A stretch of DNA of 62,498 nt, the filler included, from Stramenopiles sp. TOSAG23-2 (lineage: Eukaryota), in the NCBI GenBank assembly GCA_900128395.1. It is 8 parts of 8 records of this genome, joined end to end, with 100 filler letters (N's around TTAATTAATTAA, not from the genome) between each part and the next. Parts side by side here need not be neighbours in the genome. Positions count along the whole stretch, not along the records: positions 61,021 to 62,498 come from LT652824.1; 7 more parts are not named here. One strand, given 5' to 3'. This document shows positions 1-62,498 of this stretch, piece by piece. The position numbers were made by a program, and so were the translations under genes. Position 1 is the stretch's first letter. The number at the start of each line of letters is the position of its first letter. A model generated the notes under the pieces. That model saw nothing but the letters and a program-made list of their open reading frames with translations, did no database searches and was not told the origin of the DNA.

Positions 1-1
1 T

Positions 2-430
2 AAAGGTACTTTATATGGAATGGATGTTGCAATTAAAAAACTTCATGCTCATACGGACGAAAAAGAGCGCGAACAAGCAAAATCATTATTACAGAATGAG
101 TTCAAAACGTTAAGCTTATGTAGACATCAAAATGTTGTACAAATATTAAATATTTGTTTCGAGCCACCTATGCTTATATTAGCGGGTGAAGGATTAAAAA
201 CAAACAATACATTAACAACATTGAACCTATATCGTAATAATATTACTGATGATAGTGGAATACAAAGTATTATTGATGGATTAAAAACAAACAATACATT
301 AAAGTACTTGAACCTAATAAATAATCAACTTAGTGATAATATGAAATCACAATTAAATGCTATACAACAATATAAAAGAAATGGATCAAACGGGTATCAA
401 CAAGTGGAAGGGATGTATATAAAGACATAA
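2..430 (+). CDS. 5'-truncated protein kinase N-lobe fragment joined to RNI-like leucine-rich repeats
   Basis: KGTLYGMDVAIKKL...NEFKTLSLCRHQNVVQIL (kinase subdomains I-IV, TKL-like) switches abruptly at PPMLIL to LRRs (GLKTNNTLTTLNLYRNNI, GLKTNNTLKYLNLINNQL); open at the window edge. Confidence 0.7.
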   Translation, partial: KGTLYGMDVAIKKLHAHTDEKEREQAKSLLQNEFKTLSLCRHQNVVQILNICFEPPMLILAGEGLKTNNTLTTLNLYRNNITDDSGIQSIIDGLKTNNTLKYLNLINNQLSDNMKSQLNAIQQYKRNGSNGYQQVEGMYIKT

Positions 431-716
431 TAATCAATATATATATTTATATACTACCAACTACAATATCCTATATATAGATATTTGCACGCCGCTTCTT
501 TTTTATTTACCAACTTTGTGCCTTTCATCATACTAATACCCACACTACTATTTTAATTTACTATTACTAACTACATGTGTGATATAAATACAACAACAAA
601 GATCATACATGTATATCGAATATGCAGGAATAAGATACGTAATTATATTTATTTATTATTATTAGTAGTAGTAGTAGTAGTAGTAGCAGTAGTATATGTA
701 CGTGTTGTATAATAAA

Positions 717-3638
717 ATGGGAACCACAACATCTTCTACAAAAAGTAGAAATACAGATGCAGCGAAACAATATGCACCTAAAACATGCTATGGATATTCA
801 TCTTCTATGAATTCAACATCAAAACCAAGTGTGGCAAAAACATTAGGTGGAAAGGGTTACCAGCTGCGAAAATTAGTAGAGTTGAAAACACCAGTGCCGG
901 CATTTATTATAATACCAACAAGTGTGTATAGAAAATTAATATTTGATAATCCTGCATTAAAGCCATTAACACAAAAATCCACTGGTCTAATATCATTAGG
1001 AGATTTAATTGAGATCAAAAAATTAATACGAGAACAAGTGAAATTTCCTTCTAGTACTATATCTGAAATCAAAGGGTTTTTAGAACTTTTGCCTTCCGGT
1101 TCATCTGTTTCGTGTCGTTCATCTGCAAATTGTGAAGATTCCACGGATGCATCATTTGCAGGGCAATTTGATACATATTTAAATAGAATAAATTTAGATG
1201 AAGTGATTGAAGCAGTGAAATTATGCTATTGTAGCGTATGGGAAAAAGCTGTTTTAGATTATCGTGAAAAATTTGATTTAAAGCAACAAATTGAAATGGC
1301 CGTAGTAGTTCAGTTACAGGTTGATTCTGAAGTTAGTGGTGTTGCCTTTACATGCAATCCATTAAATAATATGAGAAATGAATTTGTTATTGAAACAGTA
1401 TATGGGCAAGGGGAAGGATTAGTTAGTGGTGAGATTACGCCTGATAAATATATCGTGAATCAAGATACAAATGAAATTCATTTATTTGCTCCAGTAGTGA
1501 AAAATGAATATTATAGACTGTGTGTTAACAACAGCAATAACAACGATAATAGTAATAATATTACAAACGGAAATGGTAATCGTGGTATTGAAAAAGTTGA
1601 AGTAATGCCATTGCAAAAAAAATATAATCCATGTTTAAACACAGATCAAATCATGGAATTGTCAACTTATGGGAAAAAACTAAAAGAACATTATAAATGT
1701 CCAGTGGATATTGAATTTGCAATTGATAGTGTTACGAAAGAATTGCTATTGTTGCAAGTTCGTCCTGTAACAACATCAAAAGATTCAAAACCTACCGGGA
1801 ATCCCACTTTAAAATGGTCTTATAATCTTGATCAATATGACCAGAAACCGTCAAAAACATTTCTTCAATTGAATAAACAATGGTTAAGGCCATTGACGCC
1901 AATATATCAAGAATATATCAAATCGTTGAACGGGGCGACTGGCGGTTTTCGGTTTTTGGCTAATTATATACCATTATTACCCGATCCATACATGGCCATA
2001 GTGAATGGATTCGTTTTTATTAAAATGGGTAAAGGAGAAGATGCAGCTAAATTACCACCTTCTGAATGGTTAATCTGGTTAGTTGGTGGTTTATTGTTTG
2101 GTTCGGCGGATAAAGTCATCGGTAAAGCATTTTCAGAGAGAACATATTTAAATGAAATTGATGTTTGGGATAATAAAGTCCGGCGTGAATTTGATGATAA
2201 ACATCGTGAATTTGCAAATACTGATTTAACAGCATTAGATGAAAATGAATTGGAAGATTATGTTAAAGGTTGTTTAAAGCATTTAGAATATGGTTTACGA
2301 AATCATTTCATATTTTTAAGTGGTATTTTATTTCCACCAGGTGCATTAGTTGAATTTTGTGAAAGTATTACAGATGCAATACCAATGAAAGATATATTGG
2401 CTATAGTAAGTCAACCGGATGATATGTTTAATCATAGCCCTGGAAAAGTAATGCAAGAAGTTGTCTTAAACGGATACAAAACTGATACATCAGAGACGTT
2501 TCGAAATCAATTTGTCAAAGATCTACGTACATTACATGCAAAAGTTATGAACAATACATCTGAAGATCTGAAGGATAATGAAAAATTGAATGATGAATGT
2601 ACATCTTTCTTTAAAAAATATAATGCAGAGGAAAATGCTATAGGTAAAGGCTTGAAAGACTGGTATGATCTAACAGGCCATAGATTGTTGGGTCAATACG
2701 ATATGACTACTATAACTGCAATTGAGACACCTACTGTGATGATAGCAGATTTATTACAATGCATAGATCATAAGGAACATAAAGATCACGAGTTGCAACG
2801 AAAACAGGATGCAAAAAAAGTTCGAGATAAACTTCCACAAACAGATGAAATTTTGAAACAATTTGATATGCTTCTTGCGGATGCCCTGCGTTGTGATCGA
2901 TTGAGGGATGAACGAAGTTTACATGGGTTATTATCTGCTGGTGGACATTGTAGACGAGCATTAATGGAAGTTGGCTCACGATATTTTAAATCATCTCCCA
3001 AATCTGTCGAAGAATTTGAAATAAGCGATGTGTTGTATATAAGAGAAGGTGAATTAAATAATGTATTTGAGGTGAAAGAAAAAATTATGTCAAATTTTCC
3101 TTTATTAAGGCGTTTAGTTAAACGTAGAAAATTCTCGTTAACTTATACTGTAATGGATGCACCAGCTAATATTAATGGTCCAGCATATCCAAAACCAGAA
3201 ACAAATGTTGATAAGACATCTTTGCCAGCAAACGTAGCAAAAGGTTTACGAGCCGTTACTGTCAGTACACGTATGGTTGGATTAGACAGTGTGAGTAAAA
3301 ATCATGAACCTGGTGATACAGAATTAACAGGTAATGCAGCATCGAATGGTGAAATAATTGGCAAGGCACGGGTGATAAAACATACCGACCAAATTGGTAA
3401 AATTAGAAAAGGTGATATAGTAATCACGCCATTTACCAACAGTTCTTTTAATGTTGTTATGAGTTTATTAGGAGGTATTGTCACGCAAGGTGGAGGAACT
3501 CTCAGCCATGCTGGTATAATTTCACGAGAAATGGGCATACCATGTGTCACTGATGTTTTAAATGCTGTCAATGTCGTGCCAAATGGTGCAAAAGTAAAGT
3601 TGGATGGTACAAATGGAAAGTTGTATATTTTAGATTGA
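717..3638 (+). CDS. PEP-utilising-family dikinase with rifampicin phosphotransferase/PigC-like architecture
   Basis: N-terminal ATP-grasp (LGGKG, RSSANCEDSTDASFAGQFDTYL, GEGLVSG, DIEFA, LLQVRPVT), central helical domain, C-terminal phospho-His swivel (GGGTLSHAGIISREMGIP). Intronless. Start ATG 717 (AAAATGG context) preferred over 696. Confidence 0.85.
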   Translation: MGTTTSSTKSRNTDAAKQYAPKTCYGYSSSMNSTSKPSVAKTLGGKGYQLRKLVELKTPVPAFIIIPTSVYRKLIFDNPALKPLTQKSTGLISLGDLIEIKKLIREQVKFPSSTISEIKGFLELLPSGSSVSCRSSANCEDSTDASFAGQFDTYLNRINLDEVIEAVKLCYCSVWEKAVLDYREKFDLKQQIEMAVVVQLQVDSEVSGVAFTCNPLNNMRNEFVIETVYGQGEGLVSGEITPDKYIVNQDTNEIHLFAPVVKNEYYRLCVNNSNNNDNSNNITNGNGNRGIEKVEVMPLQKKYNPCLNTDQIMELSTYGKKLKEHYKCPVDIEFAIDSVTKELLLLQVRPVTTSKDSKPTGNPTLKWSYNLDQYDQKPSKTFLQLNKQWLRPLTPIYQEYIKSLNGATGGFRFLANYIPLLPDPYMAIVNGFVFIKMGKGEDAAKLPPSEWLIWLVGGLLFGSADKVIGKAFSERTYLNEIDVWDNKVRREFDDKHREFANTDLTALDENELEDYVKGCLKHLEYGLRNHFIFLSGILFPPGALVEFCESITDAIPMKDILAIVSQPDDMFNHSPGKVMQEVVLNGYKTDTSETFRNQFVKDLRTLHAKVMNNTSEDLKDNEKLNDECTSFFKKYNAEENAIGKGLKDWYDLTGHRLLGQYDMTTITAIETPTVMIADLLQCIDHKEHKDHELQRKQDAKKVRDKLPQTDEILKQFDMLLADALRCDRLRDERSLHGLLSAGGHCRRALMEVGSRYFKSSPKSVEEFEISDVLYIREGELNNVFEVKEKIMSNFPLLRRLVKRRKFSLTYTVMDAPANINGPAYPKPETNVDKTSLPANVAKGLRAVTVSTRMVGLDSVSKNHEPGDTELTGNAASNGEIIGKARVIKHTDQIGKIRKGDIVITPFTNSSFNVVMSLLGGIVTQGGGTLSHAGIISREMGIPCVTDVLNAVNVVPNGAKVKLDGTNGKLYILD

Positions 3639-3825
3639 GTGTTGTGTAGTGTTTTTTGTGTGTGTCCTCTATAGCTTTAAAAAGCATTTTTTTGTGGCAA
3701 TCATTTTTTAAAAAATATTTTTTTTTGGTACTCGTATTTTTTTTAGAATAATGTTCCTTTTTTTTATTTTAAAATTGAATATTATTAAATTTAAAAATAT
3801 GATCTACTTCGTATGATATTATGAT

Positions 3826-5156
3826 ACTTATTATCAAATCGTAAGAGAAGTACATTTTTTTATGTTTTATTAGCATCTTTTAAACGCTCTAATACCCAGG
3901 GTAAATCAGTAGCAAATAAAAGCTCTAAATCTTCTTTGATTGAAGGATCTTTCATACCATATGATGATGATTTTAAAACTTTATCCATTAAAAATGTTAC
4001 TACAGCAGAATCTATTTTTCCATAAAAATCATGTACTAATGCTTTGACCATCTTTCTTTTTTCCTCCATCGTACGTTGCTGTTTACGTTTTTTTACTTCA
4101 TTTTCCAATAGCCCATCATTACTTCTTCCCCTTTTCCCATTACTATTCATATTATTATTATTATTATTATTATATCCACCTCTTTGTCGATTATTTCGCA
4201 TATTATTTGTAGACATTTTTTTCTCTCTTTCTTTCATTAATATTGATATTTTCTTCATTATATCTTTTTCGATATCCTCCGCTGATTTTTGATTTTTTTC
4301 ATTATTATTATTATTATTATTATTATCATTATCCTCTAACTTTTTATCAATATTTTCATTTTTATCACTATCCATAGTTGTTGCATCTTCCATGTTGGAG
4401 TTTTGACTTTCTGCTTGTTCCAATCTGAATTTTGTTGCTCCGTCAACCTTTACTTTCATTTTCTTACCATCGATTTCAAATCCATCTAGTATTTTAATAG
4501 CACGACGAAATTGGATTGGTGTTTTAAATTTTACAAAACCAAAACCACGACATTTACCAGTTATTGGATCTGTCACACCTTTCCATTCTAGAAAACCATC
4601 AATGGCACCAAATAATTCTTTTATGAACACGTCCTCGCATTTACGTGATATATTTGATATATAACATGAATATCCTATGACAAACTTATTATCAAATCGT
4701 AAGAGAAGTACATTTTTTTATGTTTTATTAGCATCTTTTAAACGCTCTAATACCCAGGGTAAATCAGTAGCAAATAAAAGCTCTAAATCTTCTTTGATTG
4801 AAGGATCTTTCATACCATATGATGATGATTTTAAAACTTTATCCATTAAAAATGTTACTACAGCAGAATCTATTTTTCCATAAAAATCATGTACTAATGC
4901 TTTGACCATCTTTCTTTTTTCCTCCATCGTACGTTGCTGTTTACGTTTTTTTACTTCATTTTCCAATAGCCCATCATTACTTCTTCCCCTTTTCCCATTA
5001 CTATTCATATTATTATTATTATTATTATTATATCCACCTCTTTGTCGATTATTTCGCATATTATTTGTAGACATTTTTTTCTCTCTTTCTTTCATTAATA
5101 TTGATATTTTCTTCATTATATCTTTTTCGATATCCTCCGCTGATTTTTGATTTTTT

Positions 5157-5187
<31 letters not shown>

Positions 5188-5544
5188 CATTATCCTCTAA
5201 CTTTTTATCAATATTTTCATTTTTATCACTATCCATAGTTGTTGCATCTTCCATGTTGGAGTTTTGACTTTCTGCTTGTTCCAATCTGAATTTTGTTGCT
5301 CCGTCAACCTTTACTTTCATTTTCTTACCATCGATTTCAAATCCATCTAGTATTTTAATAGCACGACGAAATTGGATTGGTGTTTTAAATTTTACAAAAC
5401 CAAAACCACGACATTTACCAGTTATTGGATCTGTCACACCTTTCCATTCTAGAAAACCATCAATGGCACCAAATAATTCTTTTATGAACACGTCCTCGCA
5501 TTTACGTGATATATTTGATATATAACATGAATATCCTATGACAA
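3826..5544. repeat. ~860-bp tandem duplication of the 3' part of the RRM gene
   Basis: 3826-4683 and 4684-5544 look identical apart from one extra AAT unit; junction at ...ATGACAA|ACTTATT... Confidence 0.9.
3860..4683 (-). pseudogene. 5'-truncated duplicate of the RRM gene (or assembly duplicate)
   Basis: Same translation as 4718-5544; lacks the start codon and Pro-rich N-terminus. Confidence 0.6.
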
Positions 5545-5767
5545 CTTCTAATAATGGTGGTGGTAGTGCTTGTGCTGGCATAATAAATGGTTGCGTATCA
5601 TTGGATGCACCTGGAAATTGTGGAATGGAGGTAGTATTAGTTGTTGTTGTCGTCGTAGTAGTTGTTGTTGTTGTTGGTAGTAGTGGCGGAGGTGGCATCA
5701 TCATCATCATTGCATTATTCTTGTTATTTGTTCTTATTAATGGTGGTGGTTGTTGTTGCGACGACAT
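4718..5767 (-). CDS. RRM RNA-binding protein, RBM25/Snu71-like, with possible C-terminal PWI-like domain
   Basis: RNP2 CYISNI, RNP1 RGFGFVKF, RRAIKILDGFEIDGKKMKVKVD resembles the RBM25 RRM; Pro-rich N-terminus; helical C-terminus. Confidence 0.75.
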
Positions 5768-5893
5768 GTTTGATTATATTATTATTCTTATTTCTTTCTT
5801 TTTACATTTGCTACATTGTAATACTTCATAAATATATATATATATATATATATACATATATAAGTAAGAGAAACAAGTGTGTTATAGTATAAT

Positions 5894-7603
5894 ATGAGTG
5901 ATGATAGTGATGTAGACATGACAAACCAAGATTCAGAGGAATATGAATATGAAGATAGTGATATTGAATATACATATGACGAGGATGAAGATGATAATGA
6001 AAATTCATTCGATGGAAGCAATAGTTTTAATGATAGTGAGTCAAAGCAAAATGACTCTAGATTGTCGTTTTCACCTCCAGGATCAGGTAGTAAAAAACAT
6101 CTTGAATACCGTGTATTAGATAAAGACCAACTAGCTAAACGTAAAGAACATGCTGTATCTCAGTTAGTTGAAATACTTTGTATCAAACATGACGAAGCAC
6201 AAATATTATTAAGACATTATAAATGGGATCAAGGAAAGACGGAAAGTGAATGGTTCACAGATGAAGCGCGAGTACGTGATTTATGTGGTATTCCAGAAAT
6301 AAAAGATGCTGGCAAGAAAACTAGTGACAGTAATAAAAATAATAATAACAATACATTAGGTAAACGTGGTAGGACTCGAGGTAGTAATCCGCAACATTCT
6401 TCAGCTCCAGGTGACGGTTCCAAAACAAACGGAGATTTATGTCAAATATGTTGGGATAGATATGAAAAATCAGACATGGATTCTCTTGCATGTGGTCACA
6501 ATTTTTGTAAGGTATGTTGGGGTCAATTTTTATCAGTTAGTGTAGCCTCTGGACCAGTGTGCACAGAAGTAACATGCCCTATTCCAAAATGCAATGTACG
6601 TGTGCCACAAAGTAAAATTGAAGCATTGTCACGAAACGATATAGGGGCGAAATGGAATGATTTCATGATTAAATCGTTTGTTGATTACAATCGTAGTTGT
6701 AAATGGTGCCCGAAACCTGGTTGTCAATTTGCAATTGAATATCCTGGCGGTGGTGTTATCGATGTTACCTGCCCTTGTGGACCATATACCTTTTGCTTTG
6801 GTTGTAGTCACGAGGCACATTTGCCAGCATCCTGTTCCGACGTTGCTAGATGGAATCAAAAAAATAGCGCAGAAAGTGAAAATATAACGTGGATCATGGC
6901 AAATACGAAGAAATGTCCTAAATGTGGTGTAAATATCGAAAAAAATCAAGGGTGCAACCATATGACGTGTAGAAAAGCTACGGGTGGATGTGGCCATGAA
7001 TTTTGCTGGCTATGCTTAGGCGATTGGAAAGATCACGGAGCAAGTACTGGAGGATATTATAATTGTAACAAATATGAAAAAGTTAAAAAATCCGATAAAA
7101 AGTTAAGAAAAGATGAAGAAAGACGGTTGAAAGCAAAACATGATTTAGATCGCTACATGCATTTTTTCGAACGTTTCAACAGTCACAATCGATCTAGAAA
7201 ATTTGCTGGTAAAACGATGCAAGATATTCAAGTCAAACGTGAAATTTTACATGAAGTGAAAGGTTATCGTATCGAAGAGACAGATTTTATGGTAAAAGCG
7301 GCGAAATGTATTATTGACTCGAGAAGGGTATTAGAATGGACATACGTATATGGATATTATTTAGAAAATGAAAATGAACGTGGTTTATTTGAACATAATC
7401 AAGAGATGCTTGAACGATTTACTGAAAGTTTACATGAATTAGTTGAAGAACCTTTAGACGAATTTGTACAACCTGGACATGATAATCGCAATTTATTTGA
7501 ACAACATCGCCAAAAGATTACTGATTTGTTATCATCCACTGTAAAATACAAAGAAAATATGTTAGAAGGCATCGATAATGGTTTTGCAACACAATTTCGT
7601 TAA
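5894..7603 (+). CDS. ARI1: Ariadne-family RBR E3 ubiquitin ligase
   Basis: Acidic N-terminus, UBA-like LLRHYKWD, RING1 (CQIC...CGHNFC), IBR (KWCPKPGC), RING2 (KCPKC..IEKNQGCNHMTC, catalytic Cys), Ariadne domain (RYMHFFERF, RRVLEWTYVYGYY). Confidence 0.95.
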   Translation: MSDDSDVDMTNQDSEEYEYEDSDIEYTYDEDEDDNENSFDGSNSFNDSESKQNDSRLSFSPPGSGSKKHLEYRVLDKDQLAKRKEHAVSQLVEILCIKHDEAQILLRHYKWDQGKTESEWFTDEARVRDLCGIPEIKDAGKKTSDSNKNNNNNTLGKRGRTRGSNPQHSSAPGDGSKTNGDLCQICWDRYEKSDMDSLACGHNFCKVCWGQFLSVSVASGPVCTEVTCPIPKCNVRVPQSKIEALSRNDIGAKWNDFMIKSFVDYNRSCKWCPKPGCQFAIEYPGGGVIDVTCPCGPYTFCFGCSHEAHLPASCSDVARWNQKNSAESENITWIMANTKKCPKCGVNIEKNQGCNHMTCRKATGGCGHEFCWLCLGDWKDHGASTGGYYNCNKYEKVKKSDKKLRKDEERRLKAKHDLDRYMHFFERFNSHNRSRKFAGKTMQDIQVKREILHEVKGYRIEETDFMVKAAKCIIDSRRVLEWTYVYGYYLENENERGLFEHNQEMLERFTESLHELVEEPLDEFVQPGHDNRNLFEQHRQKITDLLSSTVKYKENMLEGIDNGFATQFR

Positions 7604-8133
7604 TATTTTTAAATATATTTAAATGCATATCCATAATATATTTAAAACAAATTTTTGATACTTCGTACTTAAATTTTAAAAACGAGCGCGTGTTTGTAAT
7701 AGTAAATAGGCTATTCTTTTAAAATATTAGAGTGTATGATTATATATTTTTAATGAAAATATTATAATATTTTGTTGTGGAAAGAGGAGTACATAATATC
7801 ATATGCATAATAAAATCACATTTCCAAACACAGTACGAAGTAAAAGAGGCGAGATATTATACAATAATTGTACAGCCGCACTTCGTATATATGATATTTA
7901 TTATTTACATGTACTCGTCCTAATTTATAATATTAAAAATATATATAATTATACACAGTACATATTTTAATTTTTTTATAAAATGTAGTACGTGTGTTAT
8001 CGAAATATTACGAGTAATATTTTCTCTTTTTGTGTGTGTCTTATTACTATTCTGTGACGACTATGATATGATAAAGCAATAAACAAGGACATATATGATA
8101 TTATACGTATTTAACCATATTGTTTCATTTTCA

Positions 8134-8655
8134 TCATACTCTATGTGAAATATCATCCATAAAACTTCCAGGTCCTTGCATACTACGACAATGGCTATCA
8201 TATCTATTTTCCATTTTTATACAATCTTCTGACTTCTTTTTTCTTCGCATACTTTGACCAATACTTCCGCTATATTCTATTAATAAAGTACTATATTTTG
8301 TAATAAAGTCTTCCTTCAATTGTTTTATATTATTACTATTTAATTTATCATTATCTTTTAAATGGTGTAAACGTTGTTTGAAATGATGTACAAGCTTTTG
8401 CCGCATTCTAGACGCAAAGGAATTAAGTTTTGAATCTGAACTTGATGATGATGAAAGGGATGTAGAAGAAGATGATGGCAATATATATTTATTATTATTA
8501 TTATTATTATTATGATTGTTGTGAAGCAATTTCTTCGTAGTTATAGCTTGATTACTATTTTTCATGTTTTCCGTATTACCATGTACTAAGTACATCAGTA
8601 CAAATAAAATCAGGAGCAGGCATGTTATATTATACTTTTTCAGATTCAATTTCAT
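8134..8655 (-). CDS. Hypothetical secreted or membrane protein (3' end may be spliced)
   Basis: 173-aa ORF with signal-peptide-like N-terminus (ITCLLLILFVLMYLVHG) and poly-N/S tracts typical of this genome; possible GTATGA donor next to the stop. Confidence 0.5.
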   Translation of the reverse strand: MKLNLKKYNITCLLLILFVLMYLVHGNTENMKNSNQAITTKKLLHNNHNNNNNNNKYILPSSSSTSLSSSSSSDSKLNSFASRMRQKLVHHFKQRLHHLKDNDKLNSNNIKQLKEDFITKYSTLLIEYSGSIGQSMRRKKKSEDCIKMENRYDSHCRSMQGPGSFMDDISHRV

Positions 8656-9360
8656 TTTACTATATACAATTGTTAAAAAATATCGACATAAATTGTTTCA
8701 TTTCTTTGAAACAAAAATTTCGTGTGTTATTGTGTATGTGTAAAGTCTGTCTTGTGTACTTATTTTAACTTTTACTCCCCATTTTTTTGTAGCTCTACTA
8801 CGAAAGGCCTCGTCTCGTCGTGGATTTCCAAGAAAAGAAGTTATAATTAGTCTGAAGGTGTGCTCTGTCTAAATTTGCACCTTAAATTAATACAAATACA
8901 TCTTAATATTTTATTATTGCATACGTGCATATAATTGAAATAATTATAAAAATACGATCTAAGATCCCGTGTGCAAACCATTTTATTAAGGTAATATGTG
9001 CAATCATACAAACAATTTAAATTTGTCAACAACAGCTTTTTTTATACGTTTTACAATTATTATTACGAGTAATCCTGCTAATAGTAAATAGTACTAGTAA
9101 TAAAGTAGAGTTGGACTAATAATAGACGACTATTATAATATAAATAATAATGGTCTCTATTACAAATACATAATATCATATGCTTTTTTCATCATTATGT
9201 TTACCAGGTTTAAACAAAATGGCATTGATAAACCAATACATCATTGTTTCAATTTACTAATCCTTCATATACGGCAAATATTGTCATCAATAAATAACCA
9301 ATACATTCGTTTTTTTGGTGGCATCTATTTGTATATATTCTAAATATATATCATATAATT

Positions 9361-10968
9361 ATGCCGGCTACTGTATATAAAATATTGTCAAAGCTTTTTT
9401 TGCAAGAAGTAATTGTCCCAGTTCAAACTAAAATTTCAGATGCAAGGGTTGTCAGAATATACAATACTGCATTAATAGTGACAACTGCCATGGCTGGGTT
9501 GTTTTTTGTATTTGCATGGAAAAGTTGGGCCGTTGCCACGCCTATTATGACTGGTATTAATATGTGGGTAGATAAATCTATAAGTTCAGATTTTCCAGAT
9601 CCTGTATATTGTAATAATGCGAACTGGGACTATATGTACAGTGCAACGTGGACTTATGACAATGTAAAATGTACCAAACCTCCACTCGATATGGTATTTC
9701 TTAAAGGTTACGGTGTGCCTGGTTCATTTTGGGTATCTAGTTACTTTAGCCATCAATTTTCCGAAAGTAAGCAATGTCATAATGCCGATACAAATAGTAC
9801 TTGTATAGGCGGAGATCTCGGTACTCAAATTGGAGTGCGAAAGAATGAATACGTATCTGGTGTTGAAGAGTATGTGTTATCATCCCAAATATCTTTAAGT
9901 GTACCAAATTATCATGGTGAAAACTACGATGGACGAACAACTAAACAAACCGTGCGAATAATTATAGTAAAACCAGATGGTAGTACCGTAGAAGTTGAAC
10001 ATAAAAAATTGGTGATTCAAAAAACAGTTGGGGAATGGATTGAACTGTTTGGATTAGGTTCTCTAGATAAAACAAGTGAAAACTTAAATGGTTTATATGG
10101 CGTGTCTGGTGATACAGGAGATATACGTTTAAGATTTACTGGGGTTAATCTATATTTAGATATGGAAATTTCGAACCACGATAGTTATTTTGAGATGCCA
10201 GGTGATATATTTATAAAGATTCATCTCTCTGTAGATTTAAATTGGCAAAGAACCATATATCCATCAGTACCAACTAGTTTAGATAAAAGAACCCGTTCTA
10301 CAGATGCATATGGTATGCGTTTTGTCTGGAAGACAAAAGAAACAAATGTGTTAGTATTTAGCGCGGGTCATGCAGCAATTACAGTATTAGATCTCTTCGT
10401 TTTTTTCAATGTGACTGAAGTTATTTGTATTTTGATATTTATGAAATGTTTTGGTGGAGATTCTAAAAAATGGAATCATGCAAGGCGAAAACATATAGAT
10501 AACTTTGTAGACGAAAGTGTTGTTGCAAATATGAGACTGGGAAATCGTTCAAAAACTCAAAGAAGAATGACCATGCCTGTTTCATCATCTAGGAAAGTGG
10601 TACCAAGAAACACAAAAAATGCAGAACTTGATGAAAGAATTGTCCAATTTGTGGAAAAAGTGTTTCCTGTTTTTGATCAAGATAAAGATGGAGCATTAAA
10701 TCCAATAGAAGCTCGAAATATGATTGAAGCGTTTACAAAACATGACGTGTCTGTAAAAATATGTACAGAAATTTTACAAAGCATTGATCAAGATGGAAAT
10801 GCTGCGATTGAACCGGAAGAATTAATTAAATTTGTACAAGGTGGCATACAATTAATATTTGATGAGAAAAAAAAAAAAGTTTATGCAGCTAGAAGCCCTA
10901 CTCATAAAGTAATTATAGAATTTTTTGTTGCAGTTGATCTTCGATTAAAGTATGGTGGTCGGCGATAG
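9361..10968 (+). CDS. P2X-receptor-like two-TM channel with C-terminal EF-hand pair
   Basis: TM1 (ALIVTTAMAGLFFVFAW), ~280-aa Cys-containing ectodomain, AYGMRF resembling the P2X AYGIRF motif, TM2, then EF loops DQDKDGALNPIE and DQDGNAAIEPEE. Confidence 0.75.
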   Translation: MPATVYKILSKLFLQEVIVPVQTKISDARVVRIYNTALIVTTAMAGLFFVFAWKSWAVATPIMTGINMWVDKSISSDFPDPVYCNNANWDYMYSATWTYDNVKCTKPPLDMVFLKGYGVPGSFWVSSYFSHQFSESKQCHNADTNSTCIGGDLGTQIGVRKNEYVSGVEEYVLSSQISLSVPNYHGENYDGRTTKQTVRIIIVKPDGSTVEVEHKKLVIQKTVGEWIELFGLGSLDKTSENLNGLYGVSGDTGDIRLRFTGVNLYLDMEISNHDSYFEMPGDIFIKIHLSVDLNWQRTIYPSVPTSLDKRTRSTDAYGMRFVWKTKETNVLVFSAGHAAITVLDLFVFFNVTEVICILIFMKCFGGDSKKWNHARRKHIDNFVDESVVANMRLGNRSKTQRRMTMPVSSSRKVVPRNTKNAELDERIVQFVEKVFPVFDQDKDGALNPIEARNMIEAFTKHDVSVKICTEILQSIDQDGNAAIEPEELIKFVQGGIQLIFDEKKKKVYAARSPTHKVIIEFFVAVDLRLKYGGRR

Positions 10969-11314
10969 TAAATTATAATCTATATCATCAAATATGGGGG
11001 AGTAATGGTAAAATGCATCATAATGTTTACGAACTTCGTAAATTTTACTAGAGATATTGGCGTGTGTCATAAAAAATTTTGAGATTTTTTTGTAGAGTGT
11101 TACTTTTAATTTTTGAAAAAAATATAATATATATAATATTAATATACCACACGATTTATGAAAAAATATTAATTACGAACGTACTCGTAATATTTACGAG
11201 TATACACACACATGAAAATATTAAAAAAATATTTTTTTTTAAATTTTAATATTTTTATATTTATTTTTATTTTTACATTTTTATGCACACACACACACTA
11301 GGTTTTTTTTTCCT

Positions 11315-11479
11315 TTACTTTTTTTGCTTTTTTGAGGAAACTGCGTCTATACTGTCTTTACTTGATCGCTTCTTACTACGAGGCGTATTACTAACATTAC
11401 TATTATTATTATCTTCATCGGCATTTAATCGTTTCAAATCAGCTAATGCATCGTCTTTAAAATCAACATCATCAGATTC
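11315..11479 (-). CDS. C-terminal fragment of an unknown protein (truncated by contig end)
   Basis: Open minus frame from the linker: ESDDVDFKDDALADLKRLNADEDNNN...SSKKQKK-stop. Confidence 0.55.
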   Translation of the reverse strand, partial: ESDDVDFKDDALADLKRLNADEDNNNSNVSNTPRSKKRSSKDSIDAVSSKKQKK

Positions 11480-11579
11480 NNNNNNNNNNNNNNNNNNNNN
11501 NNNNNNNNNNNNNNNNNNNNNNNTTAATTAATTAANNNNNNNNNNNNNNNNNNNNNNNNNNNNNNNNNNNNNNNNNNNN
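11480..11579. other. Artificial contig linker (N-run + TTAATTAATTAA + N-run)
   Basis: Six-frame stop spacer; the same linker occurs at 23058-23157, 34631-34730, 46203-46302, 57763-57862, 59342-59441 and 60921-61020. Confidence 0.98.
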
Positions 11580-12202
11580 CAGTAATAATGATGTTATTTT
11601 TTGGTCAATGGTATATTTATCAACGTTGGTATAACTAAGTACGAATGTATTTTTCATATGTATTTATCCGTATTCTAAGTTCTGCGGGCACGTCCTATAA
11701 GCATATGTACTTGGAAATTAAGTATAAGTACTTATAGGGACTCAAGGCGTAGCTTTGACTACGGTGCATATTAGATAGGTAAATTATCCATACTCTAAAC
11801 ACCACCAGAGGTTAGGATCACACGAAAATAACGATATTTATGAAAAATATTCCTGAATACTGTAAGTTTGTAATGCTGTGTACCCATTAATCAAGTATTG
11901 TAAGGATACTCTGTTTGCGGAAATTTTTATTCACACTTGTCGATATACCAATTACCATATCATAGGATATATACCGTATAGTAATTAGTACAAATCTCCC
12001 GTTAAACCACTATTTTAGCACATCGGCGGTCACGAGCATCCCGATCTTACTCAAATTAGGAAAACAAGAATTATTTTCGTAAAAAATATAATAAAAAAAT
12101 ATGTACCCCAGTTTACGGTTTTAATATTAAATGACGTCTCTCCGTTTTTTACCCCACCCCCCTCCCTTTTCCCCTTCTTTCTCCTCTTTTTCCTCCTCCT
12201 TT

Positions 12203-14983
12203 TTAAATTCTACTCGGGGGAAACAATACTTTAAAAACGAAATTGCCACAAATTGCAAGTACAGAAAACATAAATATAATGACTACGATCTTCGATTTCA
12301 TCGGTATTTTCCTCAATTTTTGGCGTTCATTTTTAGCTGCTTTAATCCCAGCTGAATCAATACTATGTCCAGTAGTTCCATCTCCAATACTAATCCCAAT
12401 TGCAGCTATTTTAAATTTTTTTGGCACTTGTAACGTCGTTGGTCCATCATTGAAACGCTCCCCTGCTTTCATATTCAATGGACCAACGACTTTTTCTTTA
12501 TTCACAATAACATGATGTCTAGCTTTTAAAAATGCGGGATGCATGAAAAATTTTGCTGTTGGCAAATCAAATGGCAATGGGCGTTTTGCAGTTGGCGAGA
12601 CGGCAAATGCATAATCTGGAGAACAGATCAATAAACGTCTTTGTTTCATTATATTACTGCCGCGACCATGCATCATCATACTATCAACTGTGCGAATTCC
12701 TTCAGGTTGGCGAATTTCAGCTAACGACAACGTATCGAAAGGACGAGTGAACCAACTGGTTAAATATCGTTTCCACATGTACGATACAAATGGCAATATT
12801 GTAACAGCAGCTGCTTGGCCAAAACCTTCTTTTAAGCCAAATAATCCAATAAATGTACATTGATACATTATCAATCCATAAATGACAGCATCGACAATGT
12901 TCAACCACATAATTCCACCACTTTCGTATTTTGGTTCCCAGACATACATTGACATGTATCGAACGACACCCCATCCAAATATAAAAAATATCAACGAAAA
13001 TGGCAAAATTAACGGTGCGATAGATGAAAATACAAATGTAATGACAAATACTAATAATGCTGAACTATATGTTCGTGGAATACCTTGAGCAGGTGGAGTT
13101 GGTTTCAAGGCCATACGTCGTAACCGCTCGTTCCCTTTTGCTCGTTTCACTGCAATTAATTGTTTCACCACCGTTCCTATTTGCAATAATTGAGATGGAT
13201 AAAATGCAAATGCTAATAGCATAACGTAACTAACATAGAAAAAATATAAATTGGGTAAACTGGAAGCCAATAATCCTGGTATTTCTTTCGGTTGCGTAAT
13301 CATAGTTTGCACTGTTTCTACAAGTGCGCCACTTAAAGTCGACACTAGTAAAACATCTTTTACTTGAAATGCAAGGAAACGTAAGCTAACTGCTTTATCA
13401 AGTTGTGAAAACGTCAAGACGCCACCAAATTTAACTATTTTCTCAATCAATACTGGCAAGACGTACATTAATGCTGCTAAAATGATGGTAGGCAAAATAC
13501 CTGATAAAAACGCTCGTTCCGTATCGTCTAATTTAAATCCAACATATGCTTCTAATTTCTCTAATTTAGTCAATGCTTGCACCGCTGCTACTGGAATCGA
13601 CCAAAATGTTACCAAGGAAAACGATCCAGCAGTTTGTAATAATGAACGAAATGGTATAATGCTTAATTGTTTAACCAATGGCTTTTGCTTTACGTTTTCC
13701 CAGAATATATCACGTGGCTCCGGTGCTGACGAAACTATAAATGTATGCGGATCCTTGTTTAAAAACAATTGTTTTGCTGTATTTGCAGCTGCTGAATCTT
13801 GAAAGGTAACAAATCCAATTCCTCGTACTACTGGTGGATAATCGTTTTTCTCTATTTCTCGTTGTACTTTTCTATTCATTTTTTTCAATGCTTTTTCATA
13901 ATATTCAATGGAATCCACTGTTGTCCCTATTAAACCTCCTGGTAATTTTGCTGCAATATTACCAACTTTTGCACCAACTTTTAACATTGGATTTTCATGT
14001 GATTTTGTTTTTTTATTATTGTTGTTATTATTTTTATTATTATTATTATTATTAGCTTTCGCACTCACACTTTTTTTTTCCCTTCCTTCATCAATATCTT
14101 CATAGATATCATCATCATCATCATCATCAATATTGTCATCATCACTGTTCTCTTCATTTTTATCACTTAAAACACGATGTTTTGGTCGTACAAATTTAAA
14201 ATGAAATGATACATATGCAGCTTCTAAATTTTCAGCAATTTTTTCTCTTTTACTTAATAGTTCAGGTAATTTCAATGGATCACGTGCGACACATGCACTA
14301 TCAACGACACCACCTGGAAATAAAAATTCAAAATACTCTTTCAACGCTTCATCTGTTCTATATTCTTCTGGTATATTTTCAATCATAATCGTCCTTCCAT
14401 GAACTCCAATATCTCTTGATGCATTTCTCTCTAATGCCTTTAAATATCGATGTCTAGAATTAACAAAACTTTTATAATGAGTATATAAAAGGAAATATGT
14501 TAAAAAAGAACAGAGATATACGGAAAGTGCGAAAAACCATAAATAGATATTTTCATCCTTTGTAACTTCAATAATACTCCATTTTCCAAACGCATACATT
14601 AAACATGGTATATTAAAAAGTGCAACAAGACCAAATAATTGCATCCCTAAATCAAATATACGGGATAAAGCAAGTGCATCGATTCCAGCTTTTAAAAAAA
14701 TATCTTCATCTGTTGTAGTTAAAATCATTGTAATCCAACCACAAAATCCAGGAGGAGGGTCACTTAAATGGTTATTACCAGTCACACGATGTGTCCATCG
14801 TGGGGCATATACATGCGAAAATTTAAATCTTAAATAACTAAATAAAGTCAATACTATAATAGCTATTACTACATTTGTTTGCATTGATGCTGAAAATGCA
14901 TTAAACGACGCTTCGGTAAGAACAACACCACCATTATTATTATTATTATTGTCTCCAAAAGAAGTTGCATTATTAATAGACAT
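12203..14983 (-). CDS. OSCA/TMEM63/CSC1 mechanosensitive calcium-permeable channel, copy 1
   Basis: VYAPR, AGIDAL, RTIMIENIP, GFVTF, APEPRDIFWEN, IAPLILPF, YESGG motifs; about 11 TM segments; intronless. Confidence 0.95.
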   Translation of the reverse strand: MSINNATSFGDNNNNNNGGVVLTEASFNAFSASMQTNVVIAIIVLTLFSYLRFKFSHVYAPRWTHRVTGNNHLSDPPPGFCGWITMILTTTDEDIFLKAGIDALALSRIFDLGMQLFGLVALFNIPCLMYAFGKWSIIEVTKDENIYLWFFALSVYLCSFLTYFLLYTHYKSFVNSRHRYLKALERNASRDIGVHGRTIMIENIPEEYRTDEALKEYFEFLFPGGVVDSACVARDPLKLPELLSKREKIAENLEAAYVSFHFKFVRPKHRVLSDKNEENSDDDNIDDDDDDDIYEDIDEGREKKSVSAKANNNNNNKNNNNNNKKTKSHENPMLKVGAKVGNIAAKLPGGLIGTTVDSIEYYEKALKKMNRKVQREIEKNDYPPVVRGIGFVTFQDSAAANTAKQLFLNKDPHTFIVSSAPEPRDIFWENVKQKPLVKQLSIIPFRSLLQTAGSFSLVTFWSIPVAAVQALTKLEKLEAYVGFKLDDTERAFLSGILPTIILAALMYVLPVLIEKIVKFGGVLTFSQLDKAVSLRFLAFQVKDVLLVSTLSGALVETVQTMITQPKEIPGLLASSLPNLYFFYVSYVMLLAFAFYPSQLLQIGTVVKQLIAVKRAKGNERLRRMALKPTPPAQGIPRTYSSALLVFVITFVFSSIAPLILPFSLIFFIFGWGVVRYMSMYVWEPKYESGGIMWLNIVDAVIYGLIMYQCTFIGLFGLKEGFGQAAAVTILPFVSYMWKRYLTSWFTRPFDTLSLAEIRQPEGIRTVDSMMMHGRGSNIMKQRRLLICSPDYAFAVSPTAKRPLPFDLPTAKFFMHPAFLKARHHVIVNKEKVVGPLNMKAGERFNDGPTTLQVPKKFKIAAIGISIGDGTTGHSIDSAGIKAAKNERQKLRKIPMKSKIVVIIFMFSVLAICGNFVFKVLFPPSRI

Positions 14984-15452
14984 GTTTATTGTTATTTTCT
15001 TTTGTCTTTTCTATAAGTATAAAAATACTATAACTAATAATAATATTACAATTTATATTTATAATATAAATAACAAAAATTTCTTTTCTTTTTAAATGGA
15101 TTGATTTGATAGTTATCGTAAACTAAACAGACAGACTGATTTGAAAGAAGTTTTCGTAAATTATTTTAGAAAATTTAGGAAAAAAAAATATAGAAAATTT
15201 TTTTTTTTAAATTTAAAATACCTTTCCGTCGTCTATTTAATAAATTTGTGTATCAATTTATCGCAGCGATGTGAAATGTATAATAATATATACTAGACAA
15301 TTATACTGAAGATGAATTTATATTTTCTATACAGACACGAACACACACAGACATATATCCATCTTGTTTTGCACTCTCCTCGTATCTTTTTGGCCAGAAT
15401 TGAACTTTGATGCGCCACGGGTGTGACTCGTGAGTGCTGTGTCTATGTTATT

Positions 15453-15730
15453 ATAGGTTTACAGAGGAGCGGTATAACATTAAATTAAAAAACTTTTAAG
15501 AGTTGACTATATATAATTATACAAGAGGTACGACGCATATATATTACACCACACCATTTTATTTTACATAATTATACAAGAGGTACGACGCATATATATT
15601 ACACCACACCATTTTATTTTACATAGGTTTACAGAGGAGCGGTAACATTAAATTAAAAAACTTATAAGAGTTGACTATATAATTATACAAGAGGTACGAC
15701 GCATATATATTACACCACACCATTTTATTT
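15453..15730. repeat. Composite A-B-B-A-B short repeat between the OSCA copies
   Basis: A (ATAGGTTTACAGAGGAGCGG...GTTGACTAT) x2 and B (ATAATTATACAAGAGGTACGACGCAT...CACCATTTTATTT) x3. Confidence 0.85.
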
Positions 15731-16826
15731 GCGGAAAGTGGTTTTTCAGAAATTGGTCATTCGAATTTTAATTTTTTGAATTTTAACAATATTATTCGTT
15801 ATTTTACTGTTTAAATGTTGTTATTTATTATTATTAGTGTATGATAAATATATTAATAAATATTTGTTAGATATCGTTATAATTGGTAACGTGCGTATAT
15901 AACGTATATACAAACGCGGTTTCTCAATTTAAATGCACGAAAACATACACAAAAGAACAAAAGTGAATATTTTGTACATTTTATTTACTAGTTTGATTCA
16001 CATATATAGCCATTTTTAGTCAACGTTGCTAATAATGTGTTAATTACAAAATATAATCTTCTTGTATTATTTTTGGAGGTTCGAATATGTACAATATGGT
16101 TTGATCCTTTTATTAAAGTATGTTGACGGTTAGTTAAAGCATCTAGTGAGTGATTTCTTCCATTTTTTGATGTTGAAATGAGTATATTTGTAAAAAGTAT
16201 TTTCAGTAATAATGATGTTATTTTTTGGTCAATGGTATATTTATCAACGTTGGTATAACTAAGTACGAATGTATTTTTCATATGTATTTATCCGTATTCT
16301 AAGTTCTGCGGGCACGTCCTATAAGCATATGTACTTGGAAATTAAGTATAAGTACTTATAGGGACTCAAGGCGTAGCTTTGACTACGGTGCATATTAGAT
16401 AGGTAAATTATCCATACTCTAAACACCACCAGAGGTTAGGATCACACGAAAATAACGATATTTATGAAAAATATTCCTGAATACTGTAAGTTTGTAATGC
16501 TGTGTACCCATTAATCAAGTATTGTAAGGATACTCTGTTTGCGGAAATTTTTATTCACACTTGTCGATATACCAATTACCATATCATAGGATATATACCG
16601 TATAGTAATTAGTACAAAGCTCCCGTTAAACCACTATTTTAGCACATCGGCGGTCACGAGCATCCCGATCTTACTCAAATTAGGAAAACAAGAATTATTT
16701 TCGTAAAAAATATAATAAAAAAATATGTACCCCAGTTTACGGTTTTAATATTAAATGACGTCTCTCCGTTTTTTACCCCACCCCCCTCCCTTTTCCCCTT
16801 CTTTCTCCTCTTTTTCCTCCTCCTTT

Positions 16827-19610
16827 TTAAATTCTACTCGGGGGAAACAATACTTTAAAAACGAAATTGCCACAAATTGCAAGTACAGAAAACATAAATA
16901 TAATGACTACGATCTTCGATTTCATCGGTATTTTCCTCAATTTTTGGCGTTCATTTTTAGCTGCTTTAATCCCAGCTGAATCAATACTATGTCCAGTAGT
17001 TCCATCTCCAATACTAATCCCAATTGCAGCTATTTTAAATTTTTTTGGCACTTGTAACGTCGTTGGTCCATCATTGAAACGCTCCCCTGCTTTCATATTC
17101 AATGGACCAACGACTTTTTCTTTATTCACAATAACATGATGTCTAGCTTTTAAAAATGCGGGATGCATGAAAAATTTTGCTGTTGGCAAATCAAATGGCA
17201 ATGGGCGTTTTGCAGTTGGCGAGACGGCAAATGCATAATCTGGAGAACAGATCAATAAACGTCTTTGTTTCATTATATTACTGCCGCGACCATGCATCAT
17301 CATACTATCAACTGTGCGAATTCCTTCAGGTTGGCGAATTTCAGCTAACGACAACGTATCGAAAGGACGAGTGAACCAACTGGTTAAATATCGTTTCCAC
17401 ATGTACGATACAAATGGCAATATTGTAACAGCAGCTGCTTGGCCAAAACCTTCTTTTAAGCCAAATAATCCAATAAATGTACATTGATACATGATCAATC
17501 CATAAATGACAGCATCGACAATGTTCAACCACATAATTCCACCACTTTCGTATTTTGGTTCCCAGACATACATTGACATATATCGAACGACACCCCATCC
17601 AAATATAAAAAATATCAACGAAAATGGCAAAATTAACGGTGCGATAGATGAAAATACAAATGTAATGACAAATACTAATAATGCTGAACTATATGTTCGT
17701 GGAATACCTTGAGCAGGTGGAGTTGGTTTCAAGGCCATACGTCGTAACCGCTCGTTCCCTTTTGCTCGTTTCACTGCAATTAATTGTTTCACCACCGTTC
17801 CTATTTGCAATAATTGAGATGGATAAAATGCAAATGCTAATAGCATAACATAACTAACATAGAAAAAATATAAATTGGGTAAACTGGAAGCCAATAATCC
17901 TGGTATTTCTTTCGGTTGCGTAATCATAGTTTGCACTGTTTCTACAAGTGCGCCACTTAAAGTCGACACTAGTAAAACATCTTTTACTTGAAATGCAAGG
18001 AAACGTAAGCTAACTGCTTTATCAAGTTGTGAAAACGTCAAGACGCCACCAAATTTAACTATTTTCTCAATCAATACTGGCAAGACGTACATTAATGCTG
18101 CTAAAATGATGGTAGGCAAAATACCTGATAAAAACGCTCGTTCCGTATCGTCTAATTTAAATCCAACATATGCTTCTAATTTCTCTAATTTAGTCAATGC
18201 TTGCACCGCTGCTACTGGAATCGACCAAAATGTTACCAAGGAAAACGATCCAGCAGTTTGTAATAATGAACGAAATGGTATAATGCTTAATTGTTTAACC
18301 AATGGCTTTTGCTTTACGTTTTCCCAGAATATATCACGTGGCTCCGGTGCTGACGAAACTATAAATGTATGCGGATCCTTGTTTAAAAACAATTGTTTTG
18401 CTGTATTTGCAGCTGCTGAATCTTGAAAGGTAACAAATCCAATTCCTCGTACTACTGGTGGATAATCGTTTTTTTCTATTTCTCGTTGTACTTTTCTATT
18501 CATTTTTTTCAATGCTTTTTCATAATATTCAATGGAATCCACTGTTGTCCCTATTAAACCTCCTGGTAATTTTGCTGCAATATTACCAACTTTTGCACCA
18601 ACTTTTAACATTGGATTTTCATGTGATTTTGTTTTTTTATTATTGTTGTTATTATTTTTATTATTATTATTATTATTAGCTTTCGCACTCACACTTTTTT
18701 TTTCCCTTCCTTCATCAATATCTTCATAGATATCATCATCATCATCATCATCAATATTGTCATCATCACTGTTCTCTTCATTTTTATCACTTAAAACACG
18801 ATGTTTTGGTCGTACAAATTTAAAATGAAATGATACATATGCAGCTTCTAAATTTTCAGCAATTTTTTCTCTTTTACTTAATAGTTCAGGTAATTTCAAT
18901 GGATCACGTGCGACACATGCACTATCAACGACACCTCCTGGAAATAAAAATTCAAAATACTCTTTCAACGCTTCATCTGTTCTATATTCTTCTGGTATAT
19001 TTTCAATCATAATCGTCCTTCCATGAACTCCAATATCTCTTGATGCATTTCTCTCTAATGCCTTTAAATATCGATGTCTAGAATTAACAAAACTTTTATA
19101 ATGAGTATATAAAAGGAAATATGTTAAAAAAGAACAGAGATATACGGAAAGTGCGAAAAACCATAAATAGATATTTTCATCCTTTGTAACTTCAATAATA
19201 CTCCATTTTCCAAACGCATACATTAAACATGGTATATTAAAAAGTGCAACAAGGCCAAATAATTGCATCCCTAAATCAAATATACGGGATAAAGCAAGTG
19301 CATCGATTCCAGCTTTTAAAAAAATATCTTCATCTGTTGTAGTTAAAATCATTGTAATCCAACCACAAAATCCAGGAGGAGGGTCACTTAAATGGTTATT
19401 ACCAGTCACACGATGTGTCCATCGTGGGGCATATACATGCGCAAATTTAAATCTTAAATAACTAAATAAAGTCAATACTATAATAGCTATTACTACATTT
19501 GTTTGCATTGATGCTGAAAATGCATTAAACGACGCTTCGGTAAGAACAACACCACCATTATTATTATTATTATTATTGTCTCCAAAAGAAGTTGCATTAT
19601 TATTAGACAT
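16827..19610 (-). CDS. OSCA/TMEM63/CSC1 channel, copy 2
   Basis: Protein differs from copy 1 only by I3N, one extra Asn and one S/A change. Confidence 0.95.
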   Translation of the reverse strand: MSNNNATSFGDNNNNNNNGGVVLTEASFNAFSASMQTNVVIAIIVLTLFSYLRFKFAHVYAPRWTHRVTGNNHLSDPPPGFCGWITMILTTTDEDIFLKAGIDALALSRIFDLGMQLFGLVALFNIPCLMYAFGKWSIIEVTKDENIYLWFFALSVYLCSFLTYFLLYTHYKSFVNSRHRYLKALERNASRDIGVHGRTIMIENIPEEYRTDEALKEYFEFLFPGGVVDSACVARDPLKLPELLSKREKIAENLEAAYVSFHFKFVRPKHRVLSDKNEENSDDDNIDDDDDDDIYEDIDEGREKKSVSAKANNNNNNKNNNNNNKKTKSHENPMLKVGAKVGNIAAKLPGGLIGTTVDSIEYYEKALKKMNRKVQREIEKNDYPPVVRGIGFVTFQDSAAANTAKQLFLNKDPHTFIVSSAPEPRDIFWENVKQKPLVKQLSIIPFRSLLQTAGSFSLVTFWSIPVAAVQALTKLEKLEAYVGFKLDDTERAFLSGILPTIILAALMYVLPVLIEKIVKFGGVLTFSQLDKAVSLRFLAFQVKDVLLVSTLSGALVETVQTMITQPKEIPGLLASSLPNLYFFYVSYVMLLAFAFYPSQLLQIGTVVKQLIAVKRAKGNERLRRMALKPTPPAQGIPRTYSSALLVFVITFVFSSIAPLILPFSLIFFIFGWGVVRYMSMYVWEPKYESGGIMWLNIVDAVIYGLIMYQCTFIGLFGLKEGFGQAAAVTILPFVSYMWKRYLTSWFTRPFDTLSLAEIRQPEGIRTVDSMMMHGRGSNIMKQRRLLICSPDYAFAVSPTAKRPLPFDLPTAKFFMHPAFLKARHHVIVNKEKVVGPLNMKAGERFNDGPTTLQVPKKFKIAAIGISIGDGTTGHSIDSAGIKAAKNERQKLRKIPMKSKIVVIIFMFSVLAICGNFVFKVLFPPSRI

Positions 19611-20207
19611 GTTTGTTTTCTTTAGAACTTATTTTTTTTTGGAATACCTTTCCGTATATTTAAAAATACAGACAGACTGTTTTGAAAGAAGTTCTCGTAA
19701 ATTATTATTATTTTAGAAAATTTAGGAAAAAAAAAATAAAAAATCTTTTAATAATTTAAAATATCTTTCCGTCTATTTAATAAATTTGTGTATCAATATA
19801 TTATCGCAGCGGTGTGAAATATATGGCAATAGACGATTGTACTGGAGATGATTGTATATTTTCTAAATCGCAATACACACACGAACATACATACATGTCA
19901 TACATCTTGTGTTGCAACTCGTATCTTTTTGGCCCAGATTGAACTACTTTGGTTGCGCCACGGGTGTGACTCATTTGGTGATTATTCCTATCATTTTAAC
20001 ACCATACTATACAAATATATGTACTTGGTACCTTCTAATAATGTACTAATGTTGATGAACACTTAAAATTCTATATTTAAGATGGTTAAAATCTAAGTTA
20101 TACACAGTACAGCAGTACAGAGTACAGTACAGTACAGTAATAATTTTACTTCCCGTGCTACTAGTACTAATAGAACTAAAGTAATAAGTAACCACATCAC
20201 ATTTATT

Positions 20208-22847
20208 TTACAAAGTCACAGGTGTATGAATCTCCCCACCAGCAATAAGTGCAGGGCGGTGTAAGGAGATATTATTGTTGTTCGTATTATTATTTAAACC
20301 ATTTAAAACATTGCCAAGATTCAACATATTGCCTAAATTCACCCCAGATTGCGATTGAACTTGCATTCGCCAACTATAACCTCCATTTGGTTGCAAAACA
20401 TTAAACATTTGGACAATCATTGCACGATTTGGATGGATTTCATCTTCTGTTACGAAAAAATCTCTTGAACTTGTTAAGTTTTCGCATCCAGAGCAATCAA
20501 TTTGTACATTACAAGTACGAAGCGGGTCTCTGTTTGCTACTACCATTGTTATACCACCGCCACCGGCTAAGCCTTTCATTTCTTTATTCGTATATAATAC
20601 AACACTTCCCCCAAGATTTGATTGCTCCCCATTTTTCATTGCAGCAAGTATAATCCCTCTTGCCATCGATTCTGCTGGTATTTTATTTCTAGTCACAAGT
20701 ACTGGGCTAGACGAATGGACTGCTAATACCATATTTTGATCTTGAAAAGAATTTGCTACAATTGGAAAGACAACATATCGACCTTTTTCTAATTGGAGTT
20801 GATAGGAAATTGCTGCACATGGACCACGGCCTGATGTACCAACATAACCATAACCATGCGTAGCTTTACGTAATATTAATAAACCAATATTGGCATATAA
20901 TTGATTTTCATTTCCACGATTATTTTCCTGTGATATTGTCATATCACAACTGCAATTTTTTAAAACTTCGATATCAAATCCTTCAATCAAGTTTCCATTA
21001 CTAGAATCTTTGCCACCACCAATATTATTATGTGGTGAAATATTTTTCAACTTACTTGCAACGCGAACTTCCGTCCATGCTGTTTTTTCAGATCGTACAT
21101 GGCAAATATCAATCGCATGGAAAAATTTAAAAAAATCCTCCAAGGACATAAAAAATACACCAAATGCATTGCCACCGCCATAATAATCAGCAGAACGTTG
21201 TGTATCTCTTGTCCACTCTGCAGAGCCATCACTCCACCTTCCTTTCCAACTAGAACGTCCCCATGGATTCCTCAATTGTATTATTCTTTCAAACGTATTA
21301 TTTGCTAGACGTATGGATTTCACACAAAGTATAGAATATGCATGGCTTCCTTGCAAACCAACATGTTCATATATTGAACGATCTATACCACTATGTCCAC
21401 ACGATGCTGCCATCAAATATCCTGCTTCTTGACAACTGTCTAATTCCACCCATAAATTATCTAATGTTTTAATACTTAAATTACCATCATTTTCCTTTGT
21501 AAAACTATCTTCGTGTTGATTATTACTACTACTATTACTATTACTACTACTATTATTATTATTATTAATAATATCTTTGTTGTCTAATACAACACGAAAA
21601 CAAGGAGCTCCTGTCAATATTTGCAATGCTTCAATGCATGTACCAGATTCAATTGCTGCATAGGATCCATAAATTTTTGCAAATGCTTTTTCTAAAATTG
21701 CTGGCCATAATTGACATCTAGCACCATTTGCATATGCCAACGTGCCATTTTTTGTTATAGGAAACAGACTATCAACTGTTATGATTTGCCAATTGCCATC
21801 TTTACACAATCGTACTTGATATGCTCCAATATTATTTGTCTCTTTTGATACGAAAATTTTATTTATAATATCTAATCGTGTTGCAACAACAGCTAATGCT
21901 GATAAAAAATAACAATCACCTAATGCACCTTGTTGTATATCTTCCGCTGAAGGTTCCCCACGAAAAACTTGATATTTCATTTTATTACCATCCCTACTAT
22001 GAGTCAGTTGTTTCCCTCGCCTCCATGAATCTGCAACTGGTAATCGTCCATATCCTTCTTTTGCTCGTTTATGATTATTTTCCAATGAACCATACAATGA
22101 TTTGTAATTCGGTGGAAAATCTGCATCTACAAACATTTCATTATTTTGTATAGTAGTAGCAGCAATTAAATTAAATGTTTCCGCCGCTGTTTGTTCATCT
22201 AATACTCTTTGACTATGTAAAGATATACTTTCATGAGAGGATTGACGTTTCATCATTTTTCTTGAACTATTATTATTTTGCATTGCCATTTTGTTATTGT
22301 TATTGTTTGACATTTTTCGTTGATTTTCATCTTCCATTTTAAATGAAAGATCCAATGATCTAGCAAAATCTTCATCTTCTTTATTACTATTCCTATTTCC
22401 TCCATTCATATTTTGATGACGATTCCTATTAGAATTATTGTTTAACATTCGTTGATTTTGTTCTTCGTTTTTAAATGAAAGTTCTAACGATCTTGCAAAA
22501 TTTTCATCTTCTTGTATTGATTTTCTTTTCTGTTCTGCTTCTAACATAATTTTTCGTTGAAGTGAATATTCTGCTTCCACATTAATAGATGTAGTTGATG
22601 ATTTCCTTGTTGTTGTTACTGGACTACTACGCTCATTTCTAGGTGTTTGCATAGCTGTTGCATGAATTAAATCTGATAATATGCCTTTCCAACCACGTTG
22701 TGATGGAAAGTCACAATATACTTCTTTCCGTTTTCGATTTATACTTCGTATTACACCAATTTCGTTTCGTTTTACTGCACCAAAGCCATATTTTGGATGT
22801 TGTATTAACATTATTTTTTCACCCACTATAAATTGATCTGATGACAT
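20208..22847 (-). CDS. Calpain-type cysteine protease, SOL/calpain-15-like, with N-terminal HERC2/KEG-type SH3-like domain and two ubiquitin-binding-like helices
   Basis: Catalytic triad: QQGALGDCYFLSALA, SHAYSIL, LRNPWG; SOL-homology-like C-terminus (SSRDFFVTEDEIHP); N-terminal PKYGFG...DFPSQRGWKG; two DExFARSL motifs. Confidence 0.9.
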   Translation of the reverse strand: MSSDQFIVGEKIMLIQHPKYGFGAVKRNEIGVIRSINRKRKEVYCDFPSQRGWKGILSDLIHATAMQTPRNERSSPVTTTRKSSTTSINVEAEYSLQRKIMLEAEQKRKSIQEDENFARSLELSFKNEEQNQRMLNNNSNRNRHQNMNGGNRNSNKEDEDFARSLDLSFKMEDENQRKMSNNNNNKMAMQNNNSSRKMMKRQSSHESISLHSQRVLDEQTAAETFNLIAATTIQNNEMFVDADFPPNYKSLYGSLENNHKRAKEGYGRLPVADSWRRGKQLTHSRDGNKMKYQVFRGEPSAEDIQQGALGDCYFLSALAVVATRLDIINKIFVSKETNNIGAYQVRLCKDGNWQIITVDSLFPITKNGTLAYANGARCQLWPAILEKAFAKIYGSYAAIESGTCIEALQILTGAPCFRVVLDNKDIINNNNNSSSNSNSSSNNQHEDSFTKENDGNLSIKTLDNLWVELDSCQEAGYLMAASCGHSGIDRSIYEHVGLQGSHAYSILCVKSIRLANNTFERIIQLRNPWGRSSWKGRWSDGSAEWTRDTQRSADYYGGGNAFGVFFMSLEDFFKFFHAIDICHVRSEKTAWTEVRVASKLKNISPHNNIGGGKDSSNGNLIEGFDIEVLKNCSCDMTISQENNRGNENQLYANIGLLILRKATHGYGYVGTSGRGPCAAISYQLQLEKGRYVVFPIVANSFQDQNMVLAVHSSSPVLVTRNKIPAESMARGIILAAMKNGEQSNLGGSVVLYTNKEMKGLAGGGGITMVVANRDPLRTCNVQIDCSGCENLTSSRDFFVTEDEIHPNRAMIVQMFNVLQPNGGYSWRMQVQSQSGVNLGNMLNLGNVLNGLNNNTNNNNISLHRPALIAGGEIHTPVTL

Positions 22848-23258
22848 TGTCGTATATACACACTATGGTATGATATTAATACACTGACTTCTGGTATATT
22901 TATAATTTTTACGCATATGCAAGTATAATGCAGAAGTTAATCTTTCTTTTTTTTTTAAACAAAAAATAAATAAATAAATATAAAAACAAATTACTTTCTG
23001 TCACACTTTACAATGTTCATATATGTGATTTATTCAACATATTTTTCATCTCAATTCNNNNNNNNNNNNNNNNNNNNNNNNNNNNNNNNNNNNNNNNNNN
23101 NTTAATTAATTAANNNNNNNNNNNNNNNNNNNNNNNNNNNNNNNNNNNNNNNNNNNNATACACTCCACGAAAGTACTGAACATGAGGGAAAAAAGAACAC
23201 TGTAGTAGTTCCAAAGGGAGGCAAGCAAGGAAAGAAAGGAAAGAAAGCCAATAAAATA

Positions 23259-25901
23259 ATGCCAGCGGCACCGAAAGTAAATTCTCTTGAATTGAAATAC
23301 GAACAGAAAATACCAAATTACTCTCGTGGTAATAGACGTAATGTCACGACAGTGGTTCCAACTAGGATAGGAAATGTGATTAGAATCAATCTTGCAGAAA
23401 ATGATGGCCATAGGCTGCCTGCATCATGGTGTTTTTCACATAAAAAGTTACACCAACACAGTAAATTGCGACGAACAATGTCATGGTGGTATACTCTGCA
23501 GTTTTTATTGCAAGTGTTTGTAGTCATTATAACACTAAGTATGCCATACATAACGGTACCTTCAAGTGTTGGCGAAGCCAGAGCTAATGTTGATTCGCAA
23601 CGTAGATTTTTGTCTACTGCCACAAATGATACAAGCACCAGTAGCAACTCATATCAAAACAATGCGTATTACAATAAAGCGAGAGAAGCGTTAGAAAACT
23701 CAACATTTCAATCTTTACTTCTATCAAAAAGTATTTTTTGCGCTATGTGCCTTTTATTAACTGTTGCACGTAGTCGAAAGAGGAGAGGTTTGTTACAAAT
23801 TTGCACAAAGTATTGCCATTGGTTAATTGAGCTAATATTTATATTTATCACGTTAGGTTCCATATACGGCTTTTATATGCTTAAAAACGATGCGATACCA
23901 CGTTATATTGCTATAACTTGCGAATGTGTTACAATGATCACCTCCTTGATAGCTAAATGTCACGAGCGTAGACTGCACAAACGTGCTGCTAGAGTCAGAC
24001 CAATTGGCATGAAAGCTAAAACAGCTGTACAACCGGTCACAAGTGATAGACGCGGTATGTCAGTTAAAAAGAAAAACAAAATTGTTTCAAGGAAAAAGAA
24101 AGGTAGAAAAGGTTTATTTTCCTTTTCTTCTGACAGCGAGGAACGTAGCAAAACGAAGGTTGTACCGCAGAGCACTGTCGAAGGAAGACACGTATTTGAA
24201 GAGCATGTATTTGACGAAGAGGATTTACTCTCGCACATACAAAACAAAGCAAACGTTGAATGTATCCTGCTTTTGAAGCCCGCCGAGCGTCTTGAGAAGG
24301 AACTTGAGATGATGAGGCACGAAGAAGAACGCTTTAATATGGCAATGGAGGATAGACTTGCATTGAAGATACGGGATGAACCAAAACGCGTATTAGAATT
24401 AGAAAATATGCGTCGAGAAGAAGCACGACAGCAAATGTTTGAAACTGAAATGGCGCAGATTGCAGTAGAAGAGGAACAAAATCGAAGAAGAGAAATTAAA
24501 GAAATGCGAATGGTCGAGGCACAAGAACGTATGTTTATAGAAGACAAACGTTCAAGATTAGAGAATGACATATTTGAACAATGGAGTGCTGTTCAAAAAG
24601 ACAAGGAAATTATGGAATTGGATCATATGAGGCAAGAGGAGGAACAACGTAGAACATACCTCGAAGAGGTTCGTCATTTATGGTTGTTAGATTGCGAAGC
24701 ACATTTAGATGACCTAGCAAAAGAGCAACAATTAGCTAATTTATACTCTATGAGACGAGAAGAAGACCGGCAGCGTATGTTTGAAGTTGAGCGCGAGCAA
24801 CGTATTGTAGCAAATTTAATAGTGATGCACGAAGAGCTACCAAATATGAGAAGAGAAGAAGCTCGCCAGCGCATGATACAAGCGGAGGATTATCGAAGAA
24901 AATATTTAGAAGATCATCAATTACAAGCATCTCAAATGTCTGCAATCAGGGTATTGAAAGAAAAATTAGACTCGGAGGATGTTGAGCTGATACGAGAGGA
25001 ATTAGAAAAAGTGCATAAAGTCTTCAAAGTTGTTGGGGCATTGGAAGTGCTTGTCAAAAAATGCGAAGAATTTGTCCAAAATGAAGTTCAGAATATTAAG
25101 GATGAACTAATTGAAGCAATGAACGACTTTGAAAATCCAAATCATTTAGATCGTTTAGAAGTAGCAATTTCAAAAGCATGGCATTTATTGCATCCGGCGG
25201 AGGAAAAACTATTAAACAAAGCATCTGCTATCGAGAAAGAATTAGAACATTTAAGAGATATAACGAAACAAGTGGAAAATTTAAATCAGACAACAATCGC
25301 GGAAATCAAATCGTTCAAAAAACCAAACGAGCAAATAGTTTCCGTTATTGTCTCTCTATTTATATTGCTTGGACACCAACCTGAAGAATTGGACACATGG
25401 AGTAAATGTACTGCTGCCCTAGGCAAAACAGGAGAAAACAATGTTAAGCGAAGAATAATGAAGCATAAAATCACAGATGTATCGAAGAAGCAAATCAAAA
25501 TGGTTAAAAAATTGATTAAATCAGTCGAAATAACAAAAATTCAAGGTATTTCGTCAACAGCAGCCACTTTGCTTGGATGGGTGATGGGAGTTCTTGCTGA
25601 GTATAAATTATTAGGGCCTAAGTCACGAGCAGCAAGTCGTGCAAGTCTTGTCCCTAATTCGGGAAAGAAGAAGAAAAAGAAGAAAAAAAAGAAAGGAACG
25701 ACCTTAACAACTGTTGATGATAATGATGGTGATGGAGTTGGGAAATCATCTGTATCACGAGCCGCATTAAAAACAGACGATCTCAACGACGATAATTTTG
25801 ATGCAAGATCGACAAAAAGTAGTGGTAGAAAAACACCAACTGGCAAAAAAAAGAAGAAGAAGAAAAAGCGAGGTTCAAGCAAGAAGAGTAAAAAAAAATA
25901 A
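23259..25901 (+). CDS. Membrane protein (about 4 TM) with repetitive coiled coil and a dynein-stalk/microtubule-binding-like domain
   Basis: Four hydrophobic segments in aa ~75-235; six LxxMRxEExR-type repeats; IAEIKSFKKPNEQIVSVIVSLFILLG...W...LLGWVMGVL resembles the dynein MTBD; Lys-rich tail. Confidence 0.7.
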   Translation: MPAAPKVNSLELKYEQKIPNYSRGNRRNVTTVVPTRIGNVIRINLAENDGHRLPASWCFSHKKLHQHSKLRRTMSWWYTLQFLLQVFVVIITLSMPYITVPSSVGEARANVDSQRRFLSTATNDTSTSSNSYQNNAYYNKAREALENSTFQSLLLSKSIFCAMCLLLTVARSRKRRGLLQICTKYCHWLIELIFIFITLGSIYGFYMLKNDAIPRYIAITCECVTMITSLIAKCHERRLHKRAARVRPIGMKAKTAVQPVTSDRRGMSVKKKNKIVSRKKKGRKGLFSFSSDSEERSKTKVVPQSTVEGRHVFEEHVFDEEDLLSHIQNKANVECILLLKPAERLEKELEMMRHEEERFNMAMEDRLALKIRDEPKRVLELENMRREEARQQMFETEMAQIAVEEEQNRRREIKEMRMVEAQERMFIEDKRSRLENDIFEQWSAVQKDKEIMELDHMRQEEEQRRTYLEEVRHLWLLDCEAHLDDLAKEQQLANLYSMRREEDRQRMFEVEREQRIVANLIVMHEELPNMRREEARQRMIQAEDYRRKYLEDHQLQASQMSAIRVLKEKLDSEDVELIREELEKVHKVFKVVGALEVLVKKCEEFVQNEVQNIKDELIEAMNDFENPNHLDRLEVAISKAWHLLHPAEEKLLNKASAIEKELEHLRDITKQVENLNQTTIAEIKSFKKPNEQIVSVIVSLFILLGHQPEELDTWSKCTAALGKTGENNVKRRIMKHKITDVSKKQIKMVKKLIKSVEITKIQGISSTAATLLGWVMGVLAEYKLLGPKSRAASRASLVPNSGKKKKKKKKKKGTTLTTVDDNDGDGVGKSSVSRAALKTDDLNDDNFDARSTKSSGRKTPTGKKKKKKKKRGSSKKSKKK

Positions 25902-26385
25902 AGGAAGTGCGAGTATGAAATACTATTGTGCGTACAAAATATGATAATGCATACTTACATCATATTATGAAGTGTTATATGATACGAAGTTCGTATTAAA
26001 TTAAAAATGTATAAATATATATATTCGTATATTTAATGCATTAATATTATATTTTAATATAAAATGTGTGTGTGGTGTATGGAAAAATAATATAAAAAGT
26101 TTGTATAGCAAAGAAGTAATCATATCTAGGTCCTAGACTTTTCCATGTAAATTTATCCTAAACTCCTTAAATATTGAATTAATCCATCTGCGGGTTTTTT
26201 TTGAATTTTTTGTGATTTTTATTTTGCAGAAAAAATCTTCTTCATTCAAATGTAATTTCAATATAAGAAATAATAGTTAGTTACACAGGAAGAGATAAAG
26301 TTGAATAGAAAGATATATAGAATCCAAAAAGGAAATATATATATATGTATAGTAGAATAAGAACAATAGAATTGATAAAGATACA

Positions 26386-26941
26386 ATGCAATTGAATCCG
26401 AAAAAAGTATTACAGCGCGTGCATGGATGGAAAGGACGTGAGCGTAATGAAAGAATTCGTAGAAATAGAGTATTTAAACAACGTTATGCTAAAATGTTAA
26501 ATAATAAGTCAGACGAAGAGTTTGATTCTGTAAATATTGGCAGAAAATCAAAGAAGGGAAGAAACAGACGGATACCAAAAGGTGCATTGCCAGTTTGGAA
26601 AACTGCAGATCCAACATTTGGGGCACCATCGCCACAAAGTATTTATTGTAGTATATTTTTATTAATTGTATCAGTATGTATATGCCTTCCAGAACTAATA
26701 AGTGCATTGGGACACGTCAATAAATCATGGTTTAGTAGTTACATATCATACGGTCCACAACTCGCAGTCCTTGGTAATATTGTTTTAACTTTTTGGAGTA
26801 TTTGTTGTTATAGTCGTTGTTGCATGACACTTGCATTTGTATTAACACTGTGTACGATACCTTTCATTGCTGTACAAATGGGAATCGTATCAATACCAGC
26901 TGTCATGTCATTTTGTTGTTGTTTTCCCGATAAATGTAACG
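26386..26941 (+). CDS. Multi-pass membrane protein, first exon only (rest missing)
   Basis: Basic N-terminus followed by three hydrophobic Cys-rich segments; G|GTGAGT donor at 26942; beyond ~26995 the ORF is only antisense POLA1. Confidence 0.55.
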
Positions 26942-29900
26942 GTGAGTCACATAGTATAAATTCTGCGTTTCATATGAATATACATAATCCAACTCAAAGT
27001 ATTTTAACTGGGTGTATAATTCGCTGGCAGGGTAGATTTCATGGACAGTTGAATTGCAACCAGGTGCAATGCATGCGTTTCCAAGGCATGATTGTTGTCT
27101 CGTTTTCGTTTGGCATGTACCATCGTCACAACGACTCCAACCATTGTAATACTCATTGCAATATCCACGCATAGCAATTGCTAAAATATTTTGCAACTTC
27201 GTTCCAGTAAACGTATTATGACATCCTGGCGTTGGGCATTTAAATCCACATTCTGCATCTTCGTAGCTGTCAACCTCTGGAAAGCGGTAAACGCCGGAGA
27301 AACTACTACTTTGTTCGCATTTTGGACAAAATACAACTAATGGCTTAGCGTTTTTGAATCTTTCCTCATCGGACATTTGTGAACTTGGCGTAAAACCAAT
27401 CATATCTTCATCCCCTAGATCACCTGAAAAACTACTAATACCATATTTTCTAGAATCCAAGCCCAATTGTTCAGCAATCATAGCCTGGGATGTACCTTCG
27501 ATTGGATCTACTAAACGACTTGTTGGTGGTAAAATTTGTTGTGATAAGTACCATTCTGCATCGATTTTCAACTTTGATTTTACACCAGTCTTTTCTTCTG
27601 CTTTCATTGCTTCAATCAAATCATCCGGGTGGCGTGCTCTTTCAGCAAAGGAACCCGTAATAACGCCTTCTTGCTCCGCCGTGATAACATATGGTATATG
27701 ATCCCCAACATTGACAGGTCTACCACGACGAACCATTTCCAATGCGACGTGTAAATGTGGCATACCTTTCCTATCGGCATAATCTTTCGGGTTTTTGTTT
27801 AAACCTTTCGTAATCGTGTACTTTTCTAATGGCACTGAACCTTCACGTACTTTCTTTGCAACATCTTGCAAGCGCTCATGGATAGATGCAACGACACCTT
27901 CACGATCTTCTCCTGATAATACATGATCTAAAACGAAAAGACCAACTTCTTTTGATAATCCACACCAATCACGACGTACTAAATCAAGACCTTTTGTCTC
28001 TTTCTCATACTCAATCTCACCCGTTTTTCTGTTTTTCGATGCGATTAATGCTGCATATTTTTTCTTTTTCAATAAAAGCATACTTTTAAATACACCATCA
28101 ATTTCAATTTCAAGCAATTTGTACTTCTTGTTCACAGCTTTTTTTACTTCTTTTCCCAATTGCTGTACCCTCTCCCAATCATCGCTACCAGTGTAAATCA
28201 TGATAGAATCTGTATCACCATATATAACATTTAATCCCATCCCGGAAGCAAGGTCAACCGTATTTTGAAGAATTTCACGACCTTGTGAGGTAACTAAAGC
28301 TGCAATTGGAGCTGCGTAAAATCTAGATGCACTGAAACCTAGGCAACCATACATAGAATTAGCAGTTAATTTCAATGCCAACTGGCGTACATTCAACGTA
28401 TTCTTCATTTCCTTGTCTGTCTCCTTTTTTAACAGCTTTTTCACAACACTACGTCGCTGTATCAATGTACGAATAACCGTTGGTAAAACACCCCAATCCT
28501 TATGCTCCGTACGATCAGGCAAATCTGGTATTTTTACTTCATCGCTTGCATCTGCAACAATATCATTAATTCCATCCTTCATGAGAACATCCCCATCGTC
28601 ATGTAAAGGCTTTAACTCGCGAGTTACAGTGGTGTAACACAAGTTGAATTCCTGAATAATGGAAGGATATAAGGAATTGAAATCCAGAAGAAGAACGTAT
28701 TTGTCATAAAGACCTTTTTTTGGTTCCAATACCAGACCACCAGCATATTTAGCTTTGCCACGTTTTCTACCACCTGGTGCCTTTTTCTTTGGCCTTTCCT
28801 TATCTGGAACGATATATTTGCGATTGTGAAATTCATGCAATAATAAATATTCAATACGCTCTGCACGACCACCAGTTAGTGTTCGTATCCATAAATTTCC
28901 ACCTAAGTTCGTCAATTGTTTCGATAATGGAAGCATTTCCGTTCGGAACATTAAGCCTAATGCCATGTACGCGAAATTTTCGGTATGTTTTTTCAAATAC
29001 ATTAAATTATCTTTTGTTGAATAATATCGTGGTACATCTTGCGCATAAATTGATTCAGGGGGCTTTTCAATTTTTAAATATTTTTTTGCCAACGTATTTA
29101 ATTTGAAATTCGAGCTTTTCAATTGCAATACATCTTTTGAACAATGATACGTATCAACAATCAAACGGCCAGGAGATACGCGTTGGAAATTTTTCATTCC
29201 AGAGTTTGCGCCACGTTGATATGCCCGAGGAACTTTTGATAATTTCAAACGTCCAAGTTTTGACCATTGATTTACTTTCAAAGCCGCCATACGGTGCATC
29301 ATAACATCTAAATCATGATCTTTGATAGCATGACCGACAATAATATCAGGATCAGCAGCTTGAATCTTATTCATAAAGATATTTAGCATGGCACGTTCAT
29401 TAGGTAGAGTCTTCAAGTTCATGCCTTTGTTCTGTGCCACAAATGTGGGAAAACCAGGTGGGAACGTTCCTACACCACCTTCTAAGCCTGAATGGATGGC
29501 ACGCACAAGGGAAAAGTTAGATATTTGTCTGCGATCCATTTCATTTGGCGTAGGTTTATGGCAAAGTACATCTTGGTGTGTGATGGCACTGATCATAGCA
29601 ATTTCGTGGTTATGACTTTTTGAATTTAAATACGTTTTCATGCTAATACTCATTACATTCAATGGTGGTGGGTCTATTTTCTCTTTCGTAACGGAGATAA
29701 GTTTTGGATCATCGACACGGCCTTCCAATTTCGCCCAACTTGTATTTTTCCCTGGCAATGGATCGCGAATATCGATCCAACATGGTCCCATTAGTTTTCG
29801 CTTAACGATGAAATTTTCAATAATTTTTGTTTTCGTACCAAAGATGTGGGAAAAATGCTTGCCTCTCACAGTTTCTAAATCCAATGTTGGGAATTTCGAA

Positions 29901-31450
29901 TTGTAAAGTACTTTCATGTATTTCGTACCTTCCTTGTTTCTTGGGATACCATCGTATTCAAATGCATATTTACGTGTTACTGCTTTGCATTTAAATTTTT
30001 CTCCTTGTGTGCCACGTGGGATTACTTTGTTGGATAAAAGTTCTGATATTTCCTGGTAAAGTGCGCCCATATCTGGTTCCGATTCACCCGCGACTGGTTT
30101 TGGAAGGAAAAATAATTGGCGTTGATGCCCAGTTACTTCAATACATGCACTAAGATAGGCTTTTTTCTCTTCCGACCAAACTTTACCAAATAAATGAATT
30201 TTACCTGGTGCATTATATTCATCAGCATATGCATCGAGATAATACATGCGAGTAAATGTAAACGCATCACCATCTTCATCTTTACCTTCCATCGTTGGCA
30301 AATCTTTCGCTGTTGCGAATGTATAAGATGAAACACTATCTTGGCTGCTAGGAGCACTATTACTGCCATTGGCTGATGAAACATCGAACCATCCTCCCTT
30401 TGCAGTTGTATCTAATGATGATGCTTCCTCATCAACAATTTCTTCTCTTGATAATTTTTCCATCGTTTTTGCAGCAGATTTCGCTGCTGCTTTTTGTCTT
30501 TGAGCTAAGAAAAGTGCTTTTCTACGATCTTTCAATTTCTTCACATCAGAATCTTCTTCGACAACAGCTTTTGCTTTTGGTATCTTTGAAGCGGAGGATT
30601 GTTTCTCAGCAACTTTTAGTTCGGTTGTTTCAGTACTATCCTTTTTCAATACAACTACTTCATCGATTGTTGTTGTATTTGGACGGTTTGCTTCTACCAT
30701 GGAAGCAGCATGATCATCCGCTTCTTCATCAATATCAACTAAATCATTTTCCACTTCCATATCATTATTATTGTCATGATCGTCATTGTCAAACGTATTA
30801 TCATTCAAAGTTTGTTGGTTGTTGCGCGATGGTGCATAATTCACAGTATTTTGCACCACAAATTGTTGCTGTTGTGGTGCAGATGAAACTTGCAACATAT
30901 TATTTTGTCGACGTGGAATAGCAGTTGTTATTAAAGCATCGGATGCATTTAATGAATCTAACTCCGCATCTAGATCAAGTTCATCCCCATCATCAACGAT
31001 TGTTTTTTGTTTCTTTTTTTCTGGCTTTGAAGTTCCAGACATGCCAAGAAACATTGCCCCAAGTTTATGGTTGTCCTTCGCCGCAGCTGCATTTAAAGAT
31101 GCTTTTTTTCGTTGCTTCCGCATTCTTTGCCTTGCTTTTGGATCTTTAATAGATGCGTCTTTGCTGTATCTATCATCTTCACCTTCAGCAACTTCAAATA
31201 AATGTTCTTCCCCATCATCATAATATCCAGTTCCATCGTCATCAACGACAAATTCTTCACCTTTCCTGCGCTCATTTACAAGTTTCTTATATTCTTCTTC
31301 CGTCACAACATCATAAATATTATCATCCTCATCATCATCTGATATGATATTTTCTCCACCTTCCCGTGCTTTTGCAATTTTACTTAAAGCTTGTAATTTC
31401 CTTTTTTTATTTTTCGACAATTCACGTCTTGACCGTTCCCTTGTTGCCAT
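26903..31450 (-). CDS. POLA1: DNA polymerase alpha catalytic subunit (extreme C-terminus suspect)
   Basis: N-terminal IYDVVTEEEY...FVVDDDGTGYYDDG, LLDFNSLYPSIIQEFN, KLTANSMYGCLG, VIYGDTDS, KKKKYAA, two C-terminal Cys clusters. Confidence 0.97.
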   Translation of the reverse strand: MATRERSRRELSKNKKRKLQALSKIAKAREGGENIISDDDEDDNIYDVVTEEEYKKLVNERRKGEEFVVDDDGTGYYDDGEEHLFEVAEGEDDRYSKDASIKDPKARQRMRKQRKKASLNAAAAKDNHKLGAMFLGMSGTSKPEKKKQKTIVDDGDELDLDAELDSLNASDALITTAIPRRQNNMLQVSSAPQQQQFVVQNTVNYAPSRNNQQTLNDNTFDNDDHDNNNDMEVENDLVDIDEEADDHAASMVEANRPNTTTIDEVVVLKKDSTETTELKVAEKQSSASKIPKAKAVVEEDSDVKKLKDRRKALFLAQRQKAAAKSAAKTMEKLSREEIVDEEASSLDTTAKGGWFDVSSANGSNSAPSSQDSVSSYTFATAKDLPTMEGKDEDGDAFTFTRMYYLDAYADEYNAPGKIHLFGKVWSEEKKAYLSACIEVTGHQRQLFFLPKPVAGESEPDMGALYQEISELLSNKVIPRGTQGEKFKCKAVTRKYAFEYDGIPRNKEGTKYMKVLYNSKFPTLDLETVRGKHFSHIFGTKTKIIENFIVKRKLMGPCWIDIRDPLPGKNTSWAKLEGRVDDPKLISVTKEKIDPPPLNVMSISMKTYLNSKSHNHEIAMISAITHQDVLCHKPTPNEMDRRQISNFSLVRAIHSGLEGGVGTFPPGFPTFVAQNKGMNLKTLPNERAMLNIFMNKIQAADPDIIVGHAIKDHDLDVMMHRMAALKVNQWSKLGRLKLSKVPRAYQRGANSGMKNFQRVSPGRLIVDTYHCSKDVLQLKSSNFKLNTLAKKYLKIEKPPESIYAQDVPRYYSTKDNLMYLKKHTENFAYMALGLMFRTEMLPLSKQLTNLGGNLWIRTLTGGRAERIEYLLLHEFHNRKYIVPDKERPKKKAPGGRKRGKAKYAGGLVLEPKKGLYDKYVLLLDFNSLYPSIIQEFNLCYTTVTRELKPLHDDGDVLMKDGINDIVADASDEVKIPDLPDRTEHKDWGVLPTVIRTLIQRRSVVKKLLKKETDKEMKNTLNVRQLALKLTANSMYGCLGFSASRFYAAPIAALVTSQGREILQNTVDLASGMGLNVIYGDTDSIMIYTGSDDWERVQQLGKEVKKAVNKKYKLLEIEIDGVFKSMLLLKKKKYAALIASKNRKTGEIEYEKETKGLDLVRRDWCGLSKEVGLFVLDHVLSGEDREGVVASIHERLQDVAKKVREGSVPLEKYTITKGLNKNPKDYADRKGMPHLHVALEMVRRGRPVNVGDHIPYVITAEQEGVITGSFAERARHPDDLIEAMKAEEKTGVKSKLKIDAEWYLSQQILPPTSRLVDPIEGTSQAMIAEQLGLDSRKYGISSFSGDLGDEDMIGFTPSSQMSDEERFKNAKPLVVFCPKCEQSSSFSGVYRFPEVDSYEDAECGFKCPTPGCHNTFTGTKLQNILAIAMRGYCNEYYNGWSRCDDGTCQTKTRQQSCLGNACIAPGCNSTVHEIYPASELYTQLKYFELDYVYSYETQNLYYVTHRYIYRENNNKMT

Positions 31451-31708
31451 ACTTTCCCCTCTTGTTACTTTTTTTTTTTGGTTGAATTAATATAAGTTAC
31501 TATTTGTTATATTTATATTGGCAAAAAAAGAAGAACGAATGTAAATAAACTATGTAAAATATTTACAATGAGATGTATAGATATTTACATCTTTACTAAA
31601 CTAAATTCGAACTAAACAATTATTATATATAGATATATACAAAAAAAAAAATTAAAAAGTTTAGTTACTACGGGTAATATAGTATGTATACATAATTTCC
31701 TATCAACA

Positions 31709-31742
31709 TTTGAAAAATGATTTTCAAATCGATTTTTCGCGG
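31709..31742. promoter_or_regulatory. Putative E2F site plus paired CHR (TTTGAA) elements upstream of POLA1
   Basis: TTTGAAAA-ATGA-TTTTCAAA inverted repeat at 31709-31728 followed by TTTCGCGG at 31735-31742, about 260-290 bp upstream of the POLA1 ATG. Confidence 0.45.
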
Positions 31743-32388
31743 CTTTATTATTTCTAGTAGTGTAAGGTCGAATCAACAATAGCACTTAATAGAATAGAAG
31801 ATATGTTTTTATCAAGTACAAAAACAATTCCTCAATTTGTGCAAATCCCATTATGATCCATATTATTACATTTCATCCTATATGTAGTGCAAACTTGCGG
31901 GCCTGTTGCTATTTGCCATTGCAAAGCATTGTAACATAATTAATAATATTGCCCCCCTAATTGAACTAATAGCAGCATGAATGAACACACGTATCGAGAT
32001 AAAAAAATAAAGAATGAATGACAATCTAAATCTCAAAATCAATAAAAAGACCTCTTCCTCTTTCACTACCAGGTACAGTACTAATACTATGCACCTCCTA
32101 TTTTATTATTTTATATATTACTCTTGTTGAATGAATATTAGTTCAACTAAAATAAAAGAAAACAAAAAACTAGACGGTTTCTATCTTGAGTACATAGAAG
32201 TGGAAGAGAAACGAAGAAAATACAAAATCATTATACGAAATTACTACTTACTATCAATTTATTATTTTATTTGAACACACCCCTCGATTTTCACTTGTTG
32301 TTGTTGTTGGTTTGTTTATTTATTTAAAGTTATAACCAATTATTCAGTTCAATTTATTTACACAAAACAACAAAAACATAAAATAAAA

Positions 32389-34623
32389 ATGTCGAATTTT
32401 AAAGTGTCATATGGGAAAATTGATTACAAGGTCATATTAGGAAAATTTCCTTATCATAGTACTGCGCCATATCAAGGACAACTTATGCCAAACTTTAATG
32501 ATATGAACGAACCAATACATATGTATCAGAAATATATTGATATGGCAAAGGTGGATGCTCCCGTTGTACCAATTACTATAAATGTGCCGCCTGGACAACC
32601 TGATGGTAAAAGCGAACCGCCAATAAATATGAAAGTCTCTATGGCAGAAAATTTTTATACAACTGTTCAAAAAGCATTATTAATTATGGCACAAAGACTT
32701 TTAGATAAATTTACTAGCAATTACGTTGAACCAAATCTGAAAGAAGTATATCAAACCCATATACATATGGTGACGAAATCTTGCACATTACTTCCAGAGG
32801 ATATGAAAAACAAATTTGCACAATTTACTGGTGGTACGTTTATTAACTATCCTGAAGAGACACATGAAAGGTGTTATTTCGTACTTCCACAAGCAACAAA
32901 TATTGGTTATTTGATGAGACGTTCATTGACCGATTATGCAATGAAAGAAAATCATGAATTTTTACTTACAAATATTGAACCACATAAACTTGTTCGAGAT
33001 GCGAAAGGATTTAAATTTAATGTGGAAAAAGAAGTGGATAAGCGTTGGGTCATCGAAGATAATGCCATGGATACTTTAACAGATTCTAATAATAGTGGTA
33101 GTAGCAGCAGTAGTAGTAGTAGCAACAATAACAATAAAAATGAAACTCAAAAACAAACTATATATGAAGGTCGATATGAAAACTCTGATGCAAGAGACGC
33201 ATTTATATTGCAATTAAATAGGAAAACAATGCAAGCATTTTTAATTCCAGTTAAAGAATGTTTTAAATTTTCAAAAATAAATAAAAAAAGTGAAGGGAAA
33301 ACTCTAAGTGATTTAAACAATCTTATGAAAGAAGAATCGCGAAAACAAGGTGAAAATTTTGCAAAAATACGTAAAACGCAACTGGTTAAAGATGGAAAGA
33401 AAATTGCTAGCACTTCTAATAAACCAAGTAAACTTGGTAGAATTACTAGTCTTAGTAGAAATACTAGTGGAAATGGTGGTAATAAATTTTCAAGTAAATT
33501 TGATAAATTAGCACAGCAAGAGAAAGTATCTTTCAACACGGCAATTCATTCTAAATCAAAAAATCGTTTTACAAATTTATTAAAAAAACGTAGAGCGGAT
33601 AGAGCAGGTAATGGCCGTGTTGGTGGCCCTGGTAGTTTCATGAATGGTGGTAGTGCTAATGTCGGTGGTGGTGGTAGTGGTTTCCGTGGTGGAAGCAGTC
33701 GTATTGGTGGATTTGGAAGTTCTGGAAACAATCGTTATAAAGGCGATTTTGATTCTGATGGCGATGATGGTAATTACTCAGATGACGAAGATACTGGGTA
33801 TATGTTGCTTGGAAATGCTGCTCAAATCGATGCGATTAATGCTGAAGGTGGTGATCAAGATGAAGCTCGATCTGATAATGATGGTTTAAGCGGTGGCGAA
33901 GACGTTATAGAAAACAAAGAAGAAAATGATGAAATTGAGAACTTATTAAGTGATGATGATTTAGATAGCGATATGGATTTGGATGAAGACAATTATGAGC
34001 AACAAACAAAGTTGCAAATGGAAGGCGGGATCAAAAATGCTACAGATTTATTTGGTATTGATGGAAATGATTATAATGATGAGAATAGCGATGAAGATGA
34101 TGATCTTTTTGGTGACAATGAGGATGACGAAGATGAAGAAATTGATGTAGAAAGTTTTCTTGAAGAGACAAAACAATTGGAAGAAACGCTGTTGGCTACG
34201 AACGCTGCTCCAGTGGTTCCACCAGCATCGACTCTTAATGATGCATCAATTGCCAAAACAACAGCAGCAGCAATTGTTGCTAATGGTAATGGTAATAACA
34301 ACAACAGCATCAATAAGAAATCACAAAAACGTAAATTGGATGATATAGAATCAAATGACAATAACAATAATAATAATAATAATAATAATGATAATAATAA
34401 GCCAAAGAAACGTCGTAAAATAACAAAGAAAAAACTTAGTAAAGAAAACATGATACGAATTTTAAAAGAAAATGGTGGTAAAATGATATTTACTGAATTC
34501 ATCACATGTTTTATCAATGTTAAGAAAAAAAAGGCATTATTTAAAAAATTGAGAGAGGAGGTTGCAGATATTGAAAAAACTAGGAAACCGTATTTTGTCG
34601 TATTGAAGAGAGAATATTTATAA
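32389..34623 (+). CDS. GTF2F1: Transcription initiation factor IIF large subunit (RAP74/Tfg1)
   Basis: WVIED...YEGRYE...FLIPVKECFKFSK...TLSDLNNLMK resembles the RAP74 dimerisation domain; long acidic linker; C-terminal winged-helix-like segment ending YFVVLKREYL. Confidence 0.7.
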   Translation: MSNFKVSYGKIDYKVILGKFPYHSTAPYQGQLMPNFNDMNEPIHMYQKYIDMAKVDAPVVPITINVPPGQPDGKSEPPINMKVSMAENFYTTVQKALLIMAQRLLDKFTSNYVEPNLKEVYQTHIHMVTKSCTLLPEDMKNKFAQFTGGTFINYPEETHERCYFVLPQATNIGYLMRRSLTDYAMKENHEFLLTNIEPHKLVRDAKGFKFNVEKEVDKRWVIEDNAMDTLTDSNNSGSSSSSSSSNNNNKNETQKQTIYEGRYENSDARDAFILQLNRKTMQAFLIPVKECFKFSKINKKSEGKTLSDLNNLMKEESRKQGENFAKIRKTQLVKDGKKIASTSNKPSKLGRITSLSRNTSGNGGNKFSSKFDKLAQQEKVSFNTAIHSKSKNRFTNLLKKRRADRAGNGRVGGPGSFMNGGSANVGGGGSGFRGGSSRIGGFGSSGNNRYKGDFDSDGDDGNYSDDEDTGYMLLGNAAQIDAINAEGGDQDEARSDNDGLSGGEDVIENKEENDEIENLLSDDDLDSDMDLDEDNYEQQTKLQMEGGIKNATDLFGIDGNDYNDENSDEDDDLFGDNEDDEDEEIDVESFLEETKQLEETLLATNAAPVVPPASTLNDASIAKTTAAAIVANGNGNNNNSINKKSQKRKLDDIESNDNNNNNNNNNNDNNKPKKRRKITKKKLSKENMIRILKENGGKMIFTEFITCFINVKKKKALFKKLREEVADIEKTRKPYFVVLKREYL

Positions 34624-35037
34624 AAAAAAANNNNNNNNNNNNNNNNNNNNNNNNNNNNNNNNNNNNNNNNNNNNTTAATTAATTAANNNNNNNNNNNNNN
34701 NNNNNNNNNNNNNNNNNNNNNNNNNNNNNNACAGTTACAGGAGATGTCTTGCTTTTTAGAAACTATACCAAGAGGGAATAAATATGTATATATGTACATA
34801 CTCATATATATATATATATATTAATTTTATACTTCGTATGATACGTATTATATTATTTAAAATATGAAGATTTAATAAAAAATAATATTCGTGTATCTAT
34901 CATAGTATTTGAATATATATTACGTACATATATATATAATTTATACATATCATATATCAGCTATTATGAGTAGTTGATACTATCTATTTACCTTCATTGG
35001 TATTCTCGATACTGGCCAACTCTACAATAATAGTTGA

Positions 35038-36738
35038 TTATACGATTTTACACACATGTCCTTGAATGTTATATACTGGAATTAATTTATTGCATCCAAG
35101 ACAATGCAAAACAGGACTAGGTATTCCAGCACCAGTTATAACTGTTGATGAAGAATTTCGATTCGGCCATGCACCTTTGCTTTTGCTTATATGATTGGCT
35201 AAAGCAGCCATATATCGGCGAGGAAGTTTTTCTGCTTTTTTCAATTGTCGTTTTTCATCTTCACTTAAAAAATTTCTAGATTTCTCTTTTGATTCAATTA
35301 ATACATCTGCTTCGTGTAATTTATATCTAGCTGCTATCCACTTTTTCGTCTCTTTATTATAAGCTCCATAATATTTATCTGCAAGTTCCAAGCTAGTTGT
35401 AACAGGAAGATGTTTTGACATTTTGAGTAATCTATTACTACTTTTCTTTTTTTTTAATGATTTCTTTGTTGTCTTACTGTCATGTTTATTAGTATGCAAA
35501 GATGGCAATGGCACTTTTGTTGCTGTTGCGGTTTTTATTGTATTGATTGATGATGATGATAATGAGAGAGTTGTTGCTGTTGCCGTTGTCGTAGTTGCAA
35601 TAATTGATGGTGCTTTTTTTTCTTTATTTATTTGTAATTTAACAGCATGTATTGGTGGTGGTGTCTGCAAAGTTGTAGATAATATTTTTTCATGAGTAGT
35701 GGCATTTGTTTTATTATCTTCTTCACTTATTTTTTCAATTGTAGTTGGTATTATAGCTGGATTACTAGCTTTAAATTTTTCCTTTTGTTTTGCTGGAATT
35801 ACAGGTGGACTTATGGCTTTTTTCTTCAACATTTCTTCTTTCTTTAGTGGTATAGAGGATAATATATTTTCCATTTCTAAATGTCTAACCGGCTTTTTAT
35901 TATTCTTTGTGGTTGGTGGGGAAGATATTATTGGAATATCAAGTAATACATCATTGGTGTTTATCGTCATCGTAATTGCCTTTGTTGTATTAGTAATACC
36001 GGATACCTCCACTGTTTTTTTCGACGCAGATTCATCTTCTTCTTCTTTGTCTACCTTTTGCAAATAATTAAGAGGTGCAACACCTTCTTCTCTTCCATTT
36101 AATAAGCATCGGCACCAACCATCTCTATAAATGGTATAGACAAGAATATTATCACCTTTTAACATTGCTATTTCATCTTTTGTTGTTGGAATACTATCAT
36201 ACAGTGCAACATATTTCACACCAATACGTTTAGTTTCTTTCATATTTAGTTTTGGTATAGGTTGTCCAGGCCATACCTTTAATTCTTGATTAATCAATCC
36301 CAATTTTTTACACGCGAGATAAAAATTGAACAACGAATCAACAACTTTTTTTGGATCTTTCCACTCGTAGACATCAGTCACTTTGAATAATGAACTCTCT
36401 TTCATATTTAACTTTTCTCTAGCAACAGTTAAAAACAATTCAATATTTTCACGTTTTTTCCATTGGCTAGAAACACCAACAAATTTTTTATTTATCTTTT
36501 TCAATGGAAATACTTCTGGGTGTAATTTATGAAATATAGTACATAAAACAATACCATCGTTTAATATGGTTTGTAAATCTTTTTCATCTGCACCTAAAAA
36601 CAAGCCAGAAACATTGATTACCCACGATTTGGTTTCAAGTAATTTTATATTCAATGGTTTTTTACTTTGTAATAATGATGTTGTAATTGAATTTCGCCGT
36701 GTCCTCGTTGAACTTGGTTGCTTTGTATTATTTTCCAT
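35038..36738 (-). CDS. Calponin-homology + SH3 domain protein with C-terminal C2HC zinc-finger-like motif
   Basis: CH (LNDGIVLCTI, RENIELFL, LFKVTDVYE), SH3 (YVALYD...EIAMLKGD...DGWC...GVAPLNYL), CLGC-x11-HVC at the end. Confidence 0.85.
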   Translation of the reverse strand: MENNTKQPSSTRTRRNSITTSLLQSKKPLNIKLLETKSWVINVSGLFLGADEKDLQTILNDGIVLCTIFHKLHPEVFPLKKINKKFVGVSSQWKKRENIELFLTVAREKLNMKESSLFKVTDVYEWKDPKKVVDSLFNFYLACKKLGLINQELKVWPGQPIPKLNMKETKRIGVKYVALYDSIPTTKDEIAMLKGDNILVYTIYRDGWCRCLLNGREEGVAPLNYLQKVDKEEEDESASKKTVEVSGITNTTKAITMTINTNDVLLDIPIISSPPTTKNNKKPVRHLEMENILSSIPLKKEEMLKKKAISPPVIPAKQKEKFKASNPAIIPTTIEKISEEDNKTNATTHEKILSTTLQTPPPIHAVKLQINKEKKAPSIIATTTTATATTLSLSSSSINTIKTATATKVPLPSLHTNKHDSKTTKKSLKKKKSSNRLLKMSKHLPVTTSLELADKYYGAYNKETKKWIAARYKLHEADVLIESKEKSRNFLSEDEKRQLKKAEKLPRRYMAALANHISKSKGAWPNRNSSSTVITGAGIPSPVLHCLGCNKLIPVYNIQGHVCKIV

Positions 36739-36799
36739 GTTGATATTGGTTTCTTTCCGATATGATTATATATGATTTTTTCTGTTCTTCTCATGCGTT

Positions 36800-36832
<33 letters not shown>

Positions 36833-37153
36833 GTGTATTTGTATATGAGATAATATATAGTGCCATGTGCCCATAATTATAATAATAATATGTCATGTTT
36901 TGCTTTTTGTTGGAACAAAGAAGTTGAGAAGAGCTACTGCATATACTACACCTTAAATAATAGACTAAAGAGACGCGACAGTTTCACCTATAAATGGTGC
37001 AACAAACAAAATGCAGCACATTTTTTTAATGTGATACAAATATCCTCACACTTCAATCAATATAATATATACACACATTACATCCCCTCTACGTCATCAT
37101 GCAACCTTCACACAATCAATATATATATATACATATCAAATAATAATACCAAC

Positions 37154-37486
37154 ATGTCGAATAATAAGGATGAAAGTATACGACAACCGGAAATAGCAAC
37201 AGTAAAAACAATAGCGAAGAAATATGGGCATATTTTAAATAAATTAGAAACTCAATTTCCTTCGATTCGAAATGTATTTCAAGAAGGAAAAAGCAACAAA
37301 CGTAGATTTGCACCACGTTACTTACGTGATGATCAACCAAAAAGCAAATTTATAGTAAGAAGCGAAGCATTATGTAGTGGATATGGTAAAAATAAATTAG
37401 TGAAACCAGCAGATCAAATTTTACAAGAATTAGAAAAGCATAGAATACATAAAGAACCAAGAAGACCACGTAGACATCAAAGTTGA
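37154..37486 (+). CDS. Small basic hypothetical protein (110 aa)
   Basis: Coding-like composition from AACATGTCG; the upstream part of the listed ORF looks like promoter sequence. Confidence 0.55.
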   Translation: MSNNKDESIRQPEIATVKTIAKKYGHILNKLETQFPSIRNVFQEGKSNKRRFAPRYLRDDQPKSKFIVRSEALCSGYGKNKLVKPADQILQELEKHRIHKEPRRPRRHQS

Positions 37487-38047
37487 AATACAAAATATCG
37501 ATATGAATTTACAACATATATTTTTATTTTTCAATAAACAACAGGACATATTAGACAACAATGAAATTCAATTAAACAAAAAAAAACAAAAAAACATATA
37601 TTGGCTATAATTTTAAATTGTTTTGTGTGTTCCACGATGTTATCAATTATGCTATATTTCACACACATTTGTGTTTTATGTTTTTTATGTTAATGTGGTT
37701 TTCGTGTTTCGTGTTTTACTGTACTAGTAGAGTTTAAGTTTTGCATTTTGACCATTTAATGACTAATTAAGGATTTAGAGTAATCTCTGGCATTTTGTTG
37801 GTATCCTAGTACTGTGTACAGTACACTACTATTTATATTGATAGTACAGCTACTTTGCACATTATTATCTATTAAATATTAATACGCAGCAGACGATTAA
37901 TAATTATTAAATATATTAATACTTATGGAAAAATGTAAACACGCACACACACACACACATTTTCGAGCGTGAAATATTGCATACATTTATATTCACATTT
38001 TTTTTTATATACACAACAAACACTTAATATATATATATATAAATGAT

Positions 38048-40138
38048 TTAATACGAATCCAAACCTTCAAGACAATTATCATCTTCCACCAATTTATCTA
38101 AATATTCACGGAAACGTGGGATTCCGCCACCACCTGGTGTACATCTTGGCATCATTGCAGCATATGTTTTCGTTCCTACAGGAACAACCCCTTCATTTGA
38201 ATAATATCCAGGTGTACATGCAGCATAAAATGCTTGAGAGGCTGTAGATGCATTATATACACTTTCGCAATAATCAGCTTCAATTTTCTTATTTGCTTCA
38301 CAAACTTCTTTCCCTTCTCTTAATACTTTTTCTGTCACGTGAGAAATGTGTGTGCCAATCCAATCCAATGCAGTTGTTGCACTGTTAGTTAAAATACCTT
38401 GAGGTCCATTCAACCAAAATGCATTTGGGAATCCATGTGTACAAAATGAATTATACGTTTTTGGACCCTCTGCCCAATGAGTTCCTAAATGCAAGCCATT
38501 GCGGCCATAAATTTGGAAACCTTGTGCCTCTGTTTTACGTTGAATCAATTTGGAATCATTGAATTGGGGAATAGTCCAAGATGTTTCAAATCCAGTAGAA
38601 AAGATAATTAAATCAACTTCATATTCCTTGCCATTTGCAATGACACCATTTTCGGTAAAACCTTGTACTCCCAATCCATTTGTATCTACCAATTTTACAT
38701 TTTCTCTGTTAAATGTTGGTAAATAATCATCGTGGAAACATGGGCGTTTACAAAATAATCGATAATATGGTTTCAATGCTTCTGCTGTATCTCTGTCTTG
38801 AACAACTGCTTCTGCACGTTTTCGAATACGTTCAACATGTTCATAATCAGATAGATCCATTATAGTACGCATTTCTTCCCGTGTCATTTTTTTATCACTG
38901 CCACTCATTTTTCTCCTTGTCTCTGCGCCACGTTTCATTGCATTTGTCCATCCATCATCCACTAAATCTACCAACTCTGGATTTGGTTGTTCAGTATTGT
39001 AAATGAAATTCATTTGCCTTTCTCTTTGCCACCCTTTTTTCCCCATATATCTTGCAGCATATTCTGGTGTAGTATGGAAATTATTACGTACATCAATTGT
39101 ACTTGGTGTTCGTTGGAAAACGAATAATTGTCCACTATATTTACCTAAATGCGGGATGACTTGTACTGCAGTTGCACCAGTGCCAATTATGGCAACACGT
39201 TTATTCGCCAGTTTATGCAACGGTGTAGAGGAAGAGCCCCCTGTATATTCATAATCCCATCTTGATGTGTGAAACATGTGGCCTTTAAATTTACGAATAC
39301 CAGGTGCAGCAGGTAATTTCGGATGTGAAAATACTCCGAAATTAACTATAACAAATTGTGCTTTCATTTCATCCCCACGATCTGTATGTACAACCCAACG
39401 TTTCGTTTCCTCGTTCCAACGTAAATCTTCCACTTCCGTTTGCAAAACAATATTATCATATAGACCATATTTCTTTGCAATTAATTGTGAATGATACAAT
39501 AATTCCGGTTGATGAGCATATTTTTCTTTTGGAACGTAGTCCATCTCATCACATAAGGGCATGTAGATATATCCTTCCACATCACACATGGCTCCAGGGT
39601 ATCTATTCCAATACCATGTACCACCAACATCTCCAGATTTATCAATAATACGTATGTTTTTTGCTGGTATTCCGCGTTCCCTTAATCTTGCCCCAGCTGT
39701 CAACCCACCATATCCAGCACCAAGTATGATATATTGCACTTCATCATGCAACGGTTCTCGTTCTTTAAATTCAACATATGGATCTGCTAACATTTTAGCA
39801 AACTTCGGATCTTCCTTGGCTAAATCAGCTACTCTTGGATATTGGAGCGTACGACTTGCTGTGCCATTTTCATCTTTGTTGCCGACTCTGTTTTGCATGC
39901 GTTTAGAACGCTCGAAACTATACTTTTTTGCCATTTCAATTGGATCAACGCTACCATCAACGATATCTGGCAACTTTCGCTTTGGTCTTCCATCAGGAAG
40001 TAACTCACCAGTTTCTTCTGCTGGAACCAATGGTGATTTTCCTTCTTGATGGACACCTGGCAACGGTTGCCCTGGTGCAAGGTTTGCAGCGGTATAGTGT
40101 CGCTCCAACGCCTCCAACGTAGTTCGAACTTTCGACAT
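38048..40138 (-). CDS. Type I Baeyer-Villiger monooxygenase (FAD/NADPH)
   Basis: GAGYGG, GGTWYWNRYPGAMCD, BVMO fingerprint FKGHMFHTSRW, GTGATA, FQRTPS, CKRPCFHDDYL. Confidence 0.95.
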   Translation of the reverse strand: MSKVRTTLEALERHYTAANLAPGQPLPGVHQEGKSPLVPAEETGELLPDGRPKRKLPDIVDGSVDPIEMAKKYSFERSKRMQNRVGNKDENGTASRTLQYPRVADLAKEDPKFAKMLADPYVEFKEREPLHDEVQYIILGAGYGGLTAGARLRERGIPAKNIRIIDKSGDVGGTWYWNRYPGAMCDVEGYIYMPLCDEMDYVPKEKYAHQPELLYHSQLIAKKYGLYDNIVLQTEVEDLRWNEETKRWVVHTDRGDEMKAQFVIVNFGVFSHPKLPAAPGIRKFKGHMFHTSRWDYEYTGGSSSTPLHKLANKRVAIIGTGATAVQVIPHLGKYSGQLFVFQRTPSTIDVRNNFHTTPEYAARYMGKKGWQRERQMNFIYNTEQPNPELVDLVDDGWTNAMKRGAETRRKMSGSDKKMTREEMRTIMDLSDYEHVERIRKRAEAVVQDRDTAEALKPYYRLFCKRPCFHDDYLPTFNRENVKLVDTNGLGVQGFTENGVIANGKEYEVDLIIFSTGFETSWTIPQFNDSKLIQRKTEAQGFQIYGRNGLHLGTHWAEGPKTYNSFCTHGFPNAFWLNGPQGILTNSATTALDWIGTHISHVTEKVLREGKEVCEANKKIEADYCESVYNASTASQAFYAACTPGYYSNEGVVPVGTKTYAAMMPRCTPGGGGIPRFREYLDKLVEDDNCLEGLDSY

Positions 40139-40718
40139 ATTTTATTTTTGTTAATATGTTTTTAGTGATCTTGTGGTTATACAAGTGTATCGTTCCTCTT
40201 CTTTTATTATTCTCCTCCGTGTATATACAATGTATGTGTGTATGTGTCGTGCTAGTAGTCGTCTAGTATATTTGGTTCAGGGGCGTGCCTATTATTTATA
40301 TTTATTATTTTTTTTTTTTGATTCGATCAGGTCGGACTGCCTGCAGTGCAGCTGCATGCTGCATCAAATTGTAGTGAGTGCTGTGTCATGCTATTATAGC
40401 TCGTGCCCATTCGACTATATACCCCCAATACAACAAGTATGATGTTGTTTGTCCAACAGGATATATATATTAAAAAAAGGAGGTATTTGTTGGTATTTTA
40501 AACATTTAAACGTCATATATAGTAATCAAACAAACAAACATACATACGAGGATACATATTTATCAAATAGTGAATCAGTAGATTTAAGACATACGAATAA
40601 GAGATAGATATAAATATTTAATTCATTAATTCACTCAAAGGATCAAGAAGCTATTTATTGCAAGAAGCAATATTCCAAACATAACAAAAATTAGGGGGTG
40701 GGAGAAAACTGATATATT

Positions 40719-43700
40719 ATGGCTTCTGCTGAAAAGAAATATAACGTTGGATTAAACCTGCCTGGAAATGCTGAAGGTAACGAAACAAAAAACAATGGTG
40801 AGAGTGTCGAAATTCTTGATATAAACTTAGCAGCCTTTATACCTTTATCGGTCAGGCGTATTGTTTTAAATAATAATAAAATACCAGATGCGCCATTTAA
40901 AGATCTTGTAGAAGGAGTGGTGCTTCTGGCTGATATTTCTGGTTTTACAGCATTAGGAGAAAAATTAATGGAAGAATTTGGTGACTCGACCGGTGCAGAA
41001 AAATTTGCTGAAGCAATATCCTCAGCTATTTCAGACTTGGTTAACGTTTTGCACAGGTATGAAGGCGAATGTGTCAAAATAGCTGGAGATTGTTTAATAT
41101 GTTGCTTTGTATCTAACGAAGAGGAAGATGGGGGTGACGAAACCGCATTTCGTAATGCAAAATTGTGTGCAATTGACTTGCTCAACACTATTAAAAAATC
41201 AAACGAATCATTAGATCTTCATGGGGGAATTGCAACAGGGACAATACAACGGTTGCATGTAAAAGAATTACGTGGATCCAGTCCAAGAAGTAATTCGGCT
41301 CGACAGCGTATGAAGGCTAGGGATGAGGCAATCATGACTAAAGCTGAATTGGAACGCTCAAAACAACGCTGGTATTTGATTGCTGGACGGCCAATTAAAA
41401 TTGCTGGAGAATTGTTGGAGAAAGCTCCACCTGGTGTTATCAAAATGTTTGGTGGTATGAATATTTCAAGAGAAACTCTACCGGAGCAAATTGGTATAGA
41501 CGATTTAAAAAAAAGCCAACCAGAAAAATTGCAGCGTGAAGCATCTAGGCGTATAACTATGGTTGACAAGTTTGTCACTGAATTAAGTAACTGTCCCAAA
41601 AAGGCAAAAGCATATTTGCCTCCAATTGTCGCAGCAAAGAACGCAAATAACGTTGGAAAATTTACAAATGAAAAAAGAAGAGTTGTTATTGCTTTCGTAA
41701 GTGTACCGGGGCTTGAAAAAAAGGCTGTTAAAAGTCAAGGAGTCGAAGCTGCGCATTTAAATGATGTCTATTCTGCCCTAAAATCAGTCTTAAACAAATT
41801 TGAAGGTTTAATGCGTGATTTTTTGTTTGAAGACAAAGGTTGTACGATGATATGCTGCTTTGGAATTGATCAAATTTCAGAAGTTGATGCATTGCGAGCT
41901 GTATTGTTTGCACTTGAAGCAACTGCGGCATGTGAGACATTAACAGAGCCATGTAAGATAGGTATTTCGATGGGTCAATGTTTTACTGGCGTATGTGGTC
42001 ATGTAACAAGATGCGATTTTGTTGTAATGGGACCAGAGGTAAATATGGCGGCACGTTTAATGGGTAAAGCTGAAACGGGGAAAATTCTTGTTAGTGAGAG
42101 GGTATATAATGCCACACAAAATTATGTTGGTTATGATATGACAAAGCCAATTGAGTTGAAAGGTAGAGAAGGAACATCACGTGCTCTTCGTCCTTTTGGA
42201 AAAAAAGCTGGTGCGGTAAGGCATAAAGCTCAAGATCAGATGAGCAGTGGTGTATTTGTAGGACGAGAAAGTGAAATGAATGCTTTAAGAGCTGCTTTGA
42301 ATAATATGCTAGAAAACAAAAGCGGTAGTGCATTTATTTTGGAAGGCCTTGCTGGAATGGGTAAAAGTGCTATTGTTTGGAATTTTCAAGCTGAAGCTCT
42401 AGAGAAAAACGTCAGGTTTTTGATGGGCACCGGATCTGCTATTGAAAAGCAGACGCCTTACTTTGCCTTTGCACAAATTTTGTGTGCTGCAGCTAATTTA
42501 TCCTCAAGCCCAAGTTATGGTGAAGTATTGGCTTTGAAACACACGTACCAGTTGGATGAAGATGATGTAAACTCACTTGGAATCATTTTGCCATCATTAG
42601 CAAAACGAGATGAAGCGGGAAATCAGCTGAAGCAAGGGCGCCTAGAAGGACGAGCTGCACAAGTATGTCTAAAAATATTTAATTCAATGGAAAATTCTGT
42701 CTTTGTTTTCGAGGATGCACATTGGATAGATTCCCAATCATGGATAATGCTTCAAATGATTTTGCCGCAATTGTCTAGCGGGTCAATGGTGATGATTGTA
42801 ACTCGACCACCAAACATGGCATCGCAAATGAAAGGCGGCGGACAACATGGAACAGAAGGTTTTCGAAATAGTGAAGAGAAAGTGGAAGAGGAGTTTTTAG
42901 AGGATGATGACAGAGTCAAATTCTCTAGAATATTAGCCGGGTTGAAGGCACAAGCAGATATTACTTTGCTATCCCTAGGAGTCATGGATGAGGCTGGTAT
43001 GCATGAATTAACTTCAAAGATATTAGAGGTTCCAATAGAAAAGATAGGGAAACCGTTGTTAAAATTGTTAAATGCAAAGGCCGGTGGTATTCCAATGTAT
43101 ATATCTAGTATGTCTGCTTGGTTAGTAGAGCGTGGTATGGTAAATAAAGACGATGATGGACGTGTGCAATTCAATGGAGATATTAACAACATTCAGTTTC
43201 CTGCATCTATTATGGATACTGTACTTGAGCGGGTGGATAGTCTTGATGAATATTCAAAAGCTTTGATAAAGGTATGCGCTTGCTTTGGATTTGAGTTTTG
43301 CCAAGATTATCTGGATAGTATAATTTGTAAGTTTATTGGTTCAGAGGATCCCCAAGTGTATCAAAAGGCATTGTCAACACTAGCTGAACGTGGGCTTGTT
43401 GTACCTGTTACTGGTGAATCTGTGGCTCAAATGATGAAATTTACGCATCAAATTATTTGTGAAAGTGCATATAATTTGATGCTGGATAGCCAGCGACGTG
43501 AGGTGCACTTGGCTATTGCAAATGAATACGAAAATGCCGGCTCAAAATTTGAGATGGAAATACTTGCGTATCATTGGTTACGAAGTGGAGAAGTTGATAG
43601 AGGTTGCATTATGCTACAAGCTGCCGCAGAGAAAGCGTAAGTAGATTTCATTCCTCTAAAGTGAAAGTAAAAATCCTTTCTCTAACACACCACTCTTTTA

Positions 43701-45762
43701 TAATTGCACTCCACAGGATAGATATTGGAGCATACAAAGAAGCTGTTAATCAATTGAGTTTAGCAATAGCACATGGAAAAGAGCATAAAAATAAACCGTT
43801 ATGGTTAAGTTTATTGGGATACACAAAATATTTATATGGCAATTGGGACGATGCTGTGACATATGGAGTATTGGCAATGAAAGCCTTAGATGATAAAGAG
43901 ATTATTCCAGCCATAAGATCAAAGCTTACCGTTGATGCACTGAAACGAACATATGCAGAATATGAAGATTTACCACCTAGCAAACCTGACAATATAGATG
44001 ATATTGATCGTGCAAAAATGTATGTATTTTTTCTTCTCGGATACTGTTTTCAAAGTCGTACAGTCAATAAAAAGGCTTTGATGCAAGAATATGGCCTACA
44101 ACCATCGGATTTCAAGCGACTTGCACAATATTATCATCAAAAGTGCATGATACTTGCATATTACCAGGGGAATGATAATATATGGTGTCTTCAGCATGGC
44201 ACAGCGCCAAACAGTGGCACATATGAAGTAGATGAAGTGCGTCAATTTTATCGGCGTGTGCAAAATATTGTTAAGTCAGAAAGGGTCAAACCAGAGCTAC
44301 GAGTAGATTGTAAGTATGCTTTTTGATACATGCCTTTTCATAAATAATTACTAACAATATGTATTTATAATGCACAGGCCTTATGTTTAGCTTTATGTGG
44401 TATACACCACACTCTCCGGAGTATTGTAAAACTGGTTTGCAACAGATGCTTGAGATTACTGATCTTATTGATGGAAATTTAAAACATGCTAGTAAACTCT
44501 CCTTTCATTTTATGATTGGTAGCGGGGTGTTATTTTCTATAGGTGACTATAAAATGGCAAAACATTTTGGGGATCGGGCTTGCAAAGTTAAATGTGACAC
44601 TGAGGCAGCAGAGGATACAAAAGCAACGGTATTTGAGTATGCAAGATTTACCGAGACGTATATAGCATCTATTACAGGGGATAGACAAAGGGTGAAAGAA
44701 GGATACACTAAACATATGGAAATGGGGAAAAGTTTTGCAAGTAGAAGTCCAAGTAATCGTTGGGGAAGATTTACTACATTAGCTATGGGTGTACAGTACA
44801 TCGATGAAGGAGAATACGAGCTGGCAGAAAAATTGATTGCGTCACATTTTCCACATGGACTGATCTATTTTATATACAATGTAAACACCCATTTATCGTT
44901 TTTTATAGAATGGCCATGCGAAGTGCTGATCAGATTGTACGAATTCCACACAAAGCAAGGAAAGGACACGAAAGAAGCTGTTGTAGTGATGAAACAAGTA
45001 AGAGCACGCATGGAAGATTTAGCAAAGACGCGTCCAGGGATGTATCGGATGTCTGGAGTGGCTTATGGAGCAAGGCTTACATTAATTTTAAAAGATAGGC
45101 CATTTGCTGATGTATTAAGCAAATTAAAAGAAGCATTAGACTATGCCGCTGAGTTAGCAGTAATGCCACAAGACACAATAACTCTTAAACAAGTCGTTGC
45201 TCTTTTTGAAAATAGCCAAGAAGGCTTAGAAATCGCAAAGGAAGAGTTTGAGAAGTTTTGTCCAGGATGTCCACACGTATCGCGAACTCAAAGATTGATA
45301 GATGAATTAAAAAGTGGTATAAGAGAGCCAGTTGATTTATCGTTTGTACCAGAAATTGTCGAGGAAAATAATAATACTGTTGACGATAGCGATCCACTAA
45401 CGGCAATAGAAAAGAAAATTGTTGAAGCAAAAGCTAGATTTACAGCTGCAACAGATAAAGATGAAAAGAAGAGTGCACGTGCTACCATGAAAGCCTTAAT
45501 TAAAGAGAAAAAGGCTCTGGAAGAAAAAATTGCTGCAGAGAAAAATGCAATTGATATTGATGCAAAGATTGCAGAATTAGAAACGCAGTTAGCTGAGGCA
45601 AATGCAAAGGCAATGCAAGCTATGGAGGAAGATGATGAAGATGCAGAAGAAATCGCATATGAAGAAGCGGAAAGATTAATGGAAGAATTAGAAGCTTTAA
45701 AAGCTATGAGTATACCTAAGAAGAAATTGTTGGAAGCTCAACAAAAAGACAAAGCAAATTAA
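40719..45762 (+). CDS. Soluble adenylyl cyclase (ADCY10-like: two cyclase domains + STAND NTPase + TPR-like), 3 exons, ~1631 aa
   Basis: Exons 40719-43636, 43717-44309 and 44378-45762 joined in frame by GTAAGT..CAG introns containing CTAAC; LADISGFTAL, AGD, EDKG, VNMAARLM, P-loop GLAGMGKS, Walker B FEDAHWID. Confidence 0.92.
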
Positions 45763-47179
45763 AAATAAATTTTGCATTTTCCAACACACTAAAATATATC
45801 ATATAAAAGATTTTACTGAATGTTTTTTTTTTAGAAAATGATAGCACATACTTCGTTTTTATACGAACGTCGTACTATTTCCAGAAAGTTATATTTGATG
45901 ATTATTTTTATATATACTAATATTCCTAACACGGTGAGTTTTGGTCAAATAGGAATATTAGTATACAAACATGCATACTATGATCCATAATAATCTCATG
46001 TGTTTAACCACTTTGTGATGATACTCATGTCAATAAATATTGGATTTATTGTTACTAAAAAAGAATTCGTTTGGATTCATTTTGATACAATAAATAATAT
46101 TAAAACAAGAATCGTTTTAGCAGTTTTTTTCACGGATATATGTAAAACTTTTTGAAATAAATGGAAAGGAAAGCAATTTAGCTATATTTACACGATATAT
46201 ATNNNNNNNNNNNNNNNNNNNNNNNNNNNNNNNNNNNNNNNNNNNNTTAATTAATTAANNNNNNNNNNNNNNNNNNNNNNNNNNNNNNNNNNNNNNNNNN
46301 NNCATTCTTTCCTTTGCTCGATTGTTTGTTTGTTTATTTTGTTTCTTATTGACGTCTGAGCGTTTGTTTGTTTATTGTGTCAGAGTGTGTCAGAGTGTTT
46401 GTTGATGTGGTATTCATCCATATTGATGTTTTTGAGTGTGTTTTGTAGATGTGTATACGTATAATATATATAGTGTGTGAATGAAGGCGGTATAGAGATA
46501 TATAGATACTAAAAGGAATCTTATATATATATATATATGTAGTTTACATGATGTATTTATGTATGTCGATGTTATTATGATATCTCAAACAAATTTATAA
46601 ACATATATATATCTATTCTCGTATTGTTGTGGATGTTGGTTGTGCAGTCTATCTACCTTTCTACGTCTCTTACAACTATCATATATATATATATGATGTG
46701 GTGAGTAGATAGATGTAAAAAGACGGTTTATTCATGCATGGAATTTCCCTCCCTTCGCCCTTTGCGATCAATGGTCAGTGTAGGTGTATGTATATATATA
46801 TATATGTGTGTGTGTTTACAATATTATAAGATATAATTAGTTGAACATATCATTTTGAGTGTTTTGTATTGGTTTTACATTTAATATTTATATATATATA
46901 TATATATATTATATCCTCAAAAGTATATTAGATATATTATTATTTTTTATATTTTAAATTTCACCATTTTTTGAATTTTTATTTTTTTTTTCAATTTGTG
47001 GTCAAAAATTAATAGAGATTGAACGACGTATTTAGATTTTAAACGGTGAGATATATATATATACACACACACTATCGAAAGTCATATTATACTACGTTAA
47101 TTTCATTTTTTATCGTTGTTATATATTATACATACATTGAATCATATATTGTATATATACATATATATATATATACATA

Positions 47180-47202
47180 ATGAGCATATCTACCATGTTT
47201 CC

Positions 47203-47236
<34 letters not shown>

Positions 47237-49547
47237 TCAAATAATAATAACATTTCGAACAATAATAATAATAATAATAACATCAGGATGAATAAGAATA
47301 ATAATAATAATCAATATCATCATGAAAATACATTGGAATCATTATATCGTGCATCGATGGATAAGAATAATACAAATTCCAACAATAGTGAACATACTAT
47401 TGCACCCCATACTAAAACGACGATAATATCACCACCAATTGCAACAAGTGGTAGTAATAGTAGTAGTAGTAGTTTAAATCATTCGTTTTCAAACCAACAA
47501 TCGTTTACTTTTGTAAATAAAAGTAAACTATTATATACGAAAAAAGCATTATTATCAACAACAGCAACAACAACAACAGCATCATCGTCATCCATTCAAA
47601 ATAGTAGTAGTAATAACGATCAGCGTAGTAGTAGTAATAATACTAGNNNNNNNNNNNNNNNNNNNNNNNNNNNNNNNNNNNNNNNNNNNNNNNNNNNNNN
47701 NNNNNGCAGATCGTAATAATAATAATGATAACGATGTGTCTACAAATACAAAGACACGTACAAGTAAACGTACAAGTCCAATTAGTACAAAATATCCACA
47801 AAACGATTCCATTGCAACCACAAAAACAACAAATAAAAATATTATCACGAATACAAATAACAACAATAAAGAAAAAACAAAAAACAATCAAACAAAAGTA
47901 ATAAAATCATCAAGCAATAAAACAACACAGCTTAAAAAACGTAAAGCACCAACAAATAATACGAACAAAAATACATCCACAAACAATAACAACAACGATA
48001 TTACTACTACCACTTCTAAGAATAATAATAATAATAATAATAAATCACGTACATCAAAACGAATTCCAAGTACCAAAGCAAAAGGTAGTACAAATACCAA
48101 CAATAATACCAACAACAACAACAACAAAAACGATAACAAACAATCAAATAGTAATAAAGATAAAAAGAAACAATCAAAAAAACGACGTACACGTGGTTAT
48201 ACAAATGGTGTTTTTGGTGGTAAAAATCGTAAAGGAAAGGATGATGATGATTCAAGTGATGATTCCAATGAAGATTCCAATGATGATTCCTCTGATTATT
48301 CATCATCTGAATCAGATTCCGATTCTGAAGATGGTCCACCAGATGGTCCACCTGAAATTGTTTTTTTTGGTGATTCATTGACATATGGCATGGCACATGA
48401 TCGTGCTGGTAGATACGATGTACCATGGCCACGTTTAGTGAAACCATTTTTAACAAAATTATATGAAAATGAATTGCAAGAATTAAAAGATAAAGAAAAT
48501 GCAAAAGATGCAATTGATTCATTAGCATTAAAAAAACGTAAAATCAATCACAATAATAATAATAACAATTCATCGGATGATTCATCAAGCTCCACGACTG
48601 CTGCTGAAGATGATGATAATAATAGTAATAATGGTTCCTCAACACCAATACATTTGCAATATGATGCCTCTAAAATATTAACAATTGTTGAATCTGCAAT
48701 GTGTAGTCGTACTACACAATTTGATGATTTAGAATTTACAAATCGTGATTGGTTACCTAAAATGAGACCACATTTTTTCAATGGTACAAGGCATTTAATA
48801 CCAACATTATTATGCCATACACCGCATTGGTTAGTATTATTATTAGGTACAAATGATTTACAAGTACAAATACAAAATATGTATGAAGTAAGACGTACAC
48901 AAGAATACCATTTAAAACAATCATCTGATTATAATACGACGACGACGACGACGACGTCATCATCATCATCCTCATCGTCGTCAAAAACAAAAGGAAATTA
49001 TTATCCAAAATATAGTAATTATAGAAATGCACATAATACATCAGGTAAGAAAAAAAATCAATTTATTAATATATCACCAGAAAAAAAAGCGGAAGAAATT
49101 GCATTAAGTGTAGTAGCTATGGCATACGAAGCAAAACGACATTTTCCGAAAATACGCGTTGTTATTATGACACCACCACCATTACGTTTAACAGAAGATA
49201 ATGCTGAATGGGGTTTTAATGAAATGTCAGTAACAATATCATCGTATTTTCCATATGCATTTGGTAAAATATGTAGAATGCATGATATACCAAATGTATG
49301 TTATCCAGAAAATAGTATTGATATGTCATTATCTGAAGATGGTGTGCATATTACAGAAGAACATAATCAAATATATGCAGATGCATTGGGTGAATTTTTA
49401 TTATCGTATAAATGCCAACGACCACGTAGACGTAGAAAAATTGTAGAAGTATATTGCCCAGAAGCCATTACAAGTAATGGTGCATTTGGTAGTGATCATT
49501 TAATAACAGAACAATATTTAAAAAATAATATGCCAAAATATACATGA
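47180..49547 (+). CDS. SGNH/GDSL hydrolase (arylesterase-like) with very long low-complexity N-terminus; spans a gap
   Basis: Blocks FFGDSLTYG, SRTT..DD, LLLGTND, EDGVH; ORFs 47180 and 47736 flank the N-gap at 47647-47704. Confidence 0.8.
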
Positions 49548-50950
49548 TATATTTTTTACTATTTACAGTGCAGGGCATATGTATGTATGTATATATATGA
49601 GAGTGGGATGTGTTATCATATATATATATGTATATGTACATGTGTGTGTGTGATGAAGTTTTATATATATGATATATATATATTATATTTCCACAAGAGG
49701 ATAATATAGTTTTGGATATATAATATACGAAGCTTCGTATATTTTATGATATGGCATGAGGCTCTGGGAGTACTTTTGATTCGAGAGATACGTAAAAACT
49801 AGTTGCAAGAAGAGATTGAAAGATGATTTGAAAGATTGAATTTATTTTTTTTTAAGTTAGTCAAAGGTCCAAAGAGAGAGAAGAGAGAGGAGAGTCATGT
49901 TGTAAAGTGCGTGAGTTTTTGTGTGTTAAATTCATTAAAAAACATTTAAATAAATTGAAAATGTTAAAAAAATTTTATATAAAATATTTTAATAAAATAT
50001 TTTGATTCTATTTTTATGATATTTAGTATGGAGACAGCATTGATGGACCTGGGTGGATGTATTATATAGGTCCATCCATTTTAGTACAATATATTAGTAG
50101 TGTCTTGGCAAATTAACAGGAAAAGAAAAAAAGAAACGAAAAACACACGCGTCGTTTCTGTCCTGTGTCCTGGTGCCCTGTCTCCTGTATTAATTATAAT
50201 AGTCTGTAGCTTGTAGCTATTTACTACTATATCTTCTCTATCTTCCTGCTGGTTGCTGGTGATGGTGATATGATTGGTGATGCTGCGCGCTGCGTGCCCA
50301 ACATATATTATTAGTANNNNNNNNNGTGCCCTGTCTCCTGTATTAATTATAATAGTCTGTAGCTTGTAGCTATTTACTACTATATCTTCTCTATCTTCCT
50401 GCTGGTTGCTGGTGATGGTGATATGATTGGTGATGCTGCGCGCTGCGTGCCCAACATATATTATTAGTATAGGATTAGAGGGCTTATAATATTGCTTCTT
50501 GTTCCTTTTTCCTTCGTTTCTATTTATTTTTTTTCAGTTTAAACAATGCCTAAATCGATGTATCAGTTCGTTATCTTCTACGAAATTTTTAAAATAACAC
50601 TGTTTATTATAGTTTTAGTTGAGTGCAAACCTAAAGGGAAAATATAAAGCCTGTAAACGATTCTATATGTCTTCAATCAATTAAAGTATATGATATATTA
50701 TACTAAAAATCCAAACAGTTCATGAATTATAAAACAAATAACTAATTAGTAGACAATAAAATATTGTATTACGTATAAAATAAACAAGATATAATTTCCA
50801 TCATTATTTTGGGAGAGTACGGCCAGGGATGATGATGATATGATGATACTACTATTATTATTGATGATGATGATAGATAATTTAGCAGTATATATAACTT
50901 ATATTTAATAAATACACACAACACACAAGCACAAGCACACAAGCACAAGC

Positions 50951-51155
50951 ACACACATATTGATTATTATATAAGAATATATTATATTCTTCATCAAATA
51001 AATATTATTATTTAGAATAAGAAAAAAAATACTATAACACACACATCAATCACACACATATTGATTATTATATAAGAATATATTATATTCTTCATCAAAT
51101 AAATATTATTATTTAGAATAAGAAAAAAAATACTATAACACACACATCAATCACA
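50951..51155. repeat. ~101-bp tandem duplication
   Basis: ACACACATATTGATTATT...CATCAATCAC occurs twice, directly upstream of ATG 51157. Confidence 0.85.
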
Positions 51156-51156
51156 A

Positions 51157-51460
51157 ATGTATCAACAAATAAGTGGACAATTCCATAACAACAACAACAA
51201 TCCCATTCAATCCTCACCAATACGTACCAATGTTTACAATAAACAATTATTAAATCAAACATATCATACAACCACATCACAACAAAATAAAACAATTGTT
51301 AACAATGCACAACAACAAAATTTATATAAACAAAACGTTGAAAAAAATGTAAATTTATATCGACAACAACGTAAAAATGAACATCAAGCACGTAAACGCA
51401 ATCCATTGCAACATCGTAATGTTGGTGTACAAGAAGATTTACCACGTCTTGGTTGGAAAG
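51157..51460 (+). CDS. Q/N-rich hypothetical protein, N-terminal part only
   Basis: Coding-like up to LPRLGWK; after that the frame is antisense to the minus-strand gene. Confidence 0.45.
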
Positions 51461-52478
51461 TTGAGTTTGAAAGTGGTGCAAGTGATTCTGCATTATCACC
51501 AGATATGCCAGATTCTTCTATATATGTTAAATCTTCTACTAAATCGTCGTCGGTTGAGTTTGAAAGTGGTGCAAGTGATTCTGCATTATCACCAGATATG
51601 CCAGATTCTTCTATATATGTTAAATCTTCTACTAAATCGTCGTCGTCATCATCATTGACGTTTTTTTGTTTTTTTGTTTTTGATTTTTTCTTATTATTTT
51701 GTTGTAATAATTGTTTTGTATTATTATTATTATTATCTTTTAATTGTAACATGGTTGCTTTGTCATCATCATCCTCTGATGTATCATCATCATCATCATC
51801 TTGATAATCTAATTTTAAATTACGACTAATAATATGTAAATCTAATTCTCTCATATTTTGTGCAGCTCTTGATTGTAAATGTACATTTGTTATTTTTTTC
51901 TCTGTATTATATATTGCTTCAATTGTACCAAGTTTACGCATATATATTTGTTCATTCGTCATCCGACATATAGATAAATACATTAATGTTTCCTCTTCAG
52001 CCATTTTCATATCCCAATTTTCTTTTAATTCATTTTGACGTTCTTTACGTTTAAATTCTTGTAATTGTTCATATTCAATTTGACGTTGTTGTTCTAATTC
52101 TTTTTCTTTATTTGCATTTTCTCTCCACCACAATTCACTACGTTCTACACGTTTTGCTGCTACGTAATAATTATGTTCTTGTATTTTTTTCGTTGCTTCA
52201 AAACGTTCTTTATCTAACCGTTTTAATTCTTTAGTTTTTTCTTTTTGATATGCCATTTCTTCACGATGTTTAATTTTTTCATTTTGTTTTTTTATAAAAC
52301 GTTTTTGTTTTCTTTTTAATTTTTTTTCTTTACGTTCTAATTCTTTTGCAATTAATTCATCTTTCCATTGTTTTGTCACTTGATATGCAGAACGCCGTCC
52401 ATGTTTTGGATGTTTTTTATGATAAAATGGCATTTTAAAACAATCGTGTGGTTTATTATATCTTCTAATAAATGACAA
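51384..52478 (-). CDS. Charged coiled-coil hypothetical protein (ends uncertain)
   Basis: 364-codon ORF rich in K/E/R/Q; contains a 31-aa exact duplication (93 bp, 51460-51645); the listed start is a non-ATG codon. Confidence 0.6.
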   Translation of the reverse strand: MSFIRRYNKPHDCFKMPFYHKKHPKHGRRSAYQVTKQWKDELIAKELERKEKKLKRKQKRFIKKQNEKIKHREEMAYQKEKTKELKRLDKERFEATKKIQEHNYYVAAKRVERSELWWRENANKEKELEQQRQIEYEQLQEFKRKERQNELKENWDMKMAEEETLMYLSICRMTNEQIYMRKLGTIEAIYNTEKKITNVHLQSRAAQNMRELDLHIISRNLKLDYQDDDDDDTSEDDDDKATMLQLKDNNNNNTKQLLQQNNKKKSKTKKQKNVNDDDDDDLVEDLTYIEESGISGDNAESLAPLSNSTDDDLVEDLTYIEESGISGDNAESLAPLSNSTFQPRRGKSSCTPTLRCCNGLRLRA

Positions 52479-53002
52479 ATGGGAATATGGTATATATGCA
52501 AAAACAAACGAACAAACTAAAACACGTATATTATTATTATTATTACCGTCTATCTATTATATTGTATCCACTAATAAATGGCAAATGGCAATGATACTAT
52601 ACAAACAAACGAAAAAAACAGACAAATCACTTGGTATATTATTATTATCGTCTCTTGCACCGTACGTTTTGCTAATCTCTTATCAAGTACTGCAATTACT
52701 GCAATGATCTCTCACTTCATATGTTTATAGTTCATACGATCAATGCCATATATATTATATGTGAGGAAGTGTTTTAAAATAATGTTTTTCATTTCAGGAA
52801 GCAAGCGGGATGGAGGTGTTTTATCTAAGTACAACATGTAGTGCTCAAATAACATATACACAAAGGCTAATATCGTTAGTATACGATAAAAGCATGCCTA
52901 CCAATCTGAACACATCCATAAAAAAAATCGTTTATAAAAAAATCGATTTTTTCAATTTTTGTCACAGTCGAGGCCGAGAAAAGGGACCCAACGGTTATTT
53001 TT

Positions 53003-53167
53003 TATACTTGTTAGTATATACATATAAGCGCCTTTTCATAGGAGAACGCGGTGATTATGAACACGTTGTTATACTTGTTAGTATATTAATATATTGCGTC
53101 TTCATAGGAGACAGAGTGATCTTTATATGTACTTGTTAGTTTATTAATATATAGCGTCTTCATAGGG
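53003..53167. repeat. Three diverged direct repeats (core ACTTGTTAGT...GCGTCTTCATAGG)
   Basis: Copies near 53003, 53071 and 53130. Confidence 0.75.
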
Positions 53168-53489
53168 GATATTCCAAATTATTTGTTTTATGTTCTGTAT
53201 TTTCCATTTATTTCATGTCATTTCTTTTATGGTAATAAATATCCATGTTAAAATTTATTAGAACGACGCTTGTGTTGCTGCTATTCTATGTATCAAAATG
53301 AATCTTACTAATTATTATTTAGTAACCATAAATCCAATCTTCACGATTGTACACATATTTAACTATAAATCTAAGCTGCGTGGCATATATATATATATAT
53401 CGATTCATCATTGTTATTGTAGGTAATAGAGAGAGAGATTGTGCTGGTACCTATCTATCTATAGACAACAAGAGGAAATTGATTTGAAA

Positions 53490-53730
53490 TAAGATAAGAT
53501 AGATTGACGACTGATAGTAGTAATAGAAAGTTCTATCTCAATTCTTGTGCGTGTTTGAGAAGATAAGATAGATTGACTGATAATAGTAATAGAAAGTTCA
53601 ATATCAATTCTGGTGCGTGTTTGAGAAGATAAATTAGATTGACGACTGATAGTAGTAATAGAAAGTTCTATATCAATTCTGGTGCGTGTTTGAGAAGATA
53701 AGATAGATTGACTGATAGTAGTAATAGTAG
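53490..53730. repeat. Minisatellite, 63/66-bp unit, about 3.5 copies
   Basis: Repeated GATAAGATAGATTGAC(GAC)TGATAGTAGTAATAGAAAGTTC...GTGCGTGTTTGAGAA. Confidence 0.85.
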
Positions 53731-53841
53731 AAAATCCACTCAATTCTTGTGACTTTACCACGACGTTCCGTATTATTATTGCTTCGTTATATATATATAT
53801 ATATATACTTAGAAATTGACGGTAATAATCATTACATTAAT

Positions 53842-53874
<33 letters not shown>

Positions 53875-53878
53875 TACA

Positions 53879-54280
53879 ATGCCATCGACATCATCCTTTA
53901 TTACAAAGAAGAATAAAATGCAATCCAAAACGATGAAACACAAGACTAAACAGCGACAACAACGAGGAAAAGGACATTTCTCTACAAAACCACGTTTATT
54001 ACCAATCACACGTGTACAAGATCGTTTTACATACCAAACACCATATGATGATCCAACATCAAATGGTCCTGGTACATTTAATATAAAATCAATGGATCAT
54101 GTCACGATTAATAAAAAATATAGACCAAGTGCGAAATTTGGTAAAAAACATCATCCATCTAGTATATATAAACAAGATAAAACAGATGGTAGAAAACGTC
54201 CATATCGTGATATATTAAATTTACCAATCGAATTAGATGTGAAATATAATAAATTAAGTAATACCGGTTCATTATCATAG
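53879..54280 (+). CDS. Basic hypothetical protein
   Basis: ATG at 53879 (MPSTSS...); coding-like; a single PGxF-type motif (GPGTF). Confidence 0.5.
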   Translation: MPSTSSFITKKNKMQSKTMKHKTKQRQQRGKGHFSTKPRLLPITRVQDRFTYQTPYDDPTSNGPGTFNIKSMDHVTINKKYRPSAKFGKKHHPSSIYKQDKTDGRKRPYRDILNLPIELDVKYNKLSNTGSLS

Positions 54281-54331
54281 AACAAAGATTTTAATTTATA
54301 TGAAAAGAGTACAATTGTATTTTGTGTACTT

Positions 54332-54700
54332 ACCACCTAATCCTAATCCACGTGCAACACGTGCTTTGCGTCCAGGTGGTAATAAAGCCGAATTGTCAAT
54401 GGAATCAACACCCCAATCAAATTTATCATTGTCAATTATTATTTTTGCTGTATTACCTGCTTGTACAATTGGATCTTTCCAATTTCCACTTGTCCACCAC
54501 CGGCCTGCTTCAATTAATAAAATGGTTGATGTTGGAAATGATTTTAATAAACGATATGTTAATACACTACCAGCTGATCCTGCACCTAAGATAATAAAAT
54601 CATATTTATAATTGGATTGTTGAAATATTTCTTTTGTACCTTTTAATGTATTGTTGAAGAAAGTGTGAGTGTATTGTTGTTGTTGTTGTTGTTCATTCAT
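54332..54700 (-). CDS. GMC oxidoreductase (choline-dehydrogenase-like), first exon only
   Basis: YDFIILGAGSAGSVL...LLIEAG...ARGLGLGG, then a GTAAGT donor; no downstream GMC exon found in the contig. Confidence 0.8.
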
Positions 54701-55132
54701 TAATATTACGTTTTTTGTAAAATGGGGATGGTTGGACAGTGTTTAATTAATTATAAATTATTATTTTAAATTGAAAATTCACAAATTTACAAATTTACAA
54801 TTTTTTTTCACTTTTTTCTGTTGTTGTTTTTTTACTCGTTTGTAAAAATTCAAATTAAATACTACAACAAAATGAAAATTAATAACAATTATCAACAGAC
54901 ACGGTATTGATATCTTTTTTCAATATACACGATCGATCGATCGATCGATAGATAGATAGATATATTATATATTGTAAAGGGGGCTATTTTAATCCTAGCA
55001 TGTACACAGTATTGAATTTTAACACCTGCTATTTCTATACTAAATCATGTTAAGCCGTACACAGCATTGAATTATAACTCCTTCTATTCCTATGCTATAA
55101 ATCACCAAGGATTTTTTCAAGACGGGGCGGTA

Positions 55133-55510
55133 TAAGTACAATGAACATGTTTTTTAATAGGACTAATACAGCATTATTGATAGGATGCAAAATCGTATAG
55201 TAAGAAGGTCTATTTTAACTTGCAATAAAAATGCATCAAGAAAAATGAAAAGCACAAAACGTGAAAAATTATAAACATTTTAAGTACAATAAACATGTTT
55301 TTAATAGTATTAATACAGTATTATAGATAGGATAATAAAAGTATACTAAGAAGGTTAAAAAAAATAATAAATAAAAATGCATCGAAAATCGAAAACGTGA
55401 AAATTTATAAAAATGTATAAGTACAATAAACATGTTTTTAATAGTAGTAATACAGTATAATAGATAGTATGAATAATAGTATACTAAGAAGGTATATTTT
55501 AACTTGGTAA
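55133..55510. repeat. Diverged ~140-150-bp tandem repeat, about 2.6 copies
   Basis: TAAGTACAAT(A/G)AACATGTTTTTAATAG...TAAGAAGG at about 55133, 55282 and 55418. Confidence 0.75.
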
Positions 55511-55921
55511 AATACAACAAAACACAAAACGCGACGAGACCAGAGACCATCATCCACGAGACTACCAGAGACCAGAGACCAAAAAAAACCAAAAAACAAA
55601 CTAAAACAAACTAAAAACAACGAGAAGAACAGAAGACGACAGAAGAACTTAGACGACTACTGTAACAAAACTTAACACCGGGAAGTGTAAAATTATTTAT
55701 AACTACGATAAAATACAAATAATAATATAAATATATATAACATTTTAGTTTATTTTATATTTATATAATATTTAAATTAAATTACTGGTACATTTCGTTG
55801 TATTTTCATATCGTACATTAGATATATTTAGTTATTTTGTATAAATATCATCTTTGTTGATAATTCAATAATAAAAATAAGAAGAAGAAGAATTGTCATA
55901 TATATAATATATCATTATAAA

Positions 55922-57762
55922 ATGACGTCGATTTCAAATGACAACAATAACAATACTATTGATAAGATAGATATACGAGGTGTAAAAATACAAGTATTGC
56001 AAGATATATCCAAACGATTGAATGAGGTGTGAAAATACAAGTATTGCAAGATATATCCAAACGATTGAATGAATTTAACAATGCAGAACGTGTATTTCAT
56101 GATGGTGTAAGTGCCATTAAATTAACTGATAATACTATTCAAGTACGTAGACTGGATAAAGATAATAACATTGTAAGAGAAAACATTATGTTGCAAAACA
56201 CGGAAATGCAACTAATAAAACCAAATATGAAAGCAGCAATTGGTGATCGTGTCAAAAATACTCAAAGTCAAAAATGTTTTGCAGTAACAAATGTAACTGA
56301 AAATGATAAATATACATTGACACCGATTAAAACTCCAGAGAAATTTAATCACGAAGCAAATTTTGCACATTGGGATTGGGATCTAACGAAGAATATTGTT
56401 GCTTCGAAATTACAACTTTGTAAATTGCAAGTTTCATATATGTGTGATGTTGAGAATGTAATTAAACTACAACAAAGCGTTGTATCAGAAGATGTATCTG
56501 GTCCATTTATTTGCTCTGCAAGAAAGTATTTTCCAACATGGCGTTTGGATAATATAAGTTTAACATCTGGAAAATGGTATTATGAAATTGAAGTGATTGG
56601 TGATGTAAGTGGGTCTTATCCTCAGTTTGGTTGGGCGGATGAAGCTTTTAAGTGTAATGGTCAAATAAATGGAGTTGGTGATTGTGAGCATAGTTGGGGT
56701 GTAGATGGGGATAGAAAACTTAAATGGTGGAATGGTAATTCTACATATGGAAAAGAATGGAAAGATGGCGATCGAATTGGTTTCGCTATCGATATTGATA
56801 ACAAAACTATTGGTTTTTACGTAAATAATGAATACCAAGGCGATGCATTTACCAATTGTAATTTCACTGGTGGTGTATACCCCGCATTTACATTAAGTGG
56901 TGATGGAGAAATGAAAATACGAGTATTTTTTGGTGGTGGCAACGGCAAATTGAATTTTAGTCCTCCGCAAAATTATAAATCAATTTATGAAGATTTTGAG
57001 ATACGCTATAAAAATCAAAAAAGAAATAATAATAATAATGAATCCAAAGCGTTTAAGAAAATAATAAAGCAAACTTCGCATGGTTTATTTGATGGCCATG
57101 GTAATAGTTACATTCGCGATACATTTATGACAACCAAAGATGCAATGGAAGAAATTACCAAATATGATACATCAGCTTGTAGATTATCCTATCTACAAGT
57201 ATTAGCTAGTTCAAATAATGATACACAAAAAGAAAGTGTCGGTAAAGCAAATTATTTTTTACCAGATTCATGGGAGTATAAATTTGACGTTGTTGTGCAA
57301 TCTTTGGTTGAAGTTGTTGATCGAGATAAGGATTATTTATGGTTTAGCATATGTACAATTAATCATCACATGTGGGACGACAATGATCTTCACATACCAG
57401 TTAAGGATGTAGCTGATAAGATTGGTAAATTGATTGTAATCTTGTTTCCTTGGAAAGTAAACGAGCTAAAAGAAGAATTTCCAAAAGGTACGCCATTAGT
57501 ATGTGCATGTGAAAAAGGACGTTTTGAGGATGTNNNNNNNNNNNNNNNNNNNNNNNNNNNNNNNNNNNNNNNNNNNNNNNNNNNNNNNNNNNNNNNTTCC
57601 AAAAGGTACGCCATTAGTATGTGCATGTGAAAAAGGACGTTTTGAGGATGTAAAATTATTGATCGCAGGGCGTAATAATGATGTGAATGGTAGTAATGGT
57701 AATAATGATAATATGACATTGAAAGAATACGTGAATCAAGAAGGTAAAGATAGTGATGGTAA
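55922..57762 (+). CDS. SPRY domain + degenerate SHxW-type domain + ankyrin-repeat mosaic protein (3'-truncated; 47-nt duplication near the start)
   Basis: SPRY (GKWYYEIEV, PQFGWA, GVGDCEHSWGVDG, WKDGDRIGFAID, YPAFTL); TPLVCACEKGRFEDVKLLI is ankyrin-like; ATG 55922 is in frame once the 47-nt duplicate is removed. Confidence 0.75.
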
Positions 57763-57862
57763 NNNNNNNNNNNNNNNNNNNNNNNNNNNNNNNNNNNNNN
57801 NNNNNNTTAATTAATTAANNNNNNNNNNNNNNNNNNNNNNNNNNNNNNNNNNNNNNNNNNNN

Positions 57863-58538
57863 ATTCAACATCATCGATATATAACGCTTCATCATATGTC
57901 ATATCTTTACTATCAGCAATTAGATTCACCACGACGCTACGGACAGGACGTGTAGCAGGGACAACTACATATTTTTTTTTCCATCCATATGTACCTGTAT
58001 GTGGAACAATTTTATGATTTAATGAAAATGTACCATCCATATAATTTACATCTATAGAAATGGATGGTGGACTTTCTAATTGTTCTCCAGCTATCCACGC
58101 TGTTAAAATAACTTTCGCTGGTTTTTCCGATCGTATCTCAACATGTTGCATTACACCACAACCTTCCCCGTTTCTATCCATTTTCAATGCAATATTACCA
58201 GTGTGAGATACAAATGGTTTTGCTAAAGGGGCGTGGCCAACACGAAATGATTGCCAATCGTCTAAATTTGTACCAGATAAAGTAAACGATGATCCTTCAT
58301 CACTGCCTTTAGGTCTCCATGTATGTTCAAAAGATGGATTCAATAGTAATTGCTTTAATTTTTCCGTGGATGGTAATACGGATGATGGTGATGCAGAAAC
58401 TGCTGTTGAAAAATGAATATTTATAATGAACAATAGGATGTATATTATTCCTCCCAATTTATTAAAATATTTATTATTATTATTATTATTAAATTGATGA
58501 TAATAATAATATGAAAATATATTATTATTCTGATTCAT
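57863..58538 (-). CDS. Secreted protein with carbohydrate-binding-module-like (galactose-binding fold) domain; 3'-truncated
   Basis: Hydrophobic signal (GIIYILLFIINIHFSTAVSA), LLNPSFE, HTGNIALKM, GTYGWKK, LYIDDV. Confidence 0.6.
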
Positions 58539-58919
58539 ATTATATTATTAATTTTTCCTCGTATGTAATATGTAGTATGTGTGTGTGTGTGTGTGTTCAA
58601 TAGTGCGTTGAATTATGCCAATGGATATATATTTTATGTGTGTTTATATGTATACACACACAATGGTGTATGTATATATGTATTTCTTCTATTATTTCTT
58701 CCAGTCAACAAATATGCATTTTTAATAATACTATAAAATATATATATAATAATATATTCATCATGCAAATGAAACAACAATACAATACAACGATCCTCCT
58801 TTTATATAGATATATAGATATATATGCATATATAGTTCATCCTTCTTTTTGTATATATATGTAAATGATTATTGAGAGAGAATTTGTTTGGTTGATTAAA
58901 TAAAAAAAAAATAAAAACA

Positions 58920-59341
58920 ATGAATATATTAAAACGTAATTATATTATAAATCAAAGAAAATATTGTAGTTTCGTAAAATCATTTTCATATTTTAATAAT
59001 AATAATCATCATAACAATGCAAACCAAAGAAACTTTTCTTCCAAAATACCATCAACGAATGATTTTTTAATAGAGAATAATAAAGATGTCAAAACAACAG
59101 TTCGTTTAAATAAAGCAATTTCAATTGTATCTGGAATATCACGTCGTGAAGCTGATAAATATATCATTGATAGAAAAGTTAGTATTAATGGTGATTTAAT
59201 AACTAATTTAGCAACAAAAATTAATTTAGAAAAGGATGAAATTAGTATTGATGGCGAACAGAAACATTTTAATAAAGAGAAAATATTGAAAATAATAATA
59301 ATAATAATAATAATCAACAGAAAAATGAAATAAACGTCGAA
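58920..59341 (+). CDS. S4-domain protein, probably an organellar RsuA/RluB-type pseudouridine synthase; 3'-truncated
   Basis: Mitochondrial-type presequence (RNFSS), VRLNKAIS..SRREADKYIIDRKVSING...DEISIDG; catalytic domain not present in the contig. Confidence 0.7.
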
Positions 59342-59441
59342 NNNNNNNNNNNNNNNNNNNNNNNNNNNNNNNNNNNNNNNNNNNNTTAATTAATTAANNN
59401 NNNNNNNNNNNNNNNNNNNNNNNNNNNNNNNNNNNNNNNNN

Positions 59442-60920
59442 TTCTTTTCAACTTATGAAATTCAAATTATAACTGGTGATAAGCGTGGTGCTTCGACTTC
59501 TTCGAACGTATTTGTATCTTTGTATGATAATAATAATAATGAATACAAAGTACCTGTGGATCCAACTACTACTTTCGAGCGCAATGAAATGACCACACTA
59601 TTATTAGAAAACTCTGACATCAAAAGTTTAGATGAAATTTGTAAGATACGTGTAGGTCATGATGGTGAGAATGAAGTTGGTTCAGGTTGGTTTTTGGACC
59701 GTGTAATAATAAGTAGCGAAGATAGTAATAAAAATTATAATAAAGATGAAAATAGTAAAACTCTTCATTATGAGAGTGATAATAATAATAATTATAACAA
59801 CAATAATGATAGCATTGAGTTTTTTTTACATGGATGGATTGGTAAGAGTGATTCTGGCGGTATCGATGGACCGTTAATACAAGATATAGATTTATTTGAT
59901 GACAACGCCCATGTTGAAGAAGTTTTTGATATAAACGCCTTACCAGCACAATCACCATATAAATTAGATGTTGGTGGATTTTGCATTCCACATCCTGAAA
60001 AAGTGAAACAAGGTGAAAAAGCTGTATGTGCAAATACATATGGTTATGGTGGTGAAGATGCTTATTTTACATTAGGCAAGGGTGGTAACTTTATTGGCAT
60101 CGCAGATGGAATCTATGAGTGGCGGGATCGAGGTATAGATGCTGGTTTATTTTCAAGAGCGTTGATGACTGGTGCTTCGGAATATGCTACTGATGCAATT
60201 ATGAAGGATAAATTTGTCACGTCAAAAGATTTATTTCGTGCTGCTGCTGCACATGCAAGAAATTCAGGCTTGCAAGGCAGCTCTACTCTCTGTATTTTTG
60301 GATTAATACCTTATGAAGGGTTTCATGAAATGAAGGATGATATGCATTTAAATTACAAAATGAGGATTACGAAACTCGGGAAACGAAAAATTTACCCGAC
60401 ACATTTTGACGGTAATGAAACTATAAATGATATATTATCGAGTATGTTAAACAATGTAAATGGTTCGAAAGCCATGGTAGGGCAAGTGACAAACTTAGGA
60501 GATTCTGGCATTTTAGTTGGACGCCCATCCACTGGAGAAATTTTGTTTCGTACACCTCAGCAAGAGCATGATTTCGGTTTTCCATATCAACTTGGACACG
60601 AAGGTATAGCAGATGGTGTTGATGATGCAGAGGTGTATTTAGTTGGTAATATCATTGAAGGTGATGTCATCATCGCAGGAAGTGATGGTTTATTTGATAA
60701 TTTATCCGATGTTGAAATTTTAAGTCATGCATCTAATTTTCCTGAAAAATCACCACAGCAAATCTCTATGCAACTCATAAATGCGGCTTTTGAAAAGTCA
60801 ATAGATAAAAAGGCTGATACTCCTTACTCAAACGCAGCAACGGAAGAGTTTAATATAATTTACCGTGGTGGTAAAAAAGATGATATTGCGTGTGTTGTTA
60901 GTCGTGTGTCTCAAGTTAAA
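59442..60920 (+). CDS. PLAT/LH2 domain + PTC7-type PP2C phosphatase; truncated at both contig ends
   Basis: Open from 59442: YEIQIITGDKRGASTSSNVFVSL..FERN..IRVGHD..GWFLDRV (PLAT); GEDAYF, IADG, NLGDSG, GSDGLFDN, GGKKDDI (PTC7-type). Confidence 0.88.
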
Positions 60921-61108
60921 NNNNNNNNNNNNNNNNNNNNNNNNNNNNNNNNNNNNNNNNNNNNTTAATTAATTAANNNNNNNNNNNNNNNNNNNNNNNN
61001 NNNNNNNNNNNNNNNNNNNNTGTAACATGAGAAATGAATAAATACATGGTGTTAGTAAAATGCTTCACAGCTATTATTGGATGTTTGTGTATATATGGAT
61101 ATACCTAC

Positions 61109-62491
61109 ATCCTCTGCCACCTCTTGCAGGCTATTATTTTAATATAGAAATTATTGTTGTTTTTGAAAAAAAACACAGGTTAGATATCATAATTTGCAAA
61201 AGAATAATAGAATGTGTTGGCTGTTTATCATTACGTACTGGGCCACGGCCTCGACCTCGACCTCTACTACCACCTCTTGCTGTGTAAAATGATTTCGAAT
61301 AAGAATCATCAATGGCGCAAAAAAAATGTATAAATGTATTAATAATATGTTAGATTTCTAATCGTCTATATAAATAAAATCGTATGTTTAAATGCATTTG
61401 CTACTTGATTGATTTATCGTTTTATTTCAACAATCCATAATTACTTACGTGGTGGACCTCTTGGCGCTGTTGTAAATGATTCGTTTCAATATAAAATGTT
61501 AATGTTAGTTAAAACTTTGCATAATGAAATTTCAAAGATCGTAAAGAAGCTACTACCGATATCAAAGAACATTAAGATCTACGTACGTCCTCCTCTTGGT
61601 GGCGGTCCCCTAGGCGCTGTTGTAAATGGTTTAACGTAAAACAAGATAATGTTAGTTAGATTTTTTTGTTTTCATACTCATTTTCAAAAGCTTTAATCAG
61701 ATGAATTTTCTACGTACGTCCTCCTCTTGGCGGCGGACCTCTAGGTGCTGTTGTAAATGGTTTATTTCAATGTAAAACAAGATAATGTTAGTTATGGTTT
61801 GGTTGTTTTTTTAGTTTCATACTCATTTTCAAAAGCTATAATCAGATGAATTTTCTACATACGTCCTCCTCTAGGTGCTGAATGTTAAATGGTAATGTTA
61901 GTTATCTTTCATAATCAAATTTCAAAGATCGTAAAGAATCTACGTACGTCCTCCTCTCGGTGGCGGCCCCCTTGGTGCTGTAAATGGTTTGTTTCAATGT
62001 GAAGATAGTGTTAGTAATGTTTCGTAACATTTTTCTAAAGTTTTGTTGATTATTAAGATCTACATACGTCCTCCTCTCGCTATGATATTATCATCAATAA
62101 TAAATGTATGATGTGTATTTATGTTAGTGTTGTGGAATCGTCCATATGTGGAATGTGAAAACGTATGTACGTGTATGTGTGTGTGTGTATATATATACGC
62201 ATGCCGTATTCCAGCTGCAATAATTATTTCATCCATTGCATGAACATTACTTACGTGGTGCCCCACGACCTGCTGCTTTTCATTTGTTAGTAAATTCATG
62301 TTGTGTTAGTAAATTCATATTGTGTTATTAATTCAATTTGTATGATTTTATGTAGTATGTATATAAAGAAATATATATGTATAAGATCCTTGGTACCATG
62401 TATATATATATATATATCAAAGCAAATGCCTATCCATAATAACAATGTTCCAGTTCTACTAATTAATTTAACGTACGTGCTCGTCCAGGTG
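61109..62491 (-). CDS. Internal part of a micro-exon gene encoding Pro/Arg/Gly (PPRGG/RGG) repeats; 10 exons
   Basis: Exons 62477-62491, 62255-62272, 62068-62079, 61948-61977, 61863-61877, 61718-61747, 61587-61616, 61449-61466, 61239-61279, 61109-61130; each flanked by YAG and GTANGT; the spliced frame has no stop. Confidence 0.85.
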
Positions 62492-62498
62492 CTGTTAA

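Follow-up and report, generated by a model that had tools for sequence, protein, structure and literature searches.

An expressed micro-exon array encoding a Pro/Arg/Gly repeat in a genome fragment of an intron-poor stramenopile

A run of ten GC-rich islands lies on the minus strand of positions 61021 to 62498 of the stretch analyzed here, a 1478-nt fragment that is cut at both ends. We asked whether these islands are the exons of an expressed protein-coding gene, how such a crowded arrangement could have arisen, and whether the number of repeat modules in its product is set in the DNA or by splicing. The stretch, hereafter the window, comprises 62,498 nt of Stramenopiles sp. TOSAG23-2 (GCA_900128395.1) and is a composite of eight unlinked pieces with N/TTAATTAATTAA linkers between them. 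Because of this composite structure, the array piece is not physically adjacent to the open reading frame (ORF) at 59520-60920; that ORF belongs to another piece, and its candidate identity as a PLAT/PP2C-type protein was without Pfam support at E <= 0.001.

The DNA comes from a marine stramenopile whose genome is AT-rich and has few introns. The best named matches of a 1515-aa DNA polymerase alpha encoded elsewhere in the window are all from stramenopiles (51 to 58% identity). Between 94 and 95% of sampled sequence words were present in three small DNA runs carrying two organism labels, and 20 to 40% were present in nine marine metagenome runs whose DNA kind is guessed. The runs with small shares (X5-X14, X17, X19, and X20) bear on the habitat only through their "marine metagenome" labels.

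Re-reading the sequence placed all ten islands on the minus strand where an earlier note on this DNA had put them and at the same lengths (15, 18, 12, 30, 15, 30, 30, 18, 41, and 22 nt; Table 1). The putative exons are 66.7% GC versus 26.1% for the introns, and the nine complete introns are AT-rich and 70 to 204 nt long. Each of the ten exons is followed by a GTANGT donor (GTACGT, n = 5; GTATGT, n = 2; GTAAGT, n = 2; GTAGGT, n = 1), and each is preceded by a YAG acceptor, either CAG or TAG. These signals are as the note had described them, except that CTAAC, reported there for most spacers, occurs in 10/10 introns (nine complete plus the cut tenth) and lies 14 to 70 nt from the 3′ splice site in the complete nine. 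When the two introns cut by the ends of the piece are counted, 11 introns fall within 1.48 kb.

Table 1. Positions of exons and introns in the window, with the observations on which each rests (E, exon)
Feature	Position	Strand	Description	Basis or remark
Upstream intron, cut	62492..62498	-	3′ end TTAACAG	CAG acceptor directly before E1; array continues upstream
Exon 1	62477..62491	-	15 nt, phase 1-1, module PGRA	Sequence anatomy
Intron 1	62273..62476	-	204 nt, GTACGT...2x TTACTAAC...CAG	Sequence anatomy
Exon 2	62255..62272	-	18 nt, phase 1-1, PGRGAP	Sequence anatomy
Intron 2	62080..62254	-	175 nt, GTAAGT...ACACTAAC...TAG, (TA)n/(CA)n microsatellite	Sequence anatomy
Exon 3	62068..62079	-	12 nt, phase 1-1, PRGG	Anatomy and RNA joint 61977/62068
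Intron 3	61978..62067	-	90 nt, GTATGT...TTACTAAC...CAG, homologous family 3-7	Absent from X15 record 1 (ends CT..AC on + strand) and X4 record 17
Exon 4	61948..61977	-	30 nt, phase 1-1, PPRGPPPRGG	Anatomy and X15 record 1, 0 other letters
Intron 4	61878..61947	-	70 nt, GTACGT...TAACTAAC...CAG, family 3-7	Spliced out in X15 records 1 and 4
Exon 5	61863..61877	-	15 nt, phase 1-1, PPRGG	X15 record 1 has the E5 reverse complement (15 letters, by eye) between E4 and E6
Intron 5	61748..61862	-	115 nt, GTATGT...TAACTAAC...CAG, family 3-7	Spliced out in X15 record 1, present in X15 record 4
Exon 6	61718..61747	-	30 nt, phase 1-1, PPRGPPPRGG	Anatomy and RNA
Intron 6	61617..61717	-	101 nt, GTACGT...CTAACTAAC...CAG, family 3-7	Joint 61616/61718 in X15 record 1
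Exon 7	61587..61616	-	30 nt, phase 1-1, PPRGPPPRGG	Anatomy and RNA
Intron 7	61467..61586	-	120 nt, GTACGT...TAACTAAC...CAG, family 3-7	Spliced out in X15 records 1 and 3 and X18 record 8
Exon 8	61449..61466	-	18 nt, phase 1-1, PPRGPP	18-letter E8 variant between E7 and E9 in RNA
Intron 8	61280..61448	-	169 nt, GTAAGT...AATCTAAC...CAG	Spliced out in X15 record 1 and X18 record 8; present in X15 records 2 and 3
Exon 9	61239..61279	-	41 nt, phase 1-0, PRGGS + four RG + P	Anatomy and RNA
Intron 9	61131..61238	-	108 nt, GTACGT...TATCTAAC...TAG	E9 and E10 adjoin in X18 record 7; loose ends at 61239 (X15, X18) match E10 start
Exon 10	61109..61130	-	22 nt, phase 0-1, PARGGRG	Anatomy and X18 record 7
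Intron 10, cut by piece end	61021..61108	-	First 88 nt, GTAGGT...TTACTAAC...	X18 record 7: 15 letters past E10, absent from piece
Intron elsewhere in window	43637-43716		GTAAGT...CTCTAAC...CAG	Interrupts adjoining open frames
Intron elsewhere in window	44310-44377		GTAAGT...TACTAAC...CAG	Interrupts adjoining open frames

A scan for GTANGT...CTAAC...YAG returned nine consecutive introns on the minus strand of the piece and none on its plus strand; elsewhere in the window (~61 kb, both strands) it returned six matches. Shuffling the piece 1000 times gave on average 0.36 matches to the pattern and never more than 3, versus the nine real ones. Only two convincing introns were found in the other ~61 kb, which carries long unbroken ORFs such as that for DNA polymerase alpha, and the description of the genome as otherwise intron-poor is borne out. 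Judged by their listings, the papers found on micro-exons in stramenopiles describe no such arrays. Among metagenome contigs, the 19-letter exon-end/intron-start motif common to five units matched a single locus (L001), which proved to be unrelated, GC-richer, and without an array, and was set aside as a chance match.

Joined end to end, the 231 exon bases are open in the frame proposed earlier and yield 76 codons, specifying 28 Pro, 26 Gly, 18 Arg, 3 Ala, and 1 Ser, with 17 RG, 7 RGG, 10 PPR, and 4 PPPR motifs. Eight of the ten exons, of 12 to 30 nt, are symmetric (phase 1-1); a Pro codon, split C/CA or C/CG, is rebuilt at each of the first eight junctions, and the junction of E9 and E10 is phase 0. 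The open spliced frame, the symmetric phases, and the rebuilt Pro codons were all recovered on recomputation. The three 30-nt exons (E4, E6, and E7) vary at six sites, all of them third codon positions (hypergeometric P = 3.5e-4). Among 21 substitutions between strains, 9 are exonic and all 9 are synonymous; an E8 variant found in RNA has three differences, at 61453, 61462, and 61465, every one synonymous. The proposal that the 30-nt exons differ only synonymously and are under protein-level selection is supported by both comparisons: the predicted frame is under purifying selection. Two other variants touch the last exons. Run X16 shows a 6-nt in-frame deletion in E9 at 61249, and the last base of E10 (61109) is seemingly different in one RNA contig, in which case the next junction codon would be Pro instead of Ser.

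Nine RNA contigs from runs X15, X16, and X18 could be compared with the array; they cover the E3-E10 side and none covers E1, intron 1, or E2. X15 and X18 are marine metatranscriptome runs from different studies, X18 being made from polyA RNA, and X16 is an oligo-dT run. The contigs carry no strand information, rare forms are dropped from them, RNA libraries can contain DNA, and assembly by 31-letter words is error-prone across 30-nt repeats. In six of the nine (X15 records 1, 3, and 4; X18 records 7, 8, and 9), ends or joints coincide exactly with predicted exon borders. X15 record 1 (332 nt) reads E3-E4-E5-E6-E7-E8-E9-E10, and 4/4 listed joints in it are CT..AC on the plus strand, corresponding to GT..AG on the minus strand. 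The alignment of X15 record 2 breaks off 8 nt inside E9, and the letters that follow match the start of E10; we read this contig as the E9/E10 junction with a 6-nt in-frame deletion. All three X18 contigs consist only of exon-like units end to end with zero intron letters, one of them (record 7) continues into an eleventh exon outside the piece, and another (record 9) has a unit order incompatible with the window. Between them, the X15 and X18 contigs document removal of introns 3 to 9 at the predicted borders and use of the intron 10 donor; spliced forms of introns 1 and 2 were seen in none of them. One joint is to be read with reserve: that of E3 and E4 also occurs in run X4, whose kind is guessed to be DNA, and if X4 is pure DNA, then this joint exists in the genome of a relative and is no proof of splicing. 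Both X16 contigs are unspliced and about 4% diverged, and may represent pre-mRNA or DNA of a related strain.

These RNA junctions show that the islands form a real, expressed micro-exon array from E3 to E10, and the exon/intron model put forward from the sequence holds at the borders it predicted, with one contig reaching E11. We regard the gene model as very likely correct. Retention of any of introns 2 to 8 would bring an in-frame stop at the third codon, so that a long aberrant protein is impossible from unspliced RNA. X15 record 1 retains 62080-62160, the 3′ 81 nt of intron 2, joined to E3; intron 2 was the only intron found retained beside spliced neighbors at its 3′ side. Splicing probably proceeds intron by intron (intron definition), given that the introns are short (70 to 204 nt) and their GTANGT, CTAAC, and YAG signals strong; exon length would then hardly matter. 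Stepwise intron removal of this kind would be consistent with the partly spliced contigs.

Introns 3 to 7 align with each other, and their homology extends into the flanking exons. Local-alignment z scores exceed 6 in 7/10 pairs within this family and reach 42 (intron 5 versus 6), with 24 for intron 7 versus 4; among the 35 pairs involving introns 1, 2, 8, 9, or 10, only 2 versus 8 reaches z = 6.1. Given this homology, the core of the array very probably expanded through tandem duplication of units made of one intron and one exon.

Alternatively, the locus would be a fast-evolving exon-intron minisatellite in which close relatives differ in unit number or order and even in the presence of introns between units, so that the length of the encoded tail varies within the population in DNA and not in RNA. 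We consider this rather unlikely, although several observations fit it. A contig of X4 (record 17, depth 15.2, guessed to be DNA) contains E2 and E3 separated by a diverged intron 2, but introns are missing from the joints that link E3 to an E4-like unit and then to one more unit, and record 16 of the same run, a 438-nt metagenome contig (depth 5.9), is colinear with 61247-61684 and has introns 6 to 8 as in the window. The foreign unit order of X18 record 9, the E9 deletion in X16, and the status of introns 5 and 6 as recent duplicates also agree with such turnover. However, X4 record 17 has the same form as X15 record 1, with intron 2 kept, and is perhaps partly spliced RNA or cDNA, the library type being unrecorded; the error-prone assembly of 30-nt repeats weighs against this reading as well, and there is a single contig of each kind.

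Variation at the level of RNA was the idea of the earlier note, in which the symmetric exons are cassettes skipped in varying combinations and splicing tunes the number of PPRGG/RGG modules. With eight of ten exons in phase 1-1, any subset could be omitted in frame, and the same principle operates in schistosome micro-exon genes (PMC4350168); the polyA contig X18 record 9, with its 30-nt units in an order foreign to the window, could be taken as a product of such splicing. Yet that order needs a backward joint, from an E7-like to an E4-like unit, and the contig has mismatches, so that another allele or strain fits it better. The sole contig spanning E3 to E10 (X15 record 1) has all eight exons in order, X18 record 8 likewise has the 18-nt E8 in place, flanked by a 30-nt unit and E9, and the strong consensus signals at every intron favor constitutive splicing. 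Among nine RNA contigs, in which rare isoforms would be invisible, none whose units follow the order of the window skips an exon. Cassette skipping is speculative and appears improbable.

It is very improbable that the introns are instead copies of a mobile intron-generating (introner-like) element inserted repeatedly into a GC-rich coding repeat. An introner would account for the extreme density of introns (11 in 1.48 kb versus 2 convincing ones in ~61 kb) and for the homology of five of them, but the homologous introns are adjacent and their similarity runs into the flanking exons, which is the signature of tandem unit duplication. Furthermore, introns 1, 2, 8, 9, and 10 are unrelated to family 3-7, and when the piece was compared by blastn with the remaining 60.9 kb, which samples little of the genome, all matches fell on (TA)n/(CA)n microsatellites and dispersed intron copies were absent. 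Hardly credible is the suggestion that this is a non-coding host gene for intronic small RNAs with incidental exons (short exons with conserved introns do occur in snoRNA host genes) or an artifact of single-cell assembly in a stitched composite of small pieces, since the exonic changes are solely synonymous and the same arrangement recurs in DNA runs of several studies and in the 438-nt metagenome contig. No Rfam family reached its gathering score anywhere in the window; the sole match at E <= 1, to mir-297 (32 bits against a gathering score of 90), sits on the (CA)n/(TA)n microsatellite and was discarded.

The leading explanation is a coding array that grew by duplication. The piece would come from the interior of a nuclear protein-coding gene in this AT-rich, intron-poor marine stramenopile, with ten micro-exons in the piece and at least one more on each side. 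Its micro-exons of 12 to 41 nt, separated by short canonical GT-AG introns, would encode a Pro/Arg/Gly low-complexity domain made of PPRGG, PPRGPPPRGG, and an (RG)4 run. No folded domain, the Sm fold included, was found within the 1478-nt piece. Most likely, a protein of an RNA-protein complex would have this domain as its disordered, multivalent tail, with Arg-Gly sites open to arginine methylation and with Arg-flanked polyproline that GYF, WW, or OCRE-type readers could bind; the roles in methylation, RNA binding, and SH3/WW/GYF binding that had been attached to the modules are likewise putative and were read from composition. Going by composition and resemblance, we see an even chance that this is an RNP-type tail, and Sm B itself is a less likely candidate for the host. 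Taken whole, an expressed, duplication-grown micro-exon gene fragment with a proposed RNP-type disordered tail is a likely explanation of the locus.

The nearest known pattern to the predicted peptide would be the tail of Sm B/B'/N, whose human form the PGRGAP and PPRG(G) modules resemble. The vertebrate Sm tail motif contains Met, unlike the PPRGG or PPRGPPPRGG repeat of the array, and we know of no report of a micro-exon-encoded Sm tail. In Sm B/B'/N tails, RG repeats occur together with Arg-preceded polyproline; these tails undergo symmetric dimethylation and are recognized by OCRE, GYF, and WW domains (PMC5127646). The array peptide has both the RG repeats and the Arg-preceded polyproline, a feature that is not specific to Sm B. 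A further possibility, which we hold to be doubtful, combines the two ideas: the RNP tail would itself be an exon-intron minisatellite whose units duplicate, shrink, and perhaps lose introns from one close relative to another, and whose symmetric units let a population, by way of unit number and intron presence or absence, and possibly a cell tune the valency of a disordered, methylatable domain. Tuning at the level of the cell could involve exon skipping or stepwise splicing with built-in stops, and the AT-rich introns may interrupt a GC-rich coding repeat that would otherwise be unstable.

By analogy of gene architecture only, the array is a structural analogue of schistosome micro-exon genes (MEGs) and of symmetric-exon disordered repeats. 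The architecture of schistosome MEGs permits in-frame exon skipping (PMC4350168). As in those genes, the coding sequence within this 1478-nt piece falls mostly in consecutive symmetric exons of very small size; the array is unlike them in having no sequence relationship to them, in belonging to a stramenopile protist rather than the flatworm lineage, in encoding a Pro/Arg/Gly repeat without sign of secretion in the exons of the piece, and in the mutual homology of its neighboring introns 3 to 7, which reflects unit duplication. Exon arrays of elastin, collagen, and titin-PEVK are the classic cases of symmetric-exon repeats. The array exons share with such animal genes the 1-1 phase and the encoding of disordered repeat modules, but are far smaller (12 to 30 nt), are separated by tiny introns with yeast-like consensus signals, and belong to a unicellular, intron-poor host. 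Yeast-type introns (GTAYGT...TACTAAC...YAG) resemble those of the array in their strong, near-invariant 5′ splice-site and branch motifs and in their scarcity genome-wide. One intron per gene is usual in intron-poor genomes, whereas this stramenopile packs 11, of which 9 are complete and 2 cut, into 1.48 kb of a single gene.

The locus thus documents, with RNA support, the joining of exons as short as 12 to 18 nt in an otherwise intron-poor unicellular eukaryote, and implies that whole low-complexity domains will be overlooked when genomes of this kind are annotated by standard ORF-based or ab initio methods. Because its intron-plus-exon units can still be aligned, the array records its own growth and offers a natural example of the expansion of a disordered repeat domain, of very uneven intron density in one genome, and of micro-exons under what is probably intron definition. 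If relatives do differ in unit number or intron presence, it would also be a rare case in which a wild population of protists is caught gaining or losing introns. Differences between strains were denser in exons (9 in about 134 nt) than in introns (12 in about 546 nt), perhaps as a result of conversion between similar units or of their misplacement in the alignment.

We asked a regular-expression scan to recover the ten islands that had been read as micro-exons (E1 to E10, each followed by the intron of the same number), and all were found exactly, on the minus strand of the last piece of the window (61021-62498, 1478 nt, both ends cut). Their lengths are, in order, 15, 18, 12, 30, 15, 30, 30, 18, 41, and 22 nt, with a GC content of 59 to 73% per exon against 23 to 33% in the nine complete introns, which span 70 to 204 nt. 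CAG or TAG precedes each exon, and GTACGT, GTATGT, GTAAGT, or GTAGGT follows it, as the earlier note had described; the CTAAC branch-like motif, claimed for most spacers, occurs in all nine complete introns, 14 to 70 nt upstream of the acceptor, and the cut intron 10 likewise contains TTACTAAC. A scan of the piece for GTANGT...CTAAC...YAG yielded nine introns in a row on the minus strand, with no match on the plus strand. The same scan gave a mean of 0.36 and a maximum of 3 matches in 1,000 shuffles of the piece and only six matches on both strands of the other ~61 kb of the window. This arrangement is far beyond chance. Two of these six, introns that connect open frames 40719-43640, 43604-44326, and 44383-45762 of an adenylate-cyclase/AAA_16 gene, show the normal intron signals of this genome. 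Since the signals are the same, the array represents the ordinary splice code of the genome at extraordinary density.

Comparison introns and linkers in the window
Feature	Position	Strand	Description
Intron in adenylate-cyclase/AAA_16 gene	43637-43716	+	80 nt, GTAAGT...CTCTAAC...CAG
Intron in adenylate-cyclase/AAA_16 gene	44310-44377	+	68 nt, GTAAGT...TACTAAC...CAG
Linkers	11480-11579, 23058-23157, 34631-34730, 46203-46302, 57763-57862, 59342-59441, 60921-61020		N runs around TTAATTAATTAA

RNA evidence backs the gene model. The piece was compared with three RNA runs (nine RNA contigs) and one run of unknown kind. A 332-nt contig of an rRNA-depleted metatranscriptome (X15 record 1) joins E3 through E9 and the start of E10, and its four listed joints lie exactly at predicted borders, with CT..AC on the plus strand corresponding to GT..AG on the minus strand. 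Two micro-exons too short to align appear in it as letters between aligned blocks: by eye, 15 letters are E5 and 18 are E8 with three differences, all synonymous and at sites that also vary in a DNA contig. In X18, a polyA metatranscriptome from a different study, record 7 joins E9 to E10 and continues with 15 letters of an exon absent from the piece, while record 8 joins a 30-nt unit, a variant of E8, E9, and E10. Altogether, ends or joints of six of the nine RNA contigs hit predicted borders exactly. In a seventh, X15 record 2, the alignment stops 8 nt inside E9 and the letters beyond match the beginning of E10; we read this as the E9/E10 junction in a variant with a 6-nt in-frame deletion. 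Three contigs of X15, a total RNA run, are partly spliced, with intron 4 removed and intron 5 kept (record 4), intron 7 removed and intron 8 kept (record 3), or intron 9 removed and intron 8 kept (record 2). These forms have the look of nascent RNA and are hard to explain by genomic variants. Both contigs of X16, an oligo-dT RNA run, are unspliced and ~4% diverged, and say nothing on splicing either way.

Spliced introns 1 and 2 were not among the RNA contigs; E1 and E2 have no RNA cover, and X15 record 1 retains the final 81 nt of intron 2. Intron 2 (62080-62254, minus strand) holds a (TA)n/(CA)n microsatellite and is open throughout in the frame of E3 (ORF 62060..62305), with ATG codons close to its 5' end. 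In a variant from run X4, 133 nt of this intron are replaced by ~126 nt, a change in length not divisible by 3, which argues that intron 2 is non-coding.

Put together, the exons total 231 nt, open throughout in the frame proposed earlier, and encode 76 residues (28 Pro, 26 Gly, 18 Arg, 3 Ala, and 1 Ser) with 17 RG, 7 RGG, and 10 PPR motifs. Every junction from E1/E2 to E8/E9 restores a Pro codon, divided 1|2, and E9 and E10 meet in phase 0. At the last base of E10 (61109, minus strand), the window has T and one polyA-RNA contig apparently has C, by eye; with C, the E10/E11 junction would encode Pro, not Ser, like the eight phase-1 junctions in the piece. The suggestion of protein-level selection is supported by the following observations. 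Nine of the 21 substitutions between the window and the contigs compared are exonic, and each of the nine, including a first-position CGA/AGA change, is silent in the predicted frame; all six variable sites among the three 30-nt exons (E4, E6, and E7) are third codon positions (P = 3.5e-4); and a 6-nt deletion in E9 in X16 is in frame, with one Arg-Gly unit fewer. Between 61239 and 61877, exons have the denser strain differences, 9 in ~134 nt (all synonymous) against 12 in ~546 nt of intron; gene conversion among the units may explain this, as may the placement of contigs from similar units on the wrong copy.

Given short introns with strong signals, each intron could be recognized alone; exon length would then carry little weight, and adjacent introns would be removed successively, as the partly spliced contigs suggest. 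If any of introns 2 to 8 is retained, the third codon becomes a stop, which follows as a by-product from GTAYGTAG or GTAAGTAA behind a phase-1 junction, and such stops would prevent protein from being made from unspliced RNA. The symmetric exons permit combinatorial splicing, but no exon skipping was found in any contig that can be ordered on the window, and the splice-tunable valency proposed in the earlier note is unsupported. In X18 record 9, 30-nt units follow one another as E4-like, E7-like, E4-like, and next; placing this series on the window requires a backward joint, so it is more simply read as another allele or strain. An odd contig, X4 record 17 (61948-62277), still has intron 2, in diverged form, between E2 and E3, but the units that come after E3 are fused to it without introns. 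X4 is only guessed to be DNA, and this contig may reflect either RNA/cDNA in the library or a close relative without these introns.

The closest known architecture is that of schistosome micro-exon genes, which likewise permits combinatorial splicing (excerpt of PMC4350168), but these genes, whose products are secreted, belong to flatworms, whereas the host of the array is a stramenopile. Human symmetric exons encoding disorder share this permissive architecture (PMC3632108, in part), and symmetric exons encoding disordered repeats, born by tandem duplication, are the closest general principle. Among protein patterns, the Sm B-type tail comes nearest; the piece itself encodes no Sm fold. None of the three is a family under which to file the locus, and the papers retrieved on micro-exons or microexons in stramenopiles, judged from listings alone, include none on such arrays. 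From its sequence, the product is predicted to be a disordered repeat with RG/RGG sites and Arg-flanked polyproline stretches. Tails of this type in Sm N/B/B' are described as dimethylated and read by OCRE, GYF, and WW domains (portion of PMC5127646). This likeness favors the tail of an RNP protein, to which we give an even chance; that the host protein would be Sm B itself is unlikely.

Introns 3 to 7 can be aligned with one another (local-alignment z > 6 in 7 of 10 pairs; z = 42 for introns 5 and 6 and z = 24 for introns 4 and 7), and the alignment continues into the exons. Introns 1, 2, 8, 9, and 10 are unrelated except for a weak signal between 2 and 8 (z = 6.1). The homology reaching into exons indicates that the core grew by recent tandem duplication of units of an intron plus a 30-nt exon. 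E5, at 15 nt, has the look of a unit missing its first half, and E2 plus E3 and E8 plus E9 each resemble a 30-nt unit with a second kind of intron, starting GTAAGTAA, after base 18. A mobile-intron origin is argued against, as no copies of the array introns occur in the other 60.9 kb of the window.

The window is a composite of five pieces of ~11.5 kb and three of ~1.48 kb, their borders marked by seven copies of TTAATTAATTAA with N runs on both sides; sequences on the two sides of a linker are therefore physically unlinked, and the array is unlinked to ORF 59520-60920. GC content of the window is 24 to 39%, and the remaining pieces carry long unbroken ORFs with eukaryotic domains, including calpain, RSN1-type channels, the adenylate cyclase/AAA_16 protein, and a DNA polymerase alpha of 1515 aa in which all four Pfam domains are present. 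Named best matches of the polymerase are stramenopiles only (diatoms, Paraphysomonas, Nannochloropsis, Ectocarpus, and Triparma; 51 to 58% identity), and identity to unnamed metagenome proteins reaches 75 to 78%. The stretch is also present in small DNA runs carrying two organism labels, as well as in many marine metagenomes. The host is a marine stramenopile with an AT-rich, intron-poor genome. ORFs 59520-60920 (plus strand, 467 aa as read) and 23259-25901 (plus strand, 880 aa) are rich in Asn runs, and Pfam returned no family for either at E <= 0.001. Two RSN1/PHM7-type channel ORFs (12203-14983 and 16827-19610, both minus strand) are separated by 1.8 kb within one piece and identical at 924 of 927 positions; the duplication is either tandem and very recent or a product of the assembly.
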